Shown here: piece after piece, positions 1-49,168 of the stretch | Layout of the letters: the number at the start of each line of letters is the position of its first letter | How positions within the stretch are numbered: position 1 is the first letter of the stretch | IMG/VR virus record: IMGVR_UViG_2565956718_000004 | DNA: 49,168 bases | Reading direction: 5' to 3' (one strand) | DNA from: a virus | Lineage: Duplodnaviria > Heunggongvirae > Uroviricota > Caudoviricetes | Notes under the pieces: model-generated | Databases searched by the model: none | Told to the model about the DNA's origin: nothing | The model's input: the letters and a program-made list of their open reading frames with translations, nothing else | Position numbers and translations under genes: made by a program

Positions 1-117
1 CACCGTGTTCACCAGTACCGTGGTGCTGTTACGCTTTGCCTTCAGTTGAATAGTGCAGTTCTGTATTGGTTTTCCCGCACCATCTTTCAGCACACCTGAG
101 ATTTTTACTGCTGCCAT
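1..117 (-). CDS. stf: side tail fibre protein Stf, N-terminal fragment (gene continues past window start)
   Basis: Minus-strand ATG at 115-117; translation MAAVKISGVLKDGAGKPIQNCTIQLKAKRNSTTVLVNTV resembles the lambda Stf N-terminus from memory; open to the window edge. Confidence 0.6.
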   Translation of the reverse strand, partial: MAAVKISGVLKDGAGKPIQNCTIQLKAKRNSTTVLVNTV

Positions 118-128
118 ATCCACTCCAC

Positions 129-154
129 AAAAAAGCCCGCCTGAACCGGCGGGC
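129..154 (-). terminator. intrinsic terminator downstream of lom
   Basis: Hairpin GCCCGCC/GGCGGGC with 6-nt loop followed by a T6 run on the minus strand. Confidence 0.55.
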
Positions 155-181
155 TGTCATAACACTGTGTTACCTGGCTAA

Positions 182-781
182 TCAGAACTTATAACCGACA
201 CCCACGATGAAACCGTCAGTGCGCCAGTCGCCACTGCCGGAGCCTTCATAAGCAATATCAATGGCCACGGATTCGGTCGGGTTAAACTGCACGCCAGCTC
301 CCCACGCCAGAGACGTGTTGCTGTGGCGATCGTCATCACTTCCGGTCAGCACATCGTGCGTTTTCCCCTTGTTGTCAGTTACGCGGAGATAATCCCCGGA
401 GAACGTCGAAACACGGCTGTAAGCCACACCTGCCATCGCATAAGCACTGAACCATTCATTCACGCGTACAGATGGCCCCGCCATCATGCTGAACCAGCGG
501 TTACGCACTGAATCTTCATGCCAGCGGGTATCGCTGTAATGCGTTTTTTGCTCATCTTTGGCATTGGCATAACTGAATGACGTCACCAGCCCCAGCGTGT
601 CCGTAAATTCATAACGGTATTTCACGTTAATGCCCTTCAGGTCATCACTGCCTGGCATATCAGTATGGGTCTGAAGATACCCGGCGCTTAGTGTGGACTG
701 ATGCTCTGCTGCGCTCGCTGGCGTACCAGCGGCAACCAGCCAGACTACTGCGGACAGAATAACAGCACATAATTTACGCAT
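182..781 (-). CDS. lom: outer membrane protein Lom (Ail/Lom/PagC family)
   Basis: 199-aa ORF with signal peptide and beta-barrel-like sequence ending GVGYKF; RBS GAGAGG; sits after J as in lambda. Confidence 0.9.
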   Translation of the reverse strand: MRKLCAVILSAVVWLVAAGTPASAAEHQSTLSAGYLQTHTDMPGSDDLKGINVKYRYEFTDTLGLVTSFSYANAKDEQKTHYSDTRWHEDSVRNRWFSMMAGPSVRVNEWFSAYAMAGVAYSRVSTFSGDYLRVTDNKGKTHDVLTGSDDDRHSNTSLAWGAGVQFNPTESVAIDIAYEGSGSGDWRTDGFIVGVGYKF

Positions 782-804
782 AATTACCTCTCGCTTTTCT
801 GCAA

Positions 805-829
805 TAAAAAAGGCACCATTTCTGGTGCC
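805..829 (-). terminator. intrinsic terminator between J and lom
   Basis: Minus-strand hairpin GGCACC-AGAAAT-GGTGCC followed by TTTTTTATT. Confidence 0.55.
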
Positions 830-848
830 CGTATCTGGGTTATAAAAT

Positions 849-3800
849 TCAGCTAATCGTGATGCCTGTAGTGGCTTTCTTCATCACCACAACCAGCAAA
901 TCGCTGATACTTGCTGTGGGATACCAGTCATTTACCAGCCATGCTGACACCGAAAACTCCAGCGTCATGTGACCGTGACCGGCAGGCATATCAATAACGC
1001 CACTGTAAATCAGCGTATTATCCAGCGCGGTACGGTTATAAATTTCAGCACCGTTTTTCCGCACTATCAGACGGCATGAGGAGTAAATATCAGTATGCTC
1101 TCTCTCATGCTTAGCGCCACTGAATGCCACAGCCGGAATAACAATTTGCCGGTCAAACGGCTGATCGTCATAAACCCTGACGGTAATGGTCCCTGATGGC
1201 CACCGCTCCGGTGCCCGGGAGTCACGGGGGAAAGCTTTGCCCACTGTTTTAACGAGATCGCCTTCAATCTGGTTCGCGGACAGTTTTCCCAGAACCCGGC
1301 AGTTCTCGTTAATCGTGACGTTGTTGAGCGTCCCGGAGTTCGCATTCACGTTACCGCTGATATCGGCATTTTTCGCCGTCAGCCGCCCGTCCGGTGTCAG
1401 GGAAAATGCCGGAGGATTACCGCCGCTGGTAATGGTGGGGGCCGTCAGGCGCTTCAGGAACACGTCGTTCATGAATATCTGGTTGCCCTGCGCCACAAAC
1501 ATCGGCGTTTCATTCCCGTTTGCCGGGTCAATAAACGCGATACGGTTAGCGGCAACCAGGAACTGGCTCAGTTTGCCTTCCTCCGTATCCTCCATGCTGA
1601 GGCCAAGCCCCGCGACATAATGTTTGCCGTCTTTGGTCTGCTCAATTTTGACGCCCCACATGGCATTCCATTTATCGTTGGCGTCCTTCCACTCTTTCGA
1701 AAACTCCTCCAGTTTGCTGGCGTTATCTTCCGTCAGCTCAAAGTTTTCCAGCAGTTCCTTGCCGAGATGCGTTTTATTGATCAACCCTTTATAAAAATTC
1801 AGATAACCTTCCGCATCATCGCTCGCCCGACCAACGGCCTCCACAAATGCCGATTTACCAACGGTGTTCACGCTGCGGATATAAAAGTAATAATCATAAC
1901 CCGGCTTAATATTGCTACTGGCGGCTATACAGTACAGCGCCGTACCAAGATAACGCGCGCTGGTTTCAACCTGCCTGATATCCGCAATCCGCTTTTCCGA
2001 GAACCAGAACTCAAACTGTACCGTCGGGTCATAAACGGCAAGATGCGGCGTGGCGGTTATCTGAAAATAGCCCGGCGTCAGCTCAATCCGCGACGGTGCT
2101 GCCGGTGCGGCAATCCGGAAGGTGGTGGTGGCAGGTTCACCCTGCTGGCCATAGCTGTTTATCGCCCGCACCGTCAGGGTGTATTCCCCGAGCGGCAGGC
2201 CGCTGAAACGGTGCTCCGTGTCTGCGGTGATGGCGGTGGTCACCAGTCTGGCATCCGTTCCCTTACCACTGGTCAGGCGCAGACTGAAGCGCACGCCCTT
2301 CACCACCCGCGGCGTGTCCCATTTAGCCTGCGCCAGATACTGGCCGTCAGCTGCGCTCACCTCCACCGTCAGGTGCTGTACTGCCGGTGGGATGACGCTG
2401 TTCAGGGAGCCTGACTGCGGCTCAAAGCGGGCACCGTTATCCACGATGGCTTCTTTTTCCGGTACGTGCTGCACCGCCGTGATGGCAAAGGTGCCGTCCG
2501 TGTTTTCCCGGATGGAGACACAGCGGAACAGGCGACGGCGCAGTGACGGCAGGGAGAGTCCCCACACCCCGTATGTCTCCACACCATCAGGCAGGGTACT
2601 GACCTGTATCCGGTCCGGCGCGGGGTGTTCGGTGATGTCCACACTCACTGGCTTACCGCTGCCGTTAATCAGGTTCACCGTGGCGGCACCGGTCTCCGGA
2701 AGTGTCACTTCACGGTCCAGCGTCAGGGTGCGGGTGGCAGCATCAATGGACAGGACACGTCCGCCGGTCAGGGTCCCGGCATAGTCGTTATCACAGATTT
2801 CAATGATGTCACCGGGTGTGTGCCGCAGCCCCTGAGACCCGAGCGTGAAATCCACCGTCTGCGTTTCCAGCAGTTCGGTCTTTATCACCCACAGTCCGGC
2901 ACGGTGGGCCTGACCGCGGCTGGTACAGCCGAACGCGTCCATCTTCAGCAGGTTGCGTCCGTAGCGCAGTATGGCTTCCGGGTCTTCCACCAGTTCCGTG
3001 GAGGTCTGCCAGCCGTTCTGCGGGTCGGTGTAATTCACCTCCACCGCCGTGTGCCGGTCCTTCAGGGCACTGAAGCTGTAGCGGAATCCCACGCCGTTAT
3101 CATCCACCACCACATCGCTGTTGGTGTACGGCCACACCACATCCGACGGGCGGTCCTGAACGAACGTCAGCGTCTGACCGTTCCATACCGGCATACAGCG
3201 CATCGCAGAGCAGAAATCACTGAGAACGTCCCACGCCTTACGCTGTTGTGCCAGGTACGCATTAAAGGTCATCCGCGGCTCGGTCCCCCCGAAACCATCC
3301 GGGACCGTCTGATCGCAGTACTGCCCGATGGCATACAGCGCCCACTTGTCCACATCCGCCGCCTCCAGACGTTTTCCCATGCCGTAGCGCGGGTGAGTCA
3401 GCATGTCCCACAGGCACCAGGCCGGGTTGTTGCTGTATGCCGGTTTCAGACTGCCGTCCCAGATACCACTGTACGTGCGTTTTTCCGGGTCATAGTTTGA
3501 CGGCACCTGGATGATACGACCGCGGATATGGTAGTTCACCGTCATCTGCTGGCCGCCGAACTGCTCCGCATCCACCTGCAGCCCCACAATGGCCGTGTTC
3601 GGGTAGCACTGTTTCACATCGATGATTTCGGTGTATGACGACCACAGCGTCTTATTCTGCAGCTGGTCCGTGGTGCTGTCCGCCGTCTCCCTGACCATCC
3701 GGATGTTAAAGGGCCGGGGAGGCAGATTATCCAGAATCACCGAGGCCAGGAACTGTGAGGTGGTCTTGCCGTTAATGGTGACGTCCTTTTCCGTCACCCA

Positions 3801-4238
3801 GCGGCCATTACGCTGTAACTGAATCAGAATCCGGACAGAGGAAGGATTACGGTCGCCCTTTGACGTGGTCTGCACCAGTGACTGCACCCCGAAGGTAACC
3901 CGCAGGCGGTCAATGTTCGCGGACGTAATGGTGCGCGTCACCGGTTTTGCCTTCGTCACTTCCACGCCCAGTCCGGTTTCAGCTCCGGAGGACTCAAAGC
4001 CTTCCGGTGGTGTCTGCTCCTGCTCCCCGGCGCGCCAGACCGCCGTCACACCGTGTATCACGGGATTGCCGTCCGTGTCCGTCAGTGGGGTTTTGTTCAC
4101 CAGAATACTCTGCAGTCCCTTCACCGGACCTTCTATCGGTCCCTCACCAATCGCATCAATCACACTCATCATCTGCGTGGATTTGAGATTATCCTTCGCC
4201 TCACGAGGCGTGTGTGCCTTACCGCCACCTTTTCCCAT
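849..4238 (-). CDS. J: central tail fibre / host specificity protein J
   Basis: 1129-aa ORF; N-terminus [22 protein letters not shown] and most of the length are lambda-J-like; C-terminal ~150 aa diverge. Confidence 0.95.
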
Positions 4239-4443
4239 ACAGCCTTCCCCTGAATAAATTAACCGCCACTTGCCATTCCGTACAGAAGTCGGATATCCTT
4301 CGCCCGAAAAGCATGAAACACATTTCTGCCATGCTAAAGAGAAACCCCGGTATCAGCAGATACCGGGGTTTTCTTTCATGCCCACCGATAATCCTGTTGG
4401 TTAAAACCGGTAATGGCATAAAAATTCTGAATATCTTCACATT

Positions 4444-4576
4444 TTCACACACTGACTGTGGCGCTTATAATTTCGCTGCGTTAGTGTTTTTTTGCCCGAG
4501 TAACAAAAACAACTCCTTAACATTGATCTTCATTTGTCTGTCCCCGCAGCTCCGCGATCACTGCGGGATTTTTTTA
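4444..4576 (+). ncRNA. candidate small RNA unit (promoter to terminator) in the I-J intergenic insert
   Basis: TTCACA (4444-4449), 16-bp spacer, perfect TATAAT (4466-4471), then hairpin CCCGCAG/CTGCGGG plus T8 at 4543-4576; no ATG-initiated ORF between them. Confidence 0.35.
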
Positions 4577-4580
4577 TGTT

Positions 4581-5261
4581 TTATCCCTGTCGCCCGATAA
4601 CCACGACCGTTCCGCCCCCGCCTTCATCACGGGTGCTGATGTCCTGGGATATACGGCGGGAGCCAACCAGCATTTCCCCGTAAGGCACCGGCATCGGGTT
4701 CCCCTGGGCAATCATGTTATCCAGCGAGGAAAAGTACGTGTTCTGTCTGCCGTTATCCGTTGCGCGGTAATCCGGTGTTTTTGCCTTCGGGGCCAGCATC
4801 TGGGCCACACCGCCCAGAATCATGCTGGCTCCAAGTGAAAACAGCATCGTGGTGGCAGAAAAACCACCGGCTGCCAGGGCTGAACCCCATAACGCCATTG
4901 ATGCCCCGGCAGTGAAGAAAGAGCCCACGATGGCTGCCGCCCCCAGCACAATCTGCAGTCCACCCTTTCCGGCCCCGGCCAGTCGCGGCACAATATGGAT
5001 GACCGTTCCCTCACCCAGCTGTTCGTGAAGACGGGCGTACACCGCCTCCGGTGCCGTGTCATAACCGGCAATACGTATCTGGTACCAGCCTTCGTTCATC
5101 TGACGGCGAAAGCCCGGCACCTGTAACGACAGCGCCCGGATGGCTTCCGCTGCCGTGTTCACATACAGGCTGAGGCGGCGGCCAAATCGTTGTAAATCCC
5201 CGTGAAGGCAGATGCGTGCCAGTGGCGGTGACGCCAGACAGAATGCGTTCGTCGTTGCCAT
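4581..5261 (-). CDS. I: tail assembly protein I
   Basis: 226-aa ORF; N-terminus MATTNAFCLASPPLARICLHGDLQRFGRR and hydrophobic C-terminal half match lambda I. Confidence 0.9.
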   Translation of the reverse strand: MATTNAFCLASPPLARICLHGDLQRFGRRLSLYVNTAAEAIRALSLQVPGFRRQMNEGWYQIRIAGYDTAPEAVYARLHEQLGEGTVIHIVPRLAGAGKGGLQIVLGAAAIVGSFFTAGASMALWGSALAAGGFSATTMLFSLGASMILGGVAQMLAPKAKTPDYRATDNGRQNTYFSSLDNMIAQGNPMPVPYGEMLVGSRRISQDISTRDEGGGGTVVVIGRQG

Positions 5262-5902
5262 TTTTCGGAATACCTCTCCCGTTTACTCAGTTGTTCAGGC
5301 AGATGGTGAAGCAGCTCACCGTTGCCGCAGTAAATGGCGGCATGGTTCGGTACCGAAGCACCAAAGCAGCACAGCAGAATATCGCCCGCCTGTGCAGAGG
5401 ACAGGGGCACCCGGTAAAAGCCGGTGACCGCCATATTGTCCAGGTACAGGTTCTGGCCGTTGCGCCACCAGTCATCCTCGCGATGAAAATCCGGCATATC
5501 AATTCCCGCCAGATGGTATGCATCCCGGAACAGCGTGTAACAGTCCGTCACCCCGTGCTCAAAGCGCCGTCCTGTCAGATGTGGCACACAGCGGAATTTA
5601 TGAATTTCCCCCCGGCAGACCAGCCACCAGGGCAGTGCGCTTTTTATCTGCAGCCGCCGGTCAGCCTCGCTCAGCCAGGGCAGCTCACCGGGATGACTGT
5701 GGACCAGTGCCACAATCTCCCCCTGCATCTCTGCCCGCAGCCAGTCTTCCGGTGCGATACGAAAATACGCCTCCGGCTCTGCGGAAATATTCACACAAGG
5801 GATATACCGCTCCCCCTCCGGCGTGCTTATCACGAAGCCGCACGACTCCGCAGGCGCACACCGCCGGGCATGCGCCAGAATCGCTGATTCAGTCTGTGTC
5901 AT
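5159..5902 (-). CDS. K: tail tip assembly protein K (JAMM/MPN-like HSHP motif plus NlpC/P60-like Cys/His)
   Basis: Start set at internal MTQTESAIL directly after the L stop; longer track ORF is a run-on; 3' end overlaps I by ~100 nt, so boundaries are uncertain. Confidence 0.75.
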   Translation of the reverse strand: MTQTESAILAHARRCAPAESCGFVISTPEGERYIPCVNISAEPEAYFRIAPEDWLRAEMQGEIVALVHSHPGELPWLSEADRRLQIKSALPWWLVCRGEIHKFRCVPHLTGRRFEHGVTDCYTLFRDAYHLAGIDMPDFHREDDWWRNGQNLYLDNMAVTGFYRVPLSSAQAGDILLCCFGASVPNHAAIYCGNGELLHHLPEQLSKRERYSEKWQRRTHSVWRHRHWHASAFTGIYNDLAAASACM

Positions 5903-5912
5903 AAACCGGGAT

Positions 5913-6611
5913 TTACTGCGAAAGTTTATTAATGGAAAGGAAACCGCCAAAATTGCCGACATTCCTGCGCAGTTCACACCCGCGCATGCACTTGCTGCAT
6001 CTGTCCTTACGGATATCCGTGGTGGGTTTATCGAACTCATCCGCCACAGCCCCGCCCGTGTAACCACACTCATCAGAGCGGTAGGTCCACATACAGGTGT
6101 TCGCCAGCATGATACGACCGGGAAACTGCGCTCCGTCCGTCTCGGTCGGTGTGGCCAGCACAAACGAGGCCGTCATGGCTGTCAGCTGCGACATCTGCTC
6201 CACCACCCAGCGGTCGCTCAGCTCCTGCTCCGGGTCCGCTTCCGGATTGCCCGCCACAAAATTCACCGCATCCAGAAAACGGGCATACACCCGGCGGCGG
6301 ACCACCGTGGCCCCCACCAGACTCTGCAGGTCTTCCGCCATCCCGGTGACAAGGCCGAACAGATTGGACACCGTCAGCGACGGTCTGGCACTGCTGCCTT
6401 TCCCGTTCATTTCAAAGCCGCTGCCATCAATCGGGTACGCCTCATACTTACGCCCCTGCCAGGTGACCGGCTCCCCTTTTTCATTCAGCTCATTACAGAA
6501 AAAATACCGCTCACCGCCCTGTACCGTCAGGTCGATTTCCCAGAGTACCACCCGCGGTGACTGCTCTGATTTAACCGACTCGTTCAGACTTTCTTCGTGA
6601 ATATCCTGCAT
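5913..6611 (-). CDS. L: minor tail protein L
   Basis: 232-aa ORF with a C-terminal Cys cluster typical of lambda L; position between M and K. Confidence 0.9.
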   Translation of the reverse strand: MQDIHEESLNESVKSEQSPRVVLWEIDLTVQGGERYFFCNELNEKGEPVTWQGRKYEAYPIDGSGFEMNGKGSSARPSLTVSNLFGLVTGMAEDLQSLVGATVVRRRVYARFLDAVNFVAGNPEADPEQELSDRWVVEQMSQLTAMTASFVLATPTETDGAQFPGRIMLANTCMWTYRSDECGYTGGAVADEFDKPTTDIRKDRCSKCMRGCELRRNVGNFGGFLSINKLSQ

Positions 6612-6952
6612 CAGTTCACCACCTGCTCAATCGTACAACTGAAATCACTGTACCTGGCGTTATCTGTGACGCTCCACTCCCGGCATACCACCCTCACCGT
6701 CCGGTTATGTTTCGGCGGTCGCCACAAAAAGGCACGGTAACCACCATGCCACGATAAAAACTCTTCCAGCCATCGCCGGGTCGCCTCATCCGTCACCCGG
6801 AACACCGCCTGAAACGTCTTCAGTCGGGCATTAAGTCCCGTCGGGCGGCGCTGTTCATAACCGTCACCAAACCGTACCCTCGCCACCGACGGTTTCTCAC
6901 TCACCTGCATCCCTTCACGCGGGACCAGATGCAGCGTTTTTATCTCAGCCAC
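6611..6952 (-). CDS. M: minor tail protein M
   Basis: 113-aa ORF immediately downstream of the tape measure gene, overlapping start/stop as in lambda. Confidence 0.85.
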   Translation of the reverse strand: MAEIKTLHLVPREGMQVSEKPSVARVRFGDGYEQRRPTGLNARLKTFQAVFRVTDEATRRWLEEFLSWHGGYRAFLWRPPKHNRTVRVVCREWSVTDNARYSDFSCTIEQVVN

Positions 6953-9900
6953 TCAGCATTCCTCCGTCACGTCGCATGGACAGCATCACCGCCTGCACCC
7001 GCTGGTCAATCAGTTGCACAAGGCTGCCCGCAGCTTCCGGCCCTATCTGGCCATTAGTCCCGTCATTCTGAATGGCGATATGGTAGACCGGGGAATACAC
7101 CAGACCTGCACTGCCGTTCATACTGCCCACCGCTCGCACACCCAGCGAGCCATCCGCCGCCCGGGTCAGGGGCATAATGGCTTCAGGACCGGCCTCCCCC
7201 ATCAGTCCCGCCCCTTTTGCAAAGGCAAAGTACGTGGGCGTATCCACAATACTGTTGCTGTACGCACTCAGGTTTGCCGAGGTATACACCCCGCCTTTTG
7301 CATTGGCCACCGCACCGCCCAGCCAGCTACCAATACTGCCGATAAATCCTCCCGCTCCGGACATACTGTTTGCCGCCGTCTTGATCCCGTTGACAATCGC
7401 GGCATTCATAAGAACTTTTGATATTTCCTGCAGCACTGATGAGGCCCAGCTGCGCCATTCCACTTTATTTCCGTTCAGCATCTCCGTGATGTTATTCACC
7501 ATCCCTGAGATACCCTCCGTCGCCAGCTGTGCTGCCTGTGAGGCGTAATCGGACGCATTATCCACCCAGTTACTGAATCCCTCCTGCAGCCCTTTCTGCC
7601 AGTCCGCACGCTGCACATCCGATTCGGCATAAAAGGCTTCCTGCTCTTTCAGACGTTCACTCAGATACTGCGCGTTCTGTGCCAGAGCCTGTCTGTAAAA
7701 ATCCTCACTGATATCCCCGGTCTGATACTGAGACTGAAGGTCCGCATCCTTCTGGCGGAAACTGTCGCGGATCTGCTGCAACTCCCGCATGCGTTCACGG
7801 AGCCGCTCTCCCTGCCCGTACCCCAGCAGTTCCGCTTCATTTGATGCACGCGCAGCCACATTATCATTCTTCAGGGTCTCTTCCCGGGACCGCAACTGCT
7901 CCCGGATTTTTTGCTGGTCAATCAGGGCCGCATTGCGCAGCAGTTCCTGCTTCTGCATCTCCGTCAGGGTTTTCAGTTCGCCCTGCGCAGTCTGGTATTT
8001 CAGCTTCGCCAGCTCTGTATTCTGCCCCGCAAGTGCCAATTGCTCTTTCTGCTGCTTCAGCAGCCGGGAAAAACTGTCTTCCGCTTTTTCCGTCTCTGAT
8101 TTTCCACCCCGGGATTTGGGTTTATTCGCCTCGTTATTGCGCCAGGCTTCCAGGGCATTACTGATATAACGTTGTCTCGCCTCCTGATACGGTTCACCCA
8201 CAAAACCGAGGTCATCCGCCGCATACCCCAGTCGGACACGCTCTTTTTCTTCCCCTTTCAGTCTGGACAGGGCCAGCTCACGCTCTGTTTTTGTCAGGGC
8301 ACTCTGCTGTTTATCATCCAGAGTGGCCTGTGGCAGCCGTAACGGCACATTCACCAGTCCCTGCCGCTGCTGAAGCAGTTCATTACCCAGCCCCAGCAGA
8401 CGGTTGAATTCCGTATGCTGACCGTTCATAACCAGCATGGACTGGTACACCTTATTCTGCTCTGCCGCCTGCTGACGAATTAACGCCACACGACGGTCTT
8501 CCAGCCCGGCAAGCACATCCTGAATGGACTGCGCTTTTTCCTGCATCTGTGCCAGACGGGACTGCTCAACGGCAAGCTGCTCTGTTGCCTGAGAAAGCCC
8601 TTCCGTCACGGTCTTCACCGATGTCAGATGGTTTATCATGAATCCGTCACCGGTTGTCCAGCCAGGGTTAGCCAGAACATACTGATATCCAGCGATTTTT
8701 TCCTGCAGGGATTTCACCCGGCTGGCCTGTTCATCAATCAGCCGGTTCTGCTCTGCCAGCGCCGCCCGTGTTCGTCCTTCATTATCTGAGGCTTCAGGCA
8801 AAGACATTGACGGCGTTTTATGCGCGATTTCATCTATCGTCAGTGCATACTGGCGCGCTGACTCCCTGGCCTGCTCCTGATTCTGGTACAGCGTATACCA
8901 TGCTGCTGCCCCCAGCATCACCAGTCCGGGTACGCCACCAACCAGTCCCAACGCACCAGTCATCAGACGTGAGCCCACCGCCGTTGTACTGTTCAGCGCA
9001 TTCTGGGCTGCGGTTCTGGCAGCAATATTTCTGTTCAGGCGTTCCTGTGTGGCCGCCAGACGGGCTTCTGCAGCAATCTGCATCTCCGTCCCGCGGGCTG
9101 CCGCCACAGCCTGCTGTGCACGGTACACGGCTGCCCTTGCCCGCGCCGTGGCAATCTGCGTCCCCCTGAGCTGTGCTTCCGCCAGTGCCACTTCATTACG
9201 TGCTGCCGTCACAAGTCCTGCCGTGACAGACACCGCTCCGGAGGCCATATTGCCAAAGTACCGGGCAACCCCGACGGCAACCAGCGCCCCCGCGGCTGTT
9301 GCCACATTATCAATATTACCGGCAACACCGTTCAGCACGCCGGAGAGCGTTTTCGTCGCTCCGCTGGCTTCATTCGCGCCACCCACCCAGGCCATAAAGG
9401 CGTTTTCCACCTTTGTGATCCCGTCAGAGACCGTTTCCGGCATGGCGGCATATTCATCACGCAATACCCCCAGCTGGCTGATTAACGCAGGAACGACTTT
9501 ATCCGCCGTCAGTTTGCCGTCGTCCGCCATCGCCTTAAGGTCTTTACGGGCCACGCCCATACCCGCAGCCAGTGCACGTACGATCCGGTCTCCGCTTTCA
9601 TTGACCGAATTAAATTCCTCACCGCGTAACACACCCTGTGCCAGCGCCTGGCTGAACTGGGTGATCACCGAGCCCGCCTCTGCCGTACTGGCACCGGAGA
9701 TTTTCAGCCCCGTGGAAATGGCCTCCGTCACCTTCAGCACATCATCAGCACTGTAACCATATTCACGCATTGAGGCTGCCGAGCGGGCAAACAGGGCCGC
9801 ATTATCTGAAAATGCCGTGCCCGTCCGCTGGCTGATATCCATCAGCACTTTCTGTGATGACGAAAATTCATCGGATGACTGCGACGCCTGTTTCAGTCGG

Positions 9901-10187
9901 GCATTCACGGAACTCCATTCATCGGCCAGAGAAATCAGGTGTCCGGTGGCAAAGGCACCTGCAAATGCCCCCGCCGTTCCGGCAGCTGAAGCGCGGATTT
10001 CCGTCAACTGGCTGTTCAGCTCAGCCAGGGCGCGTCGCTGCTCCCGGGCGACTGCGGCAGCCTGACGCCCGCCATTCTGCAGGGTCCGGTAATATTCACT
10101 GCCCATGCGGGAAGCCCGCTGGATCTCCGACTGGAATGACTGCGAATTTGCCGAAATTTTGATAATCAGTTCACGTAACGTCGCCAT
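6945..10187 (-). CDS. H: tail tape measure protein
   Basis: 1080-aa ORF, Ala/Gln-rich and coiled-coil-like, lying between G/T and M. Confidence 0.9.
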   Translation of the reverse strand: MATLRELIIKISANSQSFQSEIQRASRMGSEYYRTLQNGGRQAAAVAREQRRALAELNSQLTEIRASAAGTAGAFAGAFATGHLISLADEWSSVNARLKQASQSSDEFSSSQKVLMDISQRTGTAFSDNAALFARSAASMREYGYSADDVLKVTEAISTGLKISGASTAEAGSVITQFSQALAQGVLRGEEFNSVNESGDRIVRALAAGMGVARKDLKAMADDGKLTADKVVPALISQLGVLRDEYAAMPETVSDGITKVENAFMAWVGGANEASGATKTLSGVLNGVAGNIDNVATAAGALVAVGVARYFGNMASGAVSVTAGLVTAARNEVALAEAQLRGTQIATARARAAVYRAQQAVAAARGTEMQIAAEARLAATQERLNRNIAARTAAQNALNSTTAVGSRLMTGALGLVGGVPGLVMLGAAAWYTLYQNQEQARESARQYALTIDEIAHKTPSMSLPEASDNEGRTRAALAEQNRLIDEQASRVKSLQEKIAGYQYVLANPGWTTGDGFMINHLTSVKTVTEGLSQATEQLAVEQSRLAQMQEKAQSIQDVLAGLEDRRVALIRQQAAEQNKVYQSMLVMNGQHTEFNRLLGLGNELLQQRQGLVNVPLRLPQATLDDKQQSALTKTERELALSRLKGEEKERVRLGYAADDLGFVGEPYQEARQRYISNALEAWRNNEANKPKSRGGKSETEKAEDSFSRLLKQQKEQLALAGQNTELAKLKYQTAQGELKTLTEMQKQELLRNAALIDQQKIREQLRSREETLKNDNVAARASNEAELLGYGQGERLRERMRELQQIRDSFRQKDADLQSQYQTGDISEDFYRQALAQNAQYLSERLKEQEAFYAESDVQRADWQKGLQEGFSNWVDNASDYASQAAQLATEGISGMVNNITEMLNGNKVEWRSWASSVLQEISKVLMNAAIVNGIKTAANSMSGAGGFIGSIGSWLGGAVANAKGGVYTSANLSAYSNSIVDTPTYFAFAKGAGLMGEAGPEAIMPLTRAADGSLGVRAVGSMNGSAGLVYSPVYHIAIQNDGTNGQIGPEAAGSLVQLIDQRVQAVMLSMRRDGGMLSG

Positions 10188-10234
10188 TCACCTTTCTCCG
10201 GGCGTAAAAAAACCGCCTCAGCGGTTCTCATCAT

Positions 10235-10914
10235 TCATGACTGTGCTGCAAAGCTCAGCGCGTCTTCCAGCGCCGCAAACGGATCCACCTCCGGCTTATC
10301 CTCATCCTCGCCCCAGCAGAGCATGGCGTCCTTCAGTGCAACATTCATCCCCTGTGCCCCAAAAACCGCTTTCACGATCTGTGCATTACGGATATCCCCG
10401 CGCTCATCACCCAGCGGGGATACCCTGTCGAACTCCATCCACATCATCGCCTCGCTCACACTCAGGCTGTGCCGCAGTTCGGATAAGGTGCGCCCCAGAC
10501 GGAGCGCAAGTCGCATCAGAAAGCGAATTTCCGGGCGGGCTACTTTTTTCTGGCCGACTCTGCATCAGCGATCAGTTCCAGTGCCTGACGCAGCAACCGG
10601 GCATGTACCGGACCATAGACGGCCAGCACCTGCTCACGGTCGTCCGGAGCGAACACCCGCTGCAGATCCGTATCACACAGGACATCGCAGAACAGCGTCA
10701 CATCCGCTTCCAGGTTACGGCGGGTTTTCGCCACCACCGACAGGGTATCGTCATCCTCTCCATCACCATTGAGCACTTCCTGCCACAGATACCAGGCCTC
10801 TGCCGAAGGCTCCCGCAGCACCACGCTGACATTACCCCATTCCGGCACCTTCACCGTTTTATGACGAAACCCTGACAGTCTGGCCAGCGCCAGCGTTTTC
10901 AGATCCTTTTTCAT
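10235..10914 (-). CDS. T: tail assembly chaperone G-T fusion made by programmed -1 frameshift
   Basis: Minus-strand heptamer A_AAA_AAG (plus coords 10543-10549) is the last two codons of G; the -1 frame continues as ...KKVARPEIRFLMRLALRLG... to the stop at 10235. Confidence 0.7.
10540..10914 (-). CDS. G: tail assembly chaperone G
   Basis: Start at internal MKKDLKTL; ends ...ESARKK-stop directly after the slippery heptamer. Confidence 0.8.
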   Translation of the reverse strand: MKKDLKTLALARLSGFRHKTVKVPEWGNVSVVLREPSAEAWYLWQEVLNGDGEDDDTLSVVAKTRRNLEADVTLFCDVLCDTDLQRVFAPDDREQVLAVYGPVHARLLRQALELIADAESARKK

Positions 10915-10928
10915 GATGACCCATCCCC

Positions 10929-11645
10929 TTATCCGGCGGCTGCGCTCACTGTCACGGTGCATTCAACAGACGTCACACTCTGTGCTTTCTCTGCCGAATC
11001 GGTCACCACGCAGGTATATTTCCCCGCATCAGCGGACTGCGCACCTGGCTTACTGAAGGTGTCTGTCGTCTGCCCGTCAACCGGCTGACCATCCTTCTTC
11101 CAGGCGTATTTATACGGCGGCGTTCCCCCGTTGGCACTGACTGACATTGTCAGCAGCGCACCTGTATTCACGGTAAGTGTTTTATCCAGATTTTTCACAA
11201 ACGCCAGCGGTACCACAAAGGACACCGGTTTGCCTTTCATACGCAGTGAAAACGTTGCTGCCACCACGCCGTTGGTACCGGATGACCAGGTGTGCTGACG
11301 CACTTCCGCCAGGAACTTAAAGCCCTTACCGGACGGAAACAGCACCTTAAACGCATACAACGCGTCATTGTCATAGGCATCACGCAGGGCGTTCTGGGCC
11401 TGATTCAGATAAAAATTACCCGACATGGAAATCTCAGACGACGCCCCCAGACCGTTGATGTTCTCCTGCTCGGTGGAGCAGAGCGTGGTCACATCAATAT
11501 CCTGTTTCTGACCGGCGGTGAACTGGACTTCCTTGATGGTGCAATCCAGGCGCAGATATTCCGCCTTATCCATAGTTTCAGCAGTCGCCGGGGCAGATGA
11601 AATCATCACCTGCGTCAGCTGTGAGCGTTCATACAAAGCAGACAT
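10929..11645 (-). CDS. V: major tail protein V with C-terminal Ig-like domain
   Basis: Start at MSALYERSQ with RBS AGGAGG; C-terminal ~90 aa look Ig-like; position between U and G. Confidence 0.85.
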   Translation of the reverse strand: MSALYERSQLTQVMISSAPATAETMDKAEYLRLDCTIKEVQFTAGQKQDIDVTTLCSTEQENINGLGASSEISMSGNFYLNQAQNALRDAYDNDALYAFKVLFPSGKGFKFLAEVRQHTWSSGTNGVVAATFSLRMKGKPVSFVVPLAFVKNLDKTLTVNTGALLTMSVSANGGTPPYKYAWKKDGQPVDGQTTDTFSKPGAQSADAGKYTCVVTDSAEKAQSVTSVECTVTVSAAAG

Positions 11646-11709
11646 TCTGCCTCCTGATAATAAAAAACCCGCACGCGGCGGGGTATGGTTTTGTAGAAAA
11701 AAGAAAAAG

Positions 11710-12054
11710 TCACACCGTGACCTGAAACTCCAGGGTTGCACGGTAACAGCGGTTTTCCGGAATATAGTCCTGCATTTCACTGACGGATCCCGGGGCCAGC
11801 AGCATTATGGCTTCACGGGCGTCCTGACGTATCTGACGCGCCTGCGTCACAGTCCCGGCATAAACGTCTATCTGCACCGACACTGAGGACTCCGCCTGCC
11901 CGCCCATCACGTCCGCTGACACCGATGAAATCAGGCTGAAAACCACCCACGGAAGCGCCACCGACGGCCTGCCATCCAGCAGGGGGACCACATACGGGTA
12001 CACCTGCCCGCCGGCAAGATGCGCCAGATGAGGATACAAATCCGCCTCCGTCAT
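11710..12054 (-). CDS. U: tail terminator protein U
   Basis: 114-aa ORF directly upstream of V, lambda-U-like size and position. Confidence 0.8.
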   Translation of the reverse strand: MTEADLYPHLAHLAGGQVYPYVVPLLDGRPSVALPWVVFSLISSVSADVMGGQAESSVSVQIDVYAGTVTQARQIRQDAREAIMLLAPGSVSEMQDYIPENRCYRATLEFQVTV

Positions 12055-12497
12055 CGTCTCAGTACCTCATCAATGGCCCGGTTCATCCGCGCAATCGCCA
12101 CCTGAGCTGCCTGTTCACTGCGCACATCAAACGCCGGGCGCACAAACGGGTGCGGTGGCATATTCACAGTCCCCATTTCCACAAACCGCCAGTAGAAAGC
12201 ATTGCGCGGGTTATCCGCCTTCATAGTGTTATCGCTGTTACCGGTGTCCGGATTAACACCACGGATATGGACACCGGATTCCATCCCGCCATCGCGGGAG
12301 CGCCGGGAAAGGATCACCACATTGCGGCGCAGTTTTCCCCTGCGTACCGGTGCCCGTGACACCACTTCTTCTTTCAGCACATTCGCACCCGCACGGGTTG
12401 CCTCACGCAGCACCCGGTTATTTTCCGCACCACTCAGAAGCTGCAAATCGCGGCTGATGTCCTCCAGCCCCGAAAAATCCAGCAGGGTTTCGATCAT
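12051..12497 (-). CDS. tail completion / head-tail joining protein (HK97 gp10-like)
   Basis: 148-aa ORF in conserved position between adaptor and U; overlapping stop-start. Confidence 0.65.
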   Translation of the reverse strand: MIETLLDFSGLEDISRDLQLLSGAENNRVLREATRAGANVLKEEVVSRAPVRRGKLRRNVVILSRRSRDGGMESGVHIRGVNPDTGNSDNTMKADNPRNAFYWRFVEMGTVNMPPHPFVRPAFDVRSEQAAQVAIARMNRAIDEVLRR

Positions 12498-12844
12498 TTT
12501 TCCCCTCCCAGCCGACAGAGAATTTCCAGACGCCCGCCGGTCGCATCCGGCACGGGCAGCCCGACAACGTTCAGGATCCGGTCACGCCATGGACCACTCA
12601 GCACATGAAGTCGTGACGCTGCCGTGATTTCCCGACCGGACTGACCGCGCACCCAGATGCGGATTTCCGCCTGCGCCATTTCCGCACCGGACTGCATCCG
12701 CTCCCGGCTGCTCCTGCCACGGATATCCGCATGAATTTTCCCGCATGACACCCATTCTTCCGTCATTTCTCCGGCAGCGTTACGGGTTAACACCGGATTC
12801 AGAACACTTATCATCTGTGTCAGACGACCTGCAGATATTGCCAT
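12494..12844 (-). CDS. head-tail adaptor (head closure) protein
   Basis: 116-aa ORF in conserved head-tail connector position. Confidence 0.65.
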   Translation of the reverse strand: MAISAGRLTQMISVLNPVLTRNAAGEMTEEWVSCGKIHADIRGRSSRERMQSGAEMAQAEIRIWVRGQSGREITAASRLHVLSGPWRDRILNVVGLPVPDATGGRLEILCRLGGEK

Positions 12845-12853
12845 TCCCCCTCC

Positions 12854-13180
12854 TCATAACACCGTCGGACAACGCAAATCGTAAATCAGCACGGAAACAG
12901 AAAACGGCAGCTCCCCCTGAAGCAGTTCTTCCCGCTCCGCAAGATCCGGATTCCGGTACAGCATCCCGGTCAGTCGCATGGCAGCCCCCTTCATCCGGGT
13001 TAATGCCTCGCCCGGGATCAGTTCACCGTCCTCACGGATCACTTTATCCCGGCTGCCCTGAATGTAGGCCAGCAGCACGGCGGTAGCCTGACGAACCTTG
13101 TCCATCAGCATGTCATCATCCGCGTCATGGTCGACACGCAGATGTGCCTTGATCTCTTCCAGTGTCAGTAATGCCGTCAT
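12854..13180 (-). CDS. head-tail connector protein (gp6-like)
   Basis: 108-aa acidic protein immediately downstream of the portal gene. Confidence 0.6.
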   Translation of the reverse strand: MTALLTLEEIKAHLRVDHDADDDMLMDKVRQATAVLLAYIQGSRDKVIREDGELIPGEALTRMKGAAMRLTGMLYRNPDLAEREELLQGELPFSVSVLIYDLRCPTVL

Positions 13181-15438
13181 TTTCCGCCTCCTGCATCCCG
13201 CCCACGTTTTGCAGCCAGGGTCCAGGCTGATGAATGAGCTTCTCCGGGTTTATCTTCGGTCATACTGTTGCAGTGCCACAGCGAGCCCCCCCACGTCACC
13301 GTATCGCCGGGGTGGTAGGTTTCACCGGCTCTGAACACACCGCGGTAGAGCATCACCGGCAGGGAAAATGTTTTTTCCGTACGCTGGCCACTGCTCTGCC
13401 GGACCACCACAGAGAACAACCGCTCACCCGTCATGCTGACGTCAATATCCGCCACCCCGTCAACCAGGCATTCCCATCCCCGCATCCCGTGCGTTTTTTC
13501 ATACGCCCGCCAGAGTCCGCCCTGGTGTGTGGCATACGTGCCCCGGGGAAAGGATTTTTGATCGTCAATGGCGGGGAGTATTTCCAGAGCCGTGGCATCA
13601 CGCCCGTCCTGCGGAGCCGGCAGGGCACTCACCGCATCCAGAACCGCCTTCTGCAGAACATCCGGATCGTAGTCACGACCATCACGCGGAACATGAATAT
13701 GGCTTACAGCCTCCTTCACCATCTGTTCAAGCATCGGACGCACATCATCCGGGGTGAGACTTTTACCGTCCGCCGGCTGCGGAATATTTGCGACCGCATC
13801 ATTCACCGCCTGCTGCAGTACATCCGGATCATAATCACGACCATCACGCGGTACCGGAATGGCCCCCACAGCGTCATCCACCATCGCCTGCAGAACCGGA
13901 CGCACCTCATCCACCGTCACATGCTTCTGTAATACCGCCGACAGGGAAGTCAGTTTCTCTTCAAACGCTTGTGCCTGCGAGGCCATCTTCCCCTCAAATG
14001 TGCGCTGTAAATCCGCCAGCACTGTGGAGAATTCTTCTCCCAGTGCACGAATAATGGACAGTTCCCGTTCCGTCATTTTCTCAGTATCCCCCCTGAACAT
14101 CGCTTTCACCGCATCATGCTCTGTTTCACTGATTGCCTTATTACCGTCAGATGCGCCGTCAGGCAGCTGTGATGAAACTGTTTTCCCGGCAGACGAGAAC
14201 GGATCCTCACGGGCATCACGACGGGACAGCGCCTCCAGACTGTAGTTCTGCTGCTGAAGATACAGTGCATCACCGCCGGCCAGGGGCGGCAGGTTCTCCC
14301 GTTTACGGGCCTCATTGGGCGTGAGAAGCGTATTTTTCACCGCATCCCCCAGCGTTTTCATGCGCCGCTCACTGTCCATTCTCAGCAGCGTGGTGACATC
14401 AAATTCTGTACTCTCGTTTTCCCCCGTTTCCAGCGCCTCATCCAGTAACAGTTCAATGGACTCAATCAGCGTCTGCAGGCACTGGGAATAATACTGCTGC
14501 TCCAGCGCCTCCACGTTGTCACTGGAAGGCGGTTGTCCCACGCCAATCTTGTAGGCCGGGACACGGAACACCGAACAGACAATTTCAGCGGTCATCTTCA
14601 GTTGTTCCACCGTCTGCGCATCCACAGGTGAAAACGTCGTGGGGTTGTATTTTGCCCCGTTGCTCAGAATGGCCGTTTTCCCCGCATTTTCGCCTGTATA
14701 CCCGCTGTCCCAGTTGCTCTTCAGTTTTTTCGCATTTTCTTCCGTAATACTGCCGGGGATCTCAATCACCCCGGACGGCCTGCCACCATTTCTGAAAAAA
14801 GACGTCGAATTTTCCTGAATATGATGCCCCTGCGTGGCCGCCAGCCCGGCGGCATACACCGGCGGCAATCCTATAAGCGGATGAAAAAAACAGTTAAACC
14901 GGTCGTGGATCACTTCCCGGGCAGGCACCGTCACCGCCTCCGTGATCCCGCAGTTCCGGTCCGGCGTGATGCGGTAGAACACCTCGCCGTCATCCGCCAC
15001 CAGAGGTTCAACCCGGCTCCAGTCCAGAATACGCAGTTCTTTGATCTGCCCCCGGGCATTACGGATTTTCAGCACCACCGTATTGCCGTGACGCAGTTTG
15101 GCGTTCAGCCACAGTTCAAAAAACTGGATGCGGTTCTGCTGGGCGTTGGGACGACGACAGAGGCGGGCAATATCCCCCCGGCGCGTTTCCCTGCGTATCC
15201 CATGCGCATCCGTCTGCATAAGACGCAGCCGCATTTTGGCGATATCCTGGGATATCAGCGAAATACATGCAAACACCGCATGAAAGGAGAGGACGGCTTC
15301 AGGATCGGCTTTCACGCCCTGCTGCCAGGCGCCGGAAAAGGGCTCAGCCACCGCCTGAAACAGGCTGGTCCAGCCCGCCTCTCTTACGTCACGTCCTGAT
15401 TTCTGGTTTTTTCGGGTTCGCCGTAAAAGGTTCCACAT
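13177..15438 (-). CDS. portal protein (HK97 family) with long C-terminal extension containing tandem peptide repeats
   Basis: 753-aa ORF; N-terminal ~430 aa portal-like; C-terminal region carries three ~35-aa repeats (VPRDGRDYDPDVLQ[QK]AV.DAV). Confidence 0.85.
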   Translation of the reverse strand: MWNLLRRTRKNQKSGRDVREAGWTSLFQAVAEPFSGAWQQGVKADPEAVLSFHAVFACISLISQDIAKMRLRLMQTDAHGIRRETRRGDIARLCRRPNAQQNRIQFFELWLNAKLRHGNTVVLKIRNARGQIKELRILDWSRVEPLVADDGEVFYRITPDRNCGITEAVTVPAREVIHDRFNCFFHPLIGLPPVYAAGLAATQGHHIQENSTSFFRNGGRPSGVIEIPGSITEENAKKLKSNWDSGYTGENAGKTAILSNGAKYNPTTFSPVDAQTVEQLKMTAEIVCSVFRVPAYKIGVGQPPSSDNVEALEQQYYSQCLQTLIESIELLLDEALETGENESTEFDVTTLLRMDSERRMKTLGDAVKNTLLTPNEARKRENLPPLAGGDALYLQQQNYSLEALSRRDAREDPFSSAGKTVSSQLPDGASDGNKAISETEHDAVKAMFRGDTEKMTERELSIIRALGEEFSTVLADLQRTFEGKMASQAQAFEEKLTSLSAVLQKHVTVDEVRPVLQAMVDDAVGAIPVPRDGRDYDPDVLQQAVNDAVANIPQPADGKSLTPDDVRPMLEQMVKEAVSHIHVPRDGRDYDPDVLQKAVLDAVSALPAPQDGRDATALEILPAIDDQKSFPRGTYATHQGGLWRAYEKTHGMRGWECLVDGVADIDVSMTGERLFSVVVRQSSGQRTEKTFSLPVMLYRGVFRAGETYHPGDTVTWGGSLWHCNSMTEDKPGEAHSSAWTLAAKRGRDAGGGK

Positions 15439-15605
15439 TCGCCATGCTCCGCATCACGTTTCTTTTTCTGACCTGCCGGACGTCGCACCGTGATGTACTC
15501 CGCCTTTCCCAGGCGAACCAGCACCTCCGCACACGGCTGTGCCACATCACGGATATCCCCGGCCCGGGCATCATGCGTGCCCTGCAGATATCGGATCTTT
15601 GCCAT
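15384..15605 (-). CDS. hypothetical small protein between capsid and portal genes
   Basis: 73-aa ORF; ATG sits just after a GC hairpin with the AAGGAGG ~30 nt upstream; overlaps the portal start by 55 nt. Confidence 0.25.
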   Translation of the reverse strand: MAKIRYLQGTHDARAGDIRDVAQPCAEVLVRLGKAEYITVRRPAGQKKKRDAEHGECGTFYGEPEKTRNQDVT

Positions 15606-15649
15606 AACCTGTTACGGGAGGCGCACGCCTCCCGTCCTCCTTATCAGAC

Positions 15650-17587
15650 TCAGCCGCCGGACGCACTGCCGTAGTTCACTCCGGTGATCACCGCCACCGC
15701 CGCGGTACGGCGACGACGCCAGTTGATCCAGCGCTCCGCACGGATGGCCACGCTGCCTGTCTGGAACATGGAAACCAGCTCCACCGGGGACGGCGTGGTA
15801 CTGTCGCCGCCCGGCTCAGACTGCATTTCCAGTGATGCCTCGCGGGACATATCCACTGCCACGCCGCCGTCATCCGCCAGATAAATATCCGGGGCATTCA
15901 CCAGCACCAGCTGGTCACCCACGTACTGGGAGACAATCACCGGCAGCCCCTGGAAGGAGCCACCCAGCAGGGTCATGTCCGGGTATTCCTTCTGACCCAG
16001 CGCATTTTTACGCATGGACAGTGCCAGGGCATTGGTGCTGGACATCAGCCAGACCGCACCGGTGGGCTGCAGGTTTGCTGCCACAAACTGTCCAAACGCA
16101 GCCTCTGCATCCGCATCCGGGTTACCGGTTGATGCCGTGCCCTTCACATCATGGGTGATGGACGCCGGGGAGACATCTGCCACTGCGGCTTTTTTCGGGT
16201 CCACAAAGTCTGTATCCAGACGCGCCACCACCGCTTCCGCCAGCGCATTACGGACCAGTGCATCAGCAGCCGGACTGGAAAAACGGATCAATTCTTCCGT
16301 CAGTACCGCAATGGCCGACACCTTCGCATGACTGAAGGTGATGGATTCAAAATCAAACTTCGTCAGGGGTTTTGCCTTACCCTCACCCACCCAGCCGGCA
16401 GCACCGCCGGACACCTGGGCGTGCACACGGATATTGAACGGCACCTGACGAAGTGCAGGGATCCCGCCCTGACCAAATCGCCCGATAATGGTCTGCGGAC
16501 GCAGGTAATCAATAAAGTCCTGTGCGTATTCCTGATATTCAGACAGGCTGCCTGCCCACTGCGGATCCGTGGTGGTCCCCGCGCCCACTGCCGATTTCAG
16601 GACATGATGCAGACGACTGTCATCCGGATACTGACGACGGGCCACTTCCAGGGCTTCAGATCGGACGCCTTTAGCCGCAGCCAGCGATTTGGCAAAGCGG
16701 GCGAAGCCAATCCCCTTATCCAGTTTCTGCTCCACACGGATCACCGGCGCAGAAGCCACCGCGGCCACATTCCCGTTACCGGCCTGTTTCACCGGCTGCG
16801 CCGTGGCGGCCTTACCGGCTTCCAGTTCACGCAGGCGCTTCAGGTGCGCATCCACCTGACGGATTTCCGCTGCGGTGTTGTCGTAATGCTCTTCCTCCTC
16901 CACATCCAGCGTGCGCCCTTCCTCTGCGGCTTTGGTCATGACCTCCTCAAGGGAGGCTGCCAGCGCTGCACGCTTGTTTTCAAAACTTTTAATCTGTTCG
17001 CCAATATTCATTATGGTCTTTTCCTTATGAAAAACGGTTGTTGACTGTGCCGCAGCGCCGGCAGAAGATGCGATTTTCACCACCGGTTTCCGGTTGCCGG
17101 ACGCGGCAGAAAACGGGCGGTCGTAAGATTTAATGGTCCGGATGGTGCATTCCGCATTCGCGGGCACGGTGACGGCAGACACCTCCATCAGTTCCCAGCG
17201 CAGAAAATGCAGTCCGCCTCCGTCCAGAAAGGTGTATTCATGGGGACGGAAGCCCACGGACAGCCCCCTGACCAGCCCGGTCTTAATGGCCGCCCAGACC
17301 TCATCCAGCCGGGCAGCCAGTTGCGACGGCATATCCGGTACGGGCTTCACCAGTGTTGCCGTGATTTCCAGCCCTTCGCTGACCCGGCGCACCGTACACT
17401 GCCCCACCGGGCGGGAATGGTCATGCTGCCAGAGAAACGGGATCGCACTGCCAAACTCCGCGCCCTCCGGCTCCAGGATGTCACCATCCCGATCCGGAGA
17501 AGGCGTTGACGCAATCCCGGTGATCACTCGTTCATCCTCACTGAAGGATTTCACCGTCAGCAGGGAACAGGCCCGTTTAAGAGTCAC
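15650..17587 (-). CDS. prohead protease - scaffold - major capsid protein fusion (HK97-like)
   Basis: 645-aa ORF; N-terminal ~170 aa prohead-protease-like, central charged coiled-coil, C-terminal ~350 aa HK97-fold capsid-like. Confidence 0.85.
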   Translation of the reverse strand: MTLKRACSLLTVKSFSEDERVITGIASTPSPDRDGDILEPEGAEFGSAIPFLWQHDHSRPVGQCTVRRVSEGLEITATLVKPVPDMPSQLAARLDEVWAAIKTGLVRGLSVGFRPHEYTFLDGGGLHFLRWELMEVSAVTVPANAECTIRTIKSYDRPFSAASGNRKPVVKIASSAGAAAQSTTVFHKEKTIMNIGEQIKSFENKRAALAASLEEVMTKAAEEGRTLDVEEEEHYDNTAAEIRQVDAHLKRLRELEAGKAATAQPVKQAGNGNVAAVASAPVIRVEQKLDKGIGFARFAKSLAAAKGVRSEALEVARRQYPDDSRLHHVLKSAVGAGTTTDPQWAGSLSEYQEYAQDFIDYLRPQTIIGRFGQGGIPALRQVPFNIRVHAQVSGGAAGWVGEGKAKPLTKFDFESITFSHAKVSAIAVLTEELIRFSSPAADALVRNALAEAVVARLDTDFVDPKKAAVADVSPASITHDVKGTASTGNPDADAEAAFGQFVAANLQPTGAVWLMSSTNALALSMRKNALGQKEYPDMTLLGGSFQGLPVIVSQYVGDQLVLVNAPDIYLADDGGVAVDMSREASLEMQSEPGGDSTTPSPVELVSMFQTGSVAIRAERWINWRRRRTAAVAVITGVNYGSASGG

Positions 17588-17650
17588 ATCAGCCTCCTGA
17601 AAATAAAAAAACCGCCGGAGCGGTTCGTGATGGTTACAGTGTGAACAGGG

Positions 17651-19312
17651 TTATATGAAAAAAACCGCATATTCTTTCTTTTTCGGTTCCGGGTTAAGGG
17701 ACATCAGGGAGACCGCATTGAACAGCGCCATCAGCGGGTCAATTTTTCCCCGTCCACTGGCCTGTTTGGTGATAAGAATGGCGTTACCTTTAGGCTCCAC
17801 CCGGGCATTGCCGACACACCAGGCCATCAGGGGCTGGTCACCATGCACCAGCACCCCTTCAGCCAGTTTGCGCTCGGTGGTTTTAATGGCCCCGCCCAGT
17901 TTCCAGCCCTGGCTTATCCCCACCACAATTCCGTCGGGGATCCCGGCTTCCGCCAGTGAATCCAGAATCTGCCCCACCCCTGACGGGTCAATACCGATAT
18001 GGTCCAGTAACTCAGCCTCATGAATGCGACGCACATATTCCGCCACTTCCGCCGTGTCATCCCCGACACGCCGGACAATGGTCATATCTCCACAGGCAAC
18101 AAGATCCTGAAACCGGGACGCCTCGCTCTTCCGTCGGACCACCGCGGTTTCATGCGCCCAGGCATGGCCCCAGCCCAGCCATTCGCGGGTCTCCCGGTCA
18201 CGCCCAATCACATACATCCCCAGCAGATCATCCAGCCCTCCGCCGTCAATCCCCACCGTCACCACATCAGCACGACGCAGGATATCGTCCAGGCTGATAC
18301 AACGGCCCTGCTCTTCCCAGAAATCAGCCCCCGCCCAGCGGTCAGAGCGCAGGGCAAGACCAATTTCCACATTGGCGTGTTTTGACATGAACCCCCGGAA
18401 TGTCTCTTCACCGGCTTCCCGGGCTTTACGGTACTCCCGGTACAGAAAGGCCTCATCCACTGAATAGCCGAGATTAGGATTGACCATGGCGAGGTTTTCC
18501 ATCAGCAGGTGAGCCCCGCTTTCCACCATTTCAGGAGGGTGTTCAAATATCACCGGCAGAAAGTGCGGATCATGAATTTTGCCGTCGCGCACATCCCGGG
18601 CGTACTGCAGTTTCTGTCTGAACACCCCGGCGGGCGGTTCATTCGACTGGGTGGTCGTATACACCACAAACCCTTCCGGGCGGGAGGCAAGGCCGCCTAT
18701 GGCTTCACGTAACATGTCCTCCGCCTTGCACTGCTTGCCAAACAGCCACAACTCATCAATCAGCGTACCCACGGACTTGATACCGGACACCGTATTCGGA
18801 TCGGCTGCCACCACCTTCAGGGTGGTGTCTGTCACCCGGTGGGTGATGGTCCGGATATGGGTCTGTACCTGGCAGAGATCATCCAGATCATCGTCACGTC
18901 GTACCATATCCCGGGCAGGGTTGAAGGCGTTGGCCGCCACCTCCACAGTCGGGGCCAGAATCGTGTAACCCGCCGCCTGCCGCCAGTTCAGTAACAGTGC
19001 AGTCATCATGATCCCCGCGGCCAGCGTGGACTTCGAGTTTTTCTTGGGGATAAGGATAAAAACTTCCTTGATATGGCGTACACCGGTCTGCGCATCGTAG
19101 GAGCCAAACAGGGCCGCCACCAGGTCAAACACCCACGGTGCACAGGACTCCCCGAACGTAGGGCTACCAGGTGCATCCACAATCCGCAGTTGTTTAAAAA
19201 TCGCCAGGGCATGTGCGGCCTCGTCCGGATAAATCGGATCCGGAATAATCGACAGCCCCTTTTTCAGGCGCTCTGCCCAGTCCGGGCAGGCTGTGCTCCA
19301 TACAGGTATCAT
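17651..19312 (-). CDS. terminase large subunit
   Basis: 553-aa ORF with ATPase and nuclease-like halves; position after terS. Confidence 0.9.
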   Translation of the reverse strand: MIPVWSTACPDWAERLKKGLSIIPDPIYPDEAAHALAIFKQLRIVDAPGSPTFGESCAPWVFDLVAALFGSYDAQTGVRHIKEVFILIPKKNSKSTLAAGIMMTALLLNWRQAAGYTILAPTVEVAANAFNPARDMVRRDDDLDDLCQVQTHIRTITHRVTDTTLKVVAADPNTVSGIKSVGTLIDELWLFGKQCKAEDMLREAIGGLASRPEGFVVYTTTQSNEPPAGVFRQKLQYARDVRDGKIHDPHFLPVIFEHPPEMVESGAHLLMENLAMVNPNLGYSVDEAFLYREYRKAREAGEETFRGFMSKHANVEIGLALRSDRWAGADFWEEQGRCISLDDILRRADVVTVGIDGGGLDDLLGMYVIGRDRETREWLGWGHAWAHETAVVRRKSEASRFQDLVACGDMTIVRRVGDDTAEVAEYVRRIHEAELLDHIGIDPSGVGQILDSLAEAGIPDGIVVGISQGWKLGGAIKTTERKLAEGVLVHGDQPLMAWCVGNARVEPKGNAILITKQASGRGKIDPLMALFNAVSLMSLNPEPKKKEYAVFFI

Positions 19313-19872
19313 CCGTTGCCCTCATTATCGTTATTCACCACCAGTCGGGGTGGCGGTGGCACCGCAAAACGGTTAGCCGCTTTTTTCGCGGCATCACCTT
19401 TTGCCGATTTTTTCCCGGTATCCCCTTTTTTATGGTGCGTGAACTGCGCCAGACGCCAGGCCGCATCCAGTGCCAGTTTCGGATCAATGCAGAGGTTTTC
19501 CACCAGGATCCGCCCCATGGCTTTCACCGGATCGGGAAGACCATCCTCCATATATTCAATACCAGGAGACATCACCGCGGACGGTGGCATCTCCGGATTG
19601 TTTTCGTCCGGCTGTGGTATTGCAGCCGCCTCACGGCGACGGGGTTTATCCTCCTGCTCTGATTTTTTCTGCCGGTAAACAGGAACCTCATCCACCTCCA
19701 CCGTCTCGCATTGTTTACGGGCTATAAACGCAAGCACCTCCGGATCTTTTGCCAGCTGCGAGCCTTTAACCCTGGCGGTCTTCGCCGAATAACCGGCGGC
19801 AATGGCTGACGCTGTTTTGTTTTTCCCGGACATGAGCGCCAGCGCAAATTTTCGTTTTTGCGTTGTCAGCAC
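19309..19872 (-). CDS. terminase small subunit
   Basis: 187-aa ORF with N-terminal HTH-like segment, overlapping the terL start; alternative (GTG) start. Confidence 0.75.
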   Translation of the reverse strand: MLTTQKRKFALALMSGKNKTASAIAAGYSAKTARVKGSQLAKDPEVLAFIARKQCETVEVDEVPVYRQKKSEQEDKPRRREAAAIPQPDENNPEMPPSAVMSPGIEYMEDGLPDPVKAMGRILVENLCIDPKLALDAAWRLAQFTHHKKGDTGKKSAKGDAAKKAANRFAVPPPPRLVVNNDNEGNG

Positions 19873-19919
19873 AGCCTCCTCCCGGGTCCAGAACGCACTC
19901 AGCCGGGTATGGTTCAGCC

Positions 19920-20080
19920 CATTTTTCCCGGCGTCTCATGCCGCAAATGTTAACTGCTGCCTGGTTAACATTTGCTGAAAAAGCCTGTTAACATTTTTTC
20001 CGCACAACAAACTGAATAATAAAGATAAAAACCGCAAAAATGCCCGGGCAGCCAGTTAACATGTTAACTGCCCTGAAACG
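19920..20080. other. putative cos / terminase recognition region with clustered GTTAAC palindromes
   Basis: Five GTTAAC cores within 150 bp, including the perfect 18-bp palindrome CAGTTAACATGTTAACTG; lies between the HNH and terS genes. Confidence 0.45.
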
Positions 20081-20161
20081 GGAATTTTTTCTCTGCGTGA
20101 GAGGGGGCGCGGTGTCCAAAGCGATCGTTTTTTACGCCGGATGATACCCCCCCGGGTTGGG

Positions 20162-20527
20162 TTACAGTCCGATGATGTCGTCCTCTCTGCCACTACCTCC
20201 GGACACCTCCGGCAGCGTCGGGTCCGGCATACCACTCGCCGCTTCACGAGCAGACTTTTGTCGATGGCATTCGGCACAGAGCGTCCAAAGATTCGTCTCC
20301 TCATTACCACCACCGAACTGAAGTGCAATTCGGTGATCGAGTTCACTGTCACAGAGGTCAACCACACGACCACAGATACAGCACTGCCCGGCGTCCCTCA
20401 GCCAGATATGACGCTTGAGGGAAACACGTGCACTGCCACTGACACGACGCTGCTCCCCCTTCAGAATATTCACCCGTCGGGTATTCAGTGTTTTGATTCT
20501 GCTCTGGAGTGTACGAAGCTCAGCCAT
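20162..20527 (-). CDS. HNH endonuclease
   Basis: 121-aa ORF with CxxC...H..H...CxxCH zinc-finger/HNH motifs, adjacent to the terminase genes. Confidence 0.85.
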   Translation of the reverse strand: MAELRTLQSRIKTLNTRRVNILKGEQRRVSGSARVSLKRHIWLRDAGQCCICGRVVDLCDSELDHRIALQFGGGNEETNLWTLCAECHRQKSAREAASGMPDPTLPEVSGGSGREDDIIGL

Positions 20528-20568
20528 GTAAAATCCCCGTCATATGGCAATCAGTAAAGGAAATAAAT

Positions 20569-20769
20569 ATGTCATCGAAAAACCGGACCCGCAGAACCAC
20601 AACCCGCAATATCCGTTTCCCCAATCACATAATTGAACAGATCAACATCGCCCTTGAGCATAAAGGGTCCGGTAACTTTTCAGCGTGGGTTATTGAAGCC
20701 TGCAGGAGAAGGCTGGCAACAGATGCAACGCATCTGCGCCCGGCCAGCATGACAAATAACGAGAAATGA
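20569..20769 (+). CDS. ribbon-helix-helix (Arc/CopG-like) DNA-binding protein
   Basis: 66-aa ORF from ATG at 20569 with RBS AAAGG; basic N-terminal strand then helices. Confidence 0.5.
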   Translation: MSSKNRTRRTTTRNIRFPNHIIEQINIALEHKGSGNFSAWVIEACRRRLATDATHLRPASMTNNEK

Positions 20770-20967
20770 ACGTTCGGTTTCTTCCACCATCGCACCGGAC
20801 AGGCGACTATGAGGGGACAACGCCGCGCTCCGTTAACGCGGTAAACCCCGGTGTGTATCGTTTTTGATTATCCCCGCACACTCGCGCAGAGGAGTCTCCC
20901 TGTCGGGCTGCGGTCTCTGTTAATGCAGGAATACGGCGACAATACCGCGCATGGATAATAAGGTCGC

Positions 20968-21192
20968 TCAACACACTGGTTGTAATGCAGCGGATACCAT
21001 GCGGCATTTAGCGGCATTCATCGTACACTCCACGGTTAGCTCTTCATTCGTGGCATTCACCTGAAAGGTCCGGGAGTGTAATTGCGTACATTTACCACTG
21101 AACGAACCTTCAACAAGAACACGACCACGCTGCAAAATACGGAACGGAATTGTTCCCTGAAAAGGTTCTACGGTTACCCGTAATTTCTTCAT
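20968..21192 (-). CDS. hypothetical protein translationally coupled to Rz
   Basis: 74-aa ORF; its ATG overlaps the Rz stop (ATGA) and is preceded by RBS GGAGGA. Confidence 0.5.
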
Positions 21193-21683
21193 GTATCCTC
21201 CGGATAATAAAAAGCCAGCTTAGTGCACTGAGTGCGGATATATTCCTGCGCCCCTTCCAGCTGCTTCTGCATTGTCATCAACCGTTCTCTGAGGATGAAA
21301 TAATCCCGTTCAGCGGTGTCTGCCAGTCGGGGGCCGGTTGCATTATCCACGCCGGAGGTGCCGGTGGCTTCACGCACGGTACCGGAGCAGGTGGCGTTGA
21401 TCCGCAGGCGCTTACGACCAGCGGCAACATCAGCACGCAGAGTTTCATTTTCAGCTCTCGCATCGGCTAATTCCCTCGAGTATCTGGCATCAAGTTCAGC
21501 GACATCACGCTGGCGTATCTGCATATCAGTAATTGTCGCGTTCGCCAGTTTCAGCTCACTGACTTTTTTATCGCGCTGCGCTTTGTAGGTGATGGCGTTA
21601 TCGCGGTAATGATTCAGCCCCAGACTAAGCACACCACAGGCTACCAGCAGGACAATAATCACCACACACAGAACACGGTTCAT
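21189..21683 (-). CDS. Rz: i-spanin Rz
   Basis: Start at [10 protein letters not shown]; N-terminal TM then coiled-coil ([15 protein letters not shown]...) matching lambda Rz. Confidence 0.9.
21278..21463 (-). CDS. Rz1: o-spanin Rz1 lipoprotein (embedded in Rz, +1 frame)
   Basis: 61-aa ORF with lipobox LVVSAC and proline-rich [25 protein letters not shown] matching lambda Rz1. Confidence 0.8.
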
Positions 21684-21901
21684 ATCACCACCAACGGATT
21701 GCCCAGACCAGAACAGCAATGGCCACAATACGAATGGCAAATGCCATTGCCCGAATAAGTTCAGCACTCATCTTTTTAAAGTTCACGATTTCAGCGCAAT
21801 GACCAGTTTTGCCAGCCCATACAGCATCGGAGACACAGCAATACCAACAGCCACCCACTTAATAGCAAAAGCCAGCGCTCTGCTGATGTCATCAGTCACT
21901 G

Positions 21902-22033
21902 TCACCCCAGCAGCCCCGACGAAGACAACATCACCCAGGCGAGGGACAGAAAAAGAGCAACCAGCATTAGTGAAAATGAAATACCGACAATCACACACAG
22001 GACCTTTGCCGGCGTTATGAGTTTGTCTGACAT
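21902..22033 (-). CDS. small hydrophobic membrane peptide (43 aa)
   Basis: ATG at 22033-22031 with RBS AAGGGG 6 nt upstream; MSDKLITPAKVLCVIVGISFSLMLVALFLSLAWVMLSSSGLLG; below the track's 60-aa cutoff. Confidence 0.4.
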   Translation of the reverse strand: MSDKLITPAKVLCVIVGISFSLMLVALFLSLAWVMLSSSGLLG

Positions 22034-22202
22034 AGCTACCCCTTAATTGCCACAATTAACTGGGATACTACCCATAAAAAAGGGATGCTCCAGACCAGCA
22101 AAAATTTCCAGTTTGGTAATTGACTAATCATGAGTCGCAACTCCCTAATCAGTTTGCTAAAATCAATCAAGGCAGCCTCCCATAGCTTACTGCCATAAAA
22201 AC

Positions 22203-22240
22203 AAAACCCCGCTTGCTGCCAACAAACGGGGTTTTTACTT
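22203..22240. terminator. hairpin terminator between endolysin and the small ORF block
   Basis: AAACCCCG / CGGGGTTT stem with 15-nt loop, T-runs on both strands. Confidence 0.45.
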
Positions 22241-22325
22241 TTATTCACTTACATTTTGCCAGTTCGCAGGATTTCGTGTTATCCGTCCGCCTTGGCCAAC
22301 GTCATTTATTAGCAAAATATTCTGC

Positions 22326-22859
22326 TTATCTGTCGATTCCCCAGCACGCCAGCGCGCTCTCCTGGTCACGACGGGATACCTGACCGTAACAGTTATTTGA
22401 GCGAATACGGCAGTCCCTGCCACCGTCCTTAATCCACCAGCGAATCGCCTCACACGCTCCCCTGCGATCACCTGCATTAATTCGTTTATAAAACGTCGAC
22501 GGAAAACACTTACCGGGGCCAATGTTGTACGGACAGAATGACGCGATCCCCGCTTTCTGGGGTTCACTCAATGGCACTCTGATGTTTTTCTCCACCCATG
22601 CCAGCGCCTTATCACGCTCAATGGCGTTAACCCGGTCGCATTTTTCCTTCGACAACTTCATGCCCGGAACGACAGGTTTGCCATCCACCAGGATGGCACC
22701 GCGGCAGATGGTCCAGATACCCGCGCCATCACGGTATGCCGTGGTGTGGTTACCTTCCTTTTCATCCAGAAACTGGTCGAGAATGTCAGGCGCAGGCGCA
22801 CCAGCGGCAATCAGCGCCAGAACGGCAGCCGACAGGCCGTATCTGATTTTTGCGTTCAT
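22326..22859 (-). CDS. R: SAR endolysin (lysozyme, phage-21 R-like)
   Basis: 177-aa ORF; N-terminal signal-anchor-release segment MNAKIRYGLSAAVLALIAAGA then lysozyme-like catalytic region. Confidence 0.9.
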   Translation of the reverse strand: MNAKIRYGLSAAVLALIAAGAPAPDILDQFLDEKEGNHTTAYRDGAGIWTICRGAILVDGKPVVPGMKLSKEKCDRVNAIERDKALAWVEKNIRVPLSEPQKAGIASFCPYNIGPGKCFPSTFYKRINAGDRRGACEAIRWWIKDGGRDCRIRSNNCYGQVSRRDQESALACWGIDR

Positions 22860-22964
22860 GGATATTTATCAGGATTTATCGGTTTCTGAGCCCTGGATAT
22901 GTTTATCAGTTCCAGCCTGTTGCCTCAGGCTGCTAACAGGTCAATACAATCATGAGGATTATTT

Positions 22965-23237
22965 ATGGACAATAACACCATTTCTCTACAGGAGTTGCTC
23001 GACAGCATTTCCAGGCTTCGGGAAGACGTGAATACCCTTACCGTCGCCTTCTCATATCTGGCATTCTCAATTCCAAGGGAACAGATGCAATCAACGCTGG
23101 CATCAATCCAGTTTGAATCATGCAATCCCAAATGGTCTCAGGAACAACAAGACTCTTTCAGGCGGCTTGCTGTATTACTGGATGAAAAATATGCTGGTAA
23201 AATTACCATTTCGGCGGACTCTTCAGAGAACCAGTAA
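22965..23237 (+). CDS. hypothetical protein (plus-strand ORF inside the lysis cassette)
   Basis: 90-aa ORF with RBS GAGGA 6 nt upstream; 3' end overlaps the convergent 114-aa gene by 35 nt. Confidence 0.4.
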   Translation: MDNNTISLQELLDSISRLREDVNTLTVAFSYLAFSIPREQMQSTLASIQFESCNPKWSQEQQDSFRRLAVLLDEKYAGKITISADSSENQ

Positions 23238-23547
23238 TTATTCCCGGTAGTTTTCCTCTGTAGGTTATCAACACATCCTGCGCCTCTAAAATTACGGGGC
23301 GCTTTTCCGGCGACTGCTCATCCCCTTCACATAACCCGGCAGCAACATCCAGGAAGACCTGTCTGATGCTCCTTCTGGCTGCTGCCTCATAAAACTCCAG
23401 CGCGGCACCTTCAACACGGTCCAGCGAGATGTCCAGGTCAAAAATTTCACCGTCAAAGCGTTTTTTGTCCCGTAACGCTAAAGTTACCGTAACTTTATTC
23501 TCAAAATTGCGGATCCCTTTCACAATCAGTTCATAGTTTTGAGTCAT
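23203..23547 (-). CDS. hypothetical protein inserted between holin and endolysin
   Basis: 114-aa ORF starting 5 nt after the holin stop with RBS GGAGAG. Confidence 0.55.
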   Translation of the reverse strand: MTQNYELIVKGIRNFENKVTVTLALRDKKRFDGEIFDLDISLDRVEGAALEFYEAAARRSIRQVFLDVAAGLCEGDEQSPEKRPVILEAQDVLITYRGKLPGIITGSLKSPPKW

Positions 23548-23551
23548 TGAA

Positions 23552-23767
23552 TTACTCTCCCCGTGCCGCCTTACGACGGTCCTCTCTGATTTTGAAATAC
23601 AGGTTAGTCAGATATGTCAGCAGCCCAAACAGCAGACTCCCCAGCACGCCTATTGCCGCCCACTGAGACGGGGAAACCCTGTCCAGCAACTGCAGGAACC
23701 AGTAGCCCGTTCCCACCGCTGACGTGGTGTATGACACACCTGTTGTGATTTTTTCCATCTGGTACAT
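23552..23767 (-). CDS. S: pinholin S (phage 21 S21-like)
   Basis: 71-aa product from [10 protein letters not shown] (two Met starts 3 codons apart, as in S21); C-terminus ...[22 protein letters not shown] matches S21 from memory. Confidence 0.85.
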
Positions 23768-23917
23768 ACCCCGTCTCCCGTTATCCGGAAGCTGACAACA
23801 ATAAAAAAAGCCACCAGTTAAGTACTGATGGCTCTGATAACTCATGCAGGCATCTCAGACGACCCACTGACACTACCGGTGAGTTTAACGATACCTTCCA
23901 TTTGACTGGCTCACTTT

Positions 23918-25789
23918 TTATGATGATGCCGGTGCATTTATCTCCAGCACCAGGCTGCCGATATCGACGCCATACGCTGCATTTTTGGTAATATCCGTCA
24001 GCGTCAGCGCATTCAGCCCCAGTGTCAGACTGTCTTTTATGACCTGGAATGCCGGGCCAGCCACTCCATTCAGTTTCGGAGTAACCGTGGCACTGCCGGC
24101 GGTGAACACCAGCTCCAGCGTCTGCCAGTCGTTACTGTAATTCCCGAACTCGCCCAACTTTGTGTTTCCGGCTTTCTTGTGATGCATCAGATTCAGTTTG
24201 CCGTCTGTGGTCTGGGTGAAGAACGACATCAGGAACGGGTTACCAGTCCCGGTCATCGCCACGACGTCAGGTAACGCTACATCGGTATACAGATAAATTC
24301 CCAGACCGAACTGGTTGTTGGTCAGTGCGCCTGACAGTCGAAACTTACAGCTCAGTCTGCCACCCCGTGTCAGCAGGGAGACTGCGTCATCCACCGGATG
24401 CATCAGGGACCAGGTTTTATTGCTCTGCTTGGTAACCTTAAACACACCATCTTCCAGCGCAACACTGCCGCCGGTGATGGTCCAGCCCTGCGCAGCAGCC
24501 TCTCCGGCTGTCGGCAGCAGGGAGACTGTACGAACGGATGTGTCACCATCAGACGGCCCCGATGGCGTGTCGCCGCCGGGCGAGGGTTTAATCTCCGGTG
24601 CGGTACCGCTGATGAAGGCGCTGGTTCGACCAACTGCGTTCAGAATAGCGGTTGCCAGGCGATCCGAAATAATGCCCCTGCGCGCCCATGAACTGAAATG
24701 TGTCGGACGATTTGACGATACCCAATTACCATTACTACGGGATTGCGCGCCGTAATAACCTGCATCAGCAATATCCGGGTCTTCTGCCGGTAAGTTGGTG
24801 GGCGTGTTGTTGCCGTTACCGTCGGTCATGAACGGCACAAAGAAAACGTTGTCGCTCTCCCTGTTTTTGTACGCGCCGTAGACGGAGTCATACTGTGTGC
24901 CGTATGTGTTTTTCCAGTAATACGTCGTGTCGCCACAAATCCACGGTACAACTGCAGCACTGCCGCCATGGCACTGCGCGTTAAATCCGGAAAGGTCAGT
25001 ACGGAACTGCTTCAGCATGGCCGTGAACAGGTCCGGTTGCTGTGCGTAGGTGGCAGCGCTCATGTCAAATTCGCCCTGCATCCAGCACACCGCCAGCAAC
25101 ACATTTTTCGGGTTCTTCTGTAATGCCGCTTTGGTGCGTGCGATCAGGTCCTGATATAACGGTTTACCCACACCCCAGCGTGCCGAATCCTGGCTGGCCC
25201 CCGTGTCCGCACTGAATGTCCCCTCCGCGCCCTGGGTGAATGCCGAACCACCACGACAGCATGGTACCAGCAGGATCCCCGCGTTATTCGGGATATACGG
25301 AAGCAGTTTTTTGGCAATATGTAAGCCCTGGCCGACACAGCCGTACTGCCCTTTGCTCAGGTCTGCCTTCGGATGATTCAGTGCGCTCATATCCTGAACA
25401 TCATGCAGGCAGTGGTCTGCCGGAATGATGTCGTTAAATGCGCATGCTTTACCACCGGGAGTCACTGTGTTGCGACGGGCCAGTTGCTTAATGCGTGGGT
25501 GGGGCGCATCGTAAGAATCCGGAAGCGGAAGCCCTTCACCGTAAGCCATGGCATTGGATTGCCCGGCCAGTACGATGACGTAGTACCACTCCGGCTCAGT
25601 TGCACCACTGACGACCACATCACCTTCTGCTGCAATCGCCTGCATCAGGGTATAAGGGGTTATGGCCACCGGACTACCAAACGGCTGCCAGCCCTCTTTC
25701 AGTTTATGTGTCAGCTTTTCCGCAAGATCTGACGGCGACGCCGCCCTGACAACATCATAGTGTTTAAATGCCATGGTTCTTTCCACCAT
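23918..25789 (-). CDS. prophage sialate O-acetylesterase (NanS-p-like; DUF1737 N-domain, SGNH esterase core, C-terminal lectin-like domain)
   Basis: 623-aa ORF; N-terminus MAFKHYDVVRAASPSDLAEKL...; GQSN esterase motif; upstream of the holin as in Stx-type prophages. Confidence 0.75.
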   Translation of the reverse strand: MVERTMAFKHYDVVRAASPSDLAEKLTHKLKEGWQPFGSPVAITPYTLMQAIAAEGDVVVSGATEPEWYYVIVLAGQSNAMAYGEGLPLPDSYDAPHPRIKQLARRNTVTPGGKACAFNDIIPADHCLHDVQDMSALNHPKADLSKGQYGCVGQGLHIAKKLLPYIPNNAGILLVPCCRGGSAFTQGAEGTFSADTGASQDSARWGVGKPLYQDLIARTKAALQKNPKNVLLAVCWMQGEFDMSAATYAQQPDLFTAMLKQFRTDLSGFNAQCHGGSAAVVPWICGDTTYYWKNTYGTQYDSVYGAYKNRESDNVFFVPFMTDGNGNNTPTNLPAEDPDIADAGYYGAQSRSNGNWVSSNRPTHFSSWARRGIISDRLATAILNAVGRTSAFISGTAPEIKPSPGGDTPSGPSDGDTSVRTVSLLPTAGEAAAQGWTITGGSVALEDGVFKVTKQSNKTWSLMHPVDDAVSLLTRGGRLSCKFRLSGALTNNQFGLGIYLYTDVALPDVVAMTGTGNPFLMSFFTQTTDGKLNLMHHKKAGNTKLGEFGNYSNDWQTLELVFTAGSATVTPKLNGVAGPAFQVIKDSLTLGLNALTLTDITKNAAYGVDIGSLVLEINAPASS

Positions 25790-26034
25790 CTGAAAAATGA
25801 TTCTTTAAAATACCTGACATGTAATACAGAAAAAACACAAAACCATACCTTAAATAAAAACCTCATCATCAAGCAGATATGCATGGATAAACTACAAGAC
25901 GAGATATAAACCACCCTGCATTTAAATAAACAATAAACAACATCAGAAAAATAATTCTGCTCTATGGTTTACAATCAAAAATATCATTTATACTTTTCAG
26001 AACATCACCAGCAAGGCATAAACAAGGAAACTAA

Positions 26035-26370
26035 ATGAAGTGGATTGTGATTGATACAGTTATCCAGCCATCATGCGGAATATCTTTTTCAGTCATATGG
26101 AGTAAAATAAAATTAATAATCTGGTATCAATCGGATGCTTTCTTACCTCCTGAAAGTATATTTACACTGACTCACACAGGCATCATGCTCAATAACAAAG
26201 TGCTACCTGTAACCATTTACAACGTAGTACCATTCAATAAAACATTATGGAATTTAATCAAAAACAGCCAGGAATGCCCTACAAATACAGATAACGTATT
26301 GAATGAATGCTTTAATAACCGTTGCACTCTGCAAATATGTCCTTATGGGCTAAAACAACAAAGTCCATAA
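26035..26370 (+). CDS. hypothetical Cys-containing protein in an AT-rich block (moron candidate)
   Basis: 111-aa ORF with RBS AAGGA 7 nt upstream; low GC relative to flanks; opposite strand to the late operon. Confidence 0.4.
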
Positions 26371-26395
26371 GCAGTTTACTCACATCTGACAAAAT

Positions 26396-26615
26396 CAATA
26401 TAAACAGCCCCTCCGGAGAGGGGCTGGAGAGTGGCGCTATGTGCCATTGCATGGTGCCGGGTGCCTCCCGGTGAATTCAGTACCAGCACCTGAATCCGCG
26501 ATTATCCCATATACCTACTCGCTGATTACCCCTCCGCACAGGGGGATTCACCATGCGAAATTTTTTAACAAACTTCCCGCCGGCCAGACAATAATCGCCA
26601 GCCTGAATTATGAGC
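26396..26615. repeat. structured repeat unit, copy 1 (candidate ncRNA element)
   Basis: Starts with hairpin AGCCCCTC-CGGA-GAGGGGCT; shares conserved blocks with copy 2 while paired stems flank unrelated loops. Confidence 0.6.
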
Positions 26616-26868
26616 AACGTGGCATTTTACGGGAAAACTGTTTTCTGCAGTAAAAAGGCCCGCCGGAGCGAGCCTGGAAGGATAGCGGTCATGTGATGCC
26701 GGTTTCCCGGTAACTCAGCATCGGTATCTGAGTCAACGTTTTCTCTACTGGGTCATTTCCGATACGTTCCGCCTTCCGGCAGACTTTCATCACGTCAGAA
26801 AATATAGCACCCTGAGTAACAGGACAGTACTCAGAATTCAGGAAACTGTGACACATCCTGCACAGAAA

Positions 26869-27083
26869 AGCCCCTCCGGAGAGGGGCTGAAGTATAGCCT
26901 AATTTCTGTCTGTCGCATGGTGCCAGGGGCCTCCCGGTAAATTCAGCCTGTCTACTGAATTTGCATGTTCTCTGGATCATACACTTTGCCAGATGCCCCG
27001 CCGCTGAGGGGGATTCACCATGCGATGTAATTTTTAACAAATTCTCCGGCAGCCAGACAATCATCAAGCTGTGGAATTGTGAG
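26869..27083. repeat. structured repeat unit, copy 2 (candidate ncRNA element)
   Basis: Same block structure as copy 1; on the minus strand the 5' hairpin is followed by TTTTCTGTG, i.e. terminator-like. Confidence 0.6.
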
Positions 27084-27254
27084 GTATTTAAAAATTTCAA
27101 CGGGTAACTGATACCCTGCTAATCGCCTGATGCTTTCTTTTTCAGCAACGGGAAAGCAACAACCACACACCCGCCACCAAAACACCATCAGACAGCACCG
27201 ACATTATCCGGCTGCTGAAGTCCACCATCACCACCAGAAACAACAGGAGTGCAA

Positions 27255-27303
27255 CCACAGCTGCTTAGAAGGCAATTGCTCTGTCCGGCTGAGCTAACAA
27301 CGC
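27255..27303 (-). pseudogene. truncated tRNA-Arg(UCU)-like gene (5' half only)
   Basis: Acceptor 5' strand, D-arm GCTC-AGCCGGACA-GAGC and anticodon arm with loop CTTCTAA are present; no T-arm or 3' acceptor strand follows. Confidence 0.4.
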
Positions 27304-27316
27304 ATGATGCAGATAA

Positions 27317-27393
27317 TGGACCGCCATCGGGGACTTGAACCCCGCGCAGCCAGCTTCGAAGGCTGGCGCTCTATCCCGATGAGCTAATGGCGG
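27317..27393 (-). tRNA. tRNA-Arg (anticodon UCG)
   Basis: 77-nt cloverleaf ending CCA: acceptor CCGCCAT/ATGGCGG, D-arm GCTC..GAGC, anticodon stem CCAGC/GCTGG with loop CTTCGAA, T-arm CGGGG-TTCAAGT-CCCCG. Confidence 0.8.
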
Positions 27394-27400
27394 TATGTGA

Positions 27401-27476
27401 TGGTGGCCCTTGCTGGATTTGAACCAGCGACCTGGCGATTATGAGTCGCTCGCTCTCACCACTGAGCTAAAGGGCC
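27401..27476 (-). tRNA. tRNA-Ile2 (anticodon CAU, lysidine type; ileX/ileZ-like)
   Basis: 76-nt sequence GGCCCTTTAGCTCAGTGGTGAGAGCGAGCGACTCATAATCGCCAGGTCGCTGGTTCAAATCCAGCAAGGGCCACCA, close to E. coli ileX. Confidence 0.85.
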
Positions 27477-27525
27477 GGAAGCAGAATAATAATGGTGCGT
27501 AATTAATTCTGCAATCTCATCCGTT

Positions 27526-28575
27526 TCAAACGATTAAATCCTGAACTTCCCTGACTGTCTGCTCAAAACGTCCGGTCTCCTGTTCAACGCCAATCGCACG
27601 ACGCCCGAGCGCCAGTGCAGCTTTTACCGTTGAACCTGAGCCCATAAAAAAATCTGCAACCAGGTCACCCGGACGACTGCTTGCGCTGATTATCTGCTGC
27701 AGCATTTCTGCCGGTTTTTCGCACGGATGTTTCCCGGGATAGAACTGCACCGGTTTATGTGTCCACACATCCGTGTACGGCACCTGCGCCGTCACACCAA
27801 AATACCGCCGCAGATGCTTATATTCACTCTGCAGCTCCACATACTGCCGGTTCAGTGACGTATACGTATCCACCAGCTGGTGGTGGGGCTTTTCCAGTTC
27901 ACCGCGCTGATGTTTCTCTTCTGCCACCCGGGCAAACAGCGACTGTAATTTCAGATAATCGCTTTCGTTCGGTAGCTGCCACTGACTGGCACTGAACCAG
28001 TGCGACACCATGTTTTTCTTTCCTGTGGCATCTGCAATCTGTTTTGCCGTTATCCCCAGGGCCGCGCGCGCATCACGAAAGTAAGAAATCAGCGGGGCCA
28101 TCACATGCTGTTTCAGTGCACTGCCCTTCGCCGCATACCCGGCATCTTTCGGACGATACGGCCCCTGATAATGTTCCGCGAACAGAATGCGCTCTGTGGC
28201 GGGGAAATACGCCCGCAGGCTTTCCTTGTTGCATCCGTTCCAGCGTCCGGACGGCTTCGCCCAGATAATATGGTTCAGCACACAGAAGCGTTCACGCATC
28301 ATGATTTCGATATCAGATGCCAGGCGATGACCACAGAACAGGTAAAGACTTCCGACAGGTTTCAGCACCCGCCAGAACTGCGCCAGACACTGGTCCAGCC
28401 ACTTCAGGTAATCATCGTCGCCCTTCCACTGGTTATCCCAGCCCTCAGGCTTCACTTTAAAGTACGGCGGGTCCGTGACTATCAGGTCAACAGAATTTTC
28501 GGGTAACGACCGGATAAATTCCAGGCAGTCGGCGTTGATTAACTCACAACTGGATATTTTTACAGTATTAAGCAT
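27526..28575 (-). CDS. DNA methyltransferase (amino-MTase; VTDPPY motif)
   Basis: 349-aa ORF with motif IV DPPY near the N-terminus and a C-terminal SAM-binding FxGxG-like segment (FFMGSGST). Confidence 0.8.
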   Translation of the reverse strand: MLNTVKISSCELINADCLEFIRSLPENSVDLIVTDPPYFKVKPEGWDNQWKGDDDYLKWLDQCLAQFWRVLKPVGSLYLFCGHRLASDIEIMMRERFCVLNHIIWAKPSGRWNGCNKESLRAYFPATERILFAEHYQGPYRPKDAGYAAKGSALKQHVMAPLISYFRDARAALGITAKQIADATGKKNMVSHWFSASQWQLPNESDYLKLQSLFARVAEEKHQRGELEKPHHQLVDTYTSLNRQYVELQSEYKHLRRYFGVTAQVPYTDVWTHKPVQFYPGKHPCEKPAEMLQQIISASSRPGDLVADFFMGSGSTVKAALALGRRAIGVEQETGRFEQTVREVQDLIV

Positions 28576-28715
28576 GGATCATTAAGCCTGTCTCTGATAG
28601 GCTCATTCTGCTTTTGCGCAAAGCAGTGGGCCTGAGGTTTGCTTGTGAACCCAACGCATGAGCAGATGGCTGGTGGGTGCCCCTAACACCCACCAGCCGC
28701 CCATTTACCACAAAT

Positions 28716-28739
28716 AAAAAAGCCTTCACTGCGGAAGGC
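28716..28739 (-). terminator. intrinsic terminator after the small HTH gene
   Basis: Minus-strand hairpin GCCTTC-CGCAGT-GAAGGC followed by TTTTTTATTTG; overlaps the gene's stop codon. Confidence 0.55.
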
Positions 28740-28923
28740 GTCTGTAACAACCGAACTGATAGTCTGCCAGACCCGCCATAACCAGCTGGGTCAGTATTAA
28801 CTGGCAGCGTTCGCGTGAAAGGTAAGTATTCTGCGCTATCTCCCCGACTGTCGCCGGTTCGGTAACGCTTAATTCATTAAACACCACTCTGGCGGTTTCT
28901 GTCATATCCTGCTGTTTTAGCAT
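28726..28923 (-). CDS. small winged-helix-like DNA-binding protein
   Basis: 65-aa ORF from MLKQQDMTE with RBS AAGGGA; lies between two terminators. Confidence 0.45.
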   Translation of the reverse strand: MLKQQDMTETARVVFNELSVTEPATVGEIAQNTYLSRERCQLILTQLVMAGLADYQFGCYRRLPQ

Positions 28924-29044
28924 GTCTTTTTCCCTTTTCCGGTTAACGTGACACACCAATAACTCTTGTCGAAAAAGCCAGCAAGCTGAAAGACAGGTAT
29001 TCACCGCCACCAGCGCGTTTACTGTACTGACGCGATTTCAGTCA

Positions 29045-29068
29045 TAAAAAACCCGCCAGGCGGCGGGG
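29045..29068 (-). terminator. tR'-like intrinsic terminator downstream of Q
   Basis: Minus-strand hairpin CCCGCC-GCCT-GGCGGG followed by T6. Confidence 0.6.
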
Positions 29069-29116
29069 TGTAAAAAATCTTCTAACGTCAGGCATAAAAC
29101 GCCCATCGTTAGAGCA

Positions 29117-29144
29117 AATTTACCACAGATTCGGGAAAAATCAA
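29117..29144 (-). promoter_or_regulatory. candidate late promoter (pR'-like)
   Basis: Minus-strand TTGATT, 16-bp spacer, TAAATT immediately after the Q stop, ~50 nt upstream of the tR'-like hairpin. Confidence 0.35.
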
Positions 29145-29149
29145 CAACA

Positions 29150-29971
29150 CTATCGCGTTACCCTCTTTAACTGCCGCTCCGCCCATGCCTCTTCAATGTC
29201 AAACCGAACCACCAACGTATCGTAAAAGCGTTTCACTGATTTTTTCCACGTATCAAGCGTGATAGCACTCGTCACTTTGCATATGGCATTAAATGCCTCC
29301 GTTGATGGTAGTCTTTCACAGCCACGACCACCACAACGCTGGCAGTCTCTGATAACAGGCATACCACGTTTTACCGACTCTTCACGATGAATGGCGACAC
29401 CACGCCCACGGCAATCCTTACAGGCGGTGGAAATCTCCCCCTTCCCTTTACATTCAGGACAAGACACTTTCACCACCTCCCGATTTTTTTTCCATTCTTC
29501 CCAGTAAGACGGATACACACCTTTCGTACACTTTGCCCATACCGGCGGCTTACCATCCGGATACTGGACCTTGTTTGTAAAAACTACGCTTTCAATAAAT
29601 TTTTCCCCATAGCAACAAGGGCACTGCTTTTTACTCGCTGCGCTGCGGGCATAATCCTCAAAAGCGTACGAAGCCATAATGCGCATCACTACCGGTTTTA
29701 TTTCTGCCGGGAGTTTTCTTAACGCCGCCACGCGATCACACCGACTGAGTGCATATTCTGTCAGCAATTCTGTTGCCCGCTCTCTGTCATTCATACTAAT
29801 GCCCATTTTCCCAAGGAACGCAGAAAACCCCATCTCAGCCCGATTCTGTGTCATGCCCTGCGCGGCCATCACATCAGTGATACTCAGCGCATCTTTCGAC
29901 GTTGAGGCCGATGCATCAGTCAGGCCGGGGGATTTTGGGGAGTAGTATTTCGGTAAATCTTCCAGTTTCAT
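29150..29971 (-). CDS. antitermination protein Q-like, with DnaJ-type CxxCxGxG zinc-finger repeats
   Basis: 273-aa ORF after rusA; CPECKGKGE, CKDCRGRGV, CQRCGGRGC repeats; followed by the promoter/terminator unit. Confidence 0.55.
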   Translation of the reverse strand: MKLEDLPKYYSPKSPGLTDASASTSKDALSITDVMAAQGMTQNRAEMGFSAFLGKMGISMNDRERATELLTEYALSRCDRVAALRKLPAEIKPVVMRIMASYAFEDYARSAASKKQCPCCYGEKFIESVVFTNKVQYPDGKPPVWAKCTKGVYPSYWEEWKKNREVVKVSCPECKGKGEISTACKDCRGRGVAIHREESVKRGMPVIRDCQRCGGRGCERLPSTEAFNAICKVTSAITLDTWKKSVKRFYDTLVVRFDIEEAWAERQLKRVTR

Positions 29972-30348
29972 TTTTTGACCTGCTCTTCATGCATTATGGG
30001 GTAAATCTTCACCCCCAGACGTCCACCAGATACTGGCTGACCACGAACGATATTGATTTCATCAAACTGCTCATCGTCCATTAGCAACCCCGCATGCGTC
30101 AGCGCATCCAGCGGCGCTTTCAGAATATTGTCCAGGTCACGGCGGCGCTTATCCGGTGGTTCTGCAATAATTTTTATTGCCAACCTTCCGGACAGGCTTA
30201 ATTTCAGCCGCTGCTGGCGAACAATAAGCGCCACTGCCCGGCGATAACGCTCCCCGGCTTTTGATACAAAATATGTGCTGCCACGACGACGCCAGTAAGT
30301 GTTCACCGTTGGCGGGTAAGGCAAAACAAATTCTATGCGTTCAGTCAT
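29968..30348 (-). CDS. rusA: crossover junction endodeoxyribonuclease RusA
   Basis: 126-aa ORF; MTERIEFVLPYPPTVNTYW... with RRRDLDN motif typical of RusA. Confidence 0.9.
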   Translation of the reverse strand: MTERIEFVLPYPPTVNTYWRRRGSTYFVSKAGERYRRAVALIVRQQRLKLSLSGRLAIKIIAEPPDKRRRDLDNILKAPLDALTHAGLLMDDEQFDEINIVRGQPVSGGRLGVKIYPIMHEEQVKK

Positions 30349-31404
30349 TTATGCTTTCCACTTCAGAACACCCGAATTTCTCGCGTGCATTAAAAAACGA
30401 ATCAGCAACAACAGCTGGCTGCCGTGTTTTTCTTCATAATCTTTTACCCCGGCGTGTAGTTCGCTATGGCATTTACGGCACAGCGGAATAACAAACAAAT
30501 CATCAGCCTTTGTTCCCATCCCTCCCAGTCCATGACCAATGATGTGATGCGGATCATCTGCCTGATTGCCACACGTCATGCATTTCTGCGTTTTTACCCA
30601 GCGCGTGTATACAGGCATCTCTTCCCGTTGTGATTTCTGGCGCTGGAGATACTGAGCCGGTGACTCGGGATCAACGGCAATGCTGACCACCGTCTTTTCC
30701 TGTGGCGGGTTTTGCTGGTGGGCGTGAGGCAGCGGCGCAAGATTTTTTGTGCGCTGCTTCAGTATGCTGGTGGCGGTCTGCTCTCCCGGTACGATGTCGC
30801 TTTCACGGTACATTGAGCGGATTTTTTCCGCACGCAACCCCAGCGAACGACGTAATACCGCTTCCGGTAGCGCGTCCGCCACCTGATTGCGGACCGCCCA
30901 CCAGGATAATTCAGCCAGCGATAATTCCCGTTCCTGCGAGCCATTCATTGCATGGCGTATGACGTCAATCATCCATGCAGACAGGTTTTGGTGAGCAAGT
31001 TGCCCGAGTGATTCGGATGTCTGGTCGCGCAGCTGGTTGTCGCAGTGCCAGCACAACACCATTGCGCCGGTACCATAACGGTGAATGACGGTTTCACTGT
31101 GGTGATAATCACCGTGTGGCCACTGGCAGGATTTAACATGGCGCAGTAACCAGTCAGACAATGCGCCAGCGCCACCAGCAGCACGAATCACTCGTTCGTC
31201 GCTGAAAAATGGCAGTAATGATTTATCCTCCGCCAGCGGCTGGCGAACGGCAGGAACGACCCCGGACGGCAGATTACGCATGCTTTTCGGTTCCGGCTCC
31301 ACCAGTACCCGGGTATTGTGGAATACCGGCATGGATTCACGGCCCGGCTTAACGATCACCAGCCCGAGTTCCGGTACCAGAACAGGTCGAAGTAATACCC
31401 GCAC
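30349..31404 (-). CDS. DUF968-family phage protein (YdfU-like) with C-terminal HNH-like zinc-binding motif
   Basis: 351-aa ORF; C-terminal CMTCGN...HHIIGHGLGGMGTKADD...CRKCH; position upstream of rusA/Q as in Qin-like prophages. Confidence 0.65.
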   Translation of the reverse strand: MRVLLRPVLVPELGLVIVKPGRESMPVFHNTRVLVEPEPKSMRNLPSGVVPAVRQPLAEDKSLLPFFSDERVIRAAGGAGALSDWLLRHVKSCQWPHGDYHHSETVIHRYGTGAMVLCWHCDNQLRDQTSESLGQLAHQNLSAWMIDVIRHAMNGSQERELSLAELSWWAVRNQVADALPEAVLRRSLGLRAEKIRSMYRESDIVPGEQTATSILKQRTKNLAPLPHAHQQNPPQEKTVVSIAVDPESPAQYLQRQKSQREEMPVYTRWVKTQKCMTCGNQADDPHHIIGHGLGGMGTKADDLFVIPLCRKCHSELHAGVKDYEEKHGSQLLLLIRFLMHARNSGVLKWKA

Positions 31405-31405
31405 G

Positions 31406-31684
31406 TTACCTCCAGATGCGTTGCTGGAATGTGCGGGACGGACGCGGTGGTCGTTCGGAGTAAGGAAGCCTGACGGAGATTATCCAGTGACGATAATCGA
31501 GGCTGAGGGCTTTCTTAATCTCGTATCCGTGTCTGCGGTAGCACTGAATTAGCCACTCGGCCTGTTCTTCAGTGCATGGGGGATGCTGGAACCAGTCAGA
31601 TTTGAAAGTGCGGGAACGCCGCCCGTGCCTGCTGGCAGGGGCGGCAGAGTTATCCGAATTGTAAAATTTGGTATCGTGCGCCAT
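31406..31684 (-). CDS. hypothetical protein
   Basis: 92-aa product from internal MAHDTKFYN; weak RBS; upstream part of the track ORF looks non-coding. Confidence 0.4.
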   Translation of the reverse strand: MAHDTKFYNSDNSAAPASRHGRRSRTFKSDWFQHPPCTEEQAEWLIQCYRRHGYEIKKALSLDYRHWIISVRLPYSERPPRPSRTFQQRIWR

Positions 31685-31851
31685 CTGTTTTCTCTGCTGG
31701 CGCAGCAGGTGCCAGTTGTTCAGGCTGACGGATGGATTGTAAACCAGAACGACCAGAAAAAACAAAACCCGCCGAAGCGGGTTAAGTGCGGGTGCGTTGA
31801 GGATGCCTGACACATCAGCGGTGGCGAGGGATTTCTCCCCCGCCGGGTCTC

Positions 31852-32007
31852 TTACTCCTCAGGTTCGTAAGCTGTGAAGACAGCGACCTCCGTCTGGCCG
31901 GTTCGGATTCGTACCTCGCAGAGGTCTTTCCTCGTTACCAGTGCCGTCACTATGACGGTTAAACAGATGACGATCAGGGCGATTAACATCGCCTTTTGCT
32001 GCTTCAT
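31852..32007 (-). CDS. hok: Hok/Gef family type I toxin
   Basis: 51-aa MKQQKAMLIALIVICLTVIVTALVTRKDLCEVRIRTGQTEVAVFTAYEPEE, the classic Hok sequence pattern. Confidence 0.85.
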   Translation of the reverse strand: MKQQKAMLIALIVICLTVIVTALVTRKDLCEVRIRTGQTEVAVFTAYEPEE

Positions 32008-32160
32008 AGCCTGCTTCTCCTTGACCTTTCGGTCCGTAAGAGGCTAATCTCTATGTGTCGCATAGATATGGCCTCAGATTAATGTTAAGCGTCTTGCAGG
32101 ACGCGTAATGTTAACTGGGGCTTTTCTCTATCTGCCTTTTGGTGTTCATGCCTGAGACAG
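32008..32160. other. hok mRNA leader / expected mok-sok regulatory region
   Basis: Structured region immediately upstream of hok where hok/sok loci carry the overlapping mok frame and antisense Sok RNA; exact sok ends not resolved. Confidence 0.4.
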
Positions 32161-32265
32161 ATAGCCTCAAGCACCCGCAGTCATTCTACTTAACTAAGAT
32201 TTCCCCGCAAACCGTTTTTGTCCGGCACAGTAAATATCCAACTAAACCAATGGCGTTCGCTGTAT

Positions 32266-32445
32266 TTACCGCCAGTATTCAATGCACATGACCGCCATGA
32301 ACACCCCTAAAAAAAGGGCATTTATATATCCAAATATTAATATCAAAACATCAACTTTTTCCATATACCTTGCTGTGAAGATGATGGGCATACATGATAC
32401 GAACAACCAGAACGCAACAAACAAAAACTGCAATGCGTTTTTCAT
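32266..32445 (-). CDS. small hydrophobic membrane protein (59 aa)
   Basis: Perfect RBS AGGAGG 7 nt upstream of ATG; MKNALQFLFVAFWLFVSCMPIIF...; AT-rich context. Confidence 0.5.
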   Translation of the reverse strand: MKNALQFLFVAFWLFVSCMPIIFTARYMEKVDVLILIFGYINALFLGVFMAVMCIEYWR

Positions 32446-32674
32446 TATTCCTCCTACAATCAATGTGCAATTACATTTAAACACACCTCAATTTGGCCGG
32501 ACATATAAATATCTAAACCAGAAAAAATCACTTACATAGCGTTACAAACTCTTTAGTCTAAATATTCATCGTAAAACATTCCCCATACTTATCAGCCCGT
32601 TCTGCGCCAGGTAGCTCATTGCCTTATCTGGGAATCTGTAATCAGGTTTCCGGATGCTGGTGGATTTTCGCGTT

Positions 32675-32932
32675 TTAGTTGTTCATAAAAGTGCACAGCT
32701 TTAACCAGTTCTTCTGATGTAACCGGGACTGGCGGGGCAGTGAATAAGGCCTGAATTTCATAGTTCGGCCTGTCGTTACAATCCTCTTTTTTCGGTACAT
32801 ATTTCCAGTCACCAGACCACTACTTCCCCTGAAAGTCCGTAACGCCTTTTTTTTCACGTAGCGATATCGCCATGCCACTGTTTTTGCTTGCCCCGCCGTT
32901 TCATGCCCTTCCTGATAATTAACCTCGCTCAT
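32675..32932 (-). pseudogene. Ead/Ea22-like gene remnant with disrupted reading frame
   Basis: Starts MSEVNYQEG like the conserved Ead/Ea22 start; protein-like sequence continues only in the -1 frame after an in-frame TAG; A-rich homopolymers. Confidence 0.3.
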
Positions 32933-33105
32933 TCATCGCCCCACTCATCACAATATGCTTCGACCGGAGTTTTTCCTGCTTCATAATCATCACGCCATGC
33001 TTCAGCATCAGCAGCACTGCCACCACGTAACTCTGCATAGTCCATTAACAGTTCATGCCATGCTTCAAAACTGACGTTGTATTTAGTTGAACCAAAATCA
33101 GCCAT
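32929..33105 (-). CDS. hypothetical protein (58 aa)
   Basis: ATG overlaps the stop of the upstream 60-aa gene (ATGGCTGA); RBS GAGGAAG. Confidence 0.45.
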   Translation of the reverse strand: MADFGSTKYNVSFEAWHELLMDYAELRGGSAADAEAWRDDYEAGKTPVEAYCDEWGDE

Positions 33106-33280
33106 TTTGCTCTTCCTCTTCGTCTTTTATTTCGTGATATGAGTAATTGCAGTAGTTAAAGAAAATATCTTTTGCTTCGTCATGTATTTCATCAGGCGTC
33201 GCATCATCATCCACTTCGAATTCATCCTCGAAATCTCCACCGGCTATTCCCGTTTCAATAATTATTTTAAACTTTCGCAT
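33098..33280 (-). CDS. hypothetical acidic protein (60 aa)
   Basis: 60-aa ORF rich in D/E, coupled to the downstream 58-aa gene. Confidence 0.45.
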   Translation of the reverse strand: MRKFKIIIETGIAGGDFEDEFEVDDDATPDEIHDEAKDIFFNYCNYSYHEIKDEEEEQNG

Positions 33281-33373
33281 TTAACTACCGCCCTTTCGGG
33301 CGGCCTCCTGATGTTCTGAGGGTGCAGAAATCCCTCCGGTTAAGGATTAAATTTTTAACAGAGCTAAATTTAA

Positions 33374-33730
33374 TTATTCAGTTCTGGATTTTGTCGCCCT
33401 GCGTATCCGCGCTTTCGCGTTACGCTCAATCTGAATTAGCTTTTCTATATTTTTTCGCCTTTCCTGTTCCTCCTGGCGCAATAGCCTTACATCATCTGCC
33501 AGTCTGGTTTCTCTTTTCGCCACAGAGAGCATCCAGTCAAATGGTTCCACAACTGCACCGCAGATTTTACAGCGGACCTGACGCTCTTTTTCGTCAACCC
33601 GGACAGAGGCGTGATGACAATATGGTCTTTCCGATGGCTCATAAAGAAAATTAACCTGATTACGAGGGTCATCCTCTTTTACCGGAAATAAAACGATATT
33701 ACTTAACTCATCCTCTGGTTTTATTTCCAT
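33374..33730 (-). CDS. zinc-ribbon protein of unknown function
   Basis: 118-aa product from MEIKPEDEL with RBS AGGAGAGGAG; CHH...CKIC motif; C-terminal basic coiled-coil. Confidence 0.55.
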   Translation of the reverse strand: MEIKPEDELSNIVLFPVKEDDPRNQVNFLYEPSERPYCHHASVRVDEKERQVRCKICGAVVEPFDWMLSVAKRETRLADDVRLLRQEEQERRKNIEKLIQIERNAKARIRRATKSRTE

Positions 33731-33851
33731 GCTCCTCTCCTTTGATGCGAATGCCAGCGGTAATTGAAGCCTGATAGCTAATTTCACTCACAGTACCGCC
33801 TCCTGAAAATTTAATGAACAATTCAATACGTTCTTTGGTAATAGTGGTCAT
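33708..33851 (-). CDS. small mosaic ORF (47 aa)
   Basis: RBS AAGGAG; MTTITKERIELFIKFSGGGTV-SEISYQA-SITAGIRIKGEEHGNKTRG joins segments resembling the ends of neighbouring genes. Confidence 0.35.
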   Translation of the reverse strand: MTTITKERIELFIKFSGGGTVSEISYQASITAGIRIKGEEHGNKTRG

Positions 33852-33861
33852 GTGTTACTCC

Positions 33862-34125
33862 TTAACCCGCAGTGCTTTCAACTGATGAGGGGAACAAAAT
33901 CTTTTCATCAAACCCTGCATTCATATCATGAACAGCAACACACCAATCCATCGACGAACGATTATCAAGAGCCTCCATGATTTCATCCATGCGGCGCAGG
34001 TCATACAGGTAAATGCTTTTATCGCCAATGGTGTAAAAACCAATTTTTTTCGGTGATGGGCAGCGATCAAGAACGTCCTGTAATTCGTTCAACCATGCCC
34101 GTTCTTTTTTTGTTAAAGTTGCCAT
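33862..34125 (-). CDS. hypothetical protein (87 aa)
   Basis: Start at MATLTKKERAWL with RBS AGGAGAG. Confidence 0.55.
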   Translation of the reverse strand: MATLTKKERAWLNELQDVLDRCPSPKKIGFYTIGDKSIYLYDLRRMDEIMEALDNRSSMDWCVAVHDMNAGFDEKILFPSSVESTAG

Positions 34126-34126
34126 A

Positions 34127-34534
34127 TCACTCTCCTTTCCCATGAAGCATAGCGGCGCGGCAGGCGTTCCATATTTCGGCAGCAATATCGCGCTCGCTAT
34201 CGGTTAATTTGTACGTGGAAACATAGCCAGAGAGCATTTCTACGTTTTCCGGAGTTGCTTCTTCCGGCACTATCGGCGCTGGAGGGGCGGCAAATAGATA
34301 TCCGCCAAAGTCAGGAAGCTCTCCAATGGCCTGTACGAACTTTTGTTTGCCTACGTCAACTCCTAATGGGTAATGAGCTATAATCTTTGCCACCGGCTCT
34401 GCTTCCAGCGATACCAGTGCAATTCGTGCCAGTTCTTCCGCTTCTTCTGCTGGCAGTACAACGTTGCTACCCGGTCCGTATGTTTCGCGCCACTGCTTGA
34501 TTGTCAGCAGTCGCCCTTTGGTAATAGTGATCAT
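34127..34534 (-). CDS. hypothetical protein (135 aa)
   Basis: 135-aa ORF tightly packed in the operon; MITITKGRLLTIKQW... Confidence 0.55.
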   Translation of the reverse strand: MITITKGRLLTIKQWRETYGPGSNVVLPAEEAEELARIALVSLEAEPVAKIIAHYPLGVDVGKQKFVQAIGELPDFGGYLFAAPPAPIVPEEATPENVEMLSGYVSTYKLTDSERDIAAEIWNACRAAMLHGKGE

Positions 34535-35046
34535 GCCGCGTTTCCTTCTTTCTTATTAACAATCACACCGTCATATATTTCATTAAGGTGCCCTCTCAAC
34601 TCCATGCGCCTTAATGCAGATAACATGTAATCGCATTCAACCTGCTTATTCCCAGTAAATGGCTTATCGTCAGGATTACCCCAACAGCAATTACCCCTGG
34701 GCCATCCATGTACTTTCCGTACTCTTCCGTTAACAACGTGAAGTAATCCCCAGCCGGGAGGTAAATCCTCAACTGAAATAATTTCCGGCTCACTAATAAA
34801 GAATCGCCAGTCGCCCATGCCAAGTGAGGGATTTTTACGGAAACGCTTTTTTCTATCTGCCAACAAGTCAGCACGAGAACACTTCGCCTCTATCAGGCAT
34901 GATGCTGAATTTCTGAATCCCATAGCATCTGGCTGTTCTCCGGTACTGGTTACAGCAACAAAGCGGTCATGAAAGCAAACCTTGAACCCGTTGCGCTTAA
35001 GGAACTTGTACGCAATCTGACAGAGTTCGCGGTGTGTTAACGCCAT
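34531..35046 (-). CDS. hypothetical protein, possible PD-(D/E)xK-type nuclease
   Basis: 171-aa ORF; segment EQPDAMGF...CLIEAKCSR resembles a D...E.K nuclease motif (inference only). Confidence 0.45.
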   Translation of the reverse strand: MALTHRELCQIAYKFLKRNGFKVCFHDRFVAVTSTGEQPDAMGFRNSASCLIEAKCSRADLLADRKKRFRKNPSLGMGDWRFFISEPEIISVEDLPPGWGLLHVVNGRVRKVHGWPRGNCCWGNPDDKPFTGNKQVECDYMLSALRRMELRGHLNEIYDGVIVNKKEGNAA

Positions 35047-35047
35047 A

Positions 35048-35797
35048 TCACTCTCCTTTGATGCGAATGCCAGCGGCGCGGATTGCAGCGATGACTTCAG
35101 AAACTTTGTATGCCATTACCGTTTGGTAATCATCGTGAAAATCTGTTCGATGAAGCATGCTGCTACGTTCCGGGAGCGATATTTCCCGAGCATCCAGTTC
35201 CTTAACGCGTTCCTCCAGTTCGTAGACCCTGCATTGTTCTCTATCATCAATCAGATATAACCCAAGACATTCGCTTTCTACCCAACCGCCAAAATCATGA
35301 TCGTAACGCTCACATGAAAACTCACCGTCACCGTCCTTTGTTGGAATGGTGTAACTATCTAATGGGCCACCATATGTCGGCACATTCCCCAATGTTGGAT
35401 GCTCAATCCACATGAAAAATGCACGTCCGGTTATTGGGCAAATATCTGGCCGCCATTGGTTACGAACAGCCTTGGTTTCGGATAATTCTTCAGCGTGTTG
35501 TTTTACTTCCTCAAGCTCAACTCTCAGCTTCCCTACCGTTAGCGCAATATCCTCGTTCTCCTGGTCGCGGCGTTTGATGTATTGCTGGTTCCTTTCCCGT
35601 TCATCCAGTAGTGCCAGCACGGTTTCTGGTCCGGTCAGAAATTTGAAGGCATTGAGCGCATCAATATCCACACCGTAATCTTTAAGTTCCTGTTCACTTA
35701 ACAAATCATCATCAGTTGGCAACATTAACAGGCGTTCCATTGCTGGAATTGCACGTTCTGCTGCCTCACGCAGTGCCTGGTAATTAATTTCGCTCAC
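35048..35797 (-). CDS. Ead/Ea22-like protein
   Basis: 249-aa ORF from GTG with RBS AAGGAGG; N-terminus (M)SEINYQALREAAERA is the Ead/Ea22 pattern; acidic coiled-coil. Confidence 0.6.
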   Translation of the reverse strand: MSEINYQALREAAERAIPAMERLLMLPTDDDLLSEQELKDYGVDIDALNAFKFLTGPETVLALLDERERNQQYIKRRDQENEDIALTVGKLRVELEEVKQHAEELSETKAVRNQWRPDICPITGRAFFMWIEHPTLGNVPTYGGPLDSYTIPTKDGDGEFSCERYDHDFGGWVESECLGLYLIDDREQCRVYELEERVKELDAREISLPERSSMLHRTDFHDDYQTVMAYKVSEVIAAIRAAGIRIKGE

Positions 35798-36237
35798 TGG
35801 TTGCCTCCTTTGCGAAGCTCTGCGGCTAAATACTCCAACGCCATTACCGGGACGCCAACAAGCACAGTTCCTTTAAACTTCTTATGCAGGTGCTCGATAG
35901 CTGTATCCACGCCCTGCGCCCGTACTTCAGCCAGGAAAGCATCGGTGGCCGGAGTTTCAGGAATCCGTCTCCTCATCAGTTCTATTGCATGATTGAACCC
36001 GAAATCTTCAGCAAGAGATACGTCATCCATATTGTCATTGTCGTCCTCAATATCCCGTGGTTCTGGAATTGCAGACTTTATTACCGCATTCTCCGCCGCC
36101 AGCGCCGCGCACTTGGCCTCAAGAGCGGCAACCACTTCCTGATGGTCTTTGTACTTAACGTATGAGCCGGAGATGTCATCACCTTCGGTGTTTAGCCATG
36201 CGTCATTGCAATTCACTGCGTAGGTTCTGATGCTCAT
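35794..36237 (-). CDS. hypothetical protein (147 aa)
   Basis: Start at MSIRTYAVNCNDAW with RBS GGGAGAG. Confidence 0.5.
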   Translation of the reverse strand: MSIRTYAVNCNDAWLNTEGDDISGSYVKYKDHQEVVAALEAKCAALAAENAVIKSAIPEPRDIEDDNDNMDDVSLAEDFGFNHAIELMRRRIPETPATDAFLAEVRAQGVDTAIEHLHKKFKGTVLVGVPVMALEYLAAELRKGGNQ

Positions 36238-36419
36238 GTTGATGCTCTCCCGCCCCTGACAGACGCCAGGCCAGTCAATAAAGTATCCGCACAATGCCTA
36301 CCCTCAGACGTGCGCGCAGGATAAATGCCGTTATGACCCGGCAAAATATATGCTACCCATTCATCTTGCGTTGCCTGTTCCGCCGCCTCGCGCAGTGCCT
36401 GATAGTCAATCTTGCTCAC
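36234..36419 (-). CDS. Ead/Ea22-like N-terminal fragment ORF (61 aa)
   Basis: GTG start with RBS AAGGAGG; first 16 aa (M)SKIDYQALREAAEQA Ead-like, remainder unrelated and overlapping the next gene. Confidence 0.3.
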   Translation of the reverse strand: MSKIDYQALREAAEQATQDEWVAYILPGHNGIYPARTSEGRHCADTLLTGLASVRGGRAST

Positions 36420-36900
36420 TGGTCGCCTCCTTCATAAAAATAATCCAGTGGGTCTTGTCACCCTTTCCTGTTCGTTGACCGATAACAGGCTTTCTGTCGG
36501 TCAGTGCCAATATCTGGCGAACAGGTATTTGCGTTTCATTCCATTTAAAAATCAGAACGCTGTATGGCCGCAACACACGAAAGGCTTCTTTAAATCCCTG
36601 CCGCAAATCATCACGCCAGGTATCTTTATTCAGCCGTCCATATTTCTTTCCCATCCAGGCGTTATCACCAACACGCTCAAGATGCGGAGGGTCGAATACA
36701 ACAACCGGAAACGATGCGTCTGCAAATGGTAATGCACGAAAATCTGCTATCAGGTCAGGGCTAATTATCAGTCTTCGTCCATCACATAATGTGTGCTCTT
36801 CCTTTCTGATATCGCTAAATATCGCCCGGTCGTCATTCTTATCGAACCAGAACATGCGGCTGCCACAGCACATATCAAGAATGGTTGCCGGTGCACTCAC
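36406..36900 (-). CDS. small DNA methyltransferase (DPPH motif)
   Basis: 164-aa ORF; ILDMCCGS (SAM-binding-like) and VVFDPPH (motif IV-like); GTG start with RBS AGGAGG. Confidence 0.6.
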   Translation of the reverse strand: MSAPATILDMCCGSRMFWFDKNDDRAIFSDIRKEEHTLCDGRRLIISPDLIADFRALPFADASFPVVVFDPPHLERVGDNAWMGKKYGRLNKDTWRDDLRQGFKEAFRVLRPYSVLIFKWNETQIPVRQILALTDRKPVIGQRTGKGDKTHWIIFMKEATSEQD

Positions 36901-37319
36901 TGCGCTACCTCCTGAAAATTACCCTGATAAAACGACAATATGCGCTGCATAACTTCGCTCTTCCGGCACTCGCGACAGATTATGTTCTGACGCCTGTCGT
37001 AGCGGCGTATTTCGCCGTCTGGTAATAGCCAGATAAGGTCCGGATCAACCACAGATGGTTTCTTCAGCTTTGCCCTTGAGAGTTTTTTGCGGGCGTTTTG
37101 CCAGTCCTTGCGCGCCTGCTCAGACGGGAATACTCCGTAACCGGAATTGTAAACATCACCACTGGCGGCCAGCTCCATGCATAAACGACCGACAGACGCA
37201 TGACTGACACCAATTTCATCCGATAACTGCCGAATCGTGCCTCGTCCGTTAAGGCGTACGAATTCCACGATCAGCCCTTTAATTTTTTCCCGCTCTTCTT
37301 GTGTAAAAACTTTTGCCAC
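36897..37319 (-). CDS. winged-helix DNA-binding protein
   Basis: 140-aa ORF; HTH-like IRQLSDEIGVSHASVGRLCMEL; C-terminal CxxC. Confidence 0.5.
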   Translation of the reverse strand: MAKVFTQEEREKIKGLIVEFVRLNGRGTIRQLSDEIGVSHASVGRLCMELAASGDVYNSGYGVFPSEQARKDWQNARKKLSRAKLKKPSVVDPDLIWLLPDGEIRRYDRRQNIICRECRKSEVMQRILSFYQGNFQEVAQ

Positions 37320-37423
37320 AAGCCCTCCTGAAAATTACCTCATGACCAGAAATTAACATATTAGACGTCAACTAGTTTTGCCGACTCGCGCCAACTATAC
37401 TGGCCGCACCCTTCAGTGCGACA

Positions 37424-38179
37424 TCAAGTCGCGCTTGTTACTGCCTTCGCTGTCTTTTTCCTGTAGCTTTCACCTTTCAGTTCGAACATATATCCGTGAT
37501 GGATCAGCCGGTCTGCCGCCGCCACCGCCATAGTCTCATCCACGAAGATGCTGCCCCACATGCTGAACGGATGGTTACTGGTTATCACCAGGCTCCCACG
37601 TTCATAGCGATGCGCTATTAACTCGAACAGTACTCCCGTTTCGGCGCTGTCGCGTTTGACATAGCCAAGATCATCCACCACTATCACCCGGTAGCGATCC
37701 AGTTTCAGTAGCAGCTCATTCAGTTTCAACTGCGCTCTGGCTTTACGTAGTTCCTGCAACAACTCTCCTGCGCTGTAGAACCGGGCCCGGTAGCCCTGGC
37801 CTACTACGCCATCCACGATCGCTGCCGCCAGATGGCTTTTCCCCAACCCGCTGGCTCCGAACAGCAGAACGTTTTCTCCTGCATCAACCCAGTCTGTCGT
37901 TTCACAGAGTTGCCGGAACTGAGCTCCATTCAGTTCCGGCACCTGACTGAAGTCGTATTCGCTTAGCGTTTTGGCAACTGGCAACCGGGCCTCCTTTTTA
38001 TAACGACGCAGTTTTTCACTCTCGCGCCACAGGAGTTCTTCATTGCATAGCGTCAGAAGATAGCGCGATGGTGTCCAGCCTTCTGCCAGTGCTCGTTTTT
38101 CCAGAGCGTGCCATTCAGCTCCAACTCGTGTCAGGCGTAGTTTACGCAGGCTGCGTTCAAGGTGATGGATATTGCTCAC
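37424..38179 (-). CDS. istB: IS21-family helper ATPase IstB
   Basis: 251-aa ORF with Walker A GASGLGKSH and Walker B VVDDLG; overlaps the istA stop. Confidence 0.9.
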   Translation of the reverse strand: MSNIHHLERSLRKLRLTRVGAEWHALEKRALAEGWTPSRYLLTLCNEELLWRESEKLRRYKKEARLPVAKTLSEYDFSQVPELNGAQFRQLCETTDWVDAGENVLLFGASGLGKSHLAAAIVDGVVGQGYRARFYSAGELLQELRKARAQLKLNELLLKLDRYRVIVVDDLGYVKRDSAETGVLFELIAHRYERGSLVITSNHPFSMWGSIFVDETMAVAAADRLIHHGYMFELKGESYRKKTAKAVTSAT

Positions 38180-39675
38180 TGCGAACCTCCCTTGCCACGC
38201 AGTAGTTGCTCATAACTGCTCAGGTTATGCTGTTTCACATTGACTACCGGCAACGCCTTTTCCTTTATACCCAGGAAGCGCATCAGCCGGTGCAGATCCA
38301 CGTTTCCCGGGGTATTCAGCATCTGCTCCATACCTTTTGCCACGACTGAGATATCGTCGTATCCTGCAGCCAGTTTCAGAGCATGTACCATCAGCCTGCC
38401 TGCCATGTCGGGTTCCAGATGATTACATAAGCGACGCCACAGCCTCCGCCATTCATCGTCTGGCAGGATGTCATTTCTCAGCGTTGCATGGCAGAACGCA
38501 CCGGGCTTTTTTGCCAGACTGTCGATCACATGTCGGAAGTCGATACGACGGGCCCGCGTCTTCCCTTTTTCTGGTCTGACACGTGGGCAGCTCATGACCT
38601 CGCTGCTGCCAACGTAACAGCTCAGACGATCGTCCCATAACCGGACCCGTAACAGTTGACCTACAAGCCGGGAAGGTACGCTGTAGACGACGTGCTTCAC
38701 ATTGATGGTACTGCTGCGGCTAACCCTCACAGTCAGCTCATCATAGTCAGCACTGCGACGAAGCGGCAGCGGTTTCAGATGAAGACGTTCTTCCTTGACC
38801 AGATCCTGATTGTTACGGTTGTGCCGCATAACCTGCTGAGTGATGAAGGCCTGATATTCTTCTATGGTGCTGAAGTCGTTACTGCCCCGCAGTATCAGCG
38901 CCTGACAGATACGCCTTTTCAGATGTCCGTGGGCACTTTCAACCGAGCCATTTTCGTGGCCCCGACCGGCATTATTGTGTACGCCCTGCATTCCGTAGTG
39001 CTGACAGAGAGCAGCATAACGCTCAGTCAGCTCGCGGCGTCCATCTTCGCCCTGTTGTTTCCATGCTGCCCTCAGGCTGTCCGTTTTATGTTCTACCGGC
39101 ACTCCGCCCAGTTGTCCGAGGGCTTCCTGCAGACCTTCAGCCAGAGCAGAGAAGCTCTCACCACCCAGCACAACCCGCATCCAGCTCCAGTGGCTCCATT
39201 CCAGACGGAAGTGATACAACTTATGCGCCAACAACTTACCGGCGATGGTGACAACTACACCTTTCAGTTCAGTAAAGTCCGACAGACCTCGCAGACCGGG
39301 CTGATGTCGCTGGCGGAACATGACCTCCTGCTCTGCACCATACTGTAGCTTCCATTCGCGGACCCGCCGTTGCATTGTTCTTCGAAGGCTGTTGGGGTAC
39401 TGGCCGGGATATTTATCCTGTAGCATCTCCAGCAGAGTTGTTGGTGTCAGAGCCGGCCTCTCTTTCAACAGAGGAACAAGCATGCTGTCCCACACAGCTT
39501 CCAGAGGATCTTTGCGTGTGCGCCAGTGCCGAACACTGTTTTTTGCCCACTCTCCTTTTTCGATCCGACGACCAGAACGGACTGAGATACCAGCCTTCAT
39601 GGCCGAGATATGCTGAGTTATACCTTTCTTACGCTGAGTCATATAGTAACTGACCTGAGAAGTATTGAGCGTCAC
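38176..39675 (-). CDS. istA: IS21-family transposase IstA
   Basis: 499-aa ORF; N-terminal HTH and DDE/rve-like core (HENGSVESAHG). Confidence 0.85.
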   Translation of the reverse strand: MTLNTSQVSYYMTQRKKGITQHISAMKAGISVRSGRRIEKGEWAKNSVRHWRTRKDPLEAVWDSMLVPLLKERPALTPTTLLEMLQDKYPGQYPNSLRRTMQRRVREWKLQYGAEQEVMFRQRHQPGLRGLSDFTELKGVVVTIAGKLLAHKLYHFRLEWSHWSWMRVVLGGESFSALAEGLQEALGQLGGVPVEHKTDSLRAAWKQQGEDGRRELTERYAALCQHYGMQGVHNNAGRGHENGSVESAHGHLKRRICQALILRGSNDFSTIEEYQAFITQQVMRHNRNNQDLVKEERLHLKPLPLRRSADYDELTVRVSRSSTINVKHVVYSVPSRLVGQLLRVRLWDDRLSCYVGSSEVMSCPRVRPEKGKTRARRIDFRHVIDSLAKKPGAFCHATLRNDILPDDEWRRLWRRLCNHLEPDMAGRLMVHALKLAAGYDDISVVAKGMEQMLNTPGNVDLHRLMRFLGIKEKALPVVNVKQHNLSSYEQLLRGKGGSQ

Positions 39676-39775
39676 GCCATTTCCTGTTGGATCATGTAAA
39701 TGACACTCAGGTTACAAAACCGGCCAGAATAATCGGCGCCAGGCGGACTGAGTTATTGTCGTCTCATATTAACAC

Positions 39776-40753
39776 TTACCCCCTGAAGCCCGGCGGAATT
39801 TCAGTGTCCGGTTCAGAAATGTGATTCACGCAACGCTGCGCAGGCGAACGCCCCAGGCGGATAACCAGTTCATCCCATTTTTCCCGGAGTTTTGCCGGAC
39901 TCATGATGTTTTTTACCCAGAACGAATCCCGCTGGAGACGCCCAAACATTTCACAAATTTGTCTGTGAGTTCTGCCATCCAGCATCCGCATTGTGCGAAC
40001 GTCATTGGCCCATGCTGTCCAGTTGGGTTCTTTCGGTCTAGTGATCTCGCCATCATAGCTGGCCGCCTGCTCGTAAAGACTCACGATTCGTCCCCAGATC
40101 CACTGTGCGCACACCAAATCTTCCTGACTTCCCCACTGGCGTTTTTTCGCACTGAACACAACCGCGTCAGGGTGTCGGGTTAAAAAATCCTGTTCAGCCG
40201 TCTGCGGGTCCGGTTGCGAAGCGTCCGGACAAGAAGATCTTTTATCTGACGGATCAGGTTTTAATACTGACGGATCGGGGTCAATCATCGGCCCCCTAAT
40301 CGGCAGTTTTTTATCAACAGTTGATCCATCAAAATTTGACGGGTCAACCGTTGAGGGGTCAATATTTGACGGGTCAACTGTTAACGGGTCATTTTTTGCC
40401 GGGCTAATTTTTCTTTTCGGTTTATATGACTCACGCGCCGCCGCCGCAGCTGCTTCGAGTTTTTCCACATTAAGCCGATAGATATTGCTTACATTACGCC
40501 CACCGACCTTACGCTCTTCCTTCGTCAGCCAGCCCTCTTTCGCCAGTTCTGCAATAGCCGATTTCACTGTGGATTCACTTCTTGCACCGATCTGACGCCG
40601 GATAGTTTCAATGGCAGGCCATGACACGCCCTCGTCATTGCTGTAGTCTGCAAGACGGGCCATAACCGCCACCCTGGATAAGATCATGCCGGTGAAGGCG
40701 CACCCTTCCCAGACAAGACCATGAAGCTTGCTGCTCATAAAACCCCCGAACAC
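39776..40753 (-). CDS. replication initiator protein (O-like / YdaU-like) containing ori iterons
   Basis: 325-aa ORF; N-terminal HTH replication-protein-like region; central DPSNIDPSTVDPSNFDGSTVD repeats encoded by the iterons. Confidence 0.7.
   Translation of the reverse strand: MFGGFMSSKLHGLVWEGCAFTGMILSRVAVMARLADYSNDEGVSWPAIETIRRQIGARSESTVKSAIAELAKEGWLTKEERKVGGRNVSNIYRLNVEKLEAAAAAARESYKPKRKISPAKNDPLTVDPSNIDPSTVDPSNFDGSTVDKKLPIRGPMIDPDPSVLKPDPSDKRSSCPDASQPDPQTAEQDFLTRHPDAVVFSAKKRQWGSQEDLVCAQWIWGRIVSLYEQAASYDGEITRPKEPNWTAWANDVRTMRMLDGRTHRQICEMFGRLQRDSFWVKNIMSPAKLREKWDELVIRLGRSPAQRCVNHISEPDTEIPPGFRG
40240..40420. repeat. putative origin of replication: iterons plus AT-rich tract
   Basis: Direct repeats GACGGGTCAAC / GAGGGGTCAAT / GACGGGTCAAC / AACGGGTCATT and TGACGGATC copies, followed by an AT-rich tract beginning ATTTTTTGCC. 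Confidence 0.6.
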
Positions 40754-40760
40754 CGTGCTT

Positions 40761-41186
40761 TTAGTGCATCACCACAGCATTCCCTGCCGGGCCGCCGCGA
40801 TTCATCTGGTCATACAAAACAACCGCTGACGCAACAAAATCATCGACATCCTTCACCAGCCGATCCCTCCGTTCGACGATCTCACGGTAATATTCAGAAC
40901 TGTGGCTGCGCATACGGGCCACCAGCAAAGGCGGCATCGCCTTTTCGATCGCCGGTAACAGAGCCTGCATTTTTTCAACAGCATCAGGGGTGTCTTTATC
41001 CAGCCAACGGAAAATTTTCTGGGTATTACGGGCCAGGGCTTCCGGATGGCTGTCGTCATACAGTTCCGGGAACGTCATTCCCAGCTCGAAATACGCTTTG
41101 GTAATTTTCGCAGCCGGCACTTTTTCGCCGTCCGGATGCGCCCAGACATTCATCGCCATGCGGATGTGTTCATGCTTGATTTTCAT
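40761..41186 (-). CDS. YdaT-like (CII-like) regulatory protein
   Basis: 141-aa ORF beginning MKIKHEHI, directly downstream of the cro-like gene, as in Rac-type immunity regions (from memory). Confidence 0.55.
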   Translation of the reverse strand: MKIKHEHIRMAMNVWAHPDGEKVPAAKITKAYFELGMTFPELYDDSHPEALARNTQKIFRWLDKDTPDAVEKMQALLPAIEKAMPPLLVARMRSHSSEYYREIVERRDRLVKDVDDFVASAVVLYDQMNRGGPAGNAVVMH

Positions 41187-41451
41187 GAATCAAGCTCCTA
41201 GAAAGTGGTTGTGTTAACGTTTTGGTATCTTCCAGCTCGGGCCAAATATTCATCCAATCAAAAGGCCTTAGTTGCTGACGTGTAACTTCACCATTACTGG
41301 CTCGCTCAATAAGGACACATAACGATGCCCCTAACACTTGACCTTTACTCAATGCCTTTCTTAGATAACCGATGCTGGTACCACACTCGCATGCAAACAT
41401 ACGCTGTTCATCTGACGAAAGAGAATTGAGAAATATTCTTAATTCTTCCAT
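41170..41451 (-). CDS. Cro/YdaS-like HTH regulator
   Basis: 93-aa ORF divergent from the repressor; HTH-like CGTSIGYLRKALSKG. Confidence 0.6.
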   Translation of the reverse strand: MEELRIFLNSLSSDEQRMFACECGTSIGYLRKALSKGQVLGASLCVLIERASNGEVTRQQLRPFDWMNIWPELEDTKTLTQPLSRSLIHENQA

Positions 41452-41551
41452 AGCTACTCCTTAGTAAACACAGCAAAGAATACCCACAGGTAAACAAAAG
41501 TCAATACCCACAGGTTGTTTACCTTGCGGTAATCGCATCTATTATTTACCT
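41452..41551. promoter_or_regulatory. divergent promoter/operator region between cro-like and repressor genes
   Basis: Two copies of TACCCACAGGT and the inverted repeat AGGTAAACA...TGTTTACCT; related palindromes TACCCATGGGTA / TACCTATGGGTA downstream of the repressor gene near 42015-42050. Confidence 0.55.
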
Positions 41552-41971
41552 ATGGACAAATATGAATTTAGACGACAGCAACTCATCAAAATTCGTGATG
41601 AGAAATGCGATGGTAAAGCGGTTAACGTGGCCAGAAAGATCGGGCGCGAGCCTTCTTATGTATCAAGAATGTTGTACCCAGAGGGGAAAAAGGGAAAAAA
41701 ACGGATCGCTGATGATATGGTGGAGATTATCGAAGAGTCCTTTGGGTTACCCCGGGGATGGATGGATGGTATCGTTTCATCATCAACGAACACAGCCTCC
41801 AGTTATGAAACAAGGGTTCTAACGCCACGACAACGTATTTTTTTAGATCTCTTAGACGAACTGCCAGAAAGTGAAGCGGATAAATTATTAAAAACTCTTG
41901 AAGAGAAAAAACAGTATTACAATATGATCTACGAAGAAATCCGTAAAAAGAAAGCACAAAACGCATCATAG
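41552..41971 (+). CDS. prophage repressor (HTH, RacR-like; no peptidase domain evident)
   Basis: 139-aa ORF divergent from cro-like gene; HTH AVNVARKIGREPSYVSRML. Confidence 0.6.
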   Translation: MDKYEFRRQQLIKIRDEKCDGKAVNVARKIGREPSYVSRMLYPEGKKGKKRIADDMVEIIEESFGLPRGWMDGIVSSSTNTASSYETRVLTPRQRIFLDLLDELPESEADKLLKTLEEKKQYYNMIYEEIRKKKAQNAS

Positions 41972-42236
41972 CTCACCAAACAACTAGTCACCAGTTAAGA
42001 CACCGCAAAAATTTACCCATGGGTATTTACTTTTTAAATACCTATGGGTATCCTTCTTTTCATACCAACCCACCCCGCCCCACAGAACGCCAGGCAATAC
42101 TTCGAGTTACCCGGCAGTGGTCAGGGGTTAAGTAGCCAGCCCGAGGCGTATGAACATGACGGCGGGAACACTTTATATAACAGCGCAGCAGTTTTTTAGT
42201 TCCGCTACCCCGGCGTTAAGGGGAAATGAGGTCAGC

Positions 42237-42392
42237 ATGGATACTATCGATCTTGGCAACAGCGAATCTCTGGTATGTGGCGTGTTCCCCAACCAGGACG
42301 GTACGTTCACCGCAATGACGTATACCAAAAGCAAAACGTTTAAAACCGAAAATGGTGCCCGTCGCTGGCTGGAAAGAAACTCAGGTGAGTGA
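42237..42392 (+). CDS. small early protein (51 aa; YdaF-like by recollection)
   Basis: Start at MDTIDLGNSE with RBS GAGGT. Confidence 0.45.
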   Translation: MDTIDLGNSESLVCGVFPNQDGTFTAMTYTKSKTFKTENGARRWLERNSGE

Positions 42393-42393
42393 T

Positions 42394-42522
42394 ATGGATT
42401 TTGACACAATCATGGAAAAGGCTTACGAAGAATACTTCGAAGGCCTTGCCGAAGGCGAAGAAGCTCACAGCTTCAACGAATTTAAACAGGTGCTTTCCAG
42501 TTCGGCAAAATCTAACGGCTGA
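42394..42522 (+). CDS. small acidic early protein (42 aa; YdaG-like by recollection)
   Basis: ATG one nt after the upstream stop; MDFDTIMEKAYEEYFEGLAEGEEAHSFNEFKQ... Confidence 0.4.
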   Translation: MDFDTIMEKAYEEYFEGLAEGEEAHSFNEFKQVLSSSAKSNG

Positions 42523-42551
42523 TAAGCGAAACAGCACCGCGAGGAATCAGT

Positions 42552-42770
42552 ATGCAGAAACGAGAACCCGTCATCATCGCGCCAGACTATACCGATGATG
42601 AACTTTATGAGTGGATGCGCCAGAAAATTAATGCAGCGCAGGATCTGAAATGGGCCAATGAAGCCAGGACTAAGCAGGCTGAAAATCTGTCCGCTCTGGA
42701 GCAGGATATCACCAGGCTGGAAAAAGCAGCGGCATTAAGCATTGCCAGAATGGTTACATACCCACGTTAA
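42552..42770 (+). CDS. hypothetical protein (72 aa)
   Basis: 72-aa ORF with RBS GAGGAA. Confidence 0.45.
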   Translation: MQKREPVIIAPDYTDDELYEWMRQKINAAQDLKWANEARTKQAENLSALEQDITRLEKAAALSIARMVTYPR

Positions 42771-42792
42771 TAGCTAACCAACGAGGCTAATA

Positions 42793-43113
42793 ATGGAATT
42801 TAAAGATTTACCAATGCCATTCCAGGAAATGGCAGCGAATATAGTTCGTTCCCAACTGGCGACTCTTGACCTGAGTACCGTAGAAAAAGAAACCATCGAT
42901 ACTATATCCGGTAACGTGCGTCGTGCCTTTATCGGTCTGTACGAAGAGAAGCAGCTCTCTGATAACCAGGATTTACATGAAAAATACTTCCTGGATCTAA
43001 TGGACATCATTGATAAGGGGTTTGGCTTGTTAATGAAAAAGAAAGGGATTCGAATAGAACCCCTTGAAAATTACTTTGCAACAAAAAGCATTAATTCTTT
43101 TGATTCAAAATAA
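42793..43113 (+). CDS. hypothetical protein (106 aa)
   Basis: 106-aa ORF with RBS GAGG; 3' end overlaps the convergent 91-aa gene. Confidence 0.45.
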   Translation: MEFKDLPMPFQEMAANIVRSQLATLDLSTVEKETIDTISGNVRRAFIGLYEEKQLSDNQDLHEKYFLDLMDIIDKGFGLLMKKKGIRIEPLENYFATKSINSFDSK

Positions 43114-43366
43114 GAGAATTAATTACAGACTTAACATGCTCTTTCTCATGATTGAAGCTCTCATGATTGAAAGTGCCGGGTTGAAGCGAGTCGATATAAT
43201 CAACAAGACTCTGTCGTACGACTTCATTTTTATCCATAACAGATGCAAGAAATGAAATTGCTAAAAGAGTTATATCACTACGCGCCGCAGCATGCTGCAA
43301 TGCTTTATCAAAATTATTAATCTGGCGTATCAGGGAGTTAATGATTTCATCATTTTCAGTCGACAT
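43091..43366 (-). CDS. hypothetical protein (91 aa)
   Basis: Start at MSTENDEIIN with RBS AGGAGG 7 nt upstream; upstream part of the track ORF rejected. Confidence 0.5.
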   Translation of the reverse strand: MSTENDEIINSLIRQINNFDKALQHAAARSDITLLAISFLASVMDKNEVVRQSLVDYIDSLQPGTFNHESFNHEKEHVKSVINSLILNQKN

Positions 43367-44239
43367 TTCACCCTCCTGAGGGTTGGTGATTAAGGAGTTC
43401 TCCACGGGTGAGGTGGAGTGCGTGCGCCGGACACGGGTGAGCATCCGGCACTGACAGTTTACTGAAAGGATATTTCCCTGAAAAGTCAGACCATAACGCG
43501 AAAGCGCTCGGTGAGGTAGCTGGTTCATAGATAGCCTGTCGTTAAATTTTCGTCGACCGTGCGCTTCCGGTTGTGGCAATCCGCGAAATGGCGCGGCGGT
43601 AAGTATGGCGGGGTTATTCCTTCCCCCGTTGAGGACACCGGGTTGTCAGGTTGACCATACGCTTAAGTGACAACTCCGCTGCAACGCCCTCTGTTATCAA
43701 TTTTCTGGTGACTTTTGGCGGTATCAGTTCTACTCCGTGACTGCTCTGCCGCCCTTTTTAAAGTGAATTTTGTGATGCGGTGAATGCGGCTCAGCGCACG
43801 CGGAACAGTTAAAACAAGCGGTCTTTTACGGGCGTAACGGGAATGCTCTGTATCCGACGTTAATTGTTAACTGGTTAACGTCACCTGGAGGCACCAGGCA
43901 CCGCATCAACAAAGTTCACTTCGGTGATGAAAGGTAGAGAAAATGTTGAATGTAGCTATTGAAAACCAGAACGGGTGGAATTATAGTGCACCTGCACCTC
44001 ATAAAACGGGTGCCGGGCGTGGAAACCCGAAATCATTCACGGCGCATAACCGCGCTCAGGCGGTTTTTTTATGCGTTAAGCACAGCCACATTCGCATTAT
44101 GGTGGGGCGTGCAGGGCAGCCGCAAGGCTGGCCGGGTTCCGTGATGACCGGTATTTCCACCCCTGTACGTCTCACCACCCTTATGGTCGTGGAAAACCTC
44201 GGTGGTGAGTTAATCAAATTCATCGCGGAGGCTGCCATC

Positions 44240-44797
44240 ATGGCTACTATCCTTACCCTTTCTCACCCTGACGTAACCATCGAAAATGGTCGCGCTGTCA
44301 CTACGTCTGTTGCGATCGCCGAGTTCTTTGGCAAACGCCACGAACGAGTGTTGGATAAAATTCGCAATCTGGACTGTTCAGCAAAATTCACTGAGCACAA
44401 TTTTGTGTCAAGCGAATACACCGACTCAACCGGGCGCAAACTCCCAATGTACCAAATCACCAAAAACGGCTTCGTTTTCCTGGTGATGGGCTTCACTGGC
44501 AAAAAAGCCGCTGCATTTAAAGAGGCATACATTGCTGAGTTCGACCGCATGGAAGCAGAACTGCGCCAGAATAACGCCCCGTCTCCCGACAAAATGATTC
44601 ACGGGGACGGACGCACCCTGGTTATCCGTCTCGACGAACACGGCAATATCAAATTCACTGAAACCGTTCCTGACGACGCAATGGTCTGCACCCTGGATAC
44701 CTTCCGGTTTTATCTGGAGAAACAAGGATGGACTCTTGTAAACCGGAGCGCAATTAAAAATATGACTGTGGAGCAATTGCTAAAAATTCATTGTTGA
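44240..44797 (+). CDS. Rha-family phage regulatory protein
   Basis: Start at MATILTLSHPDV with RBS GGAGG; N-terminal Rha-domain pattern (RAVTTSVAIAEFFGKRHERVLDKIRNL ... MYQITKNGFVFLVMGFTG). Confidence 0.7.
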   Translation: MATILTLSHPDVTIENGRAVTTSVAIAEFFGKRHERVLDKIRNLDCSAKFTEHNFVSSEYTDSTGRKLPMYQITKNGFVFLVMGFTGKKAAAFKEAYIAEFDRMEAELRQNNAPSPDKMIHGDGRTLVIRLDEHGNIKFTETVPDDAMVCTLDTFRFYLEKQGWTLVNRSAIKNMTVEQLLKIHC

Positions 44798-44807
44798 GGA
44801 CGCGATA

Positions 44808-44996
44808 ATGGAAACGTCACTACCAAACGTTAATACGTCTGACGGGTGCTTTAATATTGGTGTTCTGCTCAGTAACAGGGATTTCACCGAGGATGCAATC
44901 AATATGAGAAAATATGAACCCTACCTGCTGAATGACAATTCCATACTCTCCAGAATTGCCCTTCTTAAACTCGGTATTTTCGGAGAGTGGCGATGA
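44808..44996 (+). CDS. hypothetical protein (62 aa)
   Basis: 62-aa ORF with RBS GAGGA. Confidence 0.35.
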   Translation: METSLPNVNTSDGCFNIGVLLSNRDFTEDAINMRKYEPYLLNDNSILSRIALLKLGIFGEWR

Positions 44997-45196
44997 ACAC
45001 ATTATTCGTACTCATTTTGACTGTACATCTCAATACTGGTGAGTCGCTTGATGCAATCACCGGCATGTACAACTCAATGAAAGAATGCATGGCTGCCGCA
45101 GCGGAACAGAAAATTCCCGGCAACTGTTATCCGGTCGATAAAGTTATTCACATGGACAATAACGAAATCCCGGCAGGATTAAAAACAGCGCCGTAA
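44987..45196 (+). CDS. hypothetical small hydrophobic protein (69 aa)
   Basis: Overlaps the upstream stop; N-terminal hydrophobic segment. Confidence 0.4.
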   Translation: MAMNTLFVLILTVHLNTGESLDAITGMYNSMKECMAAAAEQKIPGNCYPVDKVIHMDNNEIPAGLKTAP

Positions 45197-45275
45197 TTAA
45201 TATCCAGTTTCATTTTTATATGCCAGCAATGGCAGGGATTTGTTCACCCTTAAATCTGTAATGAGGTAAAACAAA

Positions 45276-47747
45276 ATGAGTAAAGTCTTTATTTGCGCCG
45301 CCATTCCGGACGAACAGGCAATAAAGGAAGAAGGTGCCGTCGCTGTAGCCACTGCCATTGAAGCCGGTGATGAACGTCGCGCCCGCGCAAAATTTCACTG
45401 GCAATTCCTGGAACATTATCCGGCTGCTCAGGACTGCGCTTATAAATTTCTTGTCTGCGAGGATAAACCCGGTATACCCCGCCCTGCCCTAGATTCCTGG
45501 GATGCTGAATATATGCAGGAAAACCGCTGGGATGAGGCGTCTGCTTCCTTTGTCCCGGTTGAGACTGAATCAGATCCGATGAACGTCACTTTTGACAAGC
45601 TGGCCCCTGAAGTACAGAACGCTGTCATGGTTAAGTTCGACACATGTGAAAACATCACCGTTGATATGGTGATTAGCGCGCAGGAATTGTTGCAGGAAGA
45701 CATGGCAACATTCGACGGACATATCGTTGAAGCGTTGATGAAAATGCCAGAAGTTAACGCCATGTATCCGGAGCTTAAGCTGCATGCCATCGGGTGGGTT
45801 AAGCATAAATGTAAGCCTGGTGCCAAATGGCCCGAAATTCAGGCAGAGATGCGCATCTGGAAAAAACGTCGCGAAGGTGAACGCAAGGAAGCCGGAAAAT
45901 ACACGTCTGTTGTTGATCTCGCCCGCGCCAGAGCCAATCAACAGCACACTGAAAATTCAACAGGAAAAATCAACCCGGTCATTGCTGCCATTCATCGCGA
46001 ATACAAGCAGACATGGAAAACACTGGATGACGAACTGGCCTACGCTCTCTGGCCTGGTGATGTGGATGCCGGAAACATTGACGGCAGCATCCATCGCTGG
46101 GCAAAAAATGAAGTTATCGACAACGACCGCGAAGACTGGAAGCGTATCTCGGCATCAATGCGCAAACAGCCTGATGCCCTTCGCTACGACCGCCAGACTA
46201 TTTTTGGCCTTGTCCGTGAACGTCCGATCGACATTCACAAAGACCCTGTGGCACTGAACAAATACATTACTGAATACCTGACTACAAAGGGCGTGTTTGA
46301 AGATGAAGGAACAAATCAGAGCGCAACTGATACTCTCTCGTCGCCAGTACCAGAAACTGATGCAGTGGAAACGGCAATTCCGGACAACGAAAAAACCGAA
46401 TGCAAAGTGGAAGTCGAACCATCTGTAGAACGTGAGGGGCCGTTCTACTTCCTCTTCACCGACAAGGATGGCGAAAAATACGGTCGCGCAAACAAACTTT
46501 CTGGTCTGGATAAGGCGCTGTCTGCTGGGGCTACTGAAATCACGAAAGAAGAATATTTCGCCCGCAAAAACGGTACATACTCAGGTTCACAACAAAATAC
46601 TGGTGCATCTGACACGACCGCACAACCAGGGTCAGTAAAAGTTACCGCTGACGAAGTAAACAAAATTATGCAGGCAGCCAATATCAGCCAGCCTGACGCC
46701 GATGAACTGCTTGCAGTATCACGTGGTGAATTTGTTGAAGGGATTAGCGACCCGAATGATCCGAAATGGGTTAAGGGGAACCAGACCCGCGATTCTGTGA
46801 ACCAGAACCAGCAAGAAACGGAACAGAACGACCAGAAAGCGGAACAAAACAGCCCAAATGCGTTACAAAACGAGCCAGAAACGAAACAGCCTGAATCAGT
46901 GGCGCAACAGGAAGTGGAAAAAGTCTGCACCGCCTGCGGTCAGACCGGCGGCGGCAACTGCCCTGATTGTGGCGCGGTAATGGGCGACGCAACATACCAG
47001 GAAACATTCGATGAAGAGTATCAGCCTGAAGTTCAGGAAGATGATCCGGAGGAAATGGAAGGCGCTGAACATCCACACAAGGAGAACACTGGCGGCAATC
47101 AGCATCACGATAGCGATAATGAAACTGGCGAGACGGCAGATCACTCAATTAAGGTGAACGGTCATCAAGAAATCACATCCACCAGCAGGACGTGTGACCA
47201 TCTAATGATCGACCTTGAAACCATGGGAAAAAATCCTGATGCCCCGATCATCTCAATAGGTGCAATATTTTTCGATCCGCAAACCGGAGATATGGGACCG
47301 GAATTTAGTAAGACTATCGATCTGGAAACTGCTGGCGGAGTCATTGATCGGGACACCATTAAATGGTGGCTTAAGCAATCACGCGAAGCGCAATCTGCCA
47401 TTATGACCGATGAAATCCCGTTAGATGATGCACTGTTACAATTGCGGGAATTTATCGACGAAAACTCCGGTGAATTTTTTGTTCAGGTTTGGGGAAATGG
47501 AGCCAACTTCGACAACACGATTTTGCGCCGTTCATACGAACGGCAGGGGATCCCCTGCCCGTGGCGTTACTACAACGATCGCGATGTACGCACAATCGTT
47601 GAGCTGGGGAAAGCCATAGACTTCGATGCCAGAACGGCTATTCCATTCGAAGGTGAGCGCCATAATGCACTTGATGACGCCCGTTACCAGGCAAAATACG
47701 TTTCAGCTATCTGGCAAAAACTGATCCCAAATCAGGCTGATTTTTAA
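45276..47747 (+). CDS. large exonuclease-like protein (acidic linker, Zn ribbon, C-terminal DEDDh-type 3'-5' exonuclease-like domain)
   Basis: 823-aa ORF; C-terminal MIDLETMG ... HNALDDARYQ pattern; CTACGQTGGGNCPDCG zinc ribbon; occupies the recE-like position next to xis/int. Confidence 0.65.
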   Translation: MSKVFICAAIPDEQAIKEEGAVAVATAIEAGDERRARAKFHWQFLEHYPAAQDCAYKFLVCEDKPGIPRPALDSWDAEYMQENRWDEASASFVPVETESDPMNVTFDKLAPEVQNAVMVKFDTCENITVDMVISAQELLQEDMATFDGHIVEALMKMPEVNAMYPELKLHAIGWVKHKCKPGAKWPEIQAEMRIWKKRREGERKEAGKYTSVVDLARARANQQHTENSTGKINPVIAAIHREYKQTWKTLDDELAYALWPGDVDAGNIDGSIHRWAKNEVIDNDREDWKRISASMRKQPDALRYDRQTIFGLVRERPIDIHKDPVALNKYITEYLTTKGVFEDEGTNQSATDTLSSPVPETDAVETAIPDNEKTECKVEVEPSVEREGPFYFLFTDKDGEKYGRANKLSGLDKALSAGATEITKEEYFARKNGTYSGSQQNTGASDTTAQPGSVKVTADEVNKIMQAANISQPDADELLAVSRGEFVEGISDPNDPKWVKGNQTRDSVNQNQQETEQNDQKAEQNSPNALQNEPETKQPESVAQQEVEKVCTACGQTGGGNCPDCGAVMGDATYQETFDEEYQPEVQEDDPEEMEGAEHPHKENTGGNQHHDSDNETGETADHSIKVNGHQEITSTSRTCDHLMIDLETMGKNPDAPIISIGAIFFDPQTGDMGPEFSKTIDLETAGGVIDRDTIKWWLKQSREAQSAIMTDEIPLDDALLQLREFIDENSGEFFVQVWGNGANFDNTILRRSYERQGIPCPWRYYNDRDVRTIVELGKAIDFDARTAIPFEGERHNALDDARYQAKYVSAIWQKLIPNQADF

Positions 47748-47811
47748 TGTTCAACCCCGGTCGTTGCCCACCAGCTATAGTGGCGGCGACCATGATTAGC
47801 GAACGACGCTC

Positions 47812-48060
47812 ATGGCAAGACTTATTTTGCTCACTGAGTGGGCAAAAGAGGAATTCAGTGAACCGGTCCCTACTCCGAGTACGTTAAGTAAATACGCTAA
47901 AGCCGGAATGATATTTCCTCTCCCCAAAAAAGTTGGAAGACGCTGGCGAGTGGATCCGCAAGCTCGCTTTGTCGGAATGGTAAACAAGCCGGAGGTGATC
48001 GCCACAGATCACCCTGCTTTGAAGAGGATACTGGAAGATGGCGCGCCCGCGAAAATATAA
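47812..48060 (+). CDS. xis: excisionase-like protein
   Basis: 82-aa basic protein immediately upstream of and overlapping the integrase start. Confidence 0.65.
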   Translation: MARLILLTEWAKEEFSEPVPTPSTLSKYAKAGMIFPLPKKVGRRWRVDPQARFVGMVNKPEVIATDHPALKRILEDGAPAKI

Positions 48061-49168
48061 AACCGATGTTCCGGGATTATCTCCGTATTTTGACAAAAGA
48101 AATAACAAAGTTTACTGGCGTTACAGGCATCCCATAACAGGCAAAAATCACGGTCTCGGCAGTATTGACCAGAAACTGGCAGAAACTATTGCAGCAGAAG
48201 CGAACAGCCGTCTTGCCCGGCAGCAAATGGAACAAATGCTCAGTCTGCAGGAGAAAATTATTAGTGATACCGGCGGTTCATCAACCGTTACCATTTTTCT
48301 GAATAATTACAGAAAAATTCAACAGGAAAGATATGAAAACGGCGAGATCAAACTCAACACGCTGAAACAGAAAGCGGCCCCTCTCAGGGTATTTGATGAA
48401 CGTTTTGGCACCAGACCGTTAGATGCCATAACCGTAAAAGATGTGGTATCAGTACTGGAAGAGTACAAGGCCAGAGGACATAACAGAATGGGACAAATTT
48501 TCAGGAAAGTACTGATCGATGTTTTCCGGGAAGCTCAGCAAACGGGCGATGTCCCGCCAGGCTTTAACCCTGCAGAATCGGCAAAAAAACCGCAGGTGCG
48601 GATATCAAGACAGCGACTGACTTTTGATGAGTGGATGATGATTTATAACGCAGCGGAAAAGAATGGTTACTTTTTACAGCGCGGTATGCTGCTGGCACTG
48701 ATGACAGGCCAGCGCCTTTCAGATATTTGCAAAATGCAATTTTCGGATATCCGGGATGGTTATCTTCATGTCGAACAGCAAAAAACAGGAACCCGGATTG
48801 CCATCCCTCTGGCTCTGCGTTGCGATAAATTAAATCTCACCCTGGATGATGTAGTGTCATCCTGCCGCGATTGCGTTCTTAGTCCGTGGCTATTGCACCA
48901 CCATCACGCGAAAGGGACAGCTAAGCGCGGCGGGATGGTTAAGCCAGCAACATTAACCGTTGCATTTAAAAAAGCCCGGGATTCTGTGGATTACAACTGG
49001 CGTGCTAATGGCACCCCACCCTCTTTCCATGAGCAGAGATCTTTATCAGAGCGATTGTTCAGAGAGCAGGGGGTTGATACCAAAATTTTGCTAGGCCATT
49101 CGAATCAAAAAATGACCGATATTTACAACGACGCACGCGGTAAGGAATGGAAAAAACTGGTCATTTGA
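48038..49168 (+). CDS. int: tyrosine integrase
   Basis: 376-aa ORF; C-terminal catalytic pattern LLGHSNQKMTDIYNDAR (His...Tyr); stop at the last three bases of the window. Confidence 0.9.
   Translation: MARPRKYKTDVPGLSPYFDKRNNKVYWRYRHPITGKNHGLGSIDQKLAETIAAEANSRLARQQMEQMLSLQEKIISDTGGSSTVTIFLNNYRKIQQERYENGEIKLNTLKQKAAPLRVFDERFGTRPLDAITVKDVVSVLEEYKARGHNRMGQIFRKVLIDVFREAQQTGDVPPGFNPAESAKKPQVRISRQRLTFDEWMMIYNAAEKNGYFLQRGMLLALMTGQRLSDICKMQFSDIRDGYLHVEQQKTGTRIAIPLALRCDKLNLTLDDVVSSCRDCVLSPWLLHHHHAKGTAKRGGMVKPATLTVAFKKARDSVDYNWRANGTPPSFHEQRSLSERLFREQGVDTKILLGHSNQKMTDIYNDARGKEWKKLVI

Follow-up and report, generated by a model that had tools for sequence, protein, structure and literature searches.

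The stretch of DNA analysed here, referred to as the window, comprises 49,168 nucleotides of a virus of the Caudoviricetes (IMG/VR record IMGVR_UViG_2565956718_000004). On its minus strand it carries two neighbouring tail genes, the host-specificity or tail tip gene J and the tail tip assembly gene I, which are separated by a gap of 342 bp (4239-4580, from the start of J to the stop codon of I). In phage ASU11, which is 100% identical in this region, the products of these two genes are named host specificity protein J and tail tip assembly protein I, and the annotation of I also agrees with RefSeq homologues. The genes and the features of the gap are the following.

849-4238, minus strand: host-specificity or tail tip gene J (open reading frame; ATG at 4238-4236)
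4239-4417, no strand assigned: left module, made up of the J leader and an element of 148 nt with strong predicted structure
4342-4371, no strand assigned: two-way terminator-like hairpin with arms AAACCCCGGTATC/GATACCGGGGTTT and a loop of 4 nt, bordered by a U-rich run on either side
4418-4444, plus strand: upstream block, A/T-rich ATAAAAATT followed by TTCTGAAnnTCTTCACATTT at 4425-4444
4444-4471, plus strand: predicted sigma-70 promoter of pasB (-35 TTCACA at 4444-4449, 16-nt spacer, -10 TATAAT at 4466-4471)
4478-4575, plus strand: predicted primary PasB transcript, 98 nt if it starts 7 nt after the -10 hexamer
4511-4541, plus strand: candidate seed (target-pairing) region, with AACUCCUU at 4511-4518, GAUCUUCAU at 4525-4533 and the allelic position 4519
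4543-4575, plus strand: predicted intrinsic terminator and Hfq-binding 3' end (CCCGCAG 4543-4549, CTGCGGG 4561-4567, 11-nt loop, U7 4569-4575)
4581-5261, minus strand: tail tip assembly gene I (open reading frame; stop codon at 4581-4583)

The original prediction had described an I-J gap of about 340 bp without a convincing open reading frame, and this description was borne out. The 77-aa (minus strand), 128-aa (plus strand) and 44-aa (plus strand) frames of the gap gave no Pfam match and PHROG matches only at E > 0.2, and RefSeq leaves the gap without annotation in about 1,600 E. coli records. A small or decayed protein-coding gene was considered, given that hypothetical proteins are placed here in some GenBank phage entries, with a minus-strand frame of 66/77 aa (a hypothetical protein in ASU11) and a minus-strand frame of 22 aa (MKINVKELF...), whose start lies at the complement of the candidate seed, as the candidates; a minus-strand ATG at 4533 has GGGGA 7 nt upstream. 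However, this ATG is missing in the UID2309, Stx2c and CFT073/ST131-type alleles, indels shift the frame after about nine codons where the ATG is kept, and the 77-aa frame crosses the 13-bp hairpin and overlaps the start of J. With no support from Pfam or PHROG and no reading frame kept across alleles, a coding gap was rejected and is regarded by us as extremely improbable. For a decayed protein-coding gene, the outcome that the original prediction had set against its own proposal, Pfam, PHROG and RefSeq annotation gave no support.

On the plus strand, antisense to the tail operon, the proposed promoter of TTCACA, a 16-bp spacer and TATAAT is present and matches the sigma-70 consensus at 11 of 12 positions. 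It is the sole site with at least 11/12 matches on both strands of the whole 49-kb window, while 0.33 ± 0.55 such sites are expected from first-order Markov simulations, and on the minus strand of the gap no promoter reaches 9/12. The proposed terminator hairpin CCCGCAG/CTGCGGG stands as well, although the T8 ascribed to it is in fact a run of T7 (4569-4575) that follows one A; its end at 4575 lies 5 nt before the stop codon of I. A transcript of about 100 nt without an ATG had been forecast, and the predicted 98-nt RNA, read directly from G4478 to 4575, contains no ATG. The right half of the gap thus carries, by sequence, its own promoter and a 7-bp GC-rich stem followed by U7, for a U-tract threshold of at least 4.

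Such consensus scans are no evidence on their own, and terminator-like sites in 3200-5600 are not above the shuffled expectation (2 seen, 2.2 expected), so that the two signals might be chance matches, or terminators insulating the late operon, with no discrete RNA between them. This explanation has hardly any probability in our judgement, given that the promoter is the only match of its quality in 49 kb, that alleles whose RNA bodies diverge to 74% identity still keep the terminator stem and the key -10 positions, and that in two pathotypes the RNA of homologous loci was detected on Northern blots and through ligation or crosslinking on Hfq; the published blots of the near-identical E2348/69 copy already contradict it. 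Across alleles the -10 hexamer reads TATAAT, GATAAT, AATAAT or TATCAT, its A/T positions 2, 3, 5 and 6 being unchanged. The terminator stem is unchanged in 18 alleles, and because it hardly varies a covariation test has little power; covariation counts were moreover confused by misaligned paralogues, leaving one clean compensatory allele (CCCACAG/CTGTGGG in L090 from IMG/VR, among the matches listed).

Immediately upstream of the promoter, the block 4418-4444 is invariant in 20 I-J gaps whose overall identity ranges from 74 to 100%, and its family consensus is ATAAAAWTTCTGAAnnTCTTCACATTT. Its sequence suggests that the block is probably an UP element and/or a regulator site. Inspected by eye for regulator sites, it shows no sigma-54, FNR, IHF or extended -10 match. 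A CRP site was rejected, since TCTGA-N6-TCACA (4426-4441) matches at 9/10 positions but is centred at about -44.5, which is no canonical class I or class II position, and a LexA site was rejected because CTG-N10-CAT lacks the essential final G.

In order to place the cassette among known RNAs, a comparison with Rfam or by BLASTN had been suggested. In Rfam 15 no family reaches its gathering score in 3800-5000 (best SSRC34_2, 27.3 bits against 48), whereas sequence comparison and the literature lead to PasB, which is evidently absent from Rfam 15. PasB is one of five prophage sRNAs found by RIL-seq in enteropathogenic E. coli (EPEC) E2348/69 (Pearl Mizrahi et al., 2021, PMC8550237). It is an RNA of 83 nt (E2348CN_0006; NC_011601, 1466343-1466261, minus strand) encoded in prophage PP6 between E2348C_1436 and E2348C_1437 (PMC8550237, including its Table S6). 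Window positions 4493-4575 are identical to it at 82 of 83 nucleotides, and the sole mismatch, at PasB position 27, is A4519 in the window and C in E2348/69. The Northern probe for PasB, AATCCCGCAGTGATCGCGGAGCT (PMC8550237), matches the window at 4548-4570 on the minus strand with zero mismatches, and therefore detects a plus-strand RNA. Synteny is alike, as PasB of E2348/69 lies between genes annotated as 'tail assembly protein' and 'gpJ' and is antisense to both. The two loci share the I-J slot, strand, promoter and terminator; they differ in that the E2348/69 gap has an unrelated segment of about 80 bp where the window has its 179-bp left module.

In E2348/69, PasB gave a Northern band of the predicted size, about 83 nt, and its stability was Hfq-dependent, with log2 fold changes in the delta-hfq mutant relative to the wild type of -6.79 (padj 2e-40) under activating and -2.39 under non-activating conditions, and it was more abundant in the non-activating condition (overnight static LB, 37 °C) than in DMEM (PMC8550237). 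The original proposal of a moron-type small RNA, active in the lysogen and antisense to the tail genes, is matched by PasB through the 82/83 identity and the exact probe match, with expression known from the E2348/69 homologue: the extra DNA lies between two genes of an operon and has its own promoter and terminator. The promoter-terminator unit between I and J is thus, judged by its sequence, a copy of the already known pasB, and positions 4418-4580 very probably represent the pasB gene of a PPompW-type lambdoid prophage, a self-contained sRNA cassette between I and J that is antisense to the late operon. According to a recent preprint, PasB and PasB-2 differ by one nucleotide at position 27, and the sequence of E2348/69 is not the commonest variant (Zhu, Shabalina & Storz, 2026, bioRxiv 10.64898/2026.05.13.724894). 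Because the difference found here falls at this very position and the E2348/69 variant is not the commonest, the allele of the window is probably PasB-2.

The two ends of the RNA agree unequally with the published coordinates. At the 3' end, RIL-seq fragments of PasB terminate at 1466259-61, where the U-run ends; in the window this is position 4575. At the 5' end, a start near 4478 had been anticipated and fits the conserved -10, which predicts 4477-4479, but it does not fit the published 5' end, which corresponds to 4493, the end of a U7 run, and which rests on RNA-seq coverage and an 'approximate' Northern size. For the allele of E. coli O157:H7 Sakai, the promoter-derived length is 91 nt as compared to about 85 nt observed. 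The discrepancy may stem from an imprecise coverage-based end or from trimming of the RNA within the U-run; a second promoter for a start at 4493 was rejected, since TAGTGT (4482-4487) matches at only 3/6 positions and has no -35.

A single 340-bp insert carrying the promoter and the terminators had been envisaged. The extra DNA is there, but it consists of two modules with a boundary at 4417/4418, of which the right one (4418-4580) is the sRNA unit and the left one (4239-4417) is separate. The boundary is evident from phages with short gaps of about 240 bp, which align to the window up to 4238 and again from 4415-4418 onward and which contain an unrelated segment of about 80 bp instead of the left module (breakpoints 4238/4239 and 4414-4417/4418). 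The left module occurs in 1446 E. coli genomes and in 13 records of phages. Of 1451 E. coli records, 1442 match it at 99% identity or more, and it is identical at all 179 positions even beside PasB bodies of 79% identity. Its 148-nt element yields fold z-scores of -5 to -6 on both strands, and a closing helix (4272-4280 with 4407-4416) encloses a 13-bp hairpin at 4342-4371 and a smaller hairpin. The former corresponds to the second hairpin with flanking T-runs noted earlier: its perfect 13-bp arms span 4342-4354 and 4359-4371, with AAAGAGAAA and TTTTCTTTC as the flanking sequences, so that from its sequence it looks like a two-way intrinsic terminator.

A hairpin on the sense strand upstream of J is not peculiar to the window. 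Short-gap phages carry CAGGCAYCC...GGRTGCCTG followed by TTGTTTTT on the sense strand at the same position, with one compensatory change of C-G to T-A and two sequences that break this pair. The statement that J directly follows I in phage lambda proved wrong, as a 60-bp gap is present there (NC_001416, 15445-15504) with a hairpin of its own, CCGCCcgcaGGCGG followed by TTTTGTCATTT, on the sense strand. This GC-rich hairpin with its U-run just upstream of J matches 4342-4371 and the short-gap hairpin in position, although it has no sequence similarity to that of the window and lambda has no PasB cassette. We know of no function assigned to the lambda I-J hairpin. Three different sense-strand hairpins at one position indicate that this junction has long had a hairpin upstream of J; the PasB cassette is located between that hairpin and I.

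The left module could be a terminator that keeps transcription not subject to antitermination, including transcription through the cassette, out of J, or it could be an mRNA-stabilising or regulatory leader. No diverged relatives were found by distant BLAST searches and no family match in Rfam, Pfam or PHROG. A mobile element or a wider family was rejected, as a scan for the hairpin pattern in 185,579 species genomes gave only Escherichia albertii besides palindromes that occur by chance in unrelated phyla; a second sRNA was likewise rejected, the promoter-like site on the plus strand at 4270-4299 (9/12) being too weak.

The right module (4418-4580) is widespread. By megablast it was found in 1611 of 5426 complete E. 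coli genomes (about 30%) and by blastn in 147 phage records, including Stx1a, Stx2a and Stx2c phages, VT1-Sakai, BP-4795 and phage 2851, and throughout these records (over 1,600 from E. coli, 147 from phages) its place is always the I-J slot. Alignments were made from 20 I-J gaps and from 18-30 RNA regions, and a search of IMG/VR anchored on the invariant upstream block yielded at least 120 contigs with 60 distinct alleles among the matches listed. Features common to the family are GTGGC at 4458-4462, a -10 that reads nATnAT, GCGTTA where transcription is predicted to begin, a body with a U-run followed by an A-rich ARN-like run and the motifs AAYUCC and (U/G)AUCUUC, and a terminator with the stem CCCGCAG/CTGCGGG, a variable loop and a U-run; the RNAalifold consensus structure comprises the terminator only. 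The distribution of the variation becomes clear when the window is compared segment by segment with the long-gap loci of CFT073, two other E. coli and E. albertii:

J 5' end: 139/139 identical to the window
Left module: 179/179
pasB promoter: 56-58/60
RNA body: 77/98

The RNA body is the variable part within a near-identical neighbourhood. In their preprint, Zhu et al. call PasB the least diverse Pas sRNA (bioRxiv 10.64898/2026.05.13.724894); as described there, their primary search used a word size of 28 and would therefore miss alleles of 74-82% identity.

Among such divergent alleles are, as we infer, three RNAs already described in E. coli O157:H7 Sakai. EcOnc22 (prophage Sp15), EcOnc23 (Sp14) and EcOnc24 (Sp11) are mutual homologues on the plus strand identified by Hfq-CRAC, and EcOnc22 gave a Northern band of about 85 nt that was destabilised in a delta-hfq strain (Tree et al., 2014, PMC4104026, including its Table S2). 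The coordinates of all three fall inside I-J gaps of the current Sakai record, and these gaps hold mutually identical PasB-like cassettes about 79% identical to the window. The coincidence of the peaks with the PasB homologue appears only after a correction between the older and the current record of about +128 to +137, which was estimated from the single landmark AgvB (AgvB1 at 1941783-1941835 in the paper, Rfam match at 1941920-1941981 in the current record); after this correction the EcOnc23 peak falls at 572-642 of the Sakai locus L021, where the PasB homologue occupies about 568/583-658. The Sakai cassettes to which the Hfq-bound EcOnc22-24 would belong have in common with the window the I-J slot, the strand, the invariant upstream block, a -10 of the family type (AATAAT), the motifs AACUCC and UUAAUCUUCAU and the identical terminator stem, and they differ by a cassette identity of about 74-79% and by a different 5' third. 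The 2021 table lists homologues in enterohaemorrhagic E. coli (EHEC) for PasA and PasD and none for PasB (PMC8550237), a 2021 review states the target of EcOnc22 as unknown, and neither the table nor the review makes the link between PasB and EcOnc22-24.

Other prophage sRNAs of EHEC are similar in kind. AgvB, AsxR and HnrS (EcOnc10-12) are likewise prophage-encoded, Hfq-associated, short, intrinsically terminated and expressed in the lysogen, and their alleles also combine a conserved part, at the 3' end, with a variable 5' part; they differ in that they are 51-66 nt long, lie downstream of PR' or at a late-gene moron site near Q and the lysis genes, and are unrelated to PasB in sequence. For the AgvB/AsxR class, no Rfam match was obtained in the gap, and its location and length (51-60 nt, PR' site, conserved 3' 42 nt) do not fit. 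HnrS (EcOnc10-12 in Sp9, Sp10 and Sp12), svsR (3' end of cI) and EvrS (adjoining z1789 in CP-933N) were rejected as they occupy different loci.

To be found as the 3' partner of a ligated chimera is a signature of a trans-acting base-pairing sRNA. An ARN-type run together with a GC-rich terminator hairpin and U7 is the usual Hfq-binding architecture. In the body of PasB, both seed motifs are conserved across alleles and mostly unpaired in partition-function folds, in which the terminator stem is paired, and the body as a whole is largely unstructured and A/U-rich, with AAAAACAAC as the ARN-type run. PasB of E2348/69 engaged in about 37 RIL-seq interactions, nearly always as the second RNA (3' partner) of the chimera, with a U-tract of 7 (PMC8550237). 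An unstructured seed, a poly-U terminator and, from the homologue, many Hfq partners place the RNA among the Hfq-dependent trans-acting sRNAs. Its main partners in E2348/69 under the non-activating condition were:

E2348C_2648: 71 chimeras, 3 libraries
napF 5'UTR: 70 chimeras, 3 libraries (3/3)
map: 67 chimeras, 2 libraries
yhhX: 57 chimeras, 2 libraries
nlpD IGR: 56 chimeras, 1 library
hflX: 55 chimeras, 2 libraries
fabR: 50 chimeras, 2 libraries

About 25 more partners include bfpB, cesD2, espC, the 5'UTRs of tolC and raiA, ftsZ, ffh and rplX (PMC8550237). Five top partner regions were scanned in windows for duplexes with E2348/69 PasB, with shuffled PasB as the control, and the best duplexes with all five use nucleotides 31-70 of the predicted primary transcript, which correspond to window positions 4508-4547. 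Their energies were:

napF: -25.8 kcal/mol (shuffled -18.9 ± 1.9)
yhhX: -23.6 kcal/mol (shuffled -20.2 ± 1.9)
map: -21.0 kcal/mol (shuffled -17.9 ± 1.5)
hflX: -18.8 kcal/mol (shuffled -20.4 ± 3.4)
E2348C_2648: -18.2 kcal/mol (shuffled -18.4 ± 1.9)

Only napF clearly outperforms the shuffled controls. The advantage of yhhX and map is marginal, at about 2 sd, and the duplexes of hflX and E2348C_2648 are indistinguishable from those of shuffled PasB. For the E2348/69 allele, the predicted napF duplex comprises 16 consecutive pairs, CUUCACAUUGAUCUUC with GAAGGUCAAUGUGAAG, at -26.2 kcal/mol and spans the Shine-Dalgarno sequence GAAGG, the GUG start and codon 2. In the window, A4519 faces a G, so that one pair is lost and a duplex of 12+3 pairs at -19.8 kcal/mol is predicted. 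All alleles have an invariant AAUCUUCA that can pair with UGAAGAUU at the start of napF, and in the more divergent alleles the predicted pairing there is between the invariant UUAAUCUUCA and UGAAGAUUGA. Of 5426 E. coli genomes, 5412 have the 37-nt napF site at 100% identity, and it is therefore available in any host; with the site the same in so many genomes, co-variation of PasB position 27 with it was rejected. Duplex scans of the whole window for targets of PasB in the prophage itself gave only its own antisense and long looped artefacts.

From these observations a mechanism can be proposed in which PasB made in the lysogen would use 4511-4541 to pair with host and accessory mRNAs at their ribosome-binding regions and would repress their translation. 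In the case of napF, which is the leader gene of the operon for periplasmic nitrate reductase, the seed would occlude the ribosome-binding site and translation would be repressed. On the strength of the RIL-seq data for the homologue and of the complementarity, we infer that translational repression of napF is the best-supported single mechanistic prediction.

PasB might instead act mainly in cis, as an antisense RNA against the late tail-operon mRNA. In the lysogen, late transcripts that leak through or come in would then be cut by RNase III or terminated between I and J under its influence, so that expression of J would be limited or superinfecting phages with the same cassette would be hindered, and conversely the late mRNA would sponge PasB on induction. 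It is evident that every late transcript running from I to J holds a perfect complement of PasB, that the RNA is confined to the opposite strand of the I-J intercistronic region and stops 5 nt short of the I stop codon, that the cassette is confined to this slot in all E. coli and phage records mentioned above, and that a sense-strand terminator-like hairpin always lies between it and J. However, the RNA has no overlap with coding sequence, as it ends at 4575 with the I stop at 4581-4583 and the J start at 4238, and an overlap with a gene or its start, by which the cis-antisense class is defined, is thus not seen; the ribosome-binding site of J is 240-340 nt away. Moreover, RIL-seq of the homologue revealed many trans partners and Hfq dependence, and the much faster divergence of the RNA body compared with its flanks is neither required nor explained by a purely cis-antisense role. 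A mainly cis-acting PasB is therefore considered quite improbable, and a cis role may be an addition to, rather than an alternative to, the trans role.

Taking PasB as a trans-acting prophage sRNA, a wider and speculative reading can be formulated, which in its entirety we regard as unlikely rather than likely. The I-J slot would be a dedicated hypervariable sRNA locus of lambdoid phages, in which an invariant upstream element, providing a common regulatory input, and an invariant terminator frame bodies that are exchanged or diversified faster than the tail genes, tandem two-gene versions included. Such a locus would unite PasB, EcOnc22-24 and further alleles with an AAUCUUC seed aimed at the conserved napF start, and the 179-bp left module would be an independent structured RNA controlling J.

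The logic of a promoter and a terminator alone, applied without a database, predicted a real and experimentally validated prophage sRNA, whose type of cassette is carried by about 30% of complete E. coli genomes. Beyond what was known of PasB, the analysis adds its proposed identity with EcOnc22-24, a picture of how widely and in what pattern the alleles vary, the prediction for napF and the setting apart of the invariant left module, and these additions leave the classification of the feature as pasB unchanged. If the reading of a hypervariable locus were true, nitrate respiration in the periplasm would be tuned by prophages in many pathotypes of E. coli.

A complete lambdoid prophage, with many known RNA genes, makes up the window. 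Counting only matches above Rfam gathering scores, the families STnc100 (two copies), tRNA (two copies), sok, DicF, IsrK and C4 antisense RNA were found; STnc100 is reported to be related to PasD (Zhu et al., bioRxiv 10.64898/2026.05.13.724894).

Intervals of Rfam RNA genes in the window
26396-26584, minus strand, Rfam RNA gene
26860-27053, minus strand, Rfam RNA gene
27320-27476, minus strand, Rfam RNA gene
32005-32176, minus strand, Rfam RNA gene
43703-43754, plus strand, Rfam RNA gene
43994-44070, plus strand, Rfam RNA gene
44095-44182, plus strand, Rfam RNA gene

Within the invariant block upstream of pasB, TCTGA-N6-TCACA (4426-4441) matches the CRP core at 9 of 10 positions. The PasB homologue of E2348/69 is more abundant in overnight LB cultures than in glucose-rich DMEM (PMC8550237). 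The centre of this CRP-like site falls at about -44.5, a non-canonical position for activation, so no conclusion on CRP is drawn. In the start region of napF from E2348/69 (record 2431239-2431309), two similar sites, GAAGGUCAAUG and GAAGAUUGAUG, are present and pairing with PasB is predicted to be possible in two registers. The 37-nt pairing site is 100% identical in 5412 of 5426 E. coli genomes, but identity of at least 99% across the 71-nt leader is reached in no more than 6. Within the leader, E2348/69 thus departs from nearly every other E. coli genome at one or more positions beyond the pairing site.

A GC-rich hairpin followed by a U-run lies on the sense strand immediately upstream of J in lambda (within NC_001416 15445-15504) and in all short-gap relatives, mid-way in the Q-antiterminated late operon. 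To our knowledge, no function has been assigned to it.

Of 1451 E. coli records, 1442 match the 179-bp left module (4239-4417) at 99% identity or more. The module folds very strongly on either strand (z about -5 to -6), and its predicted closing helix pairs 4272-4280 with 4407-4416. In several GenBank phage records, small hypothetical proteins are called across the PasB cassette or this module. The ORFs lack conservation from allele to allele, and the calls are probably mis-annotations.

Small ORFs annotated in GenBank
Phage ASU11 (L001), 2981-3181, hypothetical protein ASU11_gp9c
Record L002, 3020-3118, hypothetical protein
Record L010, 548-700, hypothetical protein

Some IMG/VR phage contigs (L085, L140, L160 and L126) carry two tandem sRNA cassettes in the I-J slot, each with its own invariant upstream block, the two matches being separated by 179 bp in L085 and by 471 bp in L126. 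The J-proximal cassette is a paralogue that retains AACUCCUUAAGG and differs in body and terminator (CTCCCG...CGGGAG). In the IMG/VR contig L131, an IS3-family-like transposase ORF (MTKNTRFSPEVRQRAV...) directly follows the invariant promoter block; the sRNA cassette of this phage is broken by an insertion sequence.

Comparison with four records showed that the PasB body (4478-4575) is the most divergent stretch amid near-identical surroundings.

Identity to the window in L005, L006, L020 and L051
I 3' end, 117/120
Left module, 179/179
pasB promoter, 56-58/60
PasB RNA body, 77/98
J 5' end, 139/139

The left module is unchanged even beside a body of just 79% identity. Such divergence between near-identical flanks suggests that the sRNA is subject to cassette exchange or diversifying selection.

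Follow-up and report, generated by a model that had tools for sequence, protein, structure and literature searches.

What is the function of the GTTAAC repeats that are packed between the HNH endonuclease gene and the small terminase gene (terS) of a lambdoid, Stx-phage-like E. coli prophage? We analysed this locus within a DNA stretch of 49,168 nucleotides, referred to here as the window. The original prediction held that the cluster is the cos or terminase-binding region, and that copies scattered elsewhere in the prophage may be bound by the same protein or serve as sites of methylation. The late genes are located on the minus strand, and Pfam matches place the HNH gene directly upstream of terS-terL on that strand with cos in between, which is the HK97-style order. 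The neighbourhood is composed as follows:

22859-22326, minus strand: lysozyme gene, followed by a spanin gene and a DUF3950 gene (plus strand) before the HNH gene
20162-20527, minus strand: HNH endonuclease gene, the last gene before the putative cos (Pfam HNH PF01844, E 2.7e-7)
19873-20161: HNH-terS gap of 289 bp, containing the GTTAAC cluster
19309-19872, minus strand: terS, small terminase (Pfam Terminase_2, residues 2-57)
19705-19872, minus strand: predicted helix-turn-helix (HTH) DNA-binding domain of TerS, residues 1-56
17651-19312, minus strand: terL, large terminase (Pfam TerL_ATPase and TerL_nuclease)
17587-15650, minus strand: protease-capsid fusion gene, after terL

The HNH gene carries the annotation HNH endonuclease in BP-4795 and related phages as well.

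As originally noticed, five GTTAAC cores are found near terS (at 19949, 19964, 19987, 20055 and 20063), spanning 120 bp from 19949 to 20068, and the palindrome at about 20060 is perfect over 18 bp. The cores are part of the following elements, where distances are counted from the predicted cut described below:

20053-20070, unstranded: palindrome CAGTTAACATGTTAACTG, consisting of two outward-facing ATGTTAAC half-sites, +32 to +49
19998-20045, minus strand: T-tract-rich spacer TTTTTGCGGTTTTTATCTTTATTATTCAGTTTG..., followed by an A-run, as read from the sequence
19984-19997, minus strand: single site AAAATGTTAACAGG, with its core at 19987-19992 (+110 to +115)
19943-19975, unstranded: inverted pair GCAAATGTTAAC-N9-GTTAACATTTGC, with cores at 19949 and 19964 and 12-nt arms that are 100% complementary, +127 to +159

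When oriented by their asymmetric flank, A(A/C)ATGTTAAC, three of the five sites point in one direction and two in the opposite one, and together they extend from +32 to +159. A T-rich stretch comparable to that at 19998-20045 was found in all relatives with a long spacer, and this spacer is possibly intrinsically bent. The whole window harbours 18 GTTAAC hexamers (8.35 +/- 2.9 expected); outside the cluster there are 13 where about 8 are expected, so that enrichment there is not clear. The extended motif WTGTTAACTG is indeed far more frequent than chance, with five copies in the window (0.18 expected), three of them in the cluster and the others at 32108-32117 and 43864-43873. Likewise, there are two copies of the dyad GTTAAC-NN-GTTAAC, one at 20055 and one at 43866, where 0.06 are expected. 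The copy at 43866 is statistically unusual and is explained separately by an RNA hairpin (see below). None of the five hexamers varies in 60 unique sequences from close relatives, an observation of little power because the stretch from about 20090 to terS varies poorly throughout. An Rfam search of the HNH-terS gap gave no credible match, and a terminator and promoter scan of the region revealed no terminator and a lone promoter-like match that consists of the repeats themselves.

To locate the genome ends, we made use of related phage records that end in this gap. Nearly all of these are prophage-derived and uninformative; the sole useful one is that of phage Lys8385Vzw (MT225100), which was sequenced from induced particles and has a TerS that is 95% identical and a gap that is about 97% identical to those of the window. 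Its record starts with CTCACGCAGAGAAAAAATTCCC... (first bases CTCACGCAGAG) and ends with ...GGACACCGCCCCCCCT (last bases CGCCCCCCCT), so that the two ends meet where ...CGCCCCCCCT adjoins CTCACGC. PhageTerm assigned Lys8385Vzw to the cos phages, with cohesive ends of the 3′ type and CGCCCCCCCT as its cos (PMC7946995). At the homologous place the minus strand of the window reads ...GGACACCGCGCCCCCT followed by CTCACGCAGAG..., from which we derived two features:

20102-20111, minus strand: predicted 10-nt 3′ cohesive end CGCGCCCCCT, by homology to the ends of Lys8385Vzw, from whose 10-mer it differs by one base
20079-20153, minus strand: cosN-like cos core, from the G7 run through GGACACCGCGCCCCCT and, across the cut, CTCACGCAGAGAAAAAATTCCCG

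By homology, the left genome end of the prophage would start at 20101 (CTCACGC...), and terS begins at +230, leaving 229 bp between the predicted cut and the gene. The HNH-terS gap is therefore very probably the cos region. The original prediction of a cos or terminase-binding region thus stands for the region as a whole, and the cluster is its best candidate for TerS recognition. The cluster is not the cut site, since the cohesive end lies at 20111-20102 and the palindrome begins 32 bp further inward on the terS side. By analogy of layout, the cluster occupies the position of lambda cosB. Two irregularities in the published data on Lys8385Vzw may be mentioned here. The deposited 'terminase' CDS (MT225100.1, locus L002, 185-793) starts within the repeats, 45 nt upstream of the start used by its relatives (230), and the cos coordinates given in PMC7946995 (50,977-50,953) are impossible.

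More distant relatives were retrieved with an alignment of TerS homologues as query; scanning the genome contigs with the TerS protein alone returned no match. The cos core is kept in more than 20 enterobacterial relatives, among them prophages of Atlantibacter, Kluyvera, Enterobacter, Serratia, Erwinia, Pantoea and Morganella, as well as in satellite-like islands, whereas the repeats differ. TerS of these enterobacterial relatives is only 33-49% identical. In a set of 18 prophages with a short spacer (from Atlantibacter, Kluyvera, Phytobacter, Kosakonia, Enterobacter, Serratia, Rouxiella, Erwinia, Pantoea, Buttiauxella and Citrobacter, among others; TerS 33-49% identical overall), the stretch from a G7-8 run through GGACACCGCGCCCCCT and CTCACGCACAGAAAAAATTCCC on either side of the cut is nearly unchanged, and terS starts just 38-39 bp past the cut. 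In these prophages a dyad GT(A/T)AAC-NN-GTTAAC is found at the same offset as the palindrome of the window, and the dyad occupies this offset in all relatives. In most of the relatives the dyad overlaps the start codon of terS (...GTAAAC ATG TTA ACA G..., that is ATG TTA ACn). The GTTAAC, which covers codons 2-3 of the short-spacer terS genes, is maintained by TTA: codon 2 is TTA in 17 out of 17 leucine cases, compared to a single one among the 113 leucine codons in the remainder of these genes (about 1%), and synonymous sites vary freely in codons 4, 5, 7, 8, 9 and 10. The single exception, GTG TTT AC, changes leucine to phenylalanine and still retains a GTTTAC hexamer. The codon argument is weakened by the fact that AU-rich codons after the start codon can be selected for translation.

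In the window, terS is shifted 190 bp downstream and starts with GTG CTG ACA, using the common leucine codon. Since terS has been displaced while the dyad is found at the same offset, the palindrome is the homologue of the ancestral terS start, retained as a DNA motif. Among the sequences compared, the 190-bp spacer with its three extra sites is peculiar to the E. coli lineage. Parts of this spacer resemble the 5′ end of terS (ATGTTAACnGGCAG), which makes an origin by duplication probable. Most distant relatives have a similar HTH and a single dyad only, which indicates that the three extra sites are not essential to the family. In two further lineages, seen in Pantoea (L020) and Morganella (L022), the terS start is also displaced (ATG CTG ACA) and clusters of their own, made of GTTAAC, GTTAAT or GTAAAC repeats, are located upstream of terS; in Morganella some of these repeats are found beyond the cut, towards HNH.

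TerS was also examined at the level of the fold. In the AlphaFold model, the N-terminal domain has a pLDDT of 92-96 and helices at residues 4-14, 19-25, 33-41 and 44-56. A sequence search of the PDB with TerS gave only marginal hits to the SF6/SPP1 DNA-binding domain (E 0.2-0.8), which the fold search confirmed: the best match of the N-terminal domain is the DNA-binding domain of SF6 G1P (4zc3; TM 0.85, rmsd 1.6 A, 30% identity), followed by 2cmp, PaP3 TerS (6w7t) and NV1 TerS. According to the helix bounds of the model, residues 32, 35 and 38 would lie at the N-cap and in the first two turns of the recognition helix 33-41.

The TerS alleles of E. coli fall into two N-terminal types, A and B:

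Type A: residues 31-38 KTARVKGS (T32, V35), in the window, P0010, P0038 and P0009; five to six GTTAAC between the cut and terS
Type B: residues 31-38 KSARCKGS (S32, C35), in P0023, P0033, P0005 and P0018; no GTTAAC

Type-B loci have the same architecture as type A, and every homologous site is GTTTAY/RTAAAC (TATAAACATGTTTATA, AAATGTTTATACC and AAATGTTTAC-N9-GTAAACATTT, the last at the position of the inverted pair); the homologue of the single site at 19984-19997 is AAAATGTTTATACC. In P0033, the contig of which begins inside the spacer, the last three sites alone are visible. As a prediction test of this rule, we fetched P0005, P0018 and P0009, and all three were as predicted. P0005 and P0018, with a type-B HTH in an otherwise type-A-like protein, both have GTTTAY, and P0009, with other residues than the window at 19, 25 and 30 but with T32/V35 retained, has GTTAAC. 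Moreover, all 42 unique combinations of spacer and HTH in IMG/VR have T32/V35 together with exactly five GTTAAC; a scan of IMG/VR with a type-B TerS as query returned type-A relatives only. A third group (P0055, P0064 and P0113) is marked by NPTE in helix 2 together with W or C at residue 38, and harbours one to six AAAAGTTACAC repeats (GTTACAC) beside the same conserved core. In this comparison of alleles, motif type is shown to co-vary with the recognition-helix residues 32/35 of TerS. As the array adjoins the DNA encoding the HTH, linkage contributes to this co-segregation. The same base change at all five sites is, on the other hand, not explained by linkage.

Mosaic loci indicate which segments travel together. 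In the type-B locus L182, the final 150 nt of HNH, terS outside the HTH-coding part and the beginning of terL match type-A loci at 95-97% identity. Identity drops to 66-68% across the spacer and to 83-85% over the 168 nt encoding the HTH; these two segments of L182 group with other type-B loci. L181 shows the same mosaic pattern for terS and terL. The motif does not track HNH, TerL or the C-terminal part of TerS, and the mosaic of L182 shows that the swapped unit is the repeat array together with the TerS HTH. When L182/L183 and L181 are set beside the window and L175, they appear as recombinants in which a cassette from about +30 past the cut to about TerS residue 56 is essentially the sole difference.

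The satellite-like islands (L180, L172-L174, L178-L179 and L184-L185) are small and bear an integrase. L180 (E. coli GCA_012987925.1, 3446-11944) encodes an integrase and an AAA_25 primase-like protein and contains the same cut-site core and its own TerS homologue with AAAAGTTACAC repeats, which in the satellites are direct repeats. A 307-aa protein of this island has 23% identity (E 7e-19) to the capsid part of the protease-capsid fusion of the window, and gene calling in the fetched locus revealed neither a TerL nor an HNH gene. The satellite spacer has no near match in the complete E. coli genomes. The islands appear to be cos satellites equipped with a TerS of their own and with a capsid homologue resembling Ccm. 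In a limited literature search, we did not find a description of a cos satellite with the cut-site core of its helper but its own TerS and repeats.

The scattered copies, which had been proposed to bind the same protein, turned out to be stems of RNA elements. The copy at 32108-32117 is located inside an Rfam match to sok (RF01794, 106.7 bits, 32005-32176, minus strand) in hok/sok, where it makes up one side of a stem. The second copy, at 43864-43879 (GTTAACTGGTTAAC), is flanked by DicF (43703-43754) and isrK/C4 (43994-44182), and its CGUUAA...UUAACG is the hairpin stem of an STnc100-like match at 43766-43913 on the plus strand (35.6 bits, E 1.5e-6, sub-threshold given a gathering score of 47). 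Phage P7, Shigella phage 75/02 Stx and phage Evi all share the 50-nt segment around this copy, with its core GTTAATTGTTAACTGGTTAACGTCACCTGGAGGCACCAGGCACCGCA, without any change. P7 (Punavirus) and 75/02 Stx (Diegovirus) belong to genera other than that of the window phage, and both presumably package their DNA with unrelated machinery. The sok and STnc100-like stems and this invariance in phages of other genera led us to reject the two copies as extra terminase sites; they are unrelated to the terminase. The surroundings of the second copy form an immI-like block (43703-44797), comprising DicF (43703-43754), isrK (43994-44070) and the C4 antisense RNA (44095-44182). As RNA matches fall inside the mechanical open reading frame 43943-44797 (Ash and Rha domains), the real start of the Ash/Rha protein may be further downstream. 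Two full-length STnc100 copies (26396-26584 and 26860-27053, minus strand) are found beside tRNA genes (27320-27393 and 27404-27476).

Taken together, we propose that the GTTAAC sites are candidate recognition sites that are probably read by TerS, an assignment drawn from sequence comparison, and this proposal has to be weighed against four alternatives. The repeats could act at the RNA level, with the palindrome and the inverted repeat folding into hairpins of the late transcript that would affect processing, stability or translation of terS. Minus-strand RNA of 19935-20080 folds better than shuffled sequences (z = -2.05), as does that of the satellite spacer (z = -2.8), and the arms stay complementary through the allele changes. 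However, all copies within a genome share one motif, which goes beyond pairwise complementarity, the number of sites is odd, satellites have direct repeats and the dyad of the distant relatives (GTAAACATGTTAAC) makes a poor hairpin; together with the lack of an Rfam match and of a terminator-like site in the gap, this leaves a function in the transcript unlikely. Alternatively, the sites might be bound by another protein, be it a host nucleoid protein (IHF, Fis or H-NS), a phage regulator, HNH or TerL. Sites of nucleoid proteins typically have an A/T-rich context like this one, and lambda cosB needs IHF. In the cos region, however, the IHF consensus WATCARNNNNTTR has no match, and the motif differs among alleles within one host species, which a host factor does not require; both points make a host factor unlikely. 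With regard to the phage proteins, motif type in the mosaics is independent of HNH and TerL, and islands without a called HNH or TerL still have their own repeats beside their own TerS, so that we regard a binder other than TerS as improbable.

A further alternative is that the repeats have no function and are mere scars, left when the 5′ end of terS (ATG TTA ACn GGN CAG, encoding Met-Leu-Thr-Gly-Gln) was duplicated repeatedly. In favour of it are the homology of the palindrome with the ancestral terS start and the resemblance of the other sites to ATGTTAACAGGGCAG beyond the core. Scars would decay independently, whereas here all five copies changed alike between alleles and the copies are invariant in the 60 unique close relatives and the 42 unique spacers. 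We therefore find a lack of function quite improbable, and an origin by duplication is in any case compatible with a present function. Finally, GTTAAC is a classical palindromic restriction site, and the sites could be targets of restriction or methylation of the HpaI type; methylation had been part of the original prediction for the scattered copies. This reading can hardly be correct: GTTAAC is not clearly enriched outside the cluster, and the homologous sites in relatives of the same host species are non-palindromic (GTTTAT/GTTTAY and GTTACAC), variants that argue against a restriction or methylation site.

Recognition of the array by TerS would fit a two-module cos in an HNH-dependent, HK97-style cos-packaging prophage, with a core and an array read by the TerS HTH, and we consider this organization likely. 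The first module, the conserved core at 20153-20079, would hold the cleavage and yield the 10-nt 3′ overhang 20111-20102; TerL and HNH presumably act on this core, given that it is unchanged between TerS alleles. The second module, the five-site array on the side that is packaged first, would be recognised by the N-terminal HTH of TerS. Several HTH domains of a TerS oligomer may bind the sites, the A/T-rich spacer may aid wrapping or bending of the DNA, and bound TerS would position TerL and HNH on the core, like lambda gpNu1 at cosB. The location of the ends is shown by homology to Lys8385Vzw, and we infer binding, bending and the order of assembly.

More tentatively, the signal might be modular on a larger scale. 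An invariant core would be common to phages and satellites, and an exchangeable cassette of repeat array and TerS HTH, with at least three specificities (GTTAAC, GTTTAY and GTTACAC), would set who is packaged. If true, co-resident prophages could discriminate their own genomes, and an undescribed type of cos satellite would use the same TerL, HNH and capsids and divert packaging to itself. Of 5426 complete E. coli genomes, 1277 carry the type-A cos gap (window 19873-20161), which is found at 2999 places, as many as seven in one genome, and is never annotated; the type-B spacer is present in 11 complete E. coli genomes. The cos region is present in most Stx1 and many Stx2 phage records. Knowing the cut site as distinct from the recognition code would help to orient and annotate these prophages, to predict cross-packaging of co-resident prophages and satellites and hence mobilisation of toxin genes, and to design cosmid-like or transducing vectors. 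Furthermore, the T32/V35 and S32/C35 alleles, with a one-base change per site, amount to a natural experiment on the way in which small terminases with an HTH read DNA.

In a limited literature search, we found no paper describing GTTAAC repeats together with a small terminase, and the cf-PICI paper contains no description of them. Among known packaging systems, HK97 shares with the window the HNH gene (gp74 in HK97) immediately before cos, a 10-nt 3′ overhang (predicted in the window), the order terS then terL, and an A-tract soon after the cut (+12 to +17 in the window, +24 to +29 in HK97). HK97 is the only HNH-cos phage that has been studied in depth, and its mechanism counts against our reading of the array: its TerS (gp1) uses a single 15-bp site at +15 to +29, with the DNA threaded through the ring (PMC11331095). 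The TerS of the window, in contrast, is SF6/SPP1-like, matching Terminase_2 and SF6 G1P and not gp1, and has five candidate repeats at +32 to +159, whereas HK97 TerS has no comparable HTH match. Recognition of several sites by HTH domains on a ring has been described for the pac boxes of SPP1/SF6 G1P and for PaP3 TerS (PMC7672466). SPP1 and SF6 are headful (pac) packagers, while the window phage has, by homology, defined cohesive ends and an HNH partner. SaPI TerS-S and the capsid homologue Ccm of the cos SaPIs resemble the islands described here, with their own TerS, their own repeats and a distant helper-type capsid homologue; those systems are staphylococcal.

In layout, the region resembles that of lambda. 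In lambda, cosB (R3-I1-R2-R1) is also located between the nick site and the small-terminase gene and also consists of several motif copies in both orientations with a bendable A/T-rich segment in between; in the window, at least three candidate copies in both orientations lie between the nick site and terS. The distance from cut to terS is similar as well, about 190 bp in lambda and 229 bp in the window. Lambda differs in having 12-nt 5′ overhangs and no HNH partner, and the repeats of the window include a T-tract-rich spacer only and no IHF consensus. Lambda gpNu1 binds cosB with a winged HTH, and the window TerS likewise has a predicted N-terminal HTH, but as a Pfam Terminase_2 protein with an SF6-like fold it differs from gpNu1. 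The likeness between the two systems is one of layout.

Follow-up and report, generated by a model that had tools for sequence, protein, structure and literature searches.

A terminator and a compact array of microprotein genes between the endolysin and Rz genes of lambdoid prophages

Introduction

Several described systems resemble in part the small genes reported here. The P21-type holin/antiholin (S21 pinholin, PF04971) is a small inner-membrane protein of the lysis cassette that is expressed late, as the products discussed below would be. In phage Mu, the releasin gp25 (DUF2730) is membrane-tethered, is encoded near the endolysin and spanin genes and assists the SAR endolysin; it has 99 aa, including a cytoplasmic domain of 73 aa (PMC9239132). 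Lambdoid morons (Juhala et al. 2000, as related in PMC4104026) such as bor, lom and HK97 gp15 are extra DNA, variably present between genes that are direct neighbours in related phages, and small membrane proteins are common among their products. The hokD/sok pair encodes a peptide of similar size and hydrophobicity to those described here. A direct relative of one of the genes is XECs191/ECs_5707 of O157:H7 Sakai, which is located directly before Rz (Hücker et al. 2017, PMC5597208).

The window analysed here, a stretch of 49,168 nucleotides from a tailed-phage record, carries four mini-ORFs of 28-43 aa between its endolysin and Rz genes. They differ from the pinholin in having one helix instead of two, in lying after and not before the endolysin gene, and in being dispensable. 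Unlike gp25, they are without DUF2730 or any other Pfam match. A moron is a single promoter-gene-terminator unit, whereas in the insert several microgenes stand in a shuffled tandem arrangement, with no promoter detected. Finally, hok is transcribed as a unit of its own and its antisense RNA can be detected; neither was found for the block. No paper on these ORFs was found in the literature on R-Rz intergenic genes and small lysis-cassette proteins.

Results

The interval between R and Rz

The upstream edge of the slot is formed by the endolysin gene R (22326-22859, minus strand; 177 aa; PF00959, E=1e-23), named lysozyme/rrrQ by PGAP. Its N-terminus, GLSAAVLALIAAGAPAP, is Gly/Ala-rich and weakly hydrophobic, as read from the sequence itself, and R is a P21-type SAR endolysin. 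The downstream edge is the i-spanin gene Rz (21189-21683, minus strand; PF03245, E=2e-49), with the o-spanin gene Rz1 embedded in it (21278-21463, minus strand; PF06085, E=2e-21). The gene Q (PF03589) is found upstream at 29150-29971, in the same operon orientation as R-Rz, and a P21-type holin is present too.

Between the stop of R at 22326 and the ATG of Rz at 21683 there are 642 nt, in agreement with the spacing of about 640 bp given in the original prediction, and every element that it had listed in the insert was found at its coordinates. The slot contains about 85 nt of conserved 3'UTR, a strong two-way intrinsic terminator and four tightly packed mini-ORFs. The GC content of the array is 0.42-0.50, slightly below that of R and Rz (0.51-0.59). 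The R-Rz interval is thus a terminator followed by a compact microprotein gene array, and not a spacer. In the Qin prophage of K-12 the slot is empty and R and Rz (rrrQ/rzpQ) overlap with nothing between them, which indicates that the block is dispensable.

The 3'UTR, the terminator and the leader

The conserved 3'UTR of R (22241-22325, minus strand) was defined from an alignment of 30 distinct versions and their consensus fold. Besides two hairpins, one 5' and one central, it has a patch of some 14 nt that is hypervariable (about 22290-22303), and it holds 23 of the 36 variable sites found among copies of the window type. Two readings of this region were rejected. A covarying helix between two hypervariable patches was paired in 68% of cells, against 98% for the other helices, and shuffled sequences matched the observed value; a 24-codon ORF across the patch is interrupted by a stop in some versions.

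The intrinsic terminator occupies 22193-22240 on the minus strand. Its stem of 15 pairs, six of them G-C, was located by a consensus scan at 22235-22203 and is followed by GTTTTTATGG with a T-tail, so that the hairpin predicted at 22203-22240 is borne out with its stem at 22203-22235. Since the hairpin is flanked on each side by an A-run and a T-run, termination is possible in both directions, and in one related locus (L006) the terminator was scored on the opposite strand. Across the 30 versions 98.5% of cells in the stem are paired, the fold of 22120-22330 as minus-strand RNA has a z-score of -3.9, and at least three different stem sequences are found at the terminator position in other cassettes. 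The leader between terminator and ORF1 (22132-22192, minus strand) holds a Shine-Dalgarno (SD) sequence, AGGGAG, at 22141-22146, and the context upstream of ORF1 is kept in 206 of 210 copies.

No Rfam match with E<=1 was found over 20500-24500, and a gathering-threshold scan of the whole window returned none in the interval; the same Rfam search detected the hokD/sok pair at 31852-32176. The 64 Hfq-CRAC orphan peaks reported by Tree et al. all lie outside the R-Rz intervals of Sakai. The sRNAs AsxR, AgvB and Pas were considered and discarded as candidates: they are located between the esterase gene and the holin gene, not between R and Rz, and the window lacks the motif conserved among them. 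The two candidate peaks that were checked, EcOnc51 and EcOnc52, also fall in the esterase-holin gap.

The four mini-ORFs

ORF1 (22036-22131, minus strand) encodes 31 aa, MISQLPNWKFLLVWSIPFLWVVSQLIVAIKG, starts with ATG with AGGGAG 9 nt upstream, and matches phrog_6632 (E=1e-12). Its variable columns are distributed over the three codon positions as 7/5/16, and dN/dS (n=7) rises from 0.09 in frame to 0.82 and 2.29 when the frame is shifted. Copies of ORF1 broken by a stop occur.

ORF2 (21902-22033, minus strand) encodes 43 aa, MSDKLITPAKVLCVIVGISFSLMLVALFLSLAWVMLSSSGLLG (WP_001280935.1), the most hydrophobic of the four. Its ATG lies 2 nt past the stop of ORF1, with AAGGGG (22039-22044) 5 nt upstream. 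The original prediction had singled out this ORF together with its RBS, and it is present as claimed, with a match to phrog_4906 (E=5e-21; 4.5e-21 over residues 1-43) and under in-frame purifying selection: dN/dS is 0.30, against 0.85 and 1.73 in the shifted frames (n=47). There are 103 clusters of homologues with 62-98% identity, mostly of 43 aa, and all of the named ones are from E. coli; the length stays at 43-44 aa down to 62% identity, and the ATG is preceded by an SD in five different upstream contexts. The relative XECs191/ECs_5707 has the ORF2 core ISDKLITL..GISF..MLVA..W..L..SGL.G and is about 70% identical, but has 48-49 aa with an N-terminal extension, MGWLM, and lies behind an antirepressor gene, not behind ORF1.

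ORF3 (21783-21905, minus strand; about 38-40 aa, VTVTDDISRALAFAIKWVAVGIAVSPMLYGLAKLVIALKS; WP_042004856.1) matches phrog_3246 (E=4e-59), phrog_1115 (E=7e-24) and phrog_4493, the three together ranging from 4e-59 to 3e-16. The copy in the window is an N-terminally truncated member of a 48-aa family. The family N-terminus MKNGLELKAP, of the pattern MKNGLExxAPVT and with its own SD and ATG, is absent; the window copy begins with ..VTVTDD.. behind ORF2 and has only GTG or CTG starts available, namely GTG at 21905 (a GTGA overlap with the ORF2 stop), GTG at 21899 or the CTG at 21938 chosen by PGAP. Its start is therefore uncertain. The further hydrophobic ORF that had been proposed in the C-terminal part of 21783-22055 is a real gene, with a truncated N-terminus and no certain start. 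Phage ON470626 has an annotated version of 38 aa. Full-length copies (n=34) have a dN/dS of 0.16, against 0.65 and 13.9 in the shifted frames, and in family copies, as in those of ORF2, the ATG and an SD 5-7 nt before it persist across several unrelated upstream contexts. The family is found in E. coli, E. marmotae and Salmonella, and its soluble N-terminal motif, MKNGLExDAPVTxEIS, is kept even in very distant relatives. Only 14 representative clusters out of 1.84 billion passed E<=0.001 in an exhaustive profile search with the family, which is narrow and showed no connection to any larger one. One distant relative lies between the tail genes I and J.

ORF4 (21685-21771, minus strand; 28 aa; WP_032140280.1; phrog_4493, E=4e-6) is the mini-ORF that had been noticed just before Rz. 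It is a paralogue of the ORF3 core with a different short N-terminus: both ORFs have the core AFAI(K/R)..VA....L and the hydrophobic helix of the 48-aa family, whose pattern is MKNGLE..AFAIKWVAVG..LYG..KS, and ORF3/ORF4 chimeras are found in nature. ORF4 has no SD and its stop is 1 nt ahead of the ATG of Rz, whose own SD (GGTGGTGA) is within the last ORF4 codons. The dN/dS of ORF4 is 0.27 on copies of modal length, against 0.95 and 2.13 in the shifted frames (n=14); the value of 0.57 obtained with an indel copy included is an artefact.

Selection and translation

All four mini-ORFs are protein-coding and under purifying selection. Their in-frame dN/dS values of 0.09-0.30, which are pooled pairwise counts and not phylogenetically independent, stand against 0.65-13.9 in the shifted sense frames; they are comparable with those of the flanking genes at the same loci, 0.11 (R) and 0.39 (Rz), and the codon-aligned antisense frame gives 0.29-0.57. 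The first scan of viral contigs returned almost only window-identical copies, with 36 of 643 columns variable, too few for selection tests, which needed four more scans seeded with divergent members. Synonymous-site-blind drift, which the original prediction had named as evidence against these ORFs, was not seen.

Each of ORF1-4 belongs to a PHROG family, all of unknown function. RefSeq/PGAP annotates ORF2, ORF3 and ORF4 as hypothetical proteins and leaves ORF1 unannotated. The original prediction had overlooked that three of the four ORFs were already in RefSeq and that the block is one arrangement of a shuffled array. Its description of the products as small hydrophobic membrane peptides holds: each has one hydrophobic stretch, a single helix, with a GRAVY of 1.1-1.6 and frame-specific selection. 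Holin traits were not found in them; there is no Pfam match, no second TM domain, and the C-termini of 0-8 residues have no charged tail. No similarity to holin, antiholin, releasin, spanin or defence families was found for any of the mini-ORFs or related peptides in Pfam, NCBIfam or PADLOC. The ORF3 helix, WVAVG..S....G, is loosely like the second transmembrane domain (TMD2) of the pinholin, and a natural holin-ORF3 chimera exists. Derivation of ORF3 from TMD2 is no more than a lead: hhalign of the window holin against the ORF3 family gave a non-significant probability of 1.7%.

A lack of ribosome occupancy had also been named as evidence against these ORFs, and published RIBOseq data exist for the ORF2-family member of O157 Sakai. 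In LB, XECs191 had a translatome RPKM of 12.6, an RCV of 0.43 and a coverage of 0.55, passing the thresholds, and the product was predicted to be an inner-membrane protein with one TM domain; the cultures were uninduced, and both the RNAseq and the RIBOseq signals were weak (PMC5597208). Expression from the prophage state and spontaneous induction would account equally well for such a signal.

Distribution of the gene families

In about 400 related loci, the families of ORF1-4 and a fifth family were found in shuffled orders (1-2-3-4, 3-2, 2, 3-4 and 3-5-4). In about 257 loci they always lie between an endolysin gene, of any of three enzyme types, and the spanin region, usually behind a terminator. 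With T for the terminator and Ant for an antirepressor gene, the arrangements include R-T-1-2-3-4-Rz, R-T-3-2-Rz, GH108-T-3-2, R-2-Rz, R-T-3-4-Rz and R-Ant-1-2-3-4-Rz, and the order in Sakai Sp5 is R-Ant-ORF2-Rz. An identical Salmonella ORF3 protein is encoded directly before Rz behind Phage_lysozyme, GH19 or antirepressor genes. The genes come from a limited set of microprotein families, at least five in number, which are shuffled among the lambdoid prophages of Escherichia and Salmonella under purifying selection, and the slot between endolysin and Rz/Rz1 is recombination-prone.

Parts of the block were present in 2186 of 5426 complete E. coli genomes, with up to 14 copies per genome, and some array copies carry stop codons or frameshifts. 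Relatives of ORF2 were found in 276 phage records, mostly of Stx1- and Stx2-converting phages, and the majority of these copies are unannotated. In Stx-type phages the unrelated antirepressor gene occupies the slot too, so position alone does not prove a role in lysis.

Discussion

No sense-strand promoter-like site was found in 21400-23400. With no promoter of its own and the terminator ahead of it, the array would be transcribed late and in dependence on Q, essentially only by Q-modified, terminator-resistant RNA polymerase and together with S, R and Rz. Translation would be driven by the SD sequences and by coupled initiation, which is suggested by the 2 nt between the ORF1 stop and the ORF2 ATG, the overlap of the ORF2 stop with the ORF3 GTG, and the single nucleotide between the ORF4 stop and the Rz ATG. 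On this arrangement we consider late co-transcription with SD-driven and coupled translation probable.

The likeliest role of the products, to which we tentatively give a probability of about 40%, is that of late-expressed accessory membrane microproteins which modulate lysis. The peptides would sit in the inner membrane as dispensable accessory lysis factors, and helix-helix contacts with membrane-embedded lysis proteins could tune the timing or the completeness of the envelope breach. Candidate partners are TMD2 of the pinholin, the SAR anchor of R and the N-terminal helix of Rz. If the peptides do tune lysis, they would form a new regulatory layer in lysis by pinholin, SAR endolysin and spanin, and a determinant of the timing of Stx release.

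The main rival is that the array is moron-type cargo in a permissive slot of the late operon, at least partly expressed from the prophage and serving the lysogen or opposing other phages: it might exclude superinfecting phages at the inner membrane, as HK97 gp15 does, or disturb the proteins that competing prophages use for lysis or entry. We regard this as rather unlikely but as a serious explanation. The slot is empty in Qin and taken by the unrelated antirepressor gene in Stx-type phages; the presence, order and copy number of the genes vary highly, up to the 14 copies of interval parts in one genome, and natural chimeras occur, as is typical of accessory or arms-race genes. A relative of ORF3 in the tail-gene region, the slightly lower GC content of the array and the RNAseq and RIBOseq signal of XECs191 in uninduced LB culture point the same way. 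However, that signal is weak and could be explained by spontaneously induced cells or by reads shared between prophage copies, and no Hfq-bound or orphan transcript has been reported from the uninduced Sakai R-Rz intervals. The layout also differs from that of a moron, as no sense-strand promoter-like site was found before the array, the terminator is upstream of the genes where classical morons have theirs downstream, and the array is translationally coupled into Rz. PADLOC gave no match. If the peptides were nevertheless exclusion or competition factors, they would add a microprotein effector family to prophage-prophage conflict.

The block could also work mainly at the RNA level, delivering ribosomes to Rz or setting the dosage of Rz/Rz1, with the peptide sequence unimportant. 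The ORF4 stop 1 nt from the Rz ATG, the Rz SD inside ORF4, the last mini-gene of other arrangements that abuts Rz likewise, and the conserved terminator and flanking hairpins all fit this. It is nevertheless very improbable, because selection acts at the amino-acid level in all families, soluble N-terminal motifs are kept in very distant relatives, and Qin-type cassettes express Rz without such a leader. The suggestion in the original prediction that the peptides could be type I toxins, here depolarising peptides checked by an antisense RNA that starts within the array and ends at the two-way terminator, was not supported and is highly improbable. The peptides do have the size and hydrophobicity of Hok, Ldr, TisB and Zor, there is a plus-strand T-run at the terminator, and a plus-strand promoter-like site at 22027-22056 faces it, with a different such site in L006. 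These hits are however at the level of chance (2 against 1.7 expected, and 1 against 0.9 expected), they are not at homologous positions, a further locus (L090) has none, and the -35 of the hit in the window is forced by the start codons of ORF2. The plus-strand RNA does not fold unusually well (z = -1.6), no Rfam RNA was found, and the genes are coupled in tandem within a late operon, with neither an own promoter nor a long structured 5'UTR. Least probable of all is that these are functionless chance ORFs or decaying remnants. Some copies are pseudogenised, ORF3 in the window is 5'-truncated and ORF4 has no SD, but selection is frame-specific on all four, starts, stops and lengths are kept, the families occur in two genera and thousands of genomes, and RIBOseq supports translation; for ORF1 and ORF2 this explanation is contradicted.

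A further possibility is that the slot is a combinatorial microprotein array whose helices mimic or dock on the TM helices of lysis proteins, such as TMD2 of the pinholin. We consider this quite unlikely. Shuffling would then proceed by recombination, either where genes meet or inside the AFAI(K/R) and WVA(V/I)G motifs that they share. Each prophage could in this way have lysis timed to its own setting, or could block the holins of lambdoid phages that share or superinfect its host, or hijack them, and in Stx phages the timing of toxin release would be set too.

These microgenes are very common, and the lysis cassette that houses them is of the best-studied kind among phages. Plaque-forming relatives with the block include PhiR5_1, the PhiR12 series and vB_EcoS-783R2, and natural variants carry one, two or four of the genes.

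Mini-genes in the endolysin-Rz interval

The lysis cassette of this lambdoid prophage is on the minus strand and comprises, in this order, the genes for the Q antiterminator (29150-29971; PF03589), a SASA/DUF6645 esterase (23918-25789), a P21-type holin S (23552-23767; PF04971), YdfR/DUF1327 (23203-23547), the endolysin R (22326-22859; PF00959), whose N-terminal segment is Gly/Ala-rich and SAR-like, and Rz (21189-21683; PF03245) with Rz1 embedded in it (21278-21463; PF06085). R and Rz are separated by 642 nt, in which an 85-nt structured 3'UTR of R is followed by a 15-pair intrinsic terminator hairpin with T-runs on both strands (22235-22203, minus) and then by four minus-strand mini-ORFs. ORF1 (31 aa, 22131-22036; SD AGGGAG) is preceded by a 61-nt leader, and the ATG of ORF2 (43 aa, 22033-21902; SD AAGGGG) lies 2 nt past its stop. 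The GTG of ORF3 at 21905 overlaps the ORF2 stop as GTGA, and the frame runs to 21783; the N-terminus and start typical of its family are absent in the window, and its translation may depend on reinitiation at this GTG. ORF4 (28 aa, 21771-21685) has no SD and stops 1 nt ahead of the Rz ATG. All four products carry a single hydrophobic stretch (GRAVY 1.1-1.6). The original prediction, of tiny hydrophobic ORFs and a terminator between endolysin and Rz, was borne out in every element.

The mini-gene block is real and not an artefact, and proved to be more widely distributed and better organised than could be read from the sequence alone. RefSeq and PHROGs already contain its sequences, and translation of one family has published support. 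ORF2 (WP_001280935.1), ORF3 (WP_042004856.1) and ORF4 (WP_032140280.1) are RefSeq/PGAP hypothetical proteins and ORF1 is without annotation there; ORF2 and a 38-aa ORF3 are annotated in phage vB_EcoS-783R2, and all four mini-ORFs match PHROG families of unknown function. No Pfam, NCBIfam, PADLOC or Rfam match was found for the mini-ORFs or the interval. At least 13 complete E. coli genomes carry the 1.9-kb R-to-Rz segment at 100% identity.

Coding selection and translation

About 400 related loci were gathered from IMG/VR, complete E. coli genomes and Salmonella assemblies, and Nei-Gojobori dN/dS was calculated on the distinct DNA sequences of each family, with two shifted sense frames as controls. 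Pooled without regard to phylogeny or recombination, in-frame dN/dS was 0.09 for ORF1 (shifted frames 0.82 and 2.29; n=7), 0.30 for ORF2 (0.85 and 1.73; n=47), 0.16 for ORF3 (0.65 and 13.9; n=34), 0.27 for ORF4 (0.95 and 2.13; n=14) and 0.06 for ORF5, a fifth family not present in the window (3.05 and 2.04; n=6); R and Rz from the same loci gave 0.11 and 0.39. Variable columns cluster at third codon positions. The codon-aligned antisense frame, which is open for ORF2, also gave lowish values (0.29-0.57), an expected artefact of shared third positions, and the ORF2 antisense ORF would be lost in rearrangements between architectures. The ORF2 and ORF3 families retain an ATG start preceded at 5-7 nt by an SD, irrespective of which gene comes before, and ORF2 stays at 43-44 codons even at 62% identity.

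In O157 Sakai, 465 intergenic ORFs passed RIBOseq thresholds, one of them the ORF2-family member XECs191 (MMGWLMISDKLITLVKSLCVLVGISFLVMLVAIFFSTAWRVLTLSGLVG) from prophage Sp10, with RPKM values in LB of 30.0 (transcriptome) and 12.6 (translatome), an RCV of 0.43 and a coverage of 0.55; an inner-membrane location and one TM helix are predicted for its product (Hücker et al. 2017, PMC5597208). Current annotation has this protein as ECs_5707 of the Stx2 prophage Sp5, where its gene lies between an antirepressor gene and Rz. The mini-ORFs are real microprotein genes under selection, and the ORF2 family is translated.

Distribution and shuffling

The mini-genes stand out because most sequenced Stx phages carry them and because they are shuffled like cassettes. 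Parts of the interval are present in 2186 of 5426 complete E. coli genomes, in up to 14 places per genome. The ORF2 family (103 clusters) was found in E. coli and its phages only, including 276 phage records, mostly Stx-converting and mostly lacking its annotation. The ORF3 family is narrow (14 representative clusters among 1.84 billion proteins) and reaches E. marmotae and Salmonella, where one identical protein is encoded immediately before Rz, the gene in front of it being a Phage_lysozyme, a GH19 endolysin or a P22-type antirepressor gene. The families keep to the endolysin-spanin slot with different types of endolysin and in two genera; the single exception is a distant ORF3 relative from Salmonella salamae (52 aa; 4 residues are inserted in its helix), located between lambda-like tail genes I and J, outside any lysis cassette.

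When about 257 loci were sorted by order of elements (T, terminator; Ant, antirepressor gene; numbers, mini-ORF families), the arrangement of the window, R-T-1-2-3-4-Rz, was seen in 66 or more, R-T-3-2-Rz in 56, GH108 endolysin-T-3-2-lipoprotein in 40, R-2-Rz in 18 and R-3-2-Rz in 14, while R-Ant-1-2-3-4-Rz, R-T-3-Rz, R-T-3-4-Rz, R-T-3-5-4-Rz, R-T-1b-Rz and others had few loci each. In K-12 Qin, whose cassette is likewise holin-YdfR-R-Rz, R overlaps Rz and the slot is empty. Some mini-ORF copies are disrupted by stop codons or frameshifts. ORF3 and ORF4 are paralogues, and natural chimeras join the N-terminus of either to the C-terminus of the other; in a third, a WVA(I/V)G motif common to both is the junction between the P21-type holin N-terminus (TMD1) and the C-terminal helix of ORF3. 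Of the chimera set (P0217, P0212/P0222 and P0219), P0219 was found on just one contig, of 554 nt, and may result from misassembly.

In GH108-endolysin cassettes (L089, NZ_CP091018.1, locus 1561-1743, and 40 or more viral loci), a predicted lipoprotein of 60 aa is encoded after the ORF3-ORF2 pair, with lipobox FFLVGC and three Cys within its 30-aa mature part. It stands in place of a recognisable Rz, comes after Rz in two loci, and might resemble an o-spanin or serve in exclusion.

Terminator and transcription

The hairpin is kept across 30 distinct versions (98.5% of cells paired), and in other cassettes, including GH108 and antirepressor types, its position is occupied by stems of different sequence, which argues that termination or hairpin function itself is maintained. 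An A-run and a T-run flank the hairpin symmetrically, one on each side, and in one relative it is scored on the antisense strand by the terminator scan. A promoter scan found no promoter-like site on the sense strand past the hairpin; therefore the mini-genes, Rz/Rz1 and everything downstream rely on read-through. Terminator read-through is established behaviour of Q-modified polymerase in lambda late operons, and this particular terminator would presumably be bypassed in the same way.

Ahead of the hairpin, the R 3'UTR has two small conserved hairpins and a hypervariable patch of ~14 nt (~22290-22303); of the 36 variable sites in the window-type set, 23 lie no more than 90 nt past the R stop. 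This patch and a second one (~22252-22260) interrupt the otherwise highly conserved 127-nt 3'UTR-plus-terminator. Considered as a helix or a conserved ORF, they gave no supported helix and the ORF was not conserved. Variation just ahead of a conserved scaffold that bears a terminator is reminiscent of sRNA seed variation; no expression evidence was found.

Possible functions

Small membrane proteins in lysis cassettes or moron slots are a known kind, of which the mini-ORFs are new, uncharacterised members. The array is membrane-directed, on the late-operon strand, without a detectable promoter and coupled to Rz. The peptides would be made late and act on the lysis machinery in the inner membrane, and we tentatively regard them as lysis modulators (probability about 0.4). 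Moron, exclusion or competition cargo expressed from the prophage is a possible but less probable explanation, and is favoured by the dispensability of the mini-ORFs, their hypervariable combinations, the antirepressor gene found in the same slot and the RIBOseq signal in uninduced culture.

A purely coupling or RNA role is improbable, being at odds with the selection at the amino-acid level. Type I toxins, as suggested in the original prediction, are less probable again, as two defining features of such loci fail here. The window has a genuine type I pair, hokD (51 aa) with sok RNA (31852-32176, minus; Rfam RF01794, 106.7 bits), which served as a positive control for the look of such a locus. 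That the mini-ORFs are junk is the least probable explanation and is contradicted for ORF1 and ORF2.

Other features of the prophage

Right after Rz, a 74-aa ORF (20968-21192, minus) matches only positions 100-172 of 291 in the phrog_2571 profile and looks like a fragment of a longer gene. Between ydfR and R, a 90-aa ORF on the opposite strand (22965-23237, plus) overlaps the ydfR 3' end, matches phrog_2411 over its full length (E=9e-59; PGAP, hypothetical protein) and looks like an antisense-oriented insert within the late operon. A 108-codon frame, +1 relative to R, spans the R 3' half into the 3'UTR (22241-22567, minus) and is probably open by chance, because a stop interrupts its tail in some relatives. 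Elsewhere, an Rfam scan at gathering thresholds detected two STnc100 copies, DicF, isrK, C4 antisense RNA and two tRNAs (26396-26584 and 26860-27053, minus; 43703-43754, 43994-44070 and 44095-44182, plus; 27320-27476, minus), and an iraM gene lies at 26035-26370 (plus).

What the first reader, a model, noticed from the sequence alone, without database searches (positions are those of the whole stretch)
22860..23551. Convergent overlapping genes inserted between pinholin and SAR endolysin
Seen: a 114-aa minus-strand gene (23203-23547, RBS GGAGAG, starts 5 nt after the holin stop) and a 90-aa plus-strand gene (22965-23237, RBS GAGGA) whose 3' ends overlap by 35 nt. In the phage-21 cassette, as I recall it, S and R are adjacent. 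Neither protein resembles anything I recognise. A convergent pair inside the late operon could be a moron with antisense regulation.
Basis: seen in the sequence. Interest (0 to 1): 0.5.

Follow-up and report, generated by a model that had tools for sequence, protein, structure and literature searches.

The report
ydfR plus a reverse moron gene
Between the holin and endolysin of this E. coli prophage sit an ordinary late phage gene (ydfR) and a small backwards-facing add-on gene of unknown function; this is the forward/reverse "moron" layout already annotated in phages HK97 and HK022, so it is a new example of a known arrangement, not a new system.

Summary
In detail: a 114-aa minus-strand ORF (23203-23547) and a 90-aa plus-strand ORF (22965-23237) converge and overlap by 35 nt.

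The lysis cassette itself is on the minus strand, so only the 90-aa gene is "backwards".
- **114-aa gene:** this is ydfR (Pfam DUF1327, E 7e-43). Matches to the ydfR part are found in 4304 of 5426 complete E. coli genomes. Its N-domain is 81% identical to K-12 YdfR, which a 2026 paper reports to bind RNase E and co-purify with RNA.
- **90-aa gene (phrog_2411):** it is really coding (pN/pS 0.21) and predicted to be an acidic three-helix protein with no informative fold match. It lies in a ~292-bp block that otherwise near-identical cassettes lack.
- **Its relatives:** in Citrobacter, Yersinia and metagenomic phage tail operons they always lie tail-to-tail with a late-strand gene ending in I-x-G-S/D-L-x-x-P. 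They are preceded by a conserved, covarying leader RNA that is not in Rfam.
- **The leader:** the same leader precedes many unrelated small cargo genes, including HK97 gp23 (annotated "reverse moron") and HK022 gp23.
- **The window's copy is reduced:** it has no canonical leader and no terminators.

Function and antisense regulation remain untested.

Verdict: new member of a known kind, moderate interest.

The parts
23552..23767 (-). Class II (phage 21 S-type) holin, 71 aa. Context gene that starts the lysis cassette.
   Evidence: Pfam Phage_holin_2_1 at E 2e-32. RefSeq annotates a class II holin at the same place in a 100% identical locus.
23326..23547 (-). ydfR N-terminal domain (residues 1-74), predicted beta-beta-beta-alpha fold.
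   Evidence: Pfam DUF1327 at E 7e-43. 81% identical to K-12 YdfR over residues 1-74. AF2 model gives E5-14, E18-27, E34-43, H50-73 with pLDDT of about 65-87. K-12 YdfR residues 1-72 suffice for RNase E binding (PMC13232886).
23203..23325 (-). ydfR C-terminal tail (residues 75-114 plus stop), ending ...ITGSLKSPPKW. It is the most conserved part of E. coli YdfR proteins and is absent from K-12 YdfR. The last 2 codons belong to the ORF90 block.
   Evidence: Nearly invariant columns are concentrated at residues 71-112 in alignment A5. AF2 confidence is low here, pLDDT about 43. Tail variants are PKW, PESQP, PLA or long extensions. All ORF90-bearing loci examined end in PPKW whatever the N-domain allele.
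22965..23237 (+). ORF90: protein-coding reverse moron gene. 90 aa, net charge -5, predicted three-helix bundle with a disordered tail (residues 79-90).
   Evidence: phrog_2411 over its full length at E 9e-59. pN/pS 0.21. The + frame is best and is the only stop-free frame against distant homologues. AF2 gives H8-35, H38-52, H59-77 at pLDDT 74.5. No transmembrane segment: maximum KD19 is 0.75.
22920..23211 (.). Block present here but absent from ORF90-less holin-ydfR-lysozyme cassettes (indel boundaries are approximate).
   Evidence: Alignment A1 with S1-SRL-01-C, BP-4795 and an O157:H7 prophage.
22862..22903 (+). Conserved promoter-like block, ATATTTATCAGGAT-N15-CCCTGGATATGTT. It is shared with the region upstream of the leader RNA in HK97, HK022 and metagenomic cassettes, and contains a -10-like TATGTT at 22898-22903. 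Function as a promoter is inferred, not shown.
   Evidence: Sequence comparisons. Only a weak sigma-70 match; the consensus scanner does not call it.
22913..22932 (+). Short hairpin CAGCCTG-TTGCCT-CAGGCTG. It looks like a remnant of the UCAGCC...GGCUGA pairing of the canonical leader. The canonical P1 and P2 hairpins are missing.
   Evidence: Fold; comparison. Covariance model R1 finds no match here at E up to 10.
22326..22859 (-). Lysozyme (SAR-type endolysin R), 177 aa. Context gene that closes the slot.
   Evidence: Pfam Phage_lysozyme at E 1e-23; RefSeq annotation.

Best explanation
The interval holds two things of different standing.

(1) ydfR is a regular late gene of S21-type lysis cassettes, read from the Q-dependent late transcript straight after the holin. 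By homology to K-12 YdfR, its N-domain is an RNase E- and RNA-binding module. This is inferred from 81% identity, not shown for this protein.

(2) ORF90 is a reverse moron. It is a small protein-coding gene on the opposite strand, sitting in a cargo slot between the 3' end of ydfR and the next late gene (R). The slot belongs to a family of cassettes, of which HK97 gp22/gp23 and HK022 gp22/gp23 are the annotated members. In that family a conserved promoter-like block plus a structured 5' leader RNA precedes variable small cargo genes against the direction of late transcription, tail-to-tail with a small late-strand gene.

Inferred mechanism: ORF90 is transcribed from its own upstream block, probably in the lysogen as morons generally are, and is shut off when late transcription runs through it.

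ORF90-family genes in four genera or contexts always face a late-strand protein ending in I-x-G-S/D-L-x-x-P, and no other cargo type examined does. I therefore infer that ORF90 acts on or with that tail of YdfR. This last step is the weakest.
For: - **Family assignments:** DUF1327 at E 7e-43; phrog_2411 at E 9e-59.
- **ydfR position:** directly after the holin in K-12 Qin, BP-4795, O157 and other prophages; matches in 4304 of 5426 genomes.
- **K-12 YdfR:** binds the RNase E N-terminal half and co-purifies with RNA (PMC13232886). The window protein is 81% identical over residues 1-74.
- **ORF90 is coding:**
- **~292-bp indel** against isogenic cassettes.
- **Fixed order:** all 80 IMG/VR loci with ORF90 have the order lysozyme-ORF90-ydfR-holin, including loci with a 67%-identical ydfR allele.
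- **Distant homologues:** ORF90 relatives in Citrobacter, Yersinia and a metagenomic phage tail operon are each convergent with a late-strand ORF carrying the tail motif. None of 71 other cargo pairs has the motif.
- **Leader RNA:** the P1 hairpin is 98% paired, with double changes at 4 of 8 pairs and G-U pairs that fit only the cargo strand. Model R1 finds the leader upstream of ORF90 homologues, of gp06 of Stx2 phage 86 in the same S-ydfR-R slot, and in HK022 and HK97.
- **Annotation precedent:** HK97 and HK022 records label the pair "moron" and "reverse moron".
Against: - The window's own copy fails the leader test: no R1 match at E up to 10.
- It has no terminator on either strand, whereas HK97 and HK022 have both.
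- No consensus sigma-70 promoter is called upstream of ORF90 or of the canonical leader.
- There are no expression data.
- Sequence homology of ORF90 to HK022 gp23-like cargo is not established (hhalign E 0.008, probability 5%).
- YdfR shows no significant similarity to HK97 gp22-like partners.
- The link between ORF90 and the tail motif could partly reflect physical linkage, because the two genes overlap.
- YdfR proteins with the same tail are common without ORF90, so the tail does not need ORF90.
Confidence: 0.6

Rival explanations
1. The plus-strand unit works mainly as an antisense RNA. With no terminator after ORF90, its transcript runs antisense into ydfR and the holin. It would then silence leaky late transcripts of the resident prophage, or late mRNA of superinfecting relatives.
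For: - No terminator-like site lies between the ORF90 stop and the holin.
- Convergent 3' overlap is kept in every context examined: 7, 14, 20, 35 and 47 nt.
- There is a precedent: STnc6030, an antisense RNA inside the late genes of prophage BTP1, mediates superinfection exclusion (PMC7067206).
Against: - The ORF shows clear protein-level purifying selection and conserved length over 38-100% identity.
- A good ribosome-binding site is present.
- Canonical relatives in HK97 and HK022 end at a terminator right after the reverse ORF, so long antisense read-through is not a family feature.
- An antisense role could still exist alongside the protein.
Confidence: 0.12
2. YdfR (through its tail) and ORF90 form a toxin-antitoxin, abortive-infection or other defence pair.
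For: The genes are tightly linked, convergent and overlapping. They travel together between unrelated late-operon positions. ORF90 is never seen without a partner carrying the tail motif.
Against: - No PADLOC model matches either protein or the alternative pairs.
- YdfR with the same tail is widespread without ORF90, which a toxin needing its antitoxin would not allow.
- Overproducing K-12 YdfR changed only a few transcripts. That protein lacks the tail, so this point is weak.
- Neither protein has a membrane segment or a recognisable enzymatic fold.
Confidence: 0.07
3. Both proteins are lysis accessories that tune pinholin/SAR-endolysin timing, and ORF90 is made during lytic growth.
For: Both lie inside the lysis cassette. 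A genetic screen cited in PMC13232886 linked ydfR to envelope integrity.
Against: - ORF90 is on the strand opposite to the late transcript.
- Its homologues, with their partners, also sit in tail operons far from any lysis gene.
- Many working cassettes lack ORF90, and K-12 Qin has ydfR abutting the lysozyme gene.
Confidence: 0.08
4. ORF90 is a non-functional or spurious ORF in a spacer, and its conservation reflects the late mRNA or recent spread.
For: Most copies in public data are nearly identical. The antisense frame -1 shows an equally low pN/pS.
Against: - Against 59-67% identical homologues, only the + frame is free of stops. It has the highest identity and BLOSUM score, and second codon positions change least.
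- Length, start codon and ribosome-binding site are kept.
- The family reaches 25-40% identity in other genera.
Confidence: 0.02

Closest known systems
HK97 gp22 ("moron product") / gp23 ("reverse moron product") and HK022 gp22 / gp23 ("srb"), between tail genes I and J
   Same: - A small late-strand ORF and a small opposite-strand ORF converge and overlap at their 3' ends, wedged between conserved late genes.
- The same promoter-like block (ATCAGGRT...CCCTGGWTAnnGT) lies upstream of the reverse gene.
- ORF90 homologues in other genera, and the alternative cargo in the same E. coli slot (Stx2 phage 86 gp06), carry the same leader RNA as HK97 and HK022.
   Different: - The slot is in the lysis cassette (holin-ydfR-[ ]-lysozyme), not the tail operon.
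- The window copy lacks the leader's P1/P2 hairpins and both terminators.
- The forward partner is the tail of a DUF1327 protein rather than a gp22-like protein; there is no significant similarity.
- ORF90 is not demonstrably homologous to gp23 of either phage.
E. coli K-12 YdfR (Qin prophage, P76160, DUF1327)
   Same: Same Pfam family, same position right after the holin, and 81% identity over residues 1-74. That is the part reported to be sufficient for binding the RNase E catalytic half.
   Different: K-12 YdfR has an unrelated C-terminus (residues 75-103). It lacks the ITGSLKxPP tail, abuts the lysozyme gene, and has no reverse gene.
Lambda bor (opposite-strand moron next to the lysis genes; from my own knowledge, and seen next to Rz in Stx2 phage 86)
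   Same: A lysogen-type accessory gene on the strand opposite to the late operon, lying within or beside the lysis cassette.
   Different: bor encodes an outer-membrane lipoprotein with a known serum-resistance phenotype and lies after Rz. ORF90 is a cytoplasmic three-helix protein of unknown function, inside the cassette, overlapping its neighbour.
STnc6030 antisense RNA of Salmonella prophage BTP1 (PMC7067206)
   Same: A transcript made against the late operon of a prophage; a possible model for an antisense effect of the ORF90 transcript.
   Different: STnc6030 is a non-coding RNA of more than 700 nt with demonstrated exclusion activity. ORF90 is a conserved protein-coding gene, and no transcript data exist for it.

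Membership tests
YdfR / DUF1327 (PF07041) | Match to the Pfam model above its gathering score | tested here: met
   145.2 bits against a cut-off of 25, E 7e-43, residues 1-111.
YdfR / DUF1327 (PF07041) | N-terminal domain homologous to K-12 YdfR | tested here: met
   81% identity over residues 1-74, E 9e-43.
YdfR / DUF1327 (PF07041) | Gene lies directly downstream of a class II holin in a lambdoid lysis cassette | tested here: met
   4-nt gap after the holin stop. Same layout in K-12 Qin, BP-4795, O157 and other prophages.
YdfR / DUF1327 (PF07041) | Binds the RNase E N-terminal half and co-purifies with RNA (reported for K-12 YdfR) | not testable with these tools
HK97/HK022-type forward + reverse moron pair | Small ORF on the strand opposite to the late operon, between conserved late genes | tested here: met
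   ORF90 on the plus strand between ydfR and the lysozyme gene, both minus. It is absent from isogenic cassettes.
HK97/HK022-type forward + reverse moron pair | Convergent with, and overlapping the 3' end of, a small late-strand ORF | tested here: met
   35-nt overlap here; 123 nt in HK97 and 81 nt in HK022.
HK97/HK022-type forward + reverse moron pair | Structured leader RNA (covariance model R1) upstream of the reverse ORF | tested here: not met
   No R1 match in the window near ORF90 at E up to 10. Matches elsewhere: HK022 2e-24, HK97 9e-14, phage 86 5e-9, and ORF90 homologues L089, L093, L094 and L088 at 2e-10 to 3e-6.
HK97/HK022-type forward + reverse moron pair | Conserved promoter-like block ATCAGGRT-N-CCCTGGWTAnnGT upstream | tested here: met
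   Window 22868-22903. Same block in HK97, HK022 and IMG/VR loci.
HK97/HK022-type forward + reverse moron pair | Intrinsic terminators after the reverse ORF and at the end of the unit | tested here: not met
   None in window 22860-23550. Present in HK022 and HK97.
HK97/HK022-type forward + reverse moron pair | Cargo protein homologous to HK022 gp23-like proteins | tested here: inconclusive
   hhalign E 0.008, probability 5%, 36 columns aligned.
HK97/HK022-type forward + reverse moron pair | Independent transcription from the repressed prophage | not testable with these tools
   No expression data are available. The promoter is only inferred.
phrog_2411 | Full-length match to the family profile | tested here: met
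   E 9e-59, residues 1-90 on profile positions 1-90 of 90.
Known anti-phage defence or toxin-antitoxin systems | Match to a PADLOC model, or a toxin-like membrane peptide | tested here: not met
   No PADLOC match for either protein. Maximum 19-residue hydropathy is 0.75 and 0.69.
Any Rfam RNA family within 22700-23700 | Match at or near the gathering score | tested here: not met
   Best hit 17.4 bits against a gathering score of 40, E 0.8.

The most novel reading that the evidence does not exclude
The leader is an undescribed cis-regulatory RNA platform. It has at least 120 copies in IMG/VR, is not in Rfam, and shows covariation specific to the cargo strand. It expresses dozens of unrelated small cargo proteins against the late operons of lambda-like phages. 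Each cargo would work together with the C-terminal tail of its convergent late-strand partner. For this locus, lysogen-made ORF90 would recognise the ITGSLKxPP tail of the RNase E/RNA-binding protein YdfR, for example to neutralise YdfR from superinfecting relatives or to gate late-mRNA fate at induction.
Probability: 0.15. Interest if true: 0.7.

Novelty: new member of a known kind. Interest (0 to 1): 0.4.

Why it matters
The full interval is present (at least 80% covered) in about a fifth of complete E. coli genomes, 1129 of 5426, yet neither gene has an assigned role in the phage.

Placing ORF90 in the HK97-type reverse-moron family turns an isolated hypothetical protein into one member of a large cargo-slot system that can be searched for. 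That system has a shared leader RNA, at least three insertion positions (tail M/L, after tail I, and holin/endolysin) and many unknown small proteins. Slots of this sort are where exclusion, defence or anti-defence factors are often found.

It also makes one question testable: whether the conserved C-terminal tail of YdfR, a recently reported RNase E interactor, is the target of the gene that overlaps it.

Tried and rejected
**No informative result**
- PADLOC scan of both proteins and of the alternative pairs from Stx2 phage 86 and PhiR5_1: nothing.
- NCBIfam: nothing useful.
- Rfam on the whole window and on the interval: no family in the interval. Rfam on canonical leader loci: nothing.
- PDB sequence search with both family profiles: nothing.
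- Pfam and PHROGs scans of ten other cargo proteins: all of unknown function, apart from one DUF1883 match.

**Homology tests that failed or were weak**
- hhalign of YdfR against HK97 gp22-like partners: not significant.
- An iterated HMM of the YdfR N-domain found DUF1327-like partners in only 6 of 120 leader loci. So "the forward partner is always YdfR-like" was dropped.
- hhalign of ORF90 against HK022 gp23-like cargo: weak.

**Ideas considered and dropped**
- The minus-strand 68-aa ORF 22925-23131 as the real gene, because it has the same low pN/pS. Rejected: that frame carries stops in the window and in every homologue compared, and scores lower at high divergence.
- P0062 "ybl58" (44% identity) as a distant homologue. 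It is a double-frameshift copy.

**Searches that failed**
- Literature searches for ybl58, the RefSeq accessions and "reverse moron" found nothing.
- IMG/VR scans with two distant ORF90 relatives found nothing.

Full report
**1. The observation**

The window carries a lambdoid lysis cassette on the minus strand:
- a phage-21-type class II holin (23552-23767; Pfam Phage_holin_2_1, E 2e-32);
- a 114-aa ORF (23203-23547);
- a lysozyme (22326-22859);
- an Rz-type gene further on.

A 90-aa ORF (22965-23237) lies on the plus strand between the 114-aa ORF and the lysozyme. The two small ORFs overlap by 35 nt at their 3' ends. Only the 90-aa gene is backwards.

**2. The 114-aa gene is ydfR**

It matches Pfam DUF1327 at 145 bits (E 7e-43) and phrog_406. 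RefSeq calls the identical protein "YdfR family protein".

A ydfR gene directly after the holin is the norm. Sequence matching the ydfR part of the interval is found in 4304 of 5426 complete E. coli genomes. K-12 Qin, phage BP-4795, O157:H7 prophages and others show holin-ydfR-lysozyme with nothing in between.

The protein has two parts.
- Residues 1-74 are 81% identical to K-12 YdfR. The model folds them as three strands plus a helix at moderate confidence.
- Residues 75-114 are the most conserved stretch among E. coli YdfR proteins, but they are modelled with low confidence and are replaced by an unrelated sequence in K-12.

After the motif ...ITGSLKxPP the family diverges. It ends in PKW, PESQP or PLA, or carries extensions of 60-155 residues.

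A 2026 paper (PMC13232886) reports the following for K-12 YdfR:
- it binds the N-terminal catalytic half of RNase E in two-hybrid and co-purification assays;
- residues 1-72 suffice for this;
- RNA co-purifies with it;
- overproduction changes few transcripts.

**3. ORF90 is a real gene**

It matches phrog_2411 over its full length (E 9e-59) and has no Pfam family.

Against 81-83% identical copies, pN/pS is 0.21. One antisense frame gives a similar value, as expected when third positions coincide. Against 59-67% identical homologues the plus frame is the only one without stops. It has the highest identity and BLOSUM score, and second codon positions change least.

The family is very small. There are 62 clusters in 5.8 billion, and 21 representatives in 1.84 billion at E up to 0.001. 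Members are 81-97 aa long and go down to 25-40% identity.

The model is an acidic three-helix bundle with a disordered tail at residues 79-90. That tail is the part encoded antisense to the ydfR 3' end. There is no membrane segment, no specific structural neighbour and no solved relative.

**4. ORF90 sits in a slot**

A strain with an identical holin and lysozyme protein and a 94%-identical YdfR lacks about 292 bp (about 22920-23211). BP-4795 and an O157 prophage lack it too. The right-hand junction falls in the last two or three codons of ydfR.

Every ORF90-bearing ydfR examined ends in PPKW, even where the N-domain is a 67%-identical allele. So the ORF90 block brings its own end of ydfR.

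In the same slot, Stx2 phage 86 and PhiR5_1 carry other opposite-strand ORFs (104 and 86 aa), and their YdfR is extended in frame.

The ORF90-less cassettes keep the sequence upstream of ORF90. In BP-4795 they also keep the first ~16 nt of the leader described below, fused to the ydfR end. They therefore look like deletion derivatives. This is inference.

**5. Relatives elsewhere show a two-gene unit**

All 80 IMG/VR loci with close ORF90 copies have the same order of genes. More distant homologues are each convergent with, and overlap, a late-strand ORF whose product ends in the same motif:
- a Citrobacter contig: ...EKITGSLRAPIKL;
- an unassigned contig: ...IIGSLITPPEL;
- Citrobacter meridianamericanus, upstream of a different holin/endolysin/Rz set: ...EKITGSLRVPMKL;
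- Yersinia massiliensis, after a gpI-like tail gene: ...EKITGSLFAP...;
- two metagenomic phages, between gpM-like and gpL-like tail genes...IFGDLKKPPSY.

The rest of these partner proteins is unrelated to DUF1327. The overlap ranges from 7 to 47 nt. In the 7-nt case the motif lies outside ORF90, so its conservation is not a by-product of the overlapping frame. None of 71 other cargo/partner pairs has the motif.

**6. A conserved leader RNA**

Upstream of these distant homologues lies a conserved non-coding stretch:
- a promoter-like block (ATCAGGRT ... CCCTGGWTAnnGT);
- then UCAGCCC;
- a hairpin whose sequence varies while its pairing is kept;
- a second hairpin with the loop GAUGGCUGAUUA;
- the Shine-Dalgarno sequence.

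In those contigs the leader precedes many unrelated small ORFs of 62-211 aa (mostly 62-99 aa). All those scanned are of unknown function. Most of them converge on a small late-strand ORF.

On 49 distinct leaders the first hairpin is 98% paired. It has double changes at 4 of 8 pairs, and no shuffle or slid control comes close. Many pairs are G-U and would be C-A on the other strand, so the structure belongs to the cargo-strand RNA. The UCAGCC/GGCUGA pairing is invariant in this set, but the search pattern fixed it, so that says nothing.

The element is not in Rfam.

A covariance model built from it finds the leader in loci that were not obtained with the pattern:
- upstream of ORF90 homologues (E 2e-10 to 3e-6);
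- upstream of gp06 of Stx2 phage 86 in the same slot (E 5e-9);
- in HK022 (E 2e-24) and HK97 (E 9e-14).

The cassettes sit mainly between gpM-like and gpL-like tail genes. They also occur after gpI, and between holin and lysozyme.

**7. This architecture is already annotated**

In the HK97 record the leader precedes gp23, labelled "reverse moron product". It is convergent with and overlaps gp22, labelled "moron product", between tail genes I and J. HK022 has the same arrangement, gp22 and gp23 "srb". From memory, these labels come from the paper that introduced the term moron (Juhala et al. 2000); I could not read it here. Both phages have a terminator just after the reverse ORF and another at the end of the unit.

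**8. Where the window's copy departs**

The model finds no leader next to ORF90. What remains is:
- the promoter-like block (22862-22903);
- a 7-bp hairpin (22913-22932) that resembles the UCAGCC/GGCUGA pairing without the inner hairpins;
- a similar Shine-Dalgarno region.

There is no terminator on either strand. That makes sense for the minus strand, because the lysozyme must be read from the late transcript. On the plus strand it means any ORF90 transcript would continue antisense into ydfR and the holin.

No consensus sigma-70 promoter is called here or in HK022. Transcription of ORF90 is therefore inferred from family context only.

**9. How it most likely works**

Shown:
- the identity of ydfR;
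- the coding status of ORF90;
- the indel;
- the conserved convergent pairing with motif-bearing partners;
- the leader RNA in relatives.

Inferred:
- ORF90 is transcribed on its own, against the late operon, mainly in the lysogen, and is switched off by late transcription;
- ORF90 acts on or with the YdfR tail.

The antisense-RNA reading has a precedent in STnc6030 of BTP1 and may apply in addition. It cannot be the whole story, given the selection on the protein. A toxin-antitoxin or defence reading is weakened by the lack of PADLOC matches and by the many YdfR proteins that carry the same tail without ORF90.

**10. Verdict**

The finding is real but largely ordinary. One gene is a well-known DUF. 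The other is a member of the forward/reverse moron arrangement known from HK97 and HK022, here in a reduced form inside the lysis cassette.

Two by-products may be new: the covarying leader RNA shared by many cargo genes, and the specific link between the ORF90 family and the I-x-G-S/D-L-x-x-P tail. Both deserve follow-up. The first of them is not present in this window.

Noticed in passing
HK022 NC_002166 13978-14093 (L216 2544-2615); HK97 (L215 2544-2614); L095-L214 (IMG/VR): A conserved leader of about 72 nt, with a covarying hairpin, precedes many unrelated small opposite-strand ORFs in late operons of lambda-like phages. It is not in Rfam. It has at least 120 IMG/VR copies, and 27 INPHARED records match by blastn.
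   Followed up: partly
L085 (BP-4795) 2100-2130, against L002 (Stx2 phage 86) 3109-3140: In ORF90-less cassettes the last ydfR codons (PPLA*) are encoded by what looks like the first ~16 nt of the leader (TCAGGCCAGCGGTGG). This suggests the cargo was deleted by recombination between the leader hairpin and the similar CGGCGGAC in the ydfR tail.
   Followed up: partly
L039 3268-4149: One IMG/VR contig has about 880 bp between ORF90 and ydfR that encode a second lysozyme copy and an Rz fragment. This is either a duplication within the lysis cassette or an assembly artefact.
   Followed up: partly
P0062 ("ybl58", E. coli): A 90-aa protein 44% identical to ORF90 is a double-frameshift version of the same gene: residues 1-25 and the last 10 match, and the middle is out of frame.
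   Followed up: yes
P0063, P0065, P0073 and others: Several database proteins of 139-187 aa combine the holin Pfam domain with DUF1327. This implies holin-YdfR read-through or fused gene calls in some contigs.
   Followed up: no
window 26035-26370 (+), 26396-26584 (-), 26860-27053 (-), 27320-27476 (-): An IraM-like anti-adapter gene lies on the opposite strand, next to two copies of the sRNA STnc100 and two tRNA genes (Arg and Ile in the RefSeq annotation of the near-identical locus). All sit between the antiterminator and the NanS-type esterase upstream of the holin.
   Followed up: no
window 31852-32176: A hokD toxin gene with a sok antitoxin RNA (Rfam 106.7 bits) lies in the early region of the same prophage.
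   Followed up: no
window 43703-44182: DicF, isrK and C4 antisense RNA matches lie within 500 nt of each other (Rfam).
   Followed up: no
window 37359-39768: An IS21-family ISEc10 copy. In strain Ecol_316, whose prophage is 99.99% identical over window 14663-35551, the same IS instead interrupts the portal gene.
   Followed up: partly
window 21685-22033 (-): RefSeq annotates three tiny ORFs (28, 51 and 43 aa) between the lysozyme and Rz genes. Stx phages carry the antirepressor gene ant at this position.
   Followed up: no
HK97 gp22 (L215 2762-3124) against YdfR residues 47-107: hhalign pairs YdfR ...AAGLCEG...ITYRGKLPGIITGS with gp22 ...IAGLKTPAQ...NIISPGIQPGYRLGS. The match is suggestive to the eye but not significant (probability 0.5%).
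   Followed up: partly

Follow-up and report, generated by a model that had tools for sequence, protein, structure and literature searches.

The region between the late antiterminator gene and the lysis genes of this lambdoid prophage is an ordinary locus, made of known parts plus a fixed scar in a common Escherichia coli prophage. The stretch from Q/pR′ to the lysis genes is an accessory-gene ("moron") belt, the place of stxAB in Stx phages. The belt very probably holds three separate things: a dead scar joining argO to tciB, genes for STnc100-family sRNAs, and iraL. The window analyzed is the whole 49,168-nt stretch of DNA from IMG/VR record IMGVR_UViG_2565956718_000004. Feature coordinates are reported in Table 1.

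Along the minus strand, Q is followed by a DNA methyltransferase gene, tRNA-Ile2(CAT), tRNA-Arg(TCG), a 5′ piece of argO, and STnc100 repeats. These are followed by a plus-strand open reading frame (ORF) of 111 aa and then by nanS-p, holin, and lysozyme genes on the minus strand. ARAGORN, Infernal, and Pfam confirmed the gene order read in the initial annotation (Q-like gene, methyltransferase, two tRNAs, NanS-p-like esterase, holin, and endolysin). In NCCP15648, whose locus is identical, RefSeq lists Q as "antitermination protein" WP_000762880.1; strain PCN033 also has this exact locus. The hairpin 3′ of Q is a candidate tR′, a role deduced from its position. The lysozyme is probably of the SAR type, as read from MNAKIRYGLSAAVLALIAAGA.

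Table 1. Features of the Q-to-lysis region, in window coordinates
Feature	Coordinates	Strand	Evidence
Late antiterminator Q, 273 aa	29150..29971	-	PF03589 Antiterm, E 7.8e-51
Intrinsic-terminator-like hairpin 3′ of Q	29052..29067	-	Consensus scan only: CCCGCCGCCTGGCGGG then TTTTTT
N6/N4 DNA methyltransferase	27526..28575	-	PF01555, E 6.2e-44
tRNA, anticodon CAT (ileZ-type tRNA-Ile2)	27401..27476	-	ARAGORN (Met/Ile2-CAT); Rfam tRNA 72.5 bits; RefSeq tRNA-Ile
tRNA-Arg (TCG), argN-type	27317..27393	-	ARAGORN; Rfam tRNA 58.4 bits
tRNA-Arg(UCU) argO remnant, nt 1-42 of 77	27262..27303	-	42/42 match to phi296 and mEp460 argO
Non-homologous junction argO nt 42 / tciB nt 22, without microhomology	27261..27262	.	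Alignment, exact coordinates
tciB / DUF3927 remnant	27122..27261	-	PF13064, 42.1 bits vs cut-off 25
STnc100-family sRNA gene, copy A	26860..27053	-	RF02076, 138 bits; terminator 26888-26869
Degenerate STnc100-like middle copy	26649..26824	-	RF02076, 30 bits, E 0.0018, below gathering score; terminator-like hairpin 26675-26656
STnc100-family sRNA gene, copy B	26396..26584	-	RF02076, 132.5 bits; terminator 26426-26405
iraL transcription unit, RssB anti-adaptor IraL (111 aa)	26002..26370	+	TSS 26002, ATG 26035, stop 26370
Divergent intergenic region with iraL promoter, ~30% GC	25775..26001	+	GC content; 96.9% identical to CFT073 iraL upstream region
nanS-p-type SASA carbohydrate esterase (SASA/DUF1737)	23918..25774	-	PF03629, PF08410, PF20350; RefSeq start 25774
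Class II (P21-type) holin	23552..23767	-	PF04971, E 2.3e-32; RefSeq coordinates
Phage lysozyme, N-terminal Ala/Gly-rich hydrophobic segment (SAR-like)	22326..22859	-	PF00959, E 1.3e-23

The third tRNA gene, first described as an Arg (UCU)-like gene without a T-arm, is indeed truncated. The remnant contains the D-arm and the 5′ acceptor strand as well as the anticodon loop, but of the 5-nt 3′ strand of the anticodon stem only 3 nt remain; the T-arm, the variable loop, and the 3′ strand of the acceptor stem are gone. It differs from argO of 933W at one base (window 27303 to 27262), and phi296, a source of the matching 77-nt argO, is an stx-negative phage. ARAGORN called no third tRNA in the window, and neither did the Infernal/Rfam tRNA model at E ≤ 1 over positions 21000–31000; both returned only the CAT and TCG tRNAs, and no complete argO cloverleaf was found. 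The breakpoint reported within this gene is genuine and non-homologous. Homology to 933W, phi296, CFT073, Stx2_EH2201, and 23CRST044 ends exactly at 27262, and homology to tciB of JLK-2012 and 23CRST044 starts at 27261. A single non-homologous event would have fused the two genes. The argO remnant is expected to be non-functional because it has neither the T-arm nor the acceptor stem on which tRNA processing and charging depend, and no function is expected of the tciB remnant. Of 5,426 complete E. coli genomes, 325 carry the exact junction, as do 30 IMG/VR contigs, in which the Q, methylase, and nanS-p flanks varied. Its recurrence in so many complete genomes puts the junction far outside what chance would give.

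What follows argO at the junction is internal tciB sequence. The 5′ 21 nt of tciB (the start codon and, with it, seven codons) are gone, and a −1 frameshift precedes the C-terminus. The frameshift was seen as a 1-nt deletion by alignment and placed TciB residues 19–39 and 37–54 in two frames by tblastn. In the window, tciB neither forms an intact frame nor begins at its native start, and it has no tciA upstream; tblastn detected no tciA remnant in the window. Both genes are accessory genes in JLK-2012, 23CRST044, and 83972. tciA is a TerB-family gene, and tciB is DUF3927. A literature search on tciA/tciB returned nothing relevant, only unrelated Trypanosoma work. Window 27261–26916 and the tciB-STnc100 stretch of JLK-2012/23CRST044 are homologous, with 82–84% identity.

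The undeleted layout argO-tciA-tciB-STnc100 is present in E. coli 23CRST044 and 83972, which share with the window the Q accession WP_000762880.1 and the methylase-tRNA block. They encode AsxR before nanS-p, where the window has iraL. Against the 23CRST044 locus (L011), window 27262 corresponds to position 4352 and window 27261 to position 3697. The window lacks 654 bp of this locus: the 3′ half of argO, a spacer, tciA, and the seven codons at the start of tciB. Most simply, an ancestor with the order ileZ-argN-argO-tciA-tciB-STnc100 would have lost these 654 bp, and the −1 frameshift would have been gained after the junction event. The event was probably a deletion. An mEp460-like layout was rejected as the deletion parent; it has an intact argO but another 117-aa ORF and another tciB breakpoint.

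Illegitimate recombination between two co-resident lambdoid phages is a possible but somewhat unlikely source of the junction. Phage 1 would have given Q, the methylase gene, and the tRNA genes up to argO nt 42, and phage 2 would have given tciB nt 22 through iraL. Identity to the 23CRST044 type is 94.6% over 3.1 kb on the left (tRNA) flank and falls exactly at the junction to 82.4% on the tciB/STnc100 side, where this type is the closest undeleted relative. This drop could, however, reflect faster divergence of the non-coding sRNA region or a homologous exchange there at an earlier time. An undeleted parent with window-type right-hand sequence was found nowhere among the 5,426 E. coli genomes, metagenome contigs, and IMG/VR. 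A chimeric query of tciA plus window sequence found no undeleted relative with window-type tciB variants in the 5,426 genomes, and its best full-length matches were of the 23CRST044/83972 type, ~82% identical to the right of the junction. When the metagenome contigs and IMG/VR were scanned for exact patterns, no undeleted window-type tciB with an intact 5′ end was found. The lambdoid late regions compared here are also visibly mosaic: the 5′ break in tciB lies elsewhere in CFT073 and mEp460, and the junction block is flanked by varying Q, methylase, and nanS-p genes. Given the right-side identity drop and the lack of an undeleted parent in these searches, intragenomic deletion and inter-phage recombination both fit. 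Both halves are nevertheless colinear in 23CRST044, and a single deletion is the more economical event.

The two structured repeats noted after the third tRNA are real. They are STnc100 copies A and B, with a degenerate third copy between them. Copies A and B cover RF02076 model positions 1–206, score above the gathering score of 47 bits, and have terminal hairpins with T-rich tails by terminator scan. They are ~75% identical to each other and differ most in the central variable region. The middle copy folds with modest stability (z −1.7). Copy B lies in a 96.9%-identical block common to the window and CFT073, but CFT073 has a single copy whereas the window has a tandem array. The copies are relatives of EcOnc27, which is found downstream of stx2B, and of PasD. 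STnc100/EcOnc27/PasD sRNAs are Hfq-bound and prophage-borne (PMC12711010; bioRxiv 10.64898/2026.05.13.724894), and EcOnc27/sRNA103 is a discrete Hfq-bound RNA in O157 (PMC12711010). STnc100 is located downstream of stx2B in 933W and Stx2_EH2201, after argO in phi296, and after tciB in JLK-2012 and 23CRST044. In the window, the copies are downstream of the cargo slot, the same position as in Stx phages. The two intact copies and the degenerate one lie on the late-operon strand, each closed by an intrinsic terminator. No convincing sigma-70 promoter for them was found on the minus strand. The sRNAs may be expressed in this strain.

The AT-rich plus-strand ORF reported with its own ribosome-binding site (AAGGA) was confirmed at 26035–26370, with 34.5% GC against 52.4% for the whole window. 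Its description as uncharacterized cargo was wrong. The product is identical at 110 of 111 residues to IraL of CFT073, which has been studied experimentally (PMC4045071), just as the repeats are known STnc100 sRNA genes. It matches NCBIfam NF007393 with 162.4 bits (cut-off 121, residues 1–110) and PDB 8twd (IraM) with E 2.5e-32. Identity to K-12 IraM is only ~67% over residues 1–78; with the near-identity to CFT073 IraL, this places the protein on the IraL branch. IraL of uropathogenic CFT073 is an RssB anti-adaptor of the IraM/IraL/RssC family, encoded by the potB-island prophage (Hryckowian et al. 2014, PMC4045071); it binds the RssB N-terminal domain and stabilizes RpoS, the stress sigma factor, against degradation (PMC4045071). 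Genes for iraL are ≥95% identical among themselves and distinct from iraM (PMC4045071). From its near-identity to the CFT073 protein, the window IraL is predicted to bind RssB and stabilize RpoS.

The first 30 nt of the published 32-nt 5′-RACE iraL sequence match 30/30 at 26002–26031, starting 33 nt 5′ of the ATG. A TATACT −10 element was read from the sequence at 25989–25994, 7 nt upstream of this start site, in agreement with a sigma-70 promoter belonging to iraL itself. The mapped 5′ end and the AT-rich sequence before it are the same in CFT073 and the window. AT-rich, independently promoted, and on the opposite strand, iraL would be expressed in the lysogen. In both genomes, it sits on the opposite strand in the slot bounded by STnc100 and the nanS-p/DUF1737 gene, 3′ of the Q-tRNA cluster. 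The CFT073 locus differs by its intact argO, an IS200 behind Q, another 5′ breakpoint in tciB, and a truncated nanS-p, whereas the window has the argO-tciB scar, the methylase gene, and a full nanS-p. iraL is separate from the scar, as CFT073 has iraL and three intact tRNAs. PhiR5_2 has both STnc100 copies without iraL. Among the 5,426 complete E. coli genomes, 1,440 encode iraL.

Whether these parts act together was also considered. It is doubtful that the argO and tciB remnants, the two to three STnc100 copies, and iraL form a co-selected regulatory unit, with IraL-RpoS and Hfq-sRNA output reciprocally tuned between lysogeny and Q-driven induction. In such a unit, iraL mRNA would read antisense into the convergent STnc100 copy B; iraL has no clear plus-strand terminator. 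In a broader version, Stx2c-type toxin loci could regularly be accompanied by IraM-family anti-adaptors, a pairing so far overlooked.

It is highly improbable that the remnants themselves are active and that selection keeps the junction. The argO half and tciB piece would then yield a new transcript, either a tRNA-half-like RNA or a leader for STnc100 copy A, or a 28–38-aa TciB peptide, a small hydrophobic membrane peptide. The junction is conserved base for base on differing backbones in the 325 genomes and 30 viral contigs. An ATG-initiated 28-aa DUF3927 ORF, annotated by RefSeq at 27142–27228, persists within the tciB remnant with a GGTGGTG motif upstream. However, the fold of the argO remnant plus junction is unremarkable (z +0.83), no promoter-like site was found next to the segment, and the ORF has no native start and lost its C-terminus by frameshift. 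Tight linkage to iraL/STnc100, together with recent spread, accounts for the conservation. A dead scar beside the separate sRNA genes and iraL remains the preferred reading.

The late-leader architecture is Stx-phage-like, as first proposed. Window 27262–29066 is 94.6% identical to Stx2a phage Stx2_EH2201, and the methylase gene has ~95% nucleotide identity to that of the same phage. Stx2 phages and the window share the order Q, (methylase), ileZ, argN, argO, cargo, STnc100, opposite-strand slot, nanS-p, holin, and endolysin; synteny with the Stx locus is complete with the sole exception of the truncated argO. The window differs in that it has no stxA and stxB between the tRNA cluster and nanS-p, only a tciB remnant after the truncated argO, and a different Q type (273 aa). 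The stxAB genes of 933W are placed precisely between argO and STnc100. Blastn of the window against 933W skipped the stx interval, and homology picked up again at the nanS-p start codon. No stxA/stxB remnant was detected in the window by tblastn with Stx2A and Stx2B (best E 0.065). The 111-aa ORF is located not in the stx position but in the separate opposite-strand slot between STnc100 and nanS-p. This slot encodes AsxR in 933W, not an anti-adaptor, and an IraM-family gene 72% identical to IraL in Stx2c-type phages, with a product of 107 aa. Stx2c phages 1717 and 2851 and Stx2a phage Stx2_EH2201 have an intact argO, stx2AB, STnc100, and an IraM-family gene in the same slot; for the ORF, the arrangement therefore exists in stx-positive phages, an observation that the initial annotation had itself named as refuting its model.

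The initial annotation had proposed a toxin-locus position remodeled by deletion or replacement within the third tRNA, with new cargo. The breakpoint stands, while arrival of the ORF by that event, substitution of stx, and toxin loss do not. Loss of stxAB from an Stx-converting phage, leaving a breakpoint in argO and the ORF and repeats as uncharacterized replacement cargo, agrees with the gene order, the methylase-tRNA identity to a Stx2a phage, and the position of stxAB in 933W, but it is largely refuted and has hardly any probability left, given that argO is joined to the tciB interior and to nothing from downstream of stx, that no stx remnant was detected, that the undeleted tciAB layout lies behind the same Q and methylase, that STnc100 and an IraM-family gene occur alongside stx2AB and an intact argO, and that the ORF is the characterized IraL, found alongside an intact argO in CFT073.

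Little turns on the locus itself, and its Stx-phage-like layout can mislead. The interval from the phage tRNA genes to nanS-p is a multi-slot accessory-gene hotspot with independently varying occupants. The slot after argO holds stxAB, tciAB, or nothing; STnc100 sRNA genes follow, and the opposite strand carries AsxR or an IraM/IraL gene. Because slot occupants vary independently, a missing toxin beside a broken tRNA is no proof of toxin replacement. No discussion of the IraM-like gene of Stx2c phages was found in the open-access literature. IraL shares its slot with that gene, which may be relevant to RpoS control in STEC.

The window holds a nearly complete lambdoid prophage with its late region on the minus strand (Table). 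ARAGORN detected only two tRNAs, as did an Infernal scan at E≤1. A third tRNA gene is truncated: its remnant matches nt 1–42 of the 77-nt tRNA-Arg(UCU) gene argO, is identical (42/42) in phi296 and mEp460, and differs from phage 933W by a single base. It comprises the 5′ acceptor strand, D-arm, anticodon loop, and, on the 3′ side of the anticodon stem, three bases, with nothing special in its fold (z +0.83). Similarity to 933W, phi296, CFT073, Stx2_EH2201, and 23CRST044 stops exactly at 27262 in each comparison. This common stop and the argO match therefore confirm the truncated third tRNA reported in the initial annotation.

Homology to tciB (DUF3927, PF13064) sets in at 27261, entering at nt 22 of the gene as defined by its phage JLK-2012 and E. 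coli 23CRST044 copies. No microhomology was found at the argO/tciB joint by alignment. A 1-nt deletion shifts the frame of the tciB remnant ahead of the C-terminus. Strains 23CRST044 and 83972 carry the full layout Q-hypothetical-methylase-ileZ-argN-argO-tciA(TerB family)-tciB-STnc100-(degenerate copy)-STnc100-AsxR-nanS-p, and share their Q protein accession with a locus identical to the window. Against the 23CRST044 layout (L011), the window lacks 654 bp (L011 3698–4351). The missing stretch takes in the 3′-terminal 35 nt of argO, a spacer, the entire tciA gene, and the 5′-terminal 21 nt of tciB. A tblastn search of the window detected no remnant of StxA, StxB, or TciA. The cassette lost at the breakpoint is therefore of the tciAB type and not a toxin operon.

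Identity to 23CRST044 is 82% to the right of the junction versus 94.6% to the left, and no closer undeleted relative was found in 5426 complete E. coli genomes, metagenome contigs, or IMG/VR. The sequence thus fits either internal deletion or illegitimate recombination between two phages, which are indistinguishable here. The tRNA/tciB junction is a small, probably inert scar. The “DUF3927 family protein” of CFT073 (L008 3053–3184) and mEp460 (L006 4204–4335) likewise represents a chimeric remnant of tciB, with a different 5′ breakpoint; between it and an intact argO upstream lie ~500 bp of other DNA, which in mEp460 hold a 117-aa ORF. This difference shows that the spot has been rearranged more than once.

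The 111-aa ORF beyond the junction matches NCBIfam NF007393, anti-adapter protein IraM (162 bits, cut-off 121), and crystallised IraM (8twd). It is identical at 110/111 positions to the CFT073 gene at NC_004431 1343465–1343800, which is IraL, encoded in the prophage adjoining potB (PMC4045071). Positions 26002–26031 match the published iraL mRNA 5′-RACE sequence (30/30); the match begins 33 nt before the ATG and is immediately preceded by a TATACT −10 element. GC content is 30–35% in the cassette versus 52% for the prophage, and the cassette runs counter to the late operon, on the other strand. Both features are the usual signature of an accessory gene expressed in the lysogen. By near-identity, the encoded protein would act by the mechanism published for CFT073 IraL (PMC4045071).

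Both structured repeats belong at full length to Rfam family STnc100 (RF02076). The cargo, ORF and repeats alike, is not uncharacterised as first proposed. In 23CRST044 and PhiR5_2, too, a degenerate element separates the two copies, and five IMG/VR contigs with the array collapsed to one copy have lost it. The family occupies the equivalent position downstream of stx2B in 933W and Stx2_EH2201, immediately after argO in stx-negative phi296, and after tciB in JLK-2012 and 23CRST044. The Hfq-bound EcOnc27/sRNA103 overlaps the copy downstream of stx2B (PMC12711010), and the EPEC sRNA PasD is a relative of the family (bioRxiv 10.64898/2026.05.13.724894).

The ORF did not replace stx. CFT073 has iraL together with three intact tRNAs, and PhiR5_2 has both STnc100 copies and nanS-p without iraL. 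Stx2c phages 1717 and 2851 and Stx2a phage Stx2_EH2201 have intact argO, stx2AB, and STnc100. Next to stx2B, between STnc100 and yjhS/nanS-p, they also have an oppositely oriented 107-aa gene of the IraM family that shares 80/111 residues (72%) with IraL. As far as the cargo is concerned, the arrangement thus exists in stx-positive phages without rearrangement, which refutes that part of the initial interpretation. Genes of this kind are a feature of Stx2c-type phages and of some Stx2a phages, and no open-access paper discussing the 107-aa gene turned up in a literature search. In 933W and 23CRST044, the opposite-strand position is filled by the anti-sRNA AsxR. These combinations show that the region is built of three independent slots: the first, after argO, holds stxAB, tciAB, another ORF, or nothing; the second holds STnc100; and the third, on the opposite strand, holds AsxR, an IraM/IraL gene, or nothing. 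Of the initial interpretation, the breakpoint and the Stx-phage-like architecture stand; the identity of the lost segment and the replacement by new cargo do not. All functional parts of the locus are already known.

Window 25600–29300 contains 13 terminator-like hairpins versus 3.8 ± 1.9 in shuffles, the majority on the late strand at STnc100 copy ends and after Q. This enrichment fits a leader passed only by Q-modified polymerase. Upstream of the Q region, a sok match indicates a hok/sok-type toxin-antitoxin locus, and the early region has a cluster of known prophage sRNAs (43703–44182).

Features of the prophage and of related loci
Feature	Position	Strand	Remarks
Q	29971–29150	−	PF03589
Small ORF		−	Between Q and methyltransferase
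N6/N4 DNA methyltransferase	28575–27526	−	Pfam
tRNA(CAT)	27476–27401	−	tRNA-Ile in RefSeq annotation
Plastid ycf2 5′UTR match	27403–27476	+	Sub-threshold (36 vs 65.7 bits), antisense to tRNA(CAT); evidently a spurious tRNA-like match
tRNA-Arg(TCG)	27393–27317	−	Separated from esterase by the region under study
argO remnant	27303–27262	−	
STnc100 copy	27053–26860	−	138 bits; ends in GC hairpin and T-tract
Degenerate STnc100-like copy	26824–26649	−	30 bits, below Rfam threshold; own terminator-like hairpin
STnc100 copy	26584–26396	−	132.5 bits; ends in GC hairpin and T-tract
SASA/DUF1737 esterase	25774–23918	−	nanS-p type
P21-type holin, DUF1327/YdfR gene, lysozyme		−	In this order after esterase, late direction
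51-aa ORF	31852–32007		Resembles Hok-type peptide
sok antitoxin	32005–32176	−	Rfam, 106.7 bits
DicF	43703–43754	+	
isrK	43994–44070	+	
C4 antisense RNA	44095–44182	+	
AsxR, 23CRST044 (L011)	2741–2793	+	Directly after STnc100 3′ end; slot of iraL in window
AsxR (L003)	4985–5037	−	As for L011
IraM-family gene, phage 1717 (L009)	4615–4938		
IraM-family gene, Stx2_EH2201 (L010)	4615–4938		

iraL is present in 1440/5426 complete E. coli genomes (transcription start to stop, at least 80% of length covered; best-place identities at least 90%). Of these 5426 genomes, 325 cover the entire 80-nt exact junction probe, and a CFT073/ST131-type variant with intact argO occurs in ~680 further genomes. The junction 28-mer is found in 30 IMG/VR contigs, linked to iraL in every contig that extends far enough, with differing methylase, nanS-p, and Q around it; five of these have the STnc100 array reduced to one copy. 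The block is also complete in four deposited phage genomes, which have neither methylase nor nanS-p. In phage vB_EcoS-640R1 (L001 ~6530–6610), the block shares 97% identity with the window, ARAGORN and Rfam give only tRNA-Met(CAT) and no Arg(TCG) tRNA, methylase is absent, and nanS-p is shrunk to a DUF1737 fragment. Given its spread, its linkage to iraL, and its variable flanks, the scar is old and fixed, and hitch-hikes with iraL/STnc100 on mosaic backbones.

Follow-up and report, generated by a model that had tools for sequence, protein, structure and literature searches.

The question raised by this locus is whether the repeated, structured DNA in the late region of a lambdoid prophage is a new kind of RNA element or a known one. 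In the window, by which we mean the whole 49,168-nucleotide stretch analysed (IMG/VR record IMGVR_UViG_2565956718_000004), a preliminary description had reported two tandem units, called them a candidate novel RNA element and proposed an Rfam search. Covariance-model searches against Rfam identified both units as members of the STnc100 family (RF02076) on the minus strand. The two genes, known here as A and C, scored 138 bits (E = 2e-30) and 132.5 bits (E = 5e-29) against a gathering score of 47, a similarity far above chance, and both cover the full model, positions 1-206. Since genes A and C are full-length, high-scoring members of RF02076, the label of novelty falls, and the units belong to an sRNA family of prophages that is already catalogued, with PasD and EcOnc27 as relatives. 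In this respect the element is ordinary. The other part of the claim, that the minus strand encodes a structured, functional RNA that ends in a terminator, with its stems kept and its loops diverged, is upheld by covariation among 41 distinct homologues; with these, the evidence that was unproven from two copies is statistically clear.

The STnc100 family has been described in Salmonella and EHEC, where members are transcribed and bound by Hfq (PMC5331693, PMC7873438, PMC8550237), and in EDL933 transcriptome reads were reported for eleven copies (PMC5331693). EcOnc27, also known as sRNA103, lies just 3' of stx2B and is an Hfq-binding prophage sRNA with northern support (PMC7873438, PMC12711010), its Hfq binding being known from Hfq-CRAC (PMC7873438). 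The function of STnc100 is still called unclear (PMC12370729, PMC7873438). The anti-sRNA families AsxR/AgvB (RF02703, RF02702) had no match in the window at the gathering score or at E values up to 5, and the positive control, AsxR of 933W, was detected. As ARAGORN recognises only two genuine tRNAs, at 27317-27476, the cloverleaf-shaped junction was rejected as a tRNA-like structure.

The locus consists of three head-to-tail sRNA genes, A, B and C, on the minus strand, and not of two units. All the conserved blocks of the preliminary description were found in place: the hairpin AGCCCCTC-CGGA-GAGGGGCT at 26406-26425 and 26869-26888, block 2 at 26449-26480 and 26915-26946 (91% identical), block 3 at 26529-26558 and 26996-27025 (90%) and block 4 at 26562-26596 and 27031-27065 (83%). 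Genes A and C are not adjacent, however, because a third, diverged unit lies between them, running from 26795 down to 26650. The in-register spacing of the two originally noted units is 463-469 bp rather than 473 bp, and their proposed boundaries took in promoter DNA.

Gene A (copy 2 of the preliminary description; 26865-27023) encodes an RNA of about 159 nt, made up of a scaffold (27023-26915), a variable cassette (26914-26889; GACAGACAGAAAUUAGGCUAUACUUC) and a terminator (26888-26865), and scores 98.5 bits with our own scaffold model, R1. Gene C (copy 1; 26398-26556) has the same predicted length and parts, with scaffold 26556-26449, cassette 26448-26427 (AAUGGCACAUAGCGCCACUCUCC) and terminator 26426-26398, and an R1 score of 113.2 bits. 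The middle gene B (26650-26795) is STnc100-like, with an RNA of about 146 nt, scaffold 26795-26693, cassette 26692-26676 (the GACCGCUAUCCUUCC region) and terminator 26675-26651. It reaches 30 bits in Rfam (E = 2.9e-4) and 59.2 bits with R1 (E = 3e-12), and is thus a relative and not a member by the Rfam criterion. The predicted RNAs of about 146-159 nt therefore share one anatomy, in which a structured, conserved 5' domain of about 110 nt is followed first by a hypervariable cassette (17-26 nt) and then by a terminator. Terminator-like ends on the minus strand, noted earlier for two units, were called for both and for gene B as well. The U-tails contain 3-5 U (UUUAUAUU in gene C, which is short; UUUUC, with four U, in gene A; and UUUUUAC), and next to the eight U of PasD those of genes A and C look poor for Hfq binding. 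The overlapping ORFs are not conserved between copies, as had been observed. A protein-coding reading of the ORFs at 26441-26653 (plus strand), 26831-27100 (minus) and 26689-26856 (minus) was rejected, none having a Pfam match.

Block 4, previously taken as part of the RNA, is promoter DNA, with a -35 and an extended -10, as are the first 29 or so positions of the RF02076 model. The gene A promoter (27031-27060, minus strand) has the -35 TTGTCT (27060-27055) and TGT followed by the -10 TAAAAA (27039-27031); the same elements form the gene C promoter (26562-26591, minus strand), at 26591-26586 and 26570-26562. Upstream of gene B, the promoter region (26801-26851, minus strand) carries a TCACA half-site (26851-26847) and an extended -10, TGcTATATT (26809-26801), both identical in a homologous locus in which the DNA between them has strongly diverged. 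These promoter-like hexamers are kept in 21 distinct upstream sequences, and they and the TCACA site stay conserved where adjacent DNA diverges. Plus-strand promoter-like sites in block 4 (TTAACA-16-GACAAT) were rejected, since they are the minus-strand -10 and -35 regions read in reverse complement; judged by eye, the 933W and PasD upstream sequences offer only poor plus-strand counterparts of these hexamers.

The ends of PasD1 and PasD2 have been estimated from RNA-seq coverage (NC_011601 1060260-1060432 and 741157-741328; PMC8550237 Table S6). Their 5' ends fall on the first base of helix P1, 5-7 nt past the -10, and their 3' ends on the terminator end. By analogy with these 5' ends, we infer that transcription of the array genes starts at the G of GCAUGGUG. 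A CRP-like site, TTTTAAATACCTCACA (27078-27093, minus strand; 8/10 consensus positions), is centred at about -61.5 from the predicted gene A start, and a weaker one, TGCCACGTTGCTCATA (7/10), at about -59.5 of gene C. A TGTnA-N6-TCACA motif is found at -60.5/-61.5 in nearly all STnc100-type promoters, with differing flanks, and is missing from PasD. Consensus match and position suggest that the array genes may be controlled by CRP.

The complementarities named in the preliminary description are real helices: GCATGGTG/CACCATGC is the closing helix P1, CCCC/GGGG is P2 and AATTCAG/CTGAAT is P4. All three were recovered by minimum free energy folding of the minus-strand RNAs (z = -3.16 for gene C and -2.6 for gene A), and the cassettes were mostly unpaired in the folds of all three RNAs. 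Across the 41 distinct homologues, sampled from E. coli and Shigella phages, 97.7% of the cells in the nested helices were paired, compared with 87.9 ± 0.4% after shuffling and 37-47% after sliding. Double changes occurred at 20 of the 25 pairs, covariation backs every helix, and an independent MAFFT alignment gave 88.8% against 81.0% shuffled. Gene B retains the helices by compensation, with ACGUGAUG/CAUCACAU as P1, CUGCC-GGAA-GGCGG as P2, GACUCAG/CUGAGUU as P4 and CCGG/CCGG as P5. Certain unpaired nucleotides, GAAU after P1 and AGGCA in the P5 loop, are highly conserved even where the stems covary.

There is also good evidence from the sequences that the strand just after P2 pairs with the P4 loop to form a pseudoknot. 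As MAFFT shifts the AUCAGC group by one column in this strand, the pairing was judged with an alignment-free test of each RNA's own partner against permuted partners: the own-pair energy was -8.4 kcal/mol, compared with -4.5 ± 0.43 kcal/mol, and none of 20000 permutations reached it. At least 10 different helix sequences were seen. In gene C, AUCAGC (26526-26521) would pair with GCUGGU (26487-26482), and in gene B GUAUCGG (26765-26759) with CCGAUGC (26724-26718). In gene A the pairing is weak, as UCUGGC (26993-26988) and GACAGG (26952-26947) contain one G.A mismatch and give -1.8 to -3.2 kcal/mol. In the HIV-1 DIS kissing loop, a hairpin loop of 9-11 nt pairs through 6-7 central bases and leaves 1-2 flanking bases unpaired, and this geometry, which the P4 loop pairing resembles, shows that the latter is sterically feasible. 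The likeness is geometric only and implies no homology; unlike that of HIV-1 DIS, the pairing here is intramolecular and engages an upstream single strand, as an H-type pseudoknot inside a multi-helix junction. The pseudoknot is described neither in the Rfam model nor in the searchable literature, where our searches also turned up nothing on the arrays, the CRP-like site or the copy beside DicF described below.

The cassettes of genes A, B and C differ completely. Among 44 distinct RNAs, at least 12 unrelated cassettes occur on one scaffold, and the gene C cassette was found on three different scaffold bodies. An exact-complement search for cassette targets within the window gave longest matches of 10-11 nt, none of them beyond chance, as shuffled sequences averaged about 10. 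Based on these features, we think it probable that the array comprises three STnc100/PasD-family sRNA genes with their own promoters and terminators, acting by Hfq-dependent base-pairing in trans with different seeds. Each gene would be transcribed to an intrinsic terminator from a private sigma-70 promoter, in which a weak -35 is combined with an extended -10 and, probably, with a class I CRP site near -61, and each RNA would start at the first base of the 8-bp helix P1, which is predicted to enclose a domain of about 110 nt with hairpins P2, P4 and P5 and the pseudoknot. This domain would be followed by the mostly unpaired cassette of 17-26 nt and then by the terminator. Homology with PasD and EcOnc27 suggests that the cassette and the U-tail form the Hfq-binding, target-pairing end, so that three cassettes would address three target sets among host or prophage mRNAs. 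The 5' domain, being paired from +1, most plausibly shields the RNA from decay pathways that require a free 5' end.

It could instead be argued that the units act mainly in cis, as three serial strong intrinsic terminators which keep transcription that Q has not modified, such as that from the tRNA promoter, out of the esterase and lysis genes, the sRNAs being by-products. The array does always lie between Q and the tRNAs on one side and the lysis genes on the other, it has three terminator-like sites on the late-gene strand, and a review calls the reason for the placement of sRNAs here unclear (PMC7873438). However, a hairpin and a U-run suffice for a terminator, so this explanation leaves the covarying 110-nt domain, the private promoters, the -61 site and the diversifying cassettes unaccounted for, and the contacts of PasD in trans are Hfq-dependent. 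We regard it as unlikely, and a role in cis could in any case be additional to one in trans. It is distinctly unlikely that the pseudoknotted scaffold is the active part, a decoy or sensor that binds the ribosome, a small ligand or some protein of the host or phage, with the cassette a mere spacer. The conserved unpaired GAAU and AGGCA, the scaffold-only copy beside DicF and a fold complexity unusual for an Hfq sRNA would all suit such a role, but the scaffold has no known partner, the PasD seed and chimera sites lie in the cassette, and a weakened pseudoknot is tolerated in gene A. Moreover, cassettes move between scaffolds as units, which suggests that they carry the function.

The neighbourhood brings to mind a further role, that of sponges which, in the manner of AgvB and AsxR, would titrate core-genome sRNAs through cassettes resembling mRNA sites. 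Both of these anti-sRNAs occupy the same interval between Q and the lysis genes, paired with STnc100-type sRNAs (PMC7873438), and in 933W AsxR abuts an STnc100 copy. They are nevertheless encoded on the opposite strand, belong to different Rfam families and have no match in the window, and the chimeras of PasD are mostly with mRNAs, making this role very unlikely for the array. We give almost no credence to remnants of a mobile element (MITE or IS) or to diverged protein-coding sequence, although the sequence is repeated, multi-copy in genomes and set in mosaic contexts. The preliminary description had itself allowed for a structured mobile element; the repeat search gave only terminator palindromes and short chance pairs, and in the absence of flanking terminal inverted repeats or target duplications a MITE or IS origin was rejected. 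The overlapping ORFs, unconserved and lacking Pfam matches, the substitutions, which fit an RNA-helix and not a codon pattern, and the copy number, which follows prophages, likewise speak against these origins.

Outside the array, a distant relative with the same RNA fold was found at 43775-43909 on the plus strand, between DicF and IsrK (R1 43.1 bits, E = 2e-8). It reaches 35.6 bits with the Rfam STnc100 model, below the gathering score and over positions 22-154 only, and is thus, like gene B, a relative and not a member. Its helices are compensated (AUGCGGUG/CACCGCAU in P1, GACGUUAA/UUAACGUC in P4, CCUGG/CCAGG in P5 and CAGUUAA/UUAACUG in the pseudoknot), and it has neither cassette nor terminator, which suggests that the scaffold may do something more than stabilise the RNA. 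Tentatively, the 5' domain of about 110 nt might be an autonomous, pseudoknot-locked module, a portable chassis of lambdoid prophages that is fused to interchangeable target-recognition cassettes in late-region arrays of 3-5 genes that appear CRP-controlled, and that stands alone beside DicF. If this is true, the function of the chassis would be new, whether it consists in making the 5' end nuclease-proof or in binding some factor of the host or phage.

The array lies in the late region in the order Q antiterminator, DNA methylase, tRNAs, DUF3927, array, convergent iraM, sialate esterase and holin; Pfam places Q, the methylase, DUF3927, the SASA esterase and the holin all on the minus strand. 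The small DUF3927 ORF (27142-27258, minus strand; PF13064, E = 5.8e-11) is immediately upstream of the array, and such a gene also precedes PasD1 and PasD2 in E2348/69. Converging on gene C is an iraM-like ORF (26035-26370, plus strand), which has no Pfam match and is annotated in RefSeq as anti-adapter protein IraM at the matching locus of E. coli M217, where the array occupies NZ_AP019189 2776423-2777153. The layout is the same in the 933W and E2348/69 loci. A 731-bp stretch of the locus has copies of at least 99% identity in 461 RefSeq records of E. coli, and 2862 of 5426 genomes match it in part. Among the homologous loci compared, at least 27 others have three units in this arrangement, and some arrays comprise 4-5 units. 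A pattern search of 596 Gb of contigs with the 14-mer CGCATGGTGAATCC returned only chance matches in unrelated phyla, the pattern being too short for that size.

As first noted, the repeats are a rediscovery of a catalogued prophage sRNA family and change little, and their value for students of horizontally acquired sRNAs in pathogenic E. coli is modest. What is gained is a corrected gene model, with a start inferred from PasD, the promoter taken out of the Rfam model and a pseudoknot with strong covariation, together with a testable link to cAMP-CRP. The family appears to evolve by exchanging the presumed seed on a constant scaffold, often within tandem arrays, so that each prophage is predicted to bring several different regulators at once. 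This bears on the question of why the interval from the late promoter to the lysis genes of Stx-type phages is rich in Hfq-binding sRNAs.

Among known systems, EcOnc27/sRNA103 of the Stx2 phages 933W and Sp5 is alike in prophage position, orientation, scaffold and terminator type. The 933W STnc100 copy scores 207.7 bits, and a relationship is seen between its cassette (ACAGAGAUUAGGCAUAUAC) and the gene A cassette (ACAGAAAUUAGGCUAUAC); neither gene B nor gene C has a cassette related to EcOnc27. Unlike the EcOnc27 locus, the array has three serial genes and no stx, and iraM converges on it in place of AsxR/AgvB. PasD1 and PasD2 of EPEC E2348/69 (EcOnc13 in EHEC) share the synteny (Q, DUF3927, sRNA, esterase or holin), the 5' start at GCAUGGUG and the architecture of P1, P2, P4 and pseudoknot (AAUGAUC/GAUCAUU in PasD), and a common origin of PasD and STnc100 has been proposed (bioRxiv 10.64898/2026.05.13.724894). 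For PasD, Hfq-dependent stability was established by northern blots with and without hfq and contacts by RIL-seq, and both the seed UGUGAG and the chimera sites are located in the cassette, immediately ahead of the terminator (PMC8550237). PasD differs in falling below the STnc100 gathering score, in its near-consensus -35 (TTGACT) and lack of a CRP-like site, in its P5/P1 junction, longer cassette and eight-U tail, and in copies reported as dispersed where the array genes are tandem. Only the 5' part of the window RNAs aligns with PasD, the cassettes being unrelated, and they are not PasD variants by the BLAST-similarity definition; by analogy they may nonetheless work like PasD. OmrA/OmrB, PrrF1/PrrF2 and Qrr1-5 are also paralogous Hfq sRNA genes, some of them in tandem and each with its own promoter and terminator, in which the seed is the conserved part and the rest is variable. 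In the array, by contrast, the scaffold is conserved and the presumed seed is variable, so its paralogues should differ in their targets and not be redundant.

We found that the two reported repeats belong to an already known RNA family, STnc100. In a whole-window Rfam scan, both matched the full RF02076 model (gathering score 47) on the minus strand: the upstream unit, hereafter gene A (27023-26865), at 27053-26860 with 138 bits (E 2e-30), and the downstream unit, gene C (26556-26398), at 26584-26396 with 132.5 bits (E 5e-29). The preliminary description had proposed a novel element and suggested this Rfam comparison; its novelty claim fails because the element is a catalogued family with published members, whereas its other proposal, a functional structured RNA, is upheld by covariation in homologues and by helices recovered on folding. 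With a repeat finder and by reading both strands, all of the conserved blocks that it listed were found in register (identities of 93%, 91%, 90% and 83%), at an offset of 463-469 bp (about 466) in place of the 473 bp given. The complementarities GCATGGTG/CACCATGC, AATTCAG/CTGAAT and CCCC/GGGG are all present in the units, and both hairpins AGCCCCTC-CGGA-GAGGGGCT, described as terminator-like, were scored as minus-strand terminator-like sites by a terminator scan.

In EDL933, 11 STnc100 copies are annotated, with transcriptome reads for all 11 and northern confirmation for one (PMC5331693). EcOnc27/sRNA103, which binds Hfq, is the sRNA encoded by the copy directly 3' of stx2B; when it is overexpressed, fimZ and espA transcripts increase (PMC7873438; PMC12711010); in our Rfam scan of 933W, the stx2B-proximal copy scored 207.7 bits against STnc100 and adjoins the opposite-strand AsxR. 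STnc100 is also present in STEC outer membrane vesicles (PMC12370729), and the STnc100 primers of that study match exactly the gene C scaffold, the conserved 5' domain with helices P1, P2, P4 and P5. In addition, a common ancestor of STnc100 and PasD has been argued in a 2026 preprint (10.64898/2026.05.13.724894), PasD1 and PasD2 being related Hfq-dependent sRNAs of EPEC E2348/69.

The array is surrounded by minus-strand late genes and lies between DUF3927 (27258-27142) and an iraM-like ORF, followed by a SASA esterase of the nanS-p type (25789-23918) and a holin (23845-23552). Upstream are a Q antiterminator (29971-29150), a DNA methylase (28575-27526) and the tRNAs (27476-27317); all of these are on the minus strand, with the protein genes assigned by Pfam. 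The iraM-like ORF (26035-26370, plus strand), convergent with gene C, is an anti-adapter protein IraM in RefSeq and has no Pfam match; the gene C terminator hairpin stands 35 nt beyond its stop codon, where the plus strand has no U-run. A 731-bp stretch of the array recurs at 99% identity or more in 461 E. coli RefSeq records, and 2862 of 5426 complete genomes matched at least part of it. Also present in the window are sok, DicF, IsrK, C4 and two tRNAs, a set typical of lambdoid prophages. The tRNA at 27401-27476 (minus strand), called tRNA-Met (CAT) by ARAGORN and tRNA-Ile in RefSeq for the identical gene, is of the ileZ type typical of Stx-like phages, and tRNA-Arg (TCG) follows at 27393-27317. 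The sok RNA of the hok/sok type I toxin-antitoxin is at 32005-32176 (minus strand), with DicF at 43703-43754, IsrK at 43994-44070 and C4 antisense RNA at 44095-44182 on the plus strand. A c4 target site a1b1 scored below threshold at 43981-44033, and the whole set suggests a P1-like immI-type antirepressor control module.

Two copies had been described, but the locus comprises three units. Between genes A and C, the repeat finder flagged a 74% terminator copy at 26653-26679, also called by the terminator scan, and at a relaxed Rfam threshold 26824-26649 (minus strand) aligned to STnc100 with 30 bits (E 2.9e-4). R1, the scaffold model built in this analysis, scored 26795-26688 (minus strand) at 59.2 bits (E 3e-12). 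This diverged unit, gene B (26795-26650, minus strand), shows compensated changes in P1 (ACGUGAUG/CAUCACAU), P2 (CUGCC-GGAA-GGCGG), P4 (GACUCAG/CUGAGUU) and P5 (CCGG-GAAA-CCGG), and has an extended -10, TGcTATATT, at 26809-26801 and a good terminator at 26675-26651. Compared with its counterpart in another prophage, L126, the -10, a TCACA half-site, RNA body and cassette (the variable stretch before the terminator) are conserved, the promoter spacer is strongly diverged and P2 is re-formed there from a different sequence, GCCUG-UCAG-CAGGC, a pattern that would be expected for an expressed gene under selection. The locus thus contains three genes.

Published PasD coordinates were mapped on the E2348/69 loci and aligned with the window units; the estimated PasD 5' end is the G of GCAUGGUG, and R1 starts exactly at the estimated coordinates. 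By homology, we infer RNA starts near 27023 for gene A and 26556 for gene C. Block 4 (26562-26596 and 27031-27065), which had been counted as part of the RNA element, lies upstream of these starts and consists of -35 TTGTCT, a 17-18 bp spacer, and TGT then TAAAAA, with both hexamers kept in 21 distinct upstream sequences. It is therefore likely to be promoter DNA, as are about the first 29 RF02076 model positions, so that the Rfam model appears to include -35/-10 promoter DNA. Model positions 1-29 align to 27053-27024 and 26584-26557, upstream of the point that corresponds to the PasD 5' end as estimated from RNA-seq. Plus-strand promoter-like sites in block 4 were rejected as reverse complements of the minus-strand hexamers with, by eye, poor counterparts in 933W and PasD.

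A TGTnA-N6-TCACA motif centred at -60.5 or -61.5 was found in STnc100-type units in differing flanking DNA (loci L126-L223), most lineages agreeing with the consensus at 8-9 of 10 positions. Class I CRP sites classically lie at about -61. On the minus strand, gene A has such a CRP-like site at 27078-27093 (TTTTAAATACCTCACA, 8/10), gene C at about 26608-26623 (7/10, at -59.5), and gene B a TCACA half-site, read by eye, at the equivalent position within 26847-26862. PasD lacks the motif and has a near-consensus -35 instead. STnc100-type promoters may thus be CRP dependent.

In IMG/VR, 120 loci were collected by a pattern scan; their 135 units represent 44 distinct RNAs, 156-181 nt long, all with the plan P1, P2, variable insert, P4, P5, cassette and terminator. 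Cassettes are about 25-45 nt and unrelated between lineages, and a single scaffold carries at least 12 unrelated ones. Three distinct scaffold bodies bear the gene C cassette, which means that cassettes move between scaffolds as whole units. In PasD, both the seed UGUGAG and the RIL-seq chimera sites fall within the cassette. MFE folds of the three RNAs recover the helices with cassettes largely unpaired (z-scores of -2.6, -2.9 and -3.2 for genes A, B and C). In a MAFFT alignment of 17 diverse members, 88.8% of cells were paired against 81.0 +/- 0.7 when shuffled (reached in 0/500) and 39-50% with slid partners, and 21 pairs had changed on both sides. A model-based alignment of 41 distinct scaffolds, including diverged copies beside canonical ones, gave 97.7% against 87.9 +/- 0.4 shuffled and 37-47% slid, with 20 of 25 pairs changed on both sides (7/8 in P1, 8/8 in P4); being fitted to the model, it is biased towards it, but the independent MAFFT result agrees. 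The earlier observation that stems are kept while loops diverge is thus borne out across homologues.

We also found good evidence for a pseudoknot, which the Rfam model lacks. In almost every member, 6-9 nt directly 3' of P2 are complementary to the P4 loop, with sequences that differ among lineages: AUCAGC/GCUGGU in gene C, GUAUCGG/CCGAUGC in gene B, AAUGAUC/GAUCAUU in PasD, and elsewhere CUGGUG[A/U/C]/[U/A/G]CACCGG, UAUCAGUAC/GUACUGAUA, AAUGACCA/UGGUCAUU, ACUGAUUA/UAAUCAGU, CAGUUAA/UUAACUG and other variants. In an alignment-free test, each strand was paired first with the loop of its own RNA and then with those of other members; own pairings gave -8.9 against -4.9 +/- 0.7 kcal/mol permuted for 17 classes, and -8.4 against -4.5 +/- 0.43 kcal/mol for 32 classes (0/20000 permutations each). 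In the MAFFT alignment, 7/7 pseudoknot pairs had changed on both sides despite four sequences being shifted by one column. Since P4 also covaries, P4 and the loop pairing either coexist as an H-type pseudoknot or alternate. With 1-2 free, 6-7 paired and 0-2 free bases, the loop has a sterically feasible geometry, comparable to that of kissing loops. As an exception, the pairing is imperfect in gene A, where UCUGGC and GACAGG leave a G.A mismatch; a close relative has the perfect UCUGAC/GUCAGG. In one subclass the same two strands form a nested helix of 8 bp and P4 is minimal; examples in tandem-array loci are GUGAUAUC/GAUAUCAC and GUGAUACC/GGUAUCAC. A pseudoknot for the STnc100/PasD family is not mentioned in the 2026 preprint (10.64898/2026.05.13.724894).

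R1 detected the unit-middle-unit arrangement, with outer units unlike those here, at no fewer than 27 further loci, along with four- or five-unit arrays (L176:6985-7882, L125:2323-3350 and L180:1158-2920), some units of which belong to the nested-helix subclass. A scaffold-only element lies between DicF and IsrK (43775-43909, plus strand; R1 43.1 bits, E 2e-8); it scored 35.6 bits with STnc100, under the gathering score and over scaffold positions only. Compensated changes are seen in every one of its helices (P1, P2, P4 and P5) and in its pseudoknot, and it lacks its own cassette and terminator. By our reading, IsrK would have its own promoter, TTGAAA-17-TATAGT. Phages Evi, PPompW_* and PhiR42_1 also carry DicF paired with this scaffold.

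The best-supported reading is that the locus encodes three independently transcribed, probably Hfq-dependent base-pairing sRNAs with a shared structured 5' scaffold and different seed cassettes. Each gene would be transcribed separately into an RNA paired from +1, and the cassette, which differs among the three, would serve as seed; transcription start, Hfq dependence, seed role and CRP control are predicted from homology or sequence. In E. coli, a 5'-terminal stem shields RNA from free-5'-end-dependent decay by RNase E and RppH, so that, with the 5' end paired from +1, it is plausible that the scaffold stabilises the RNA. The short U-tails and the weakened gene A pseudoknot are weak points of this reading. 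The array might instead act in cis as a series of terminators or insulators. The scaffold could also be an independent binding module; the scaffold-only copy at 43775-43909 hints that it does more than stabilise. An exact-complement search found no cassette target in the window above chance, the longest complement being 11 nt against a shuffle mean of about 10. That chance-level complement, at most a lead, pairs gene C CGCCACUCUCC with GGAGAGTGGCG at 44982-44992 (plus strand), overlapping the GTG start of ORF 44987-45196. A further rival is a sponge function resembling AgvB and AsxR. Beyond the known STnc100 family, the value of the array of base-pairing sRNAs proposed here lies in a corrected gene model, the pseudoknot, the exchange of cassettes on a constant scaffold, a possible link to CRP and the relative next to DicF.
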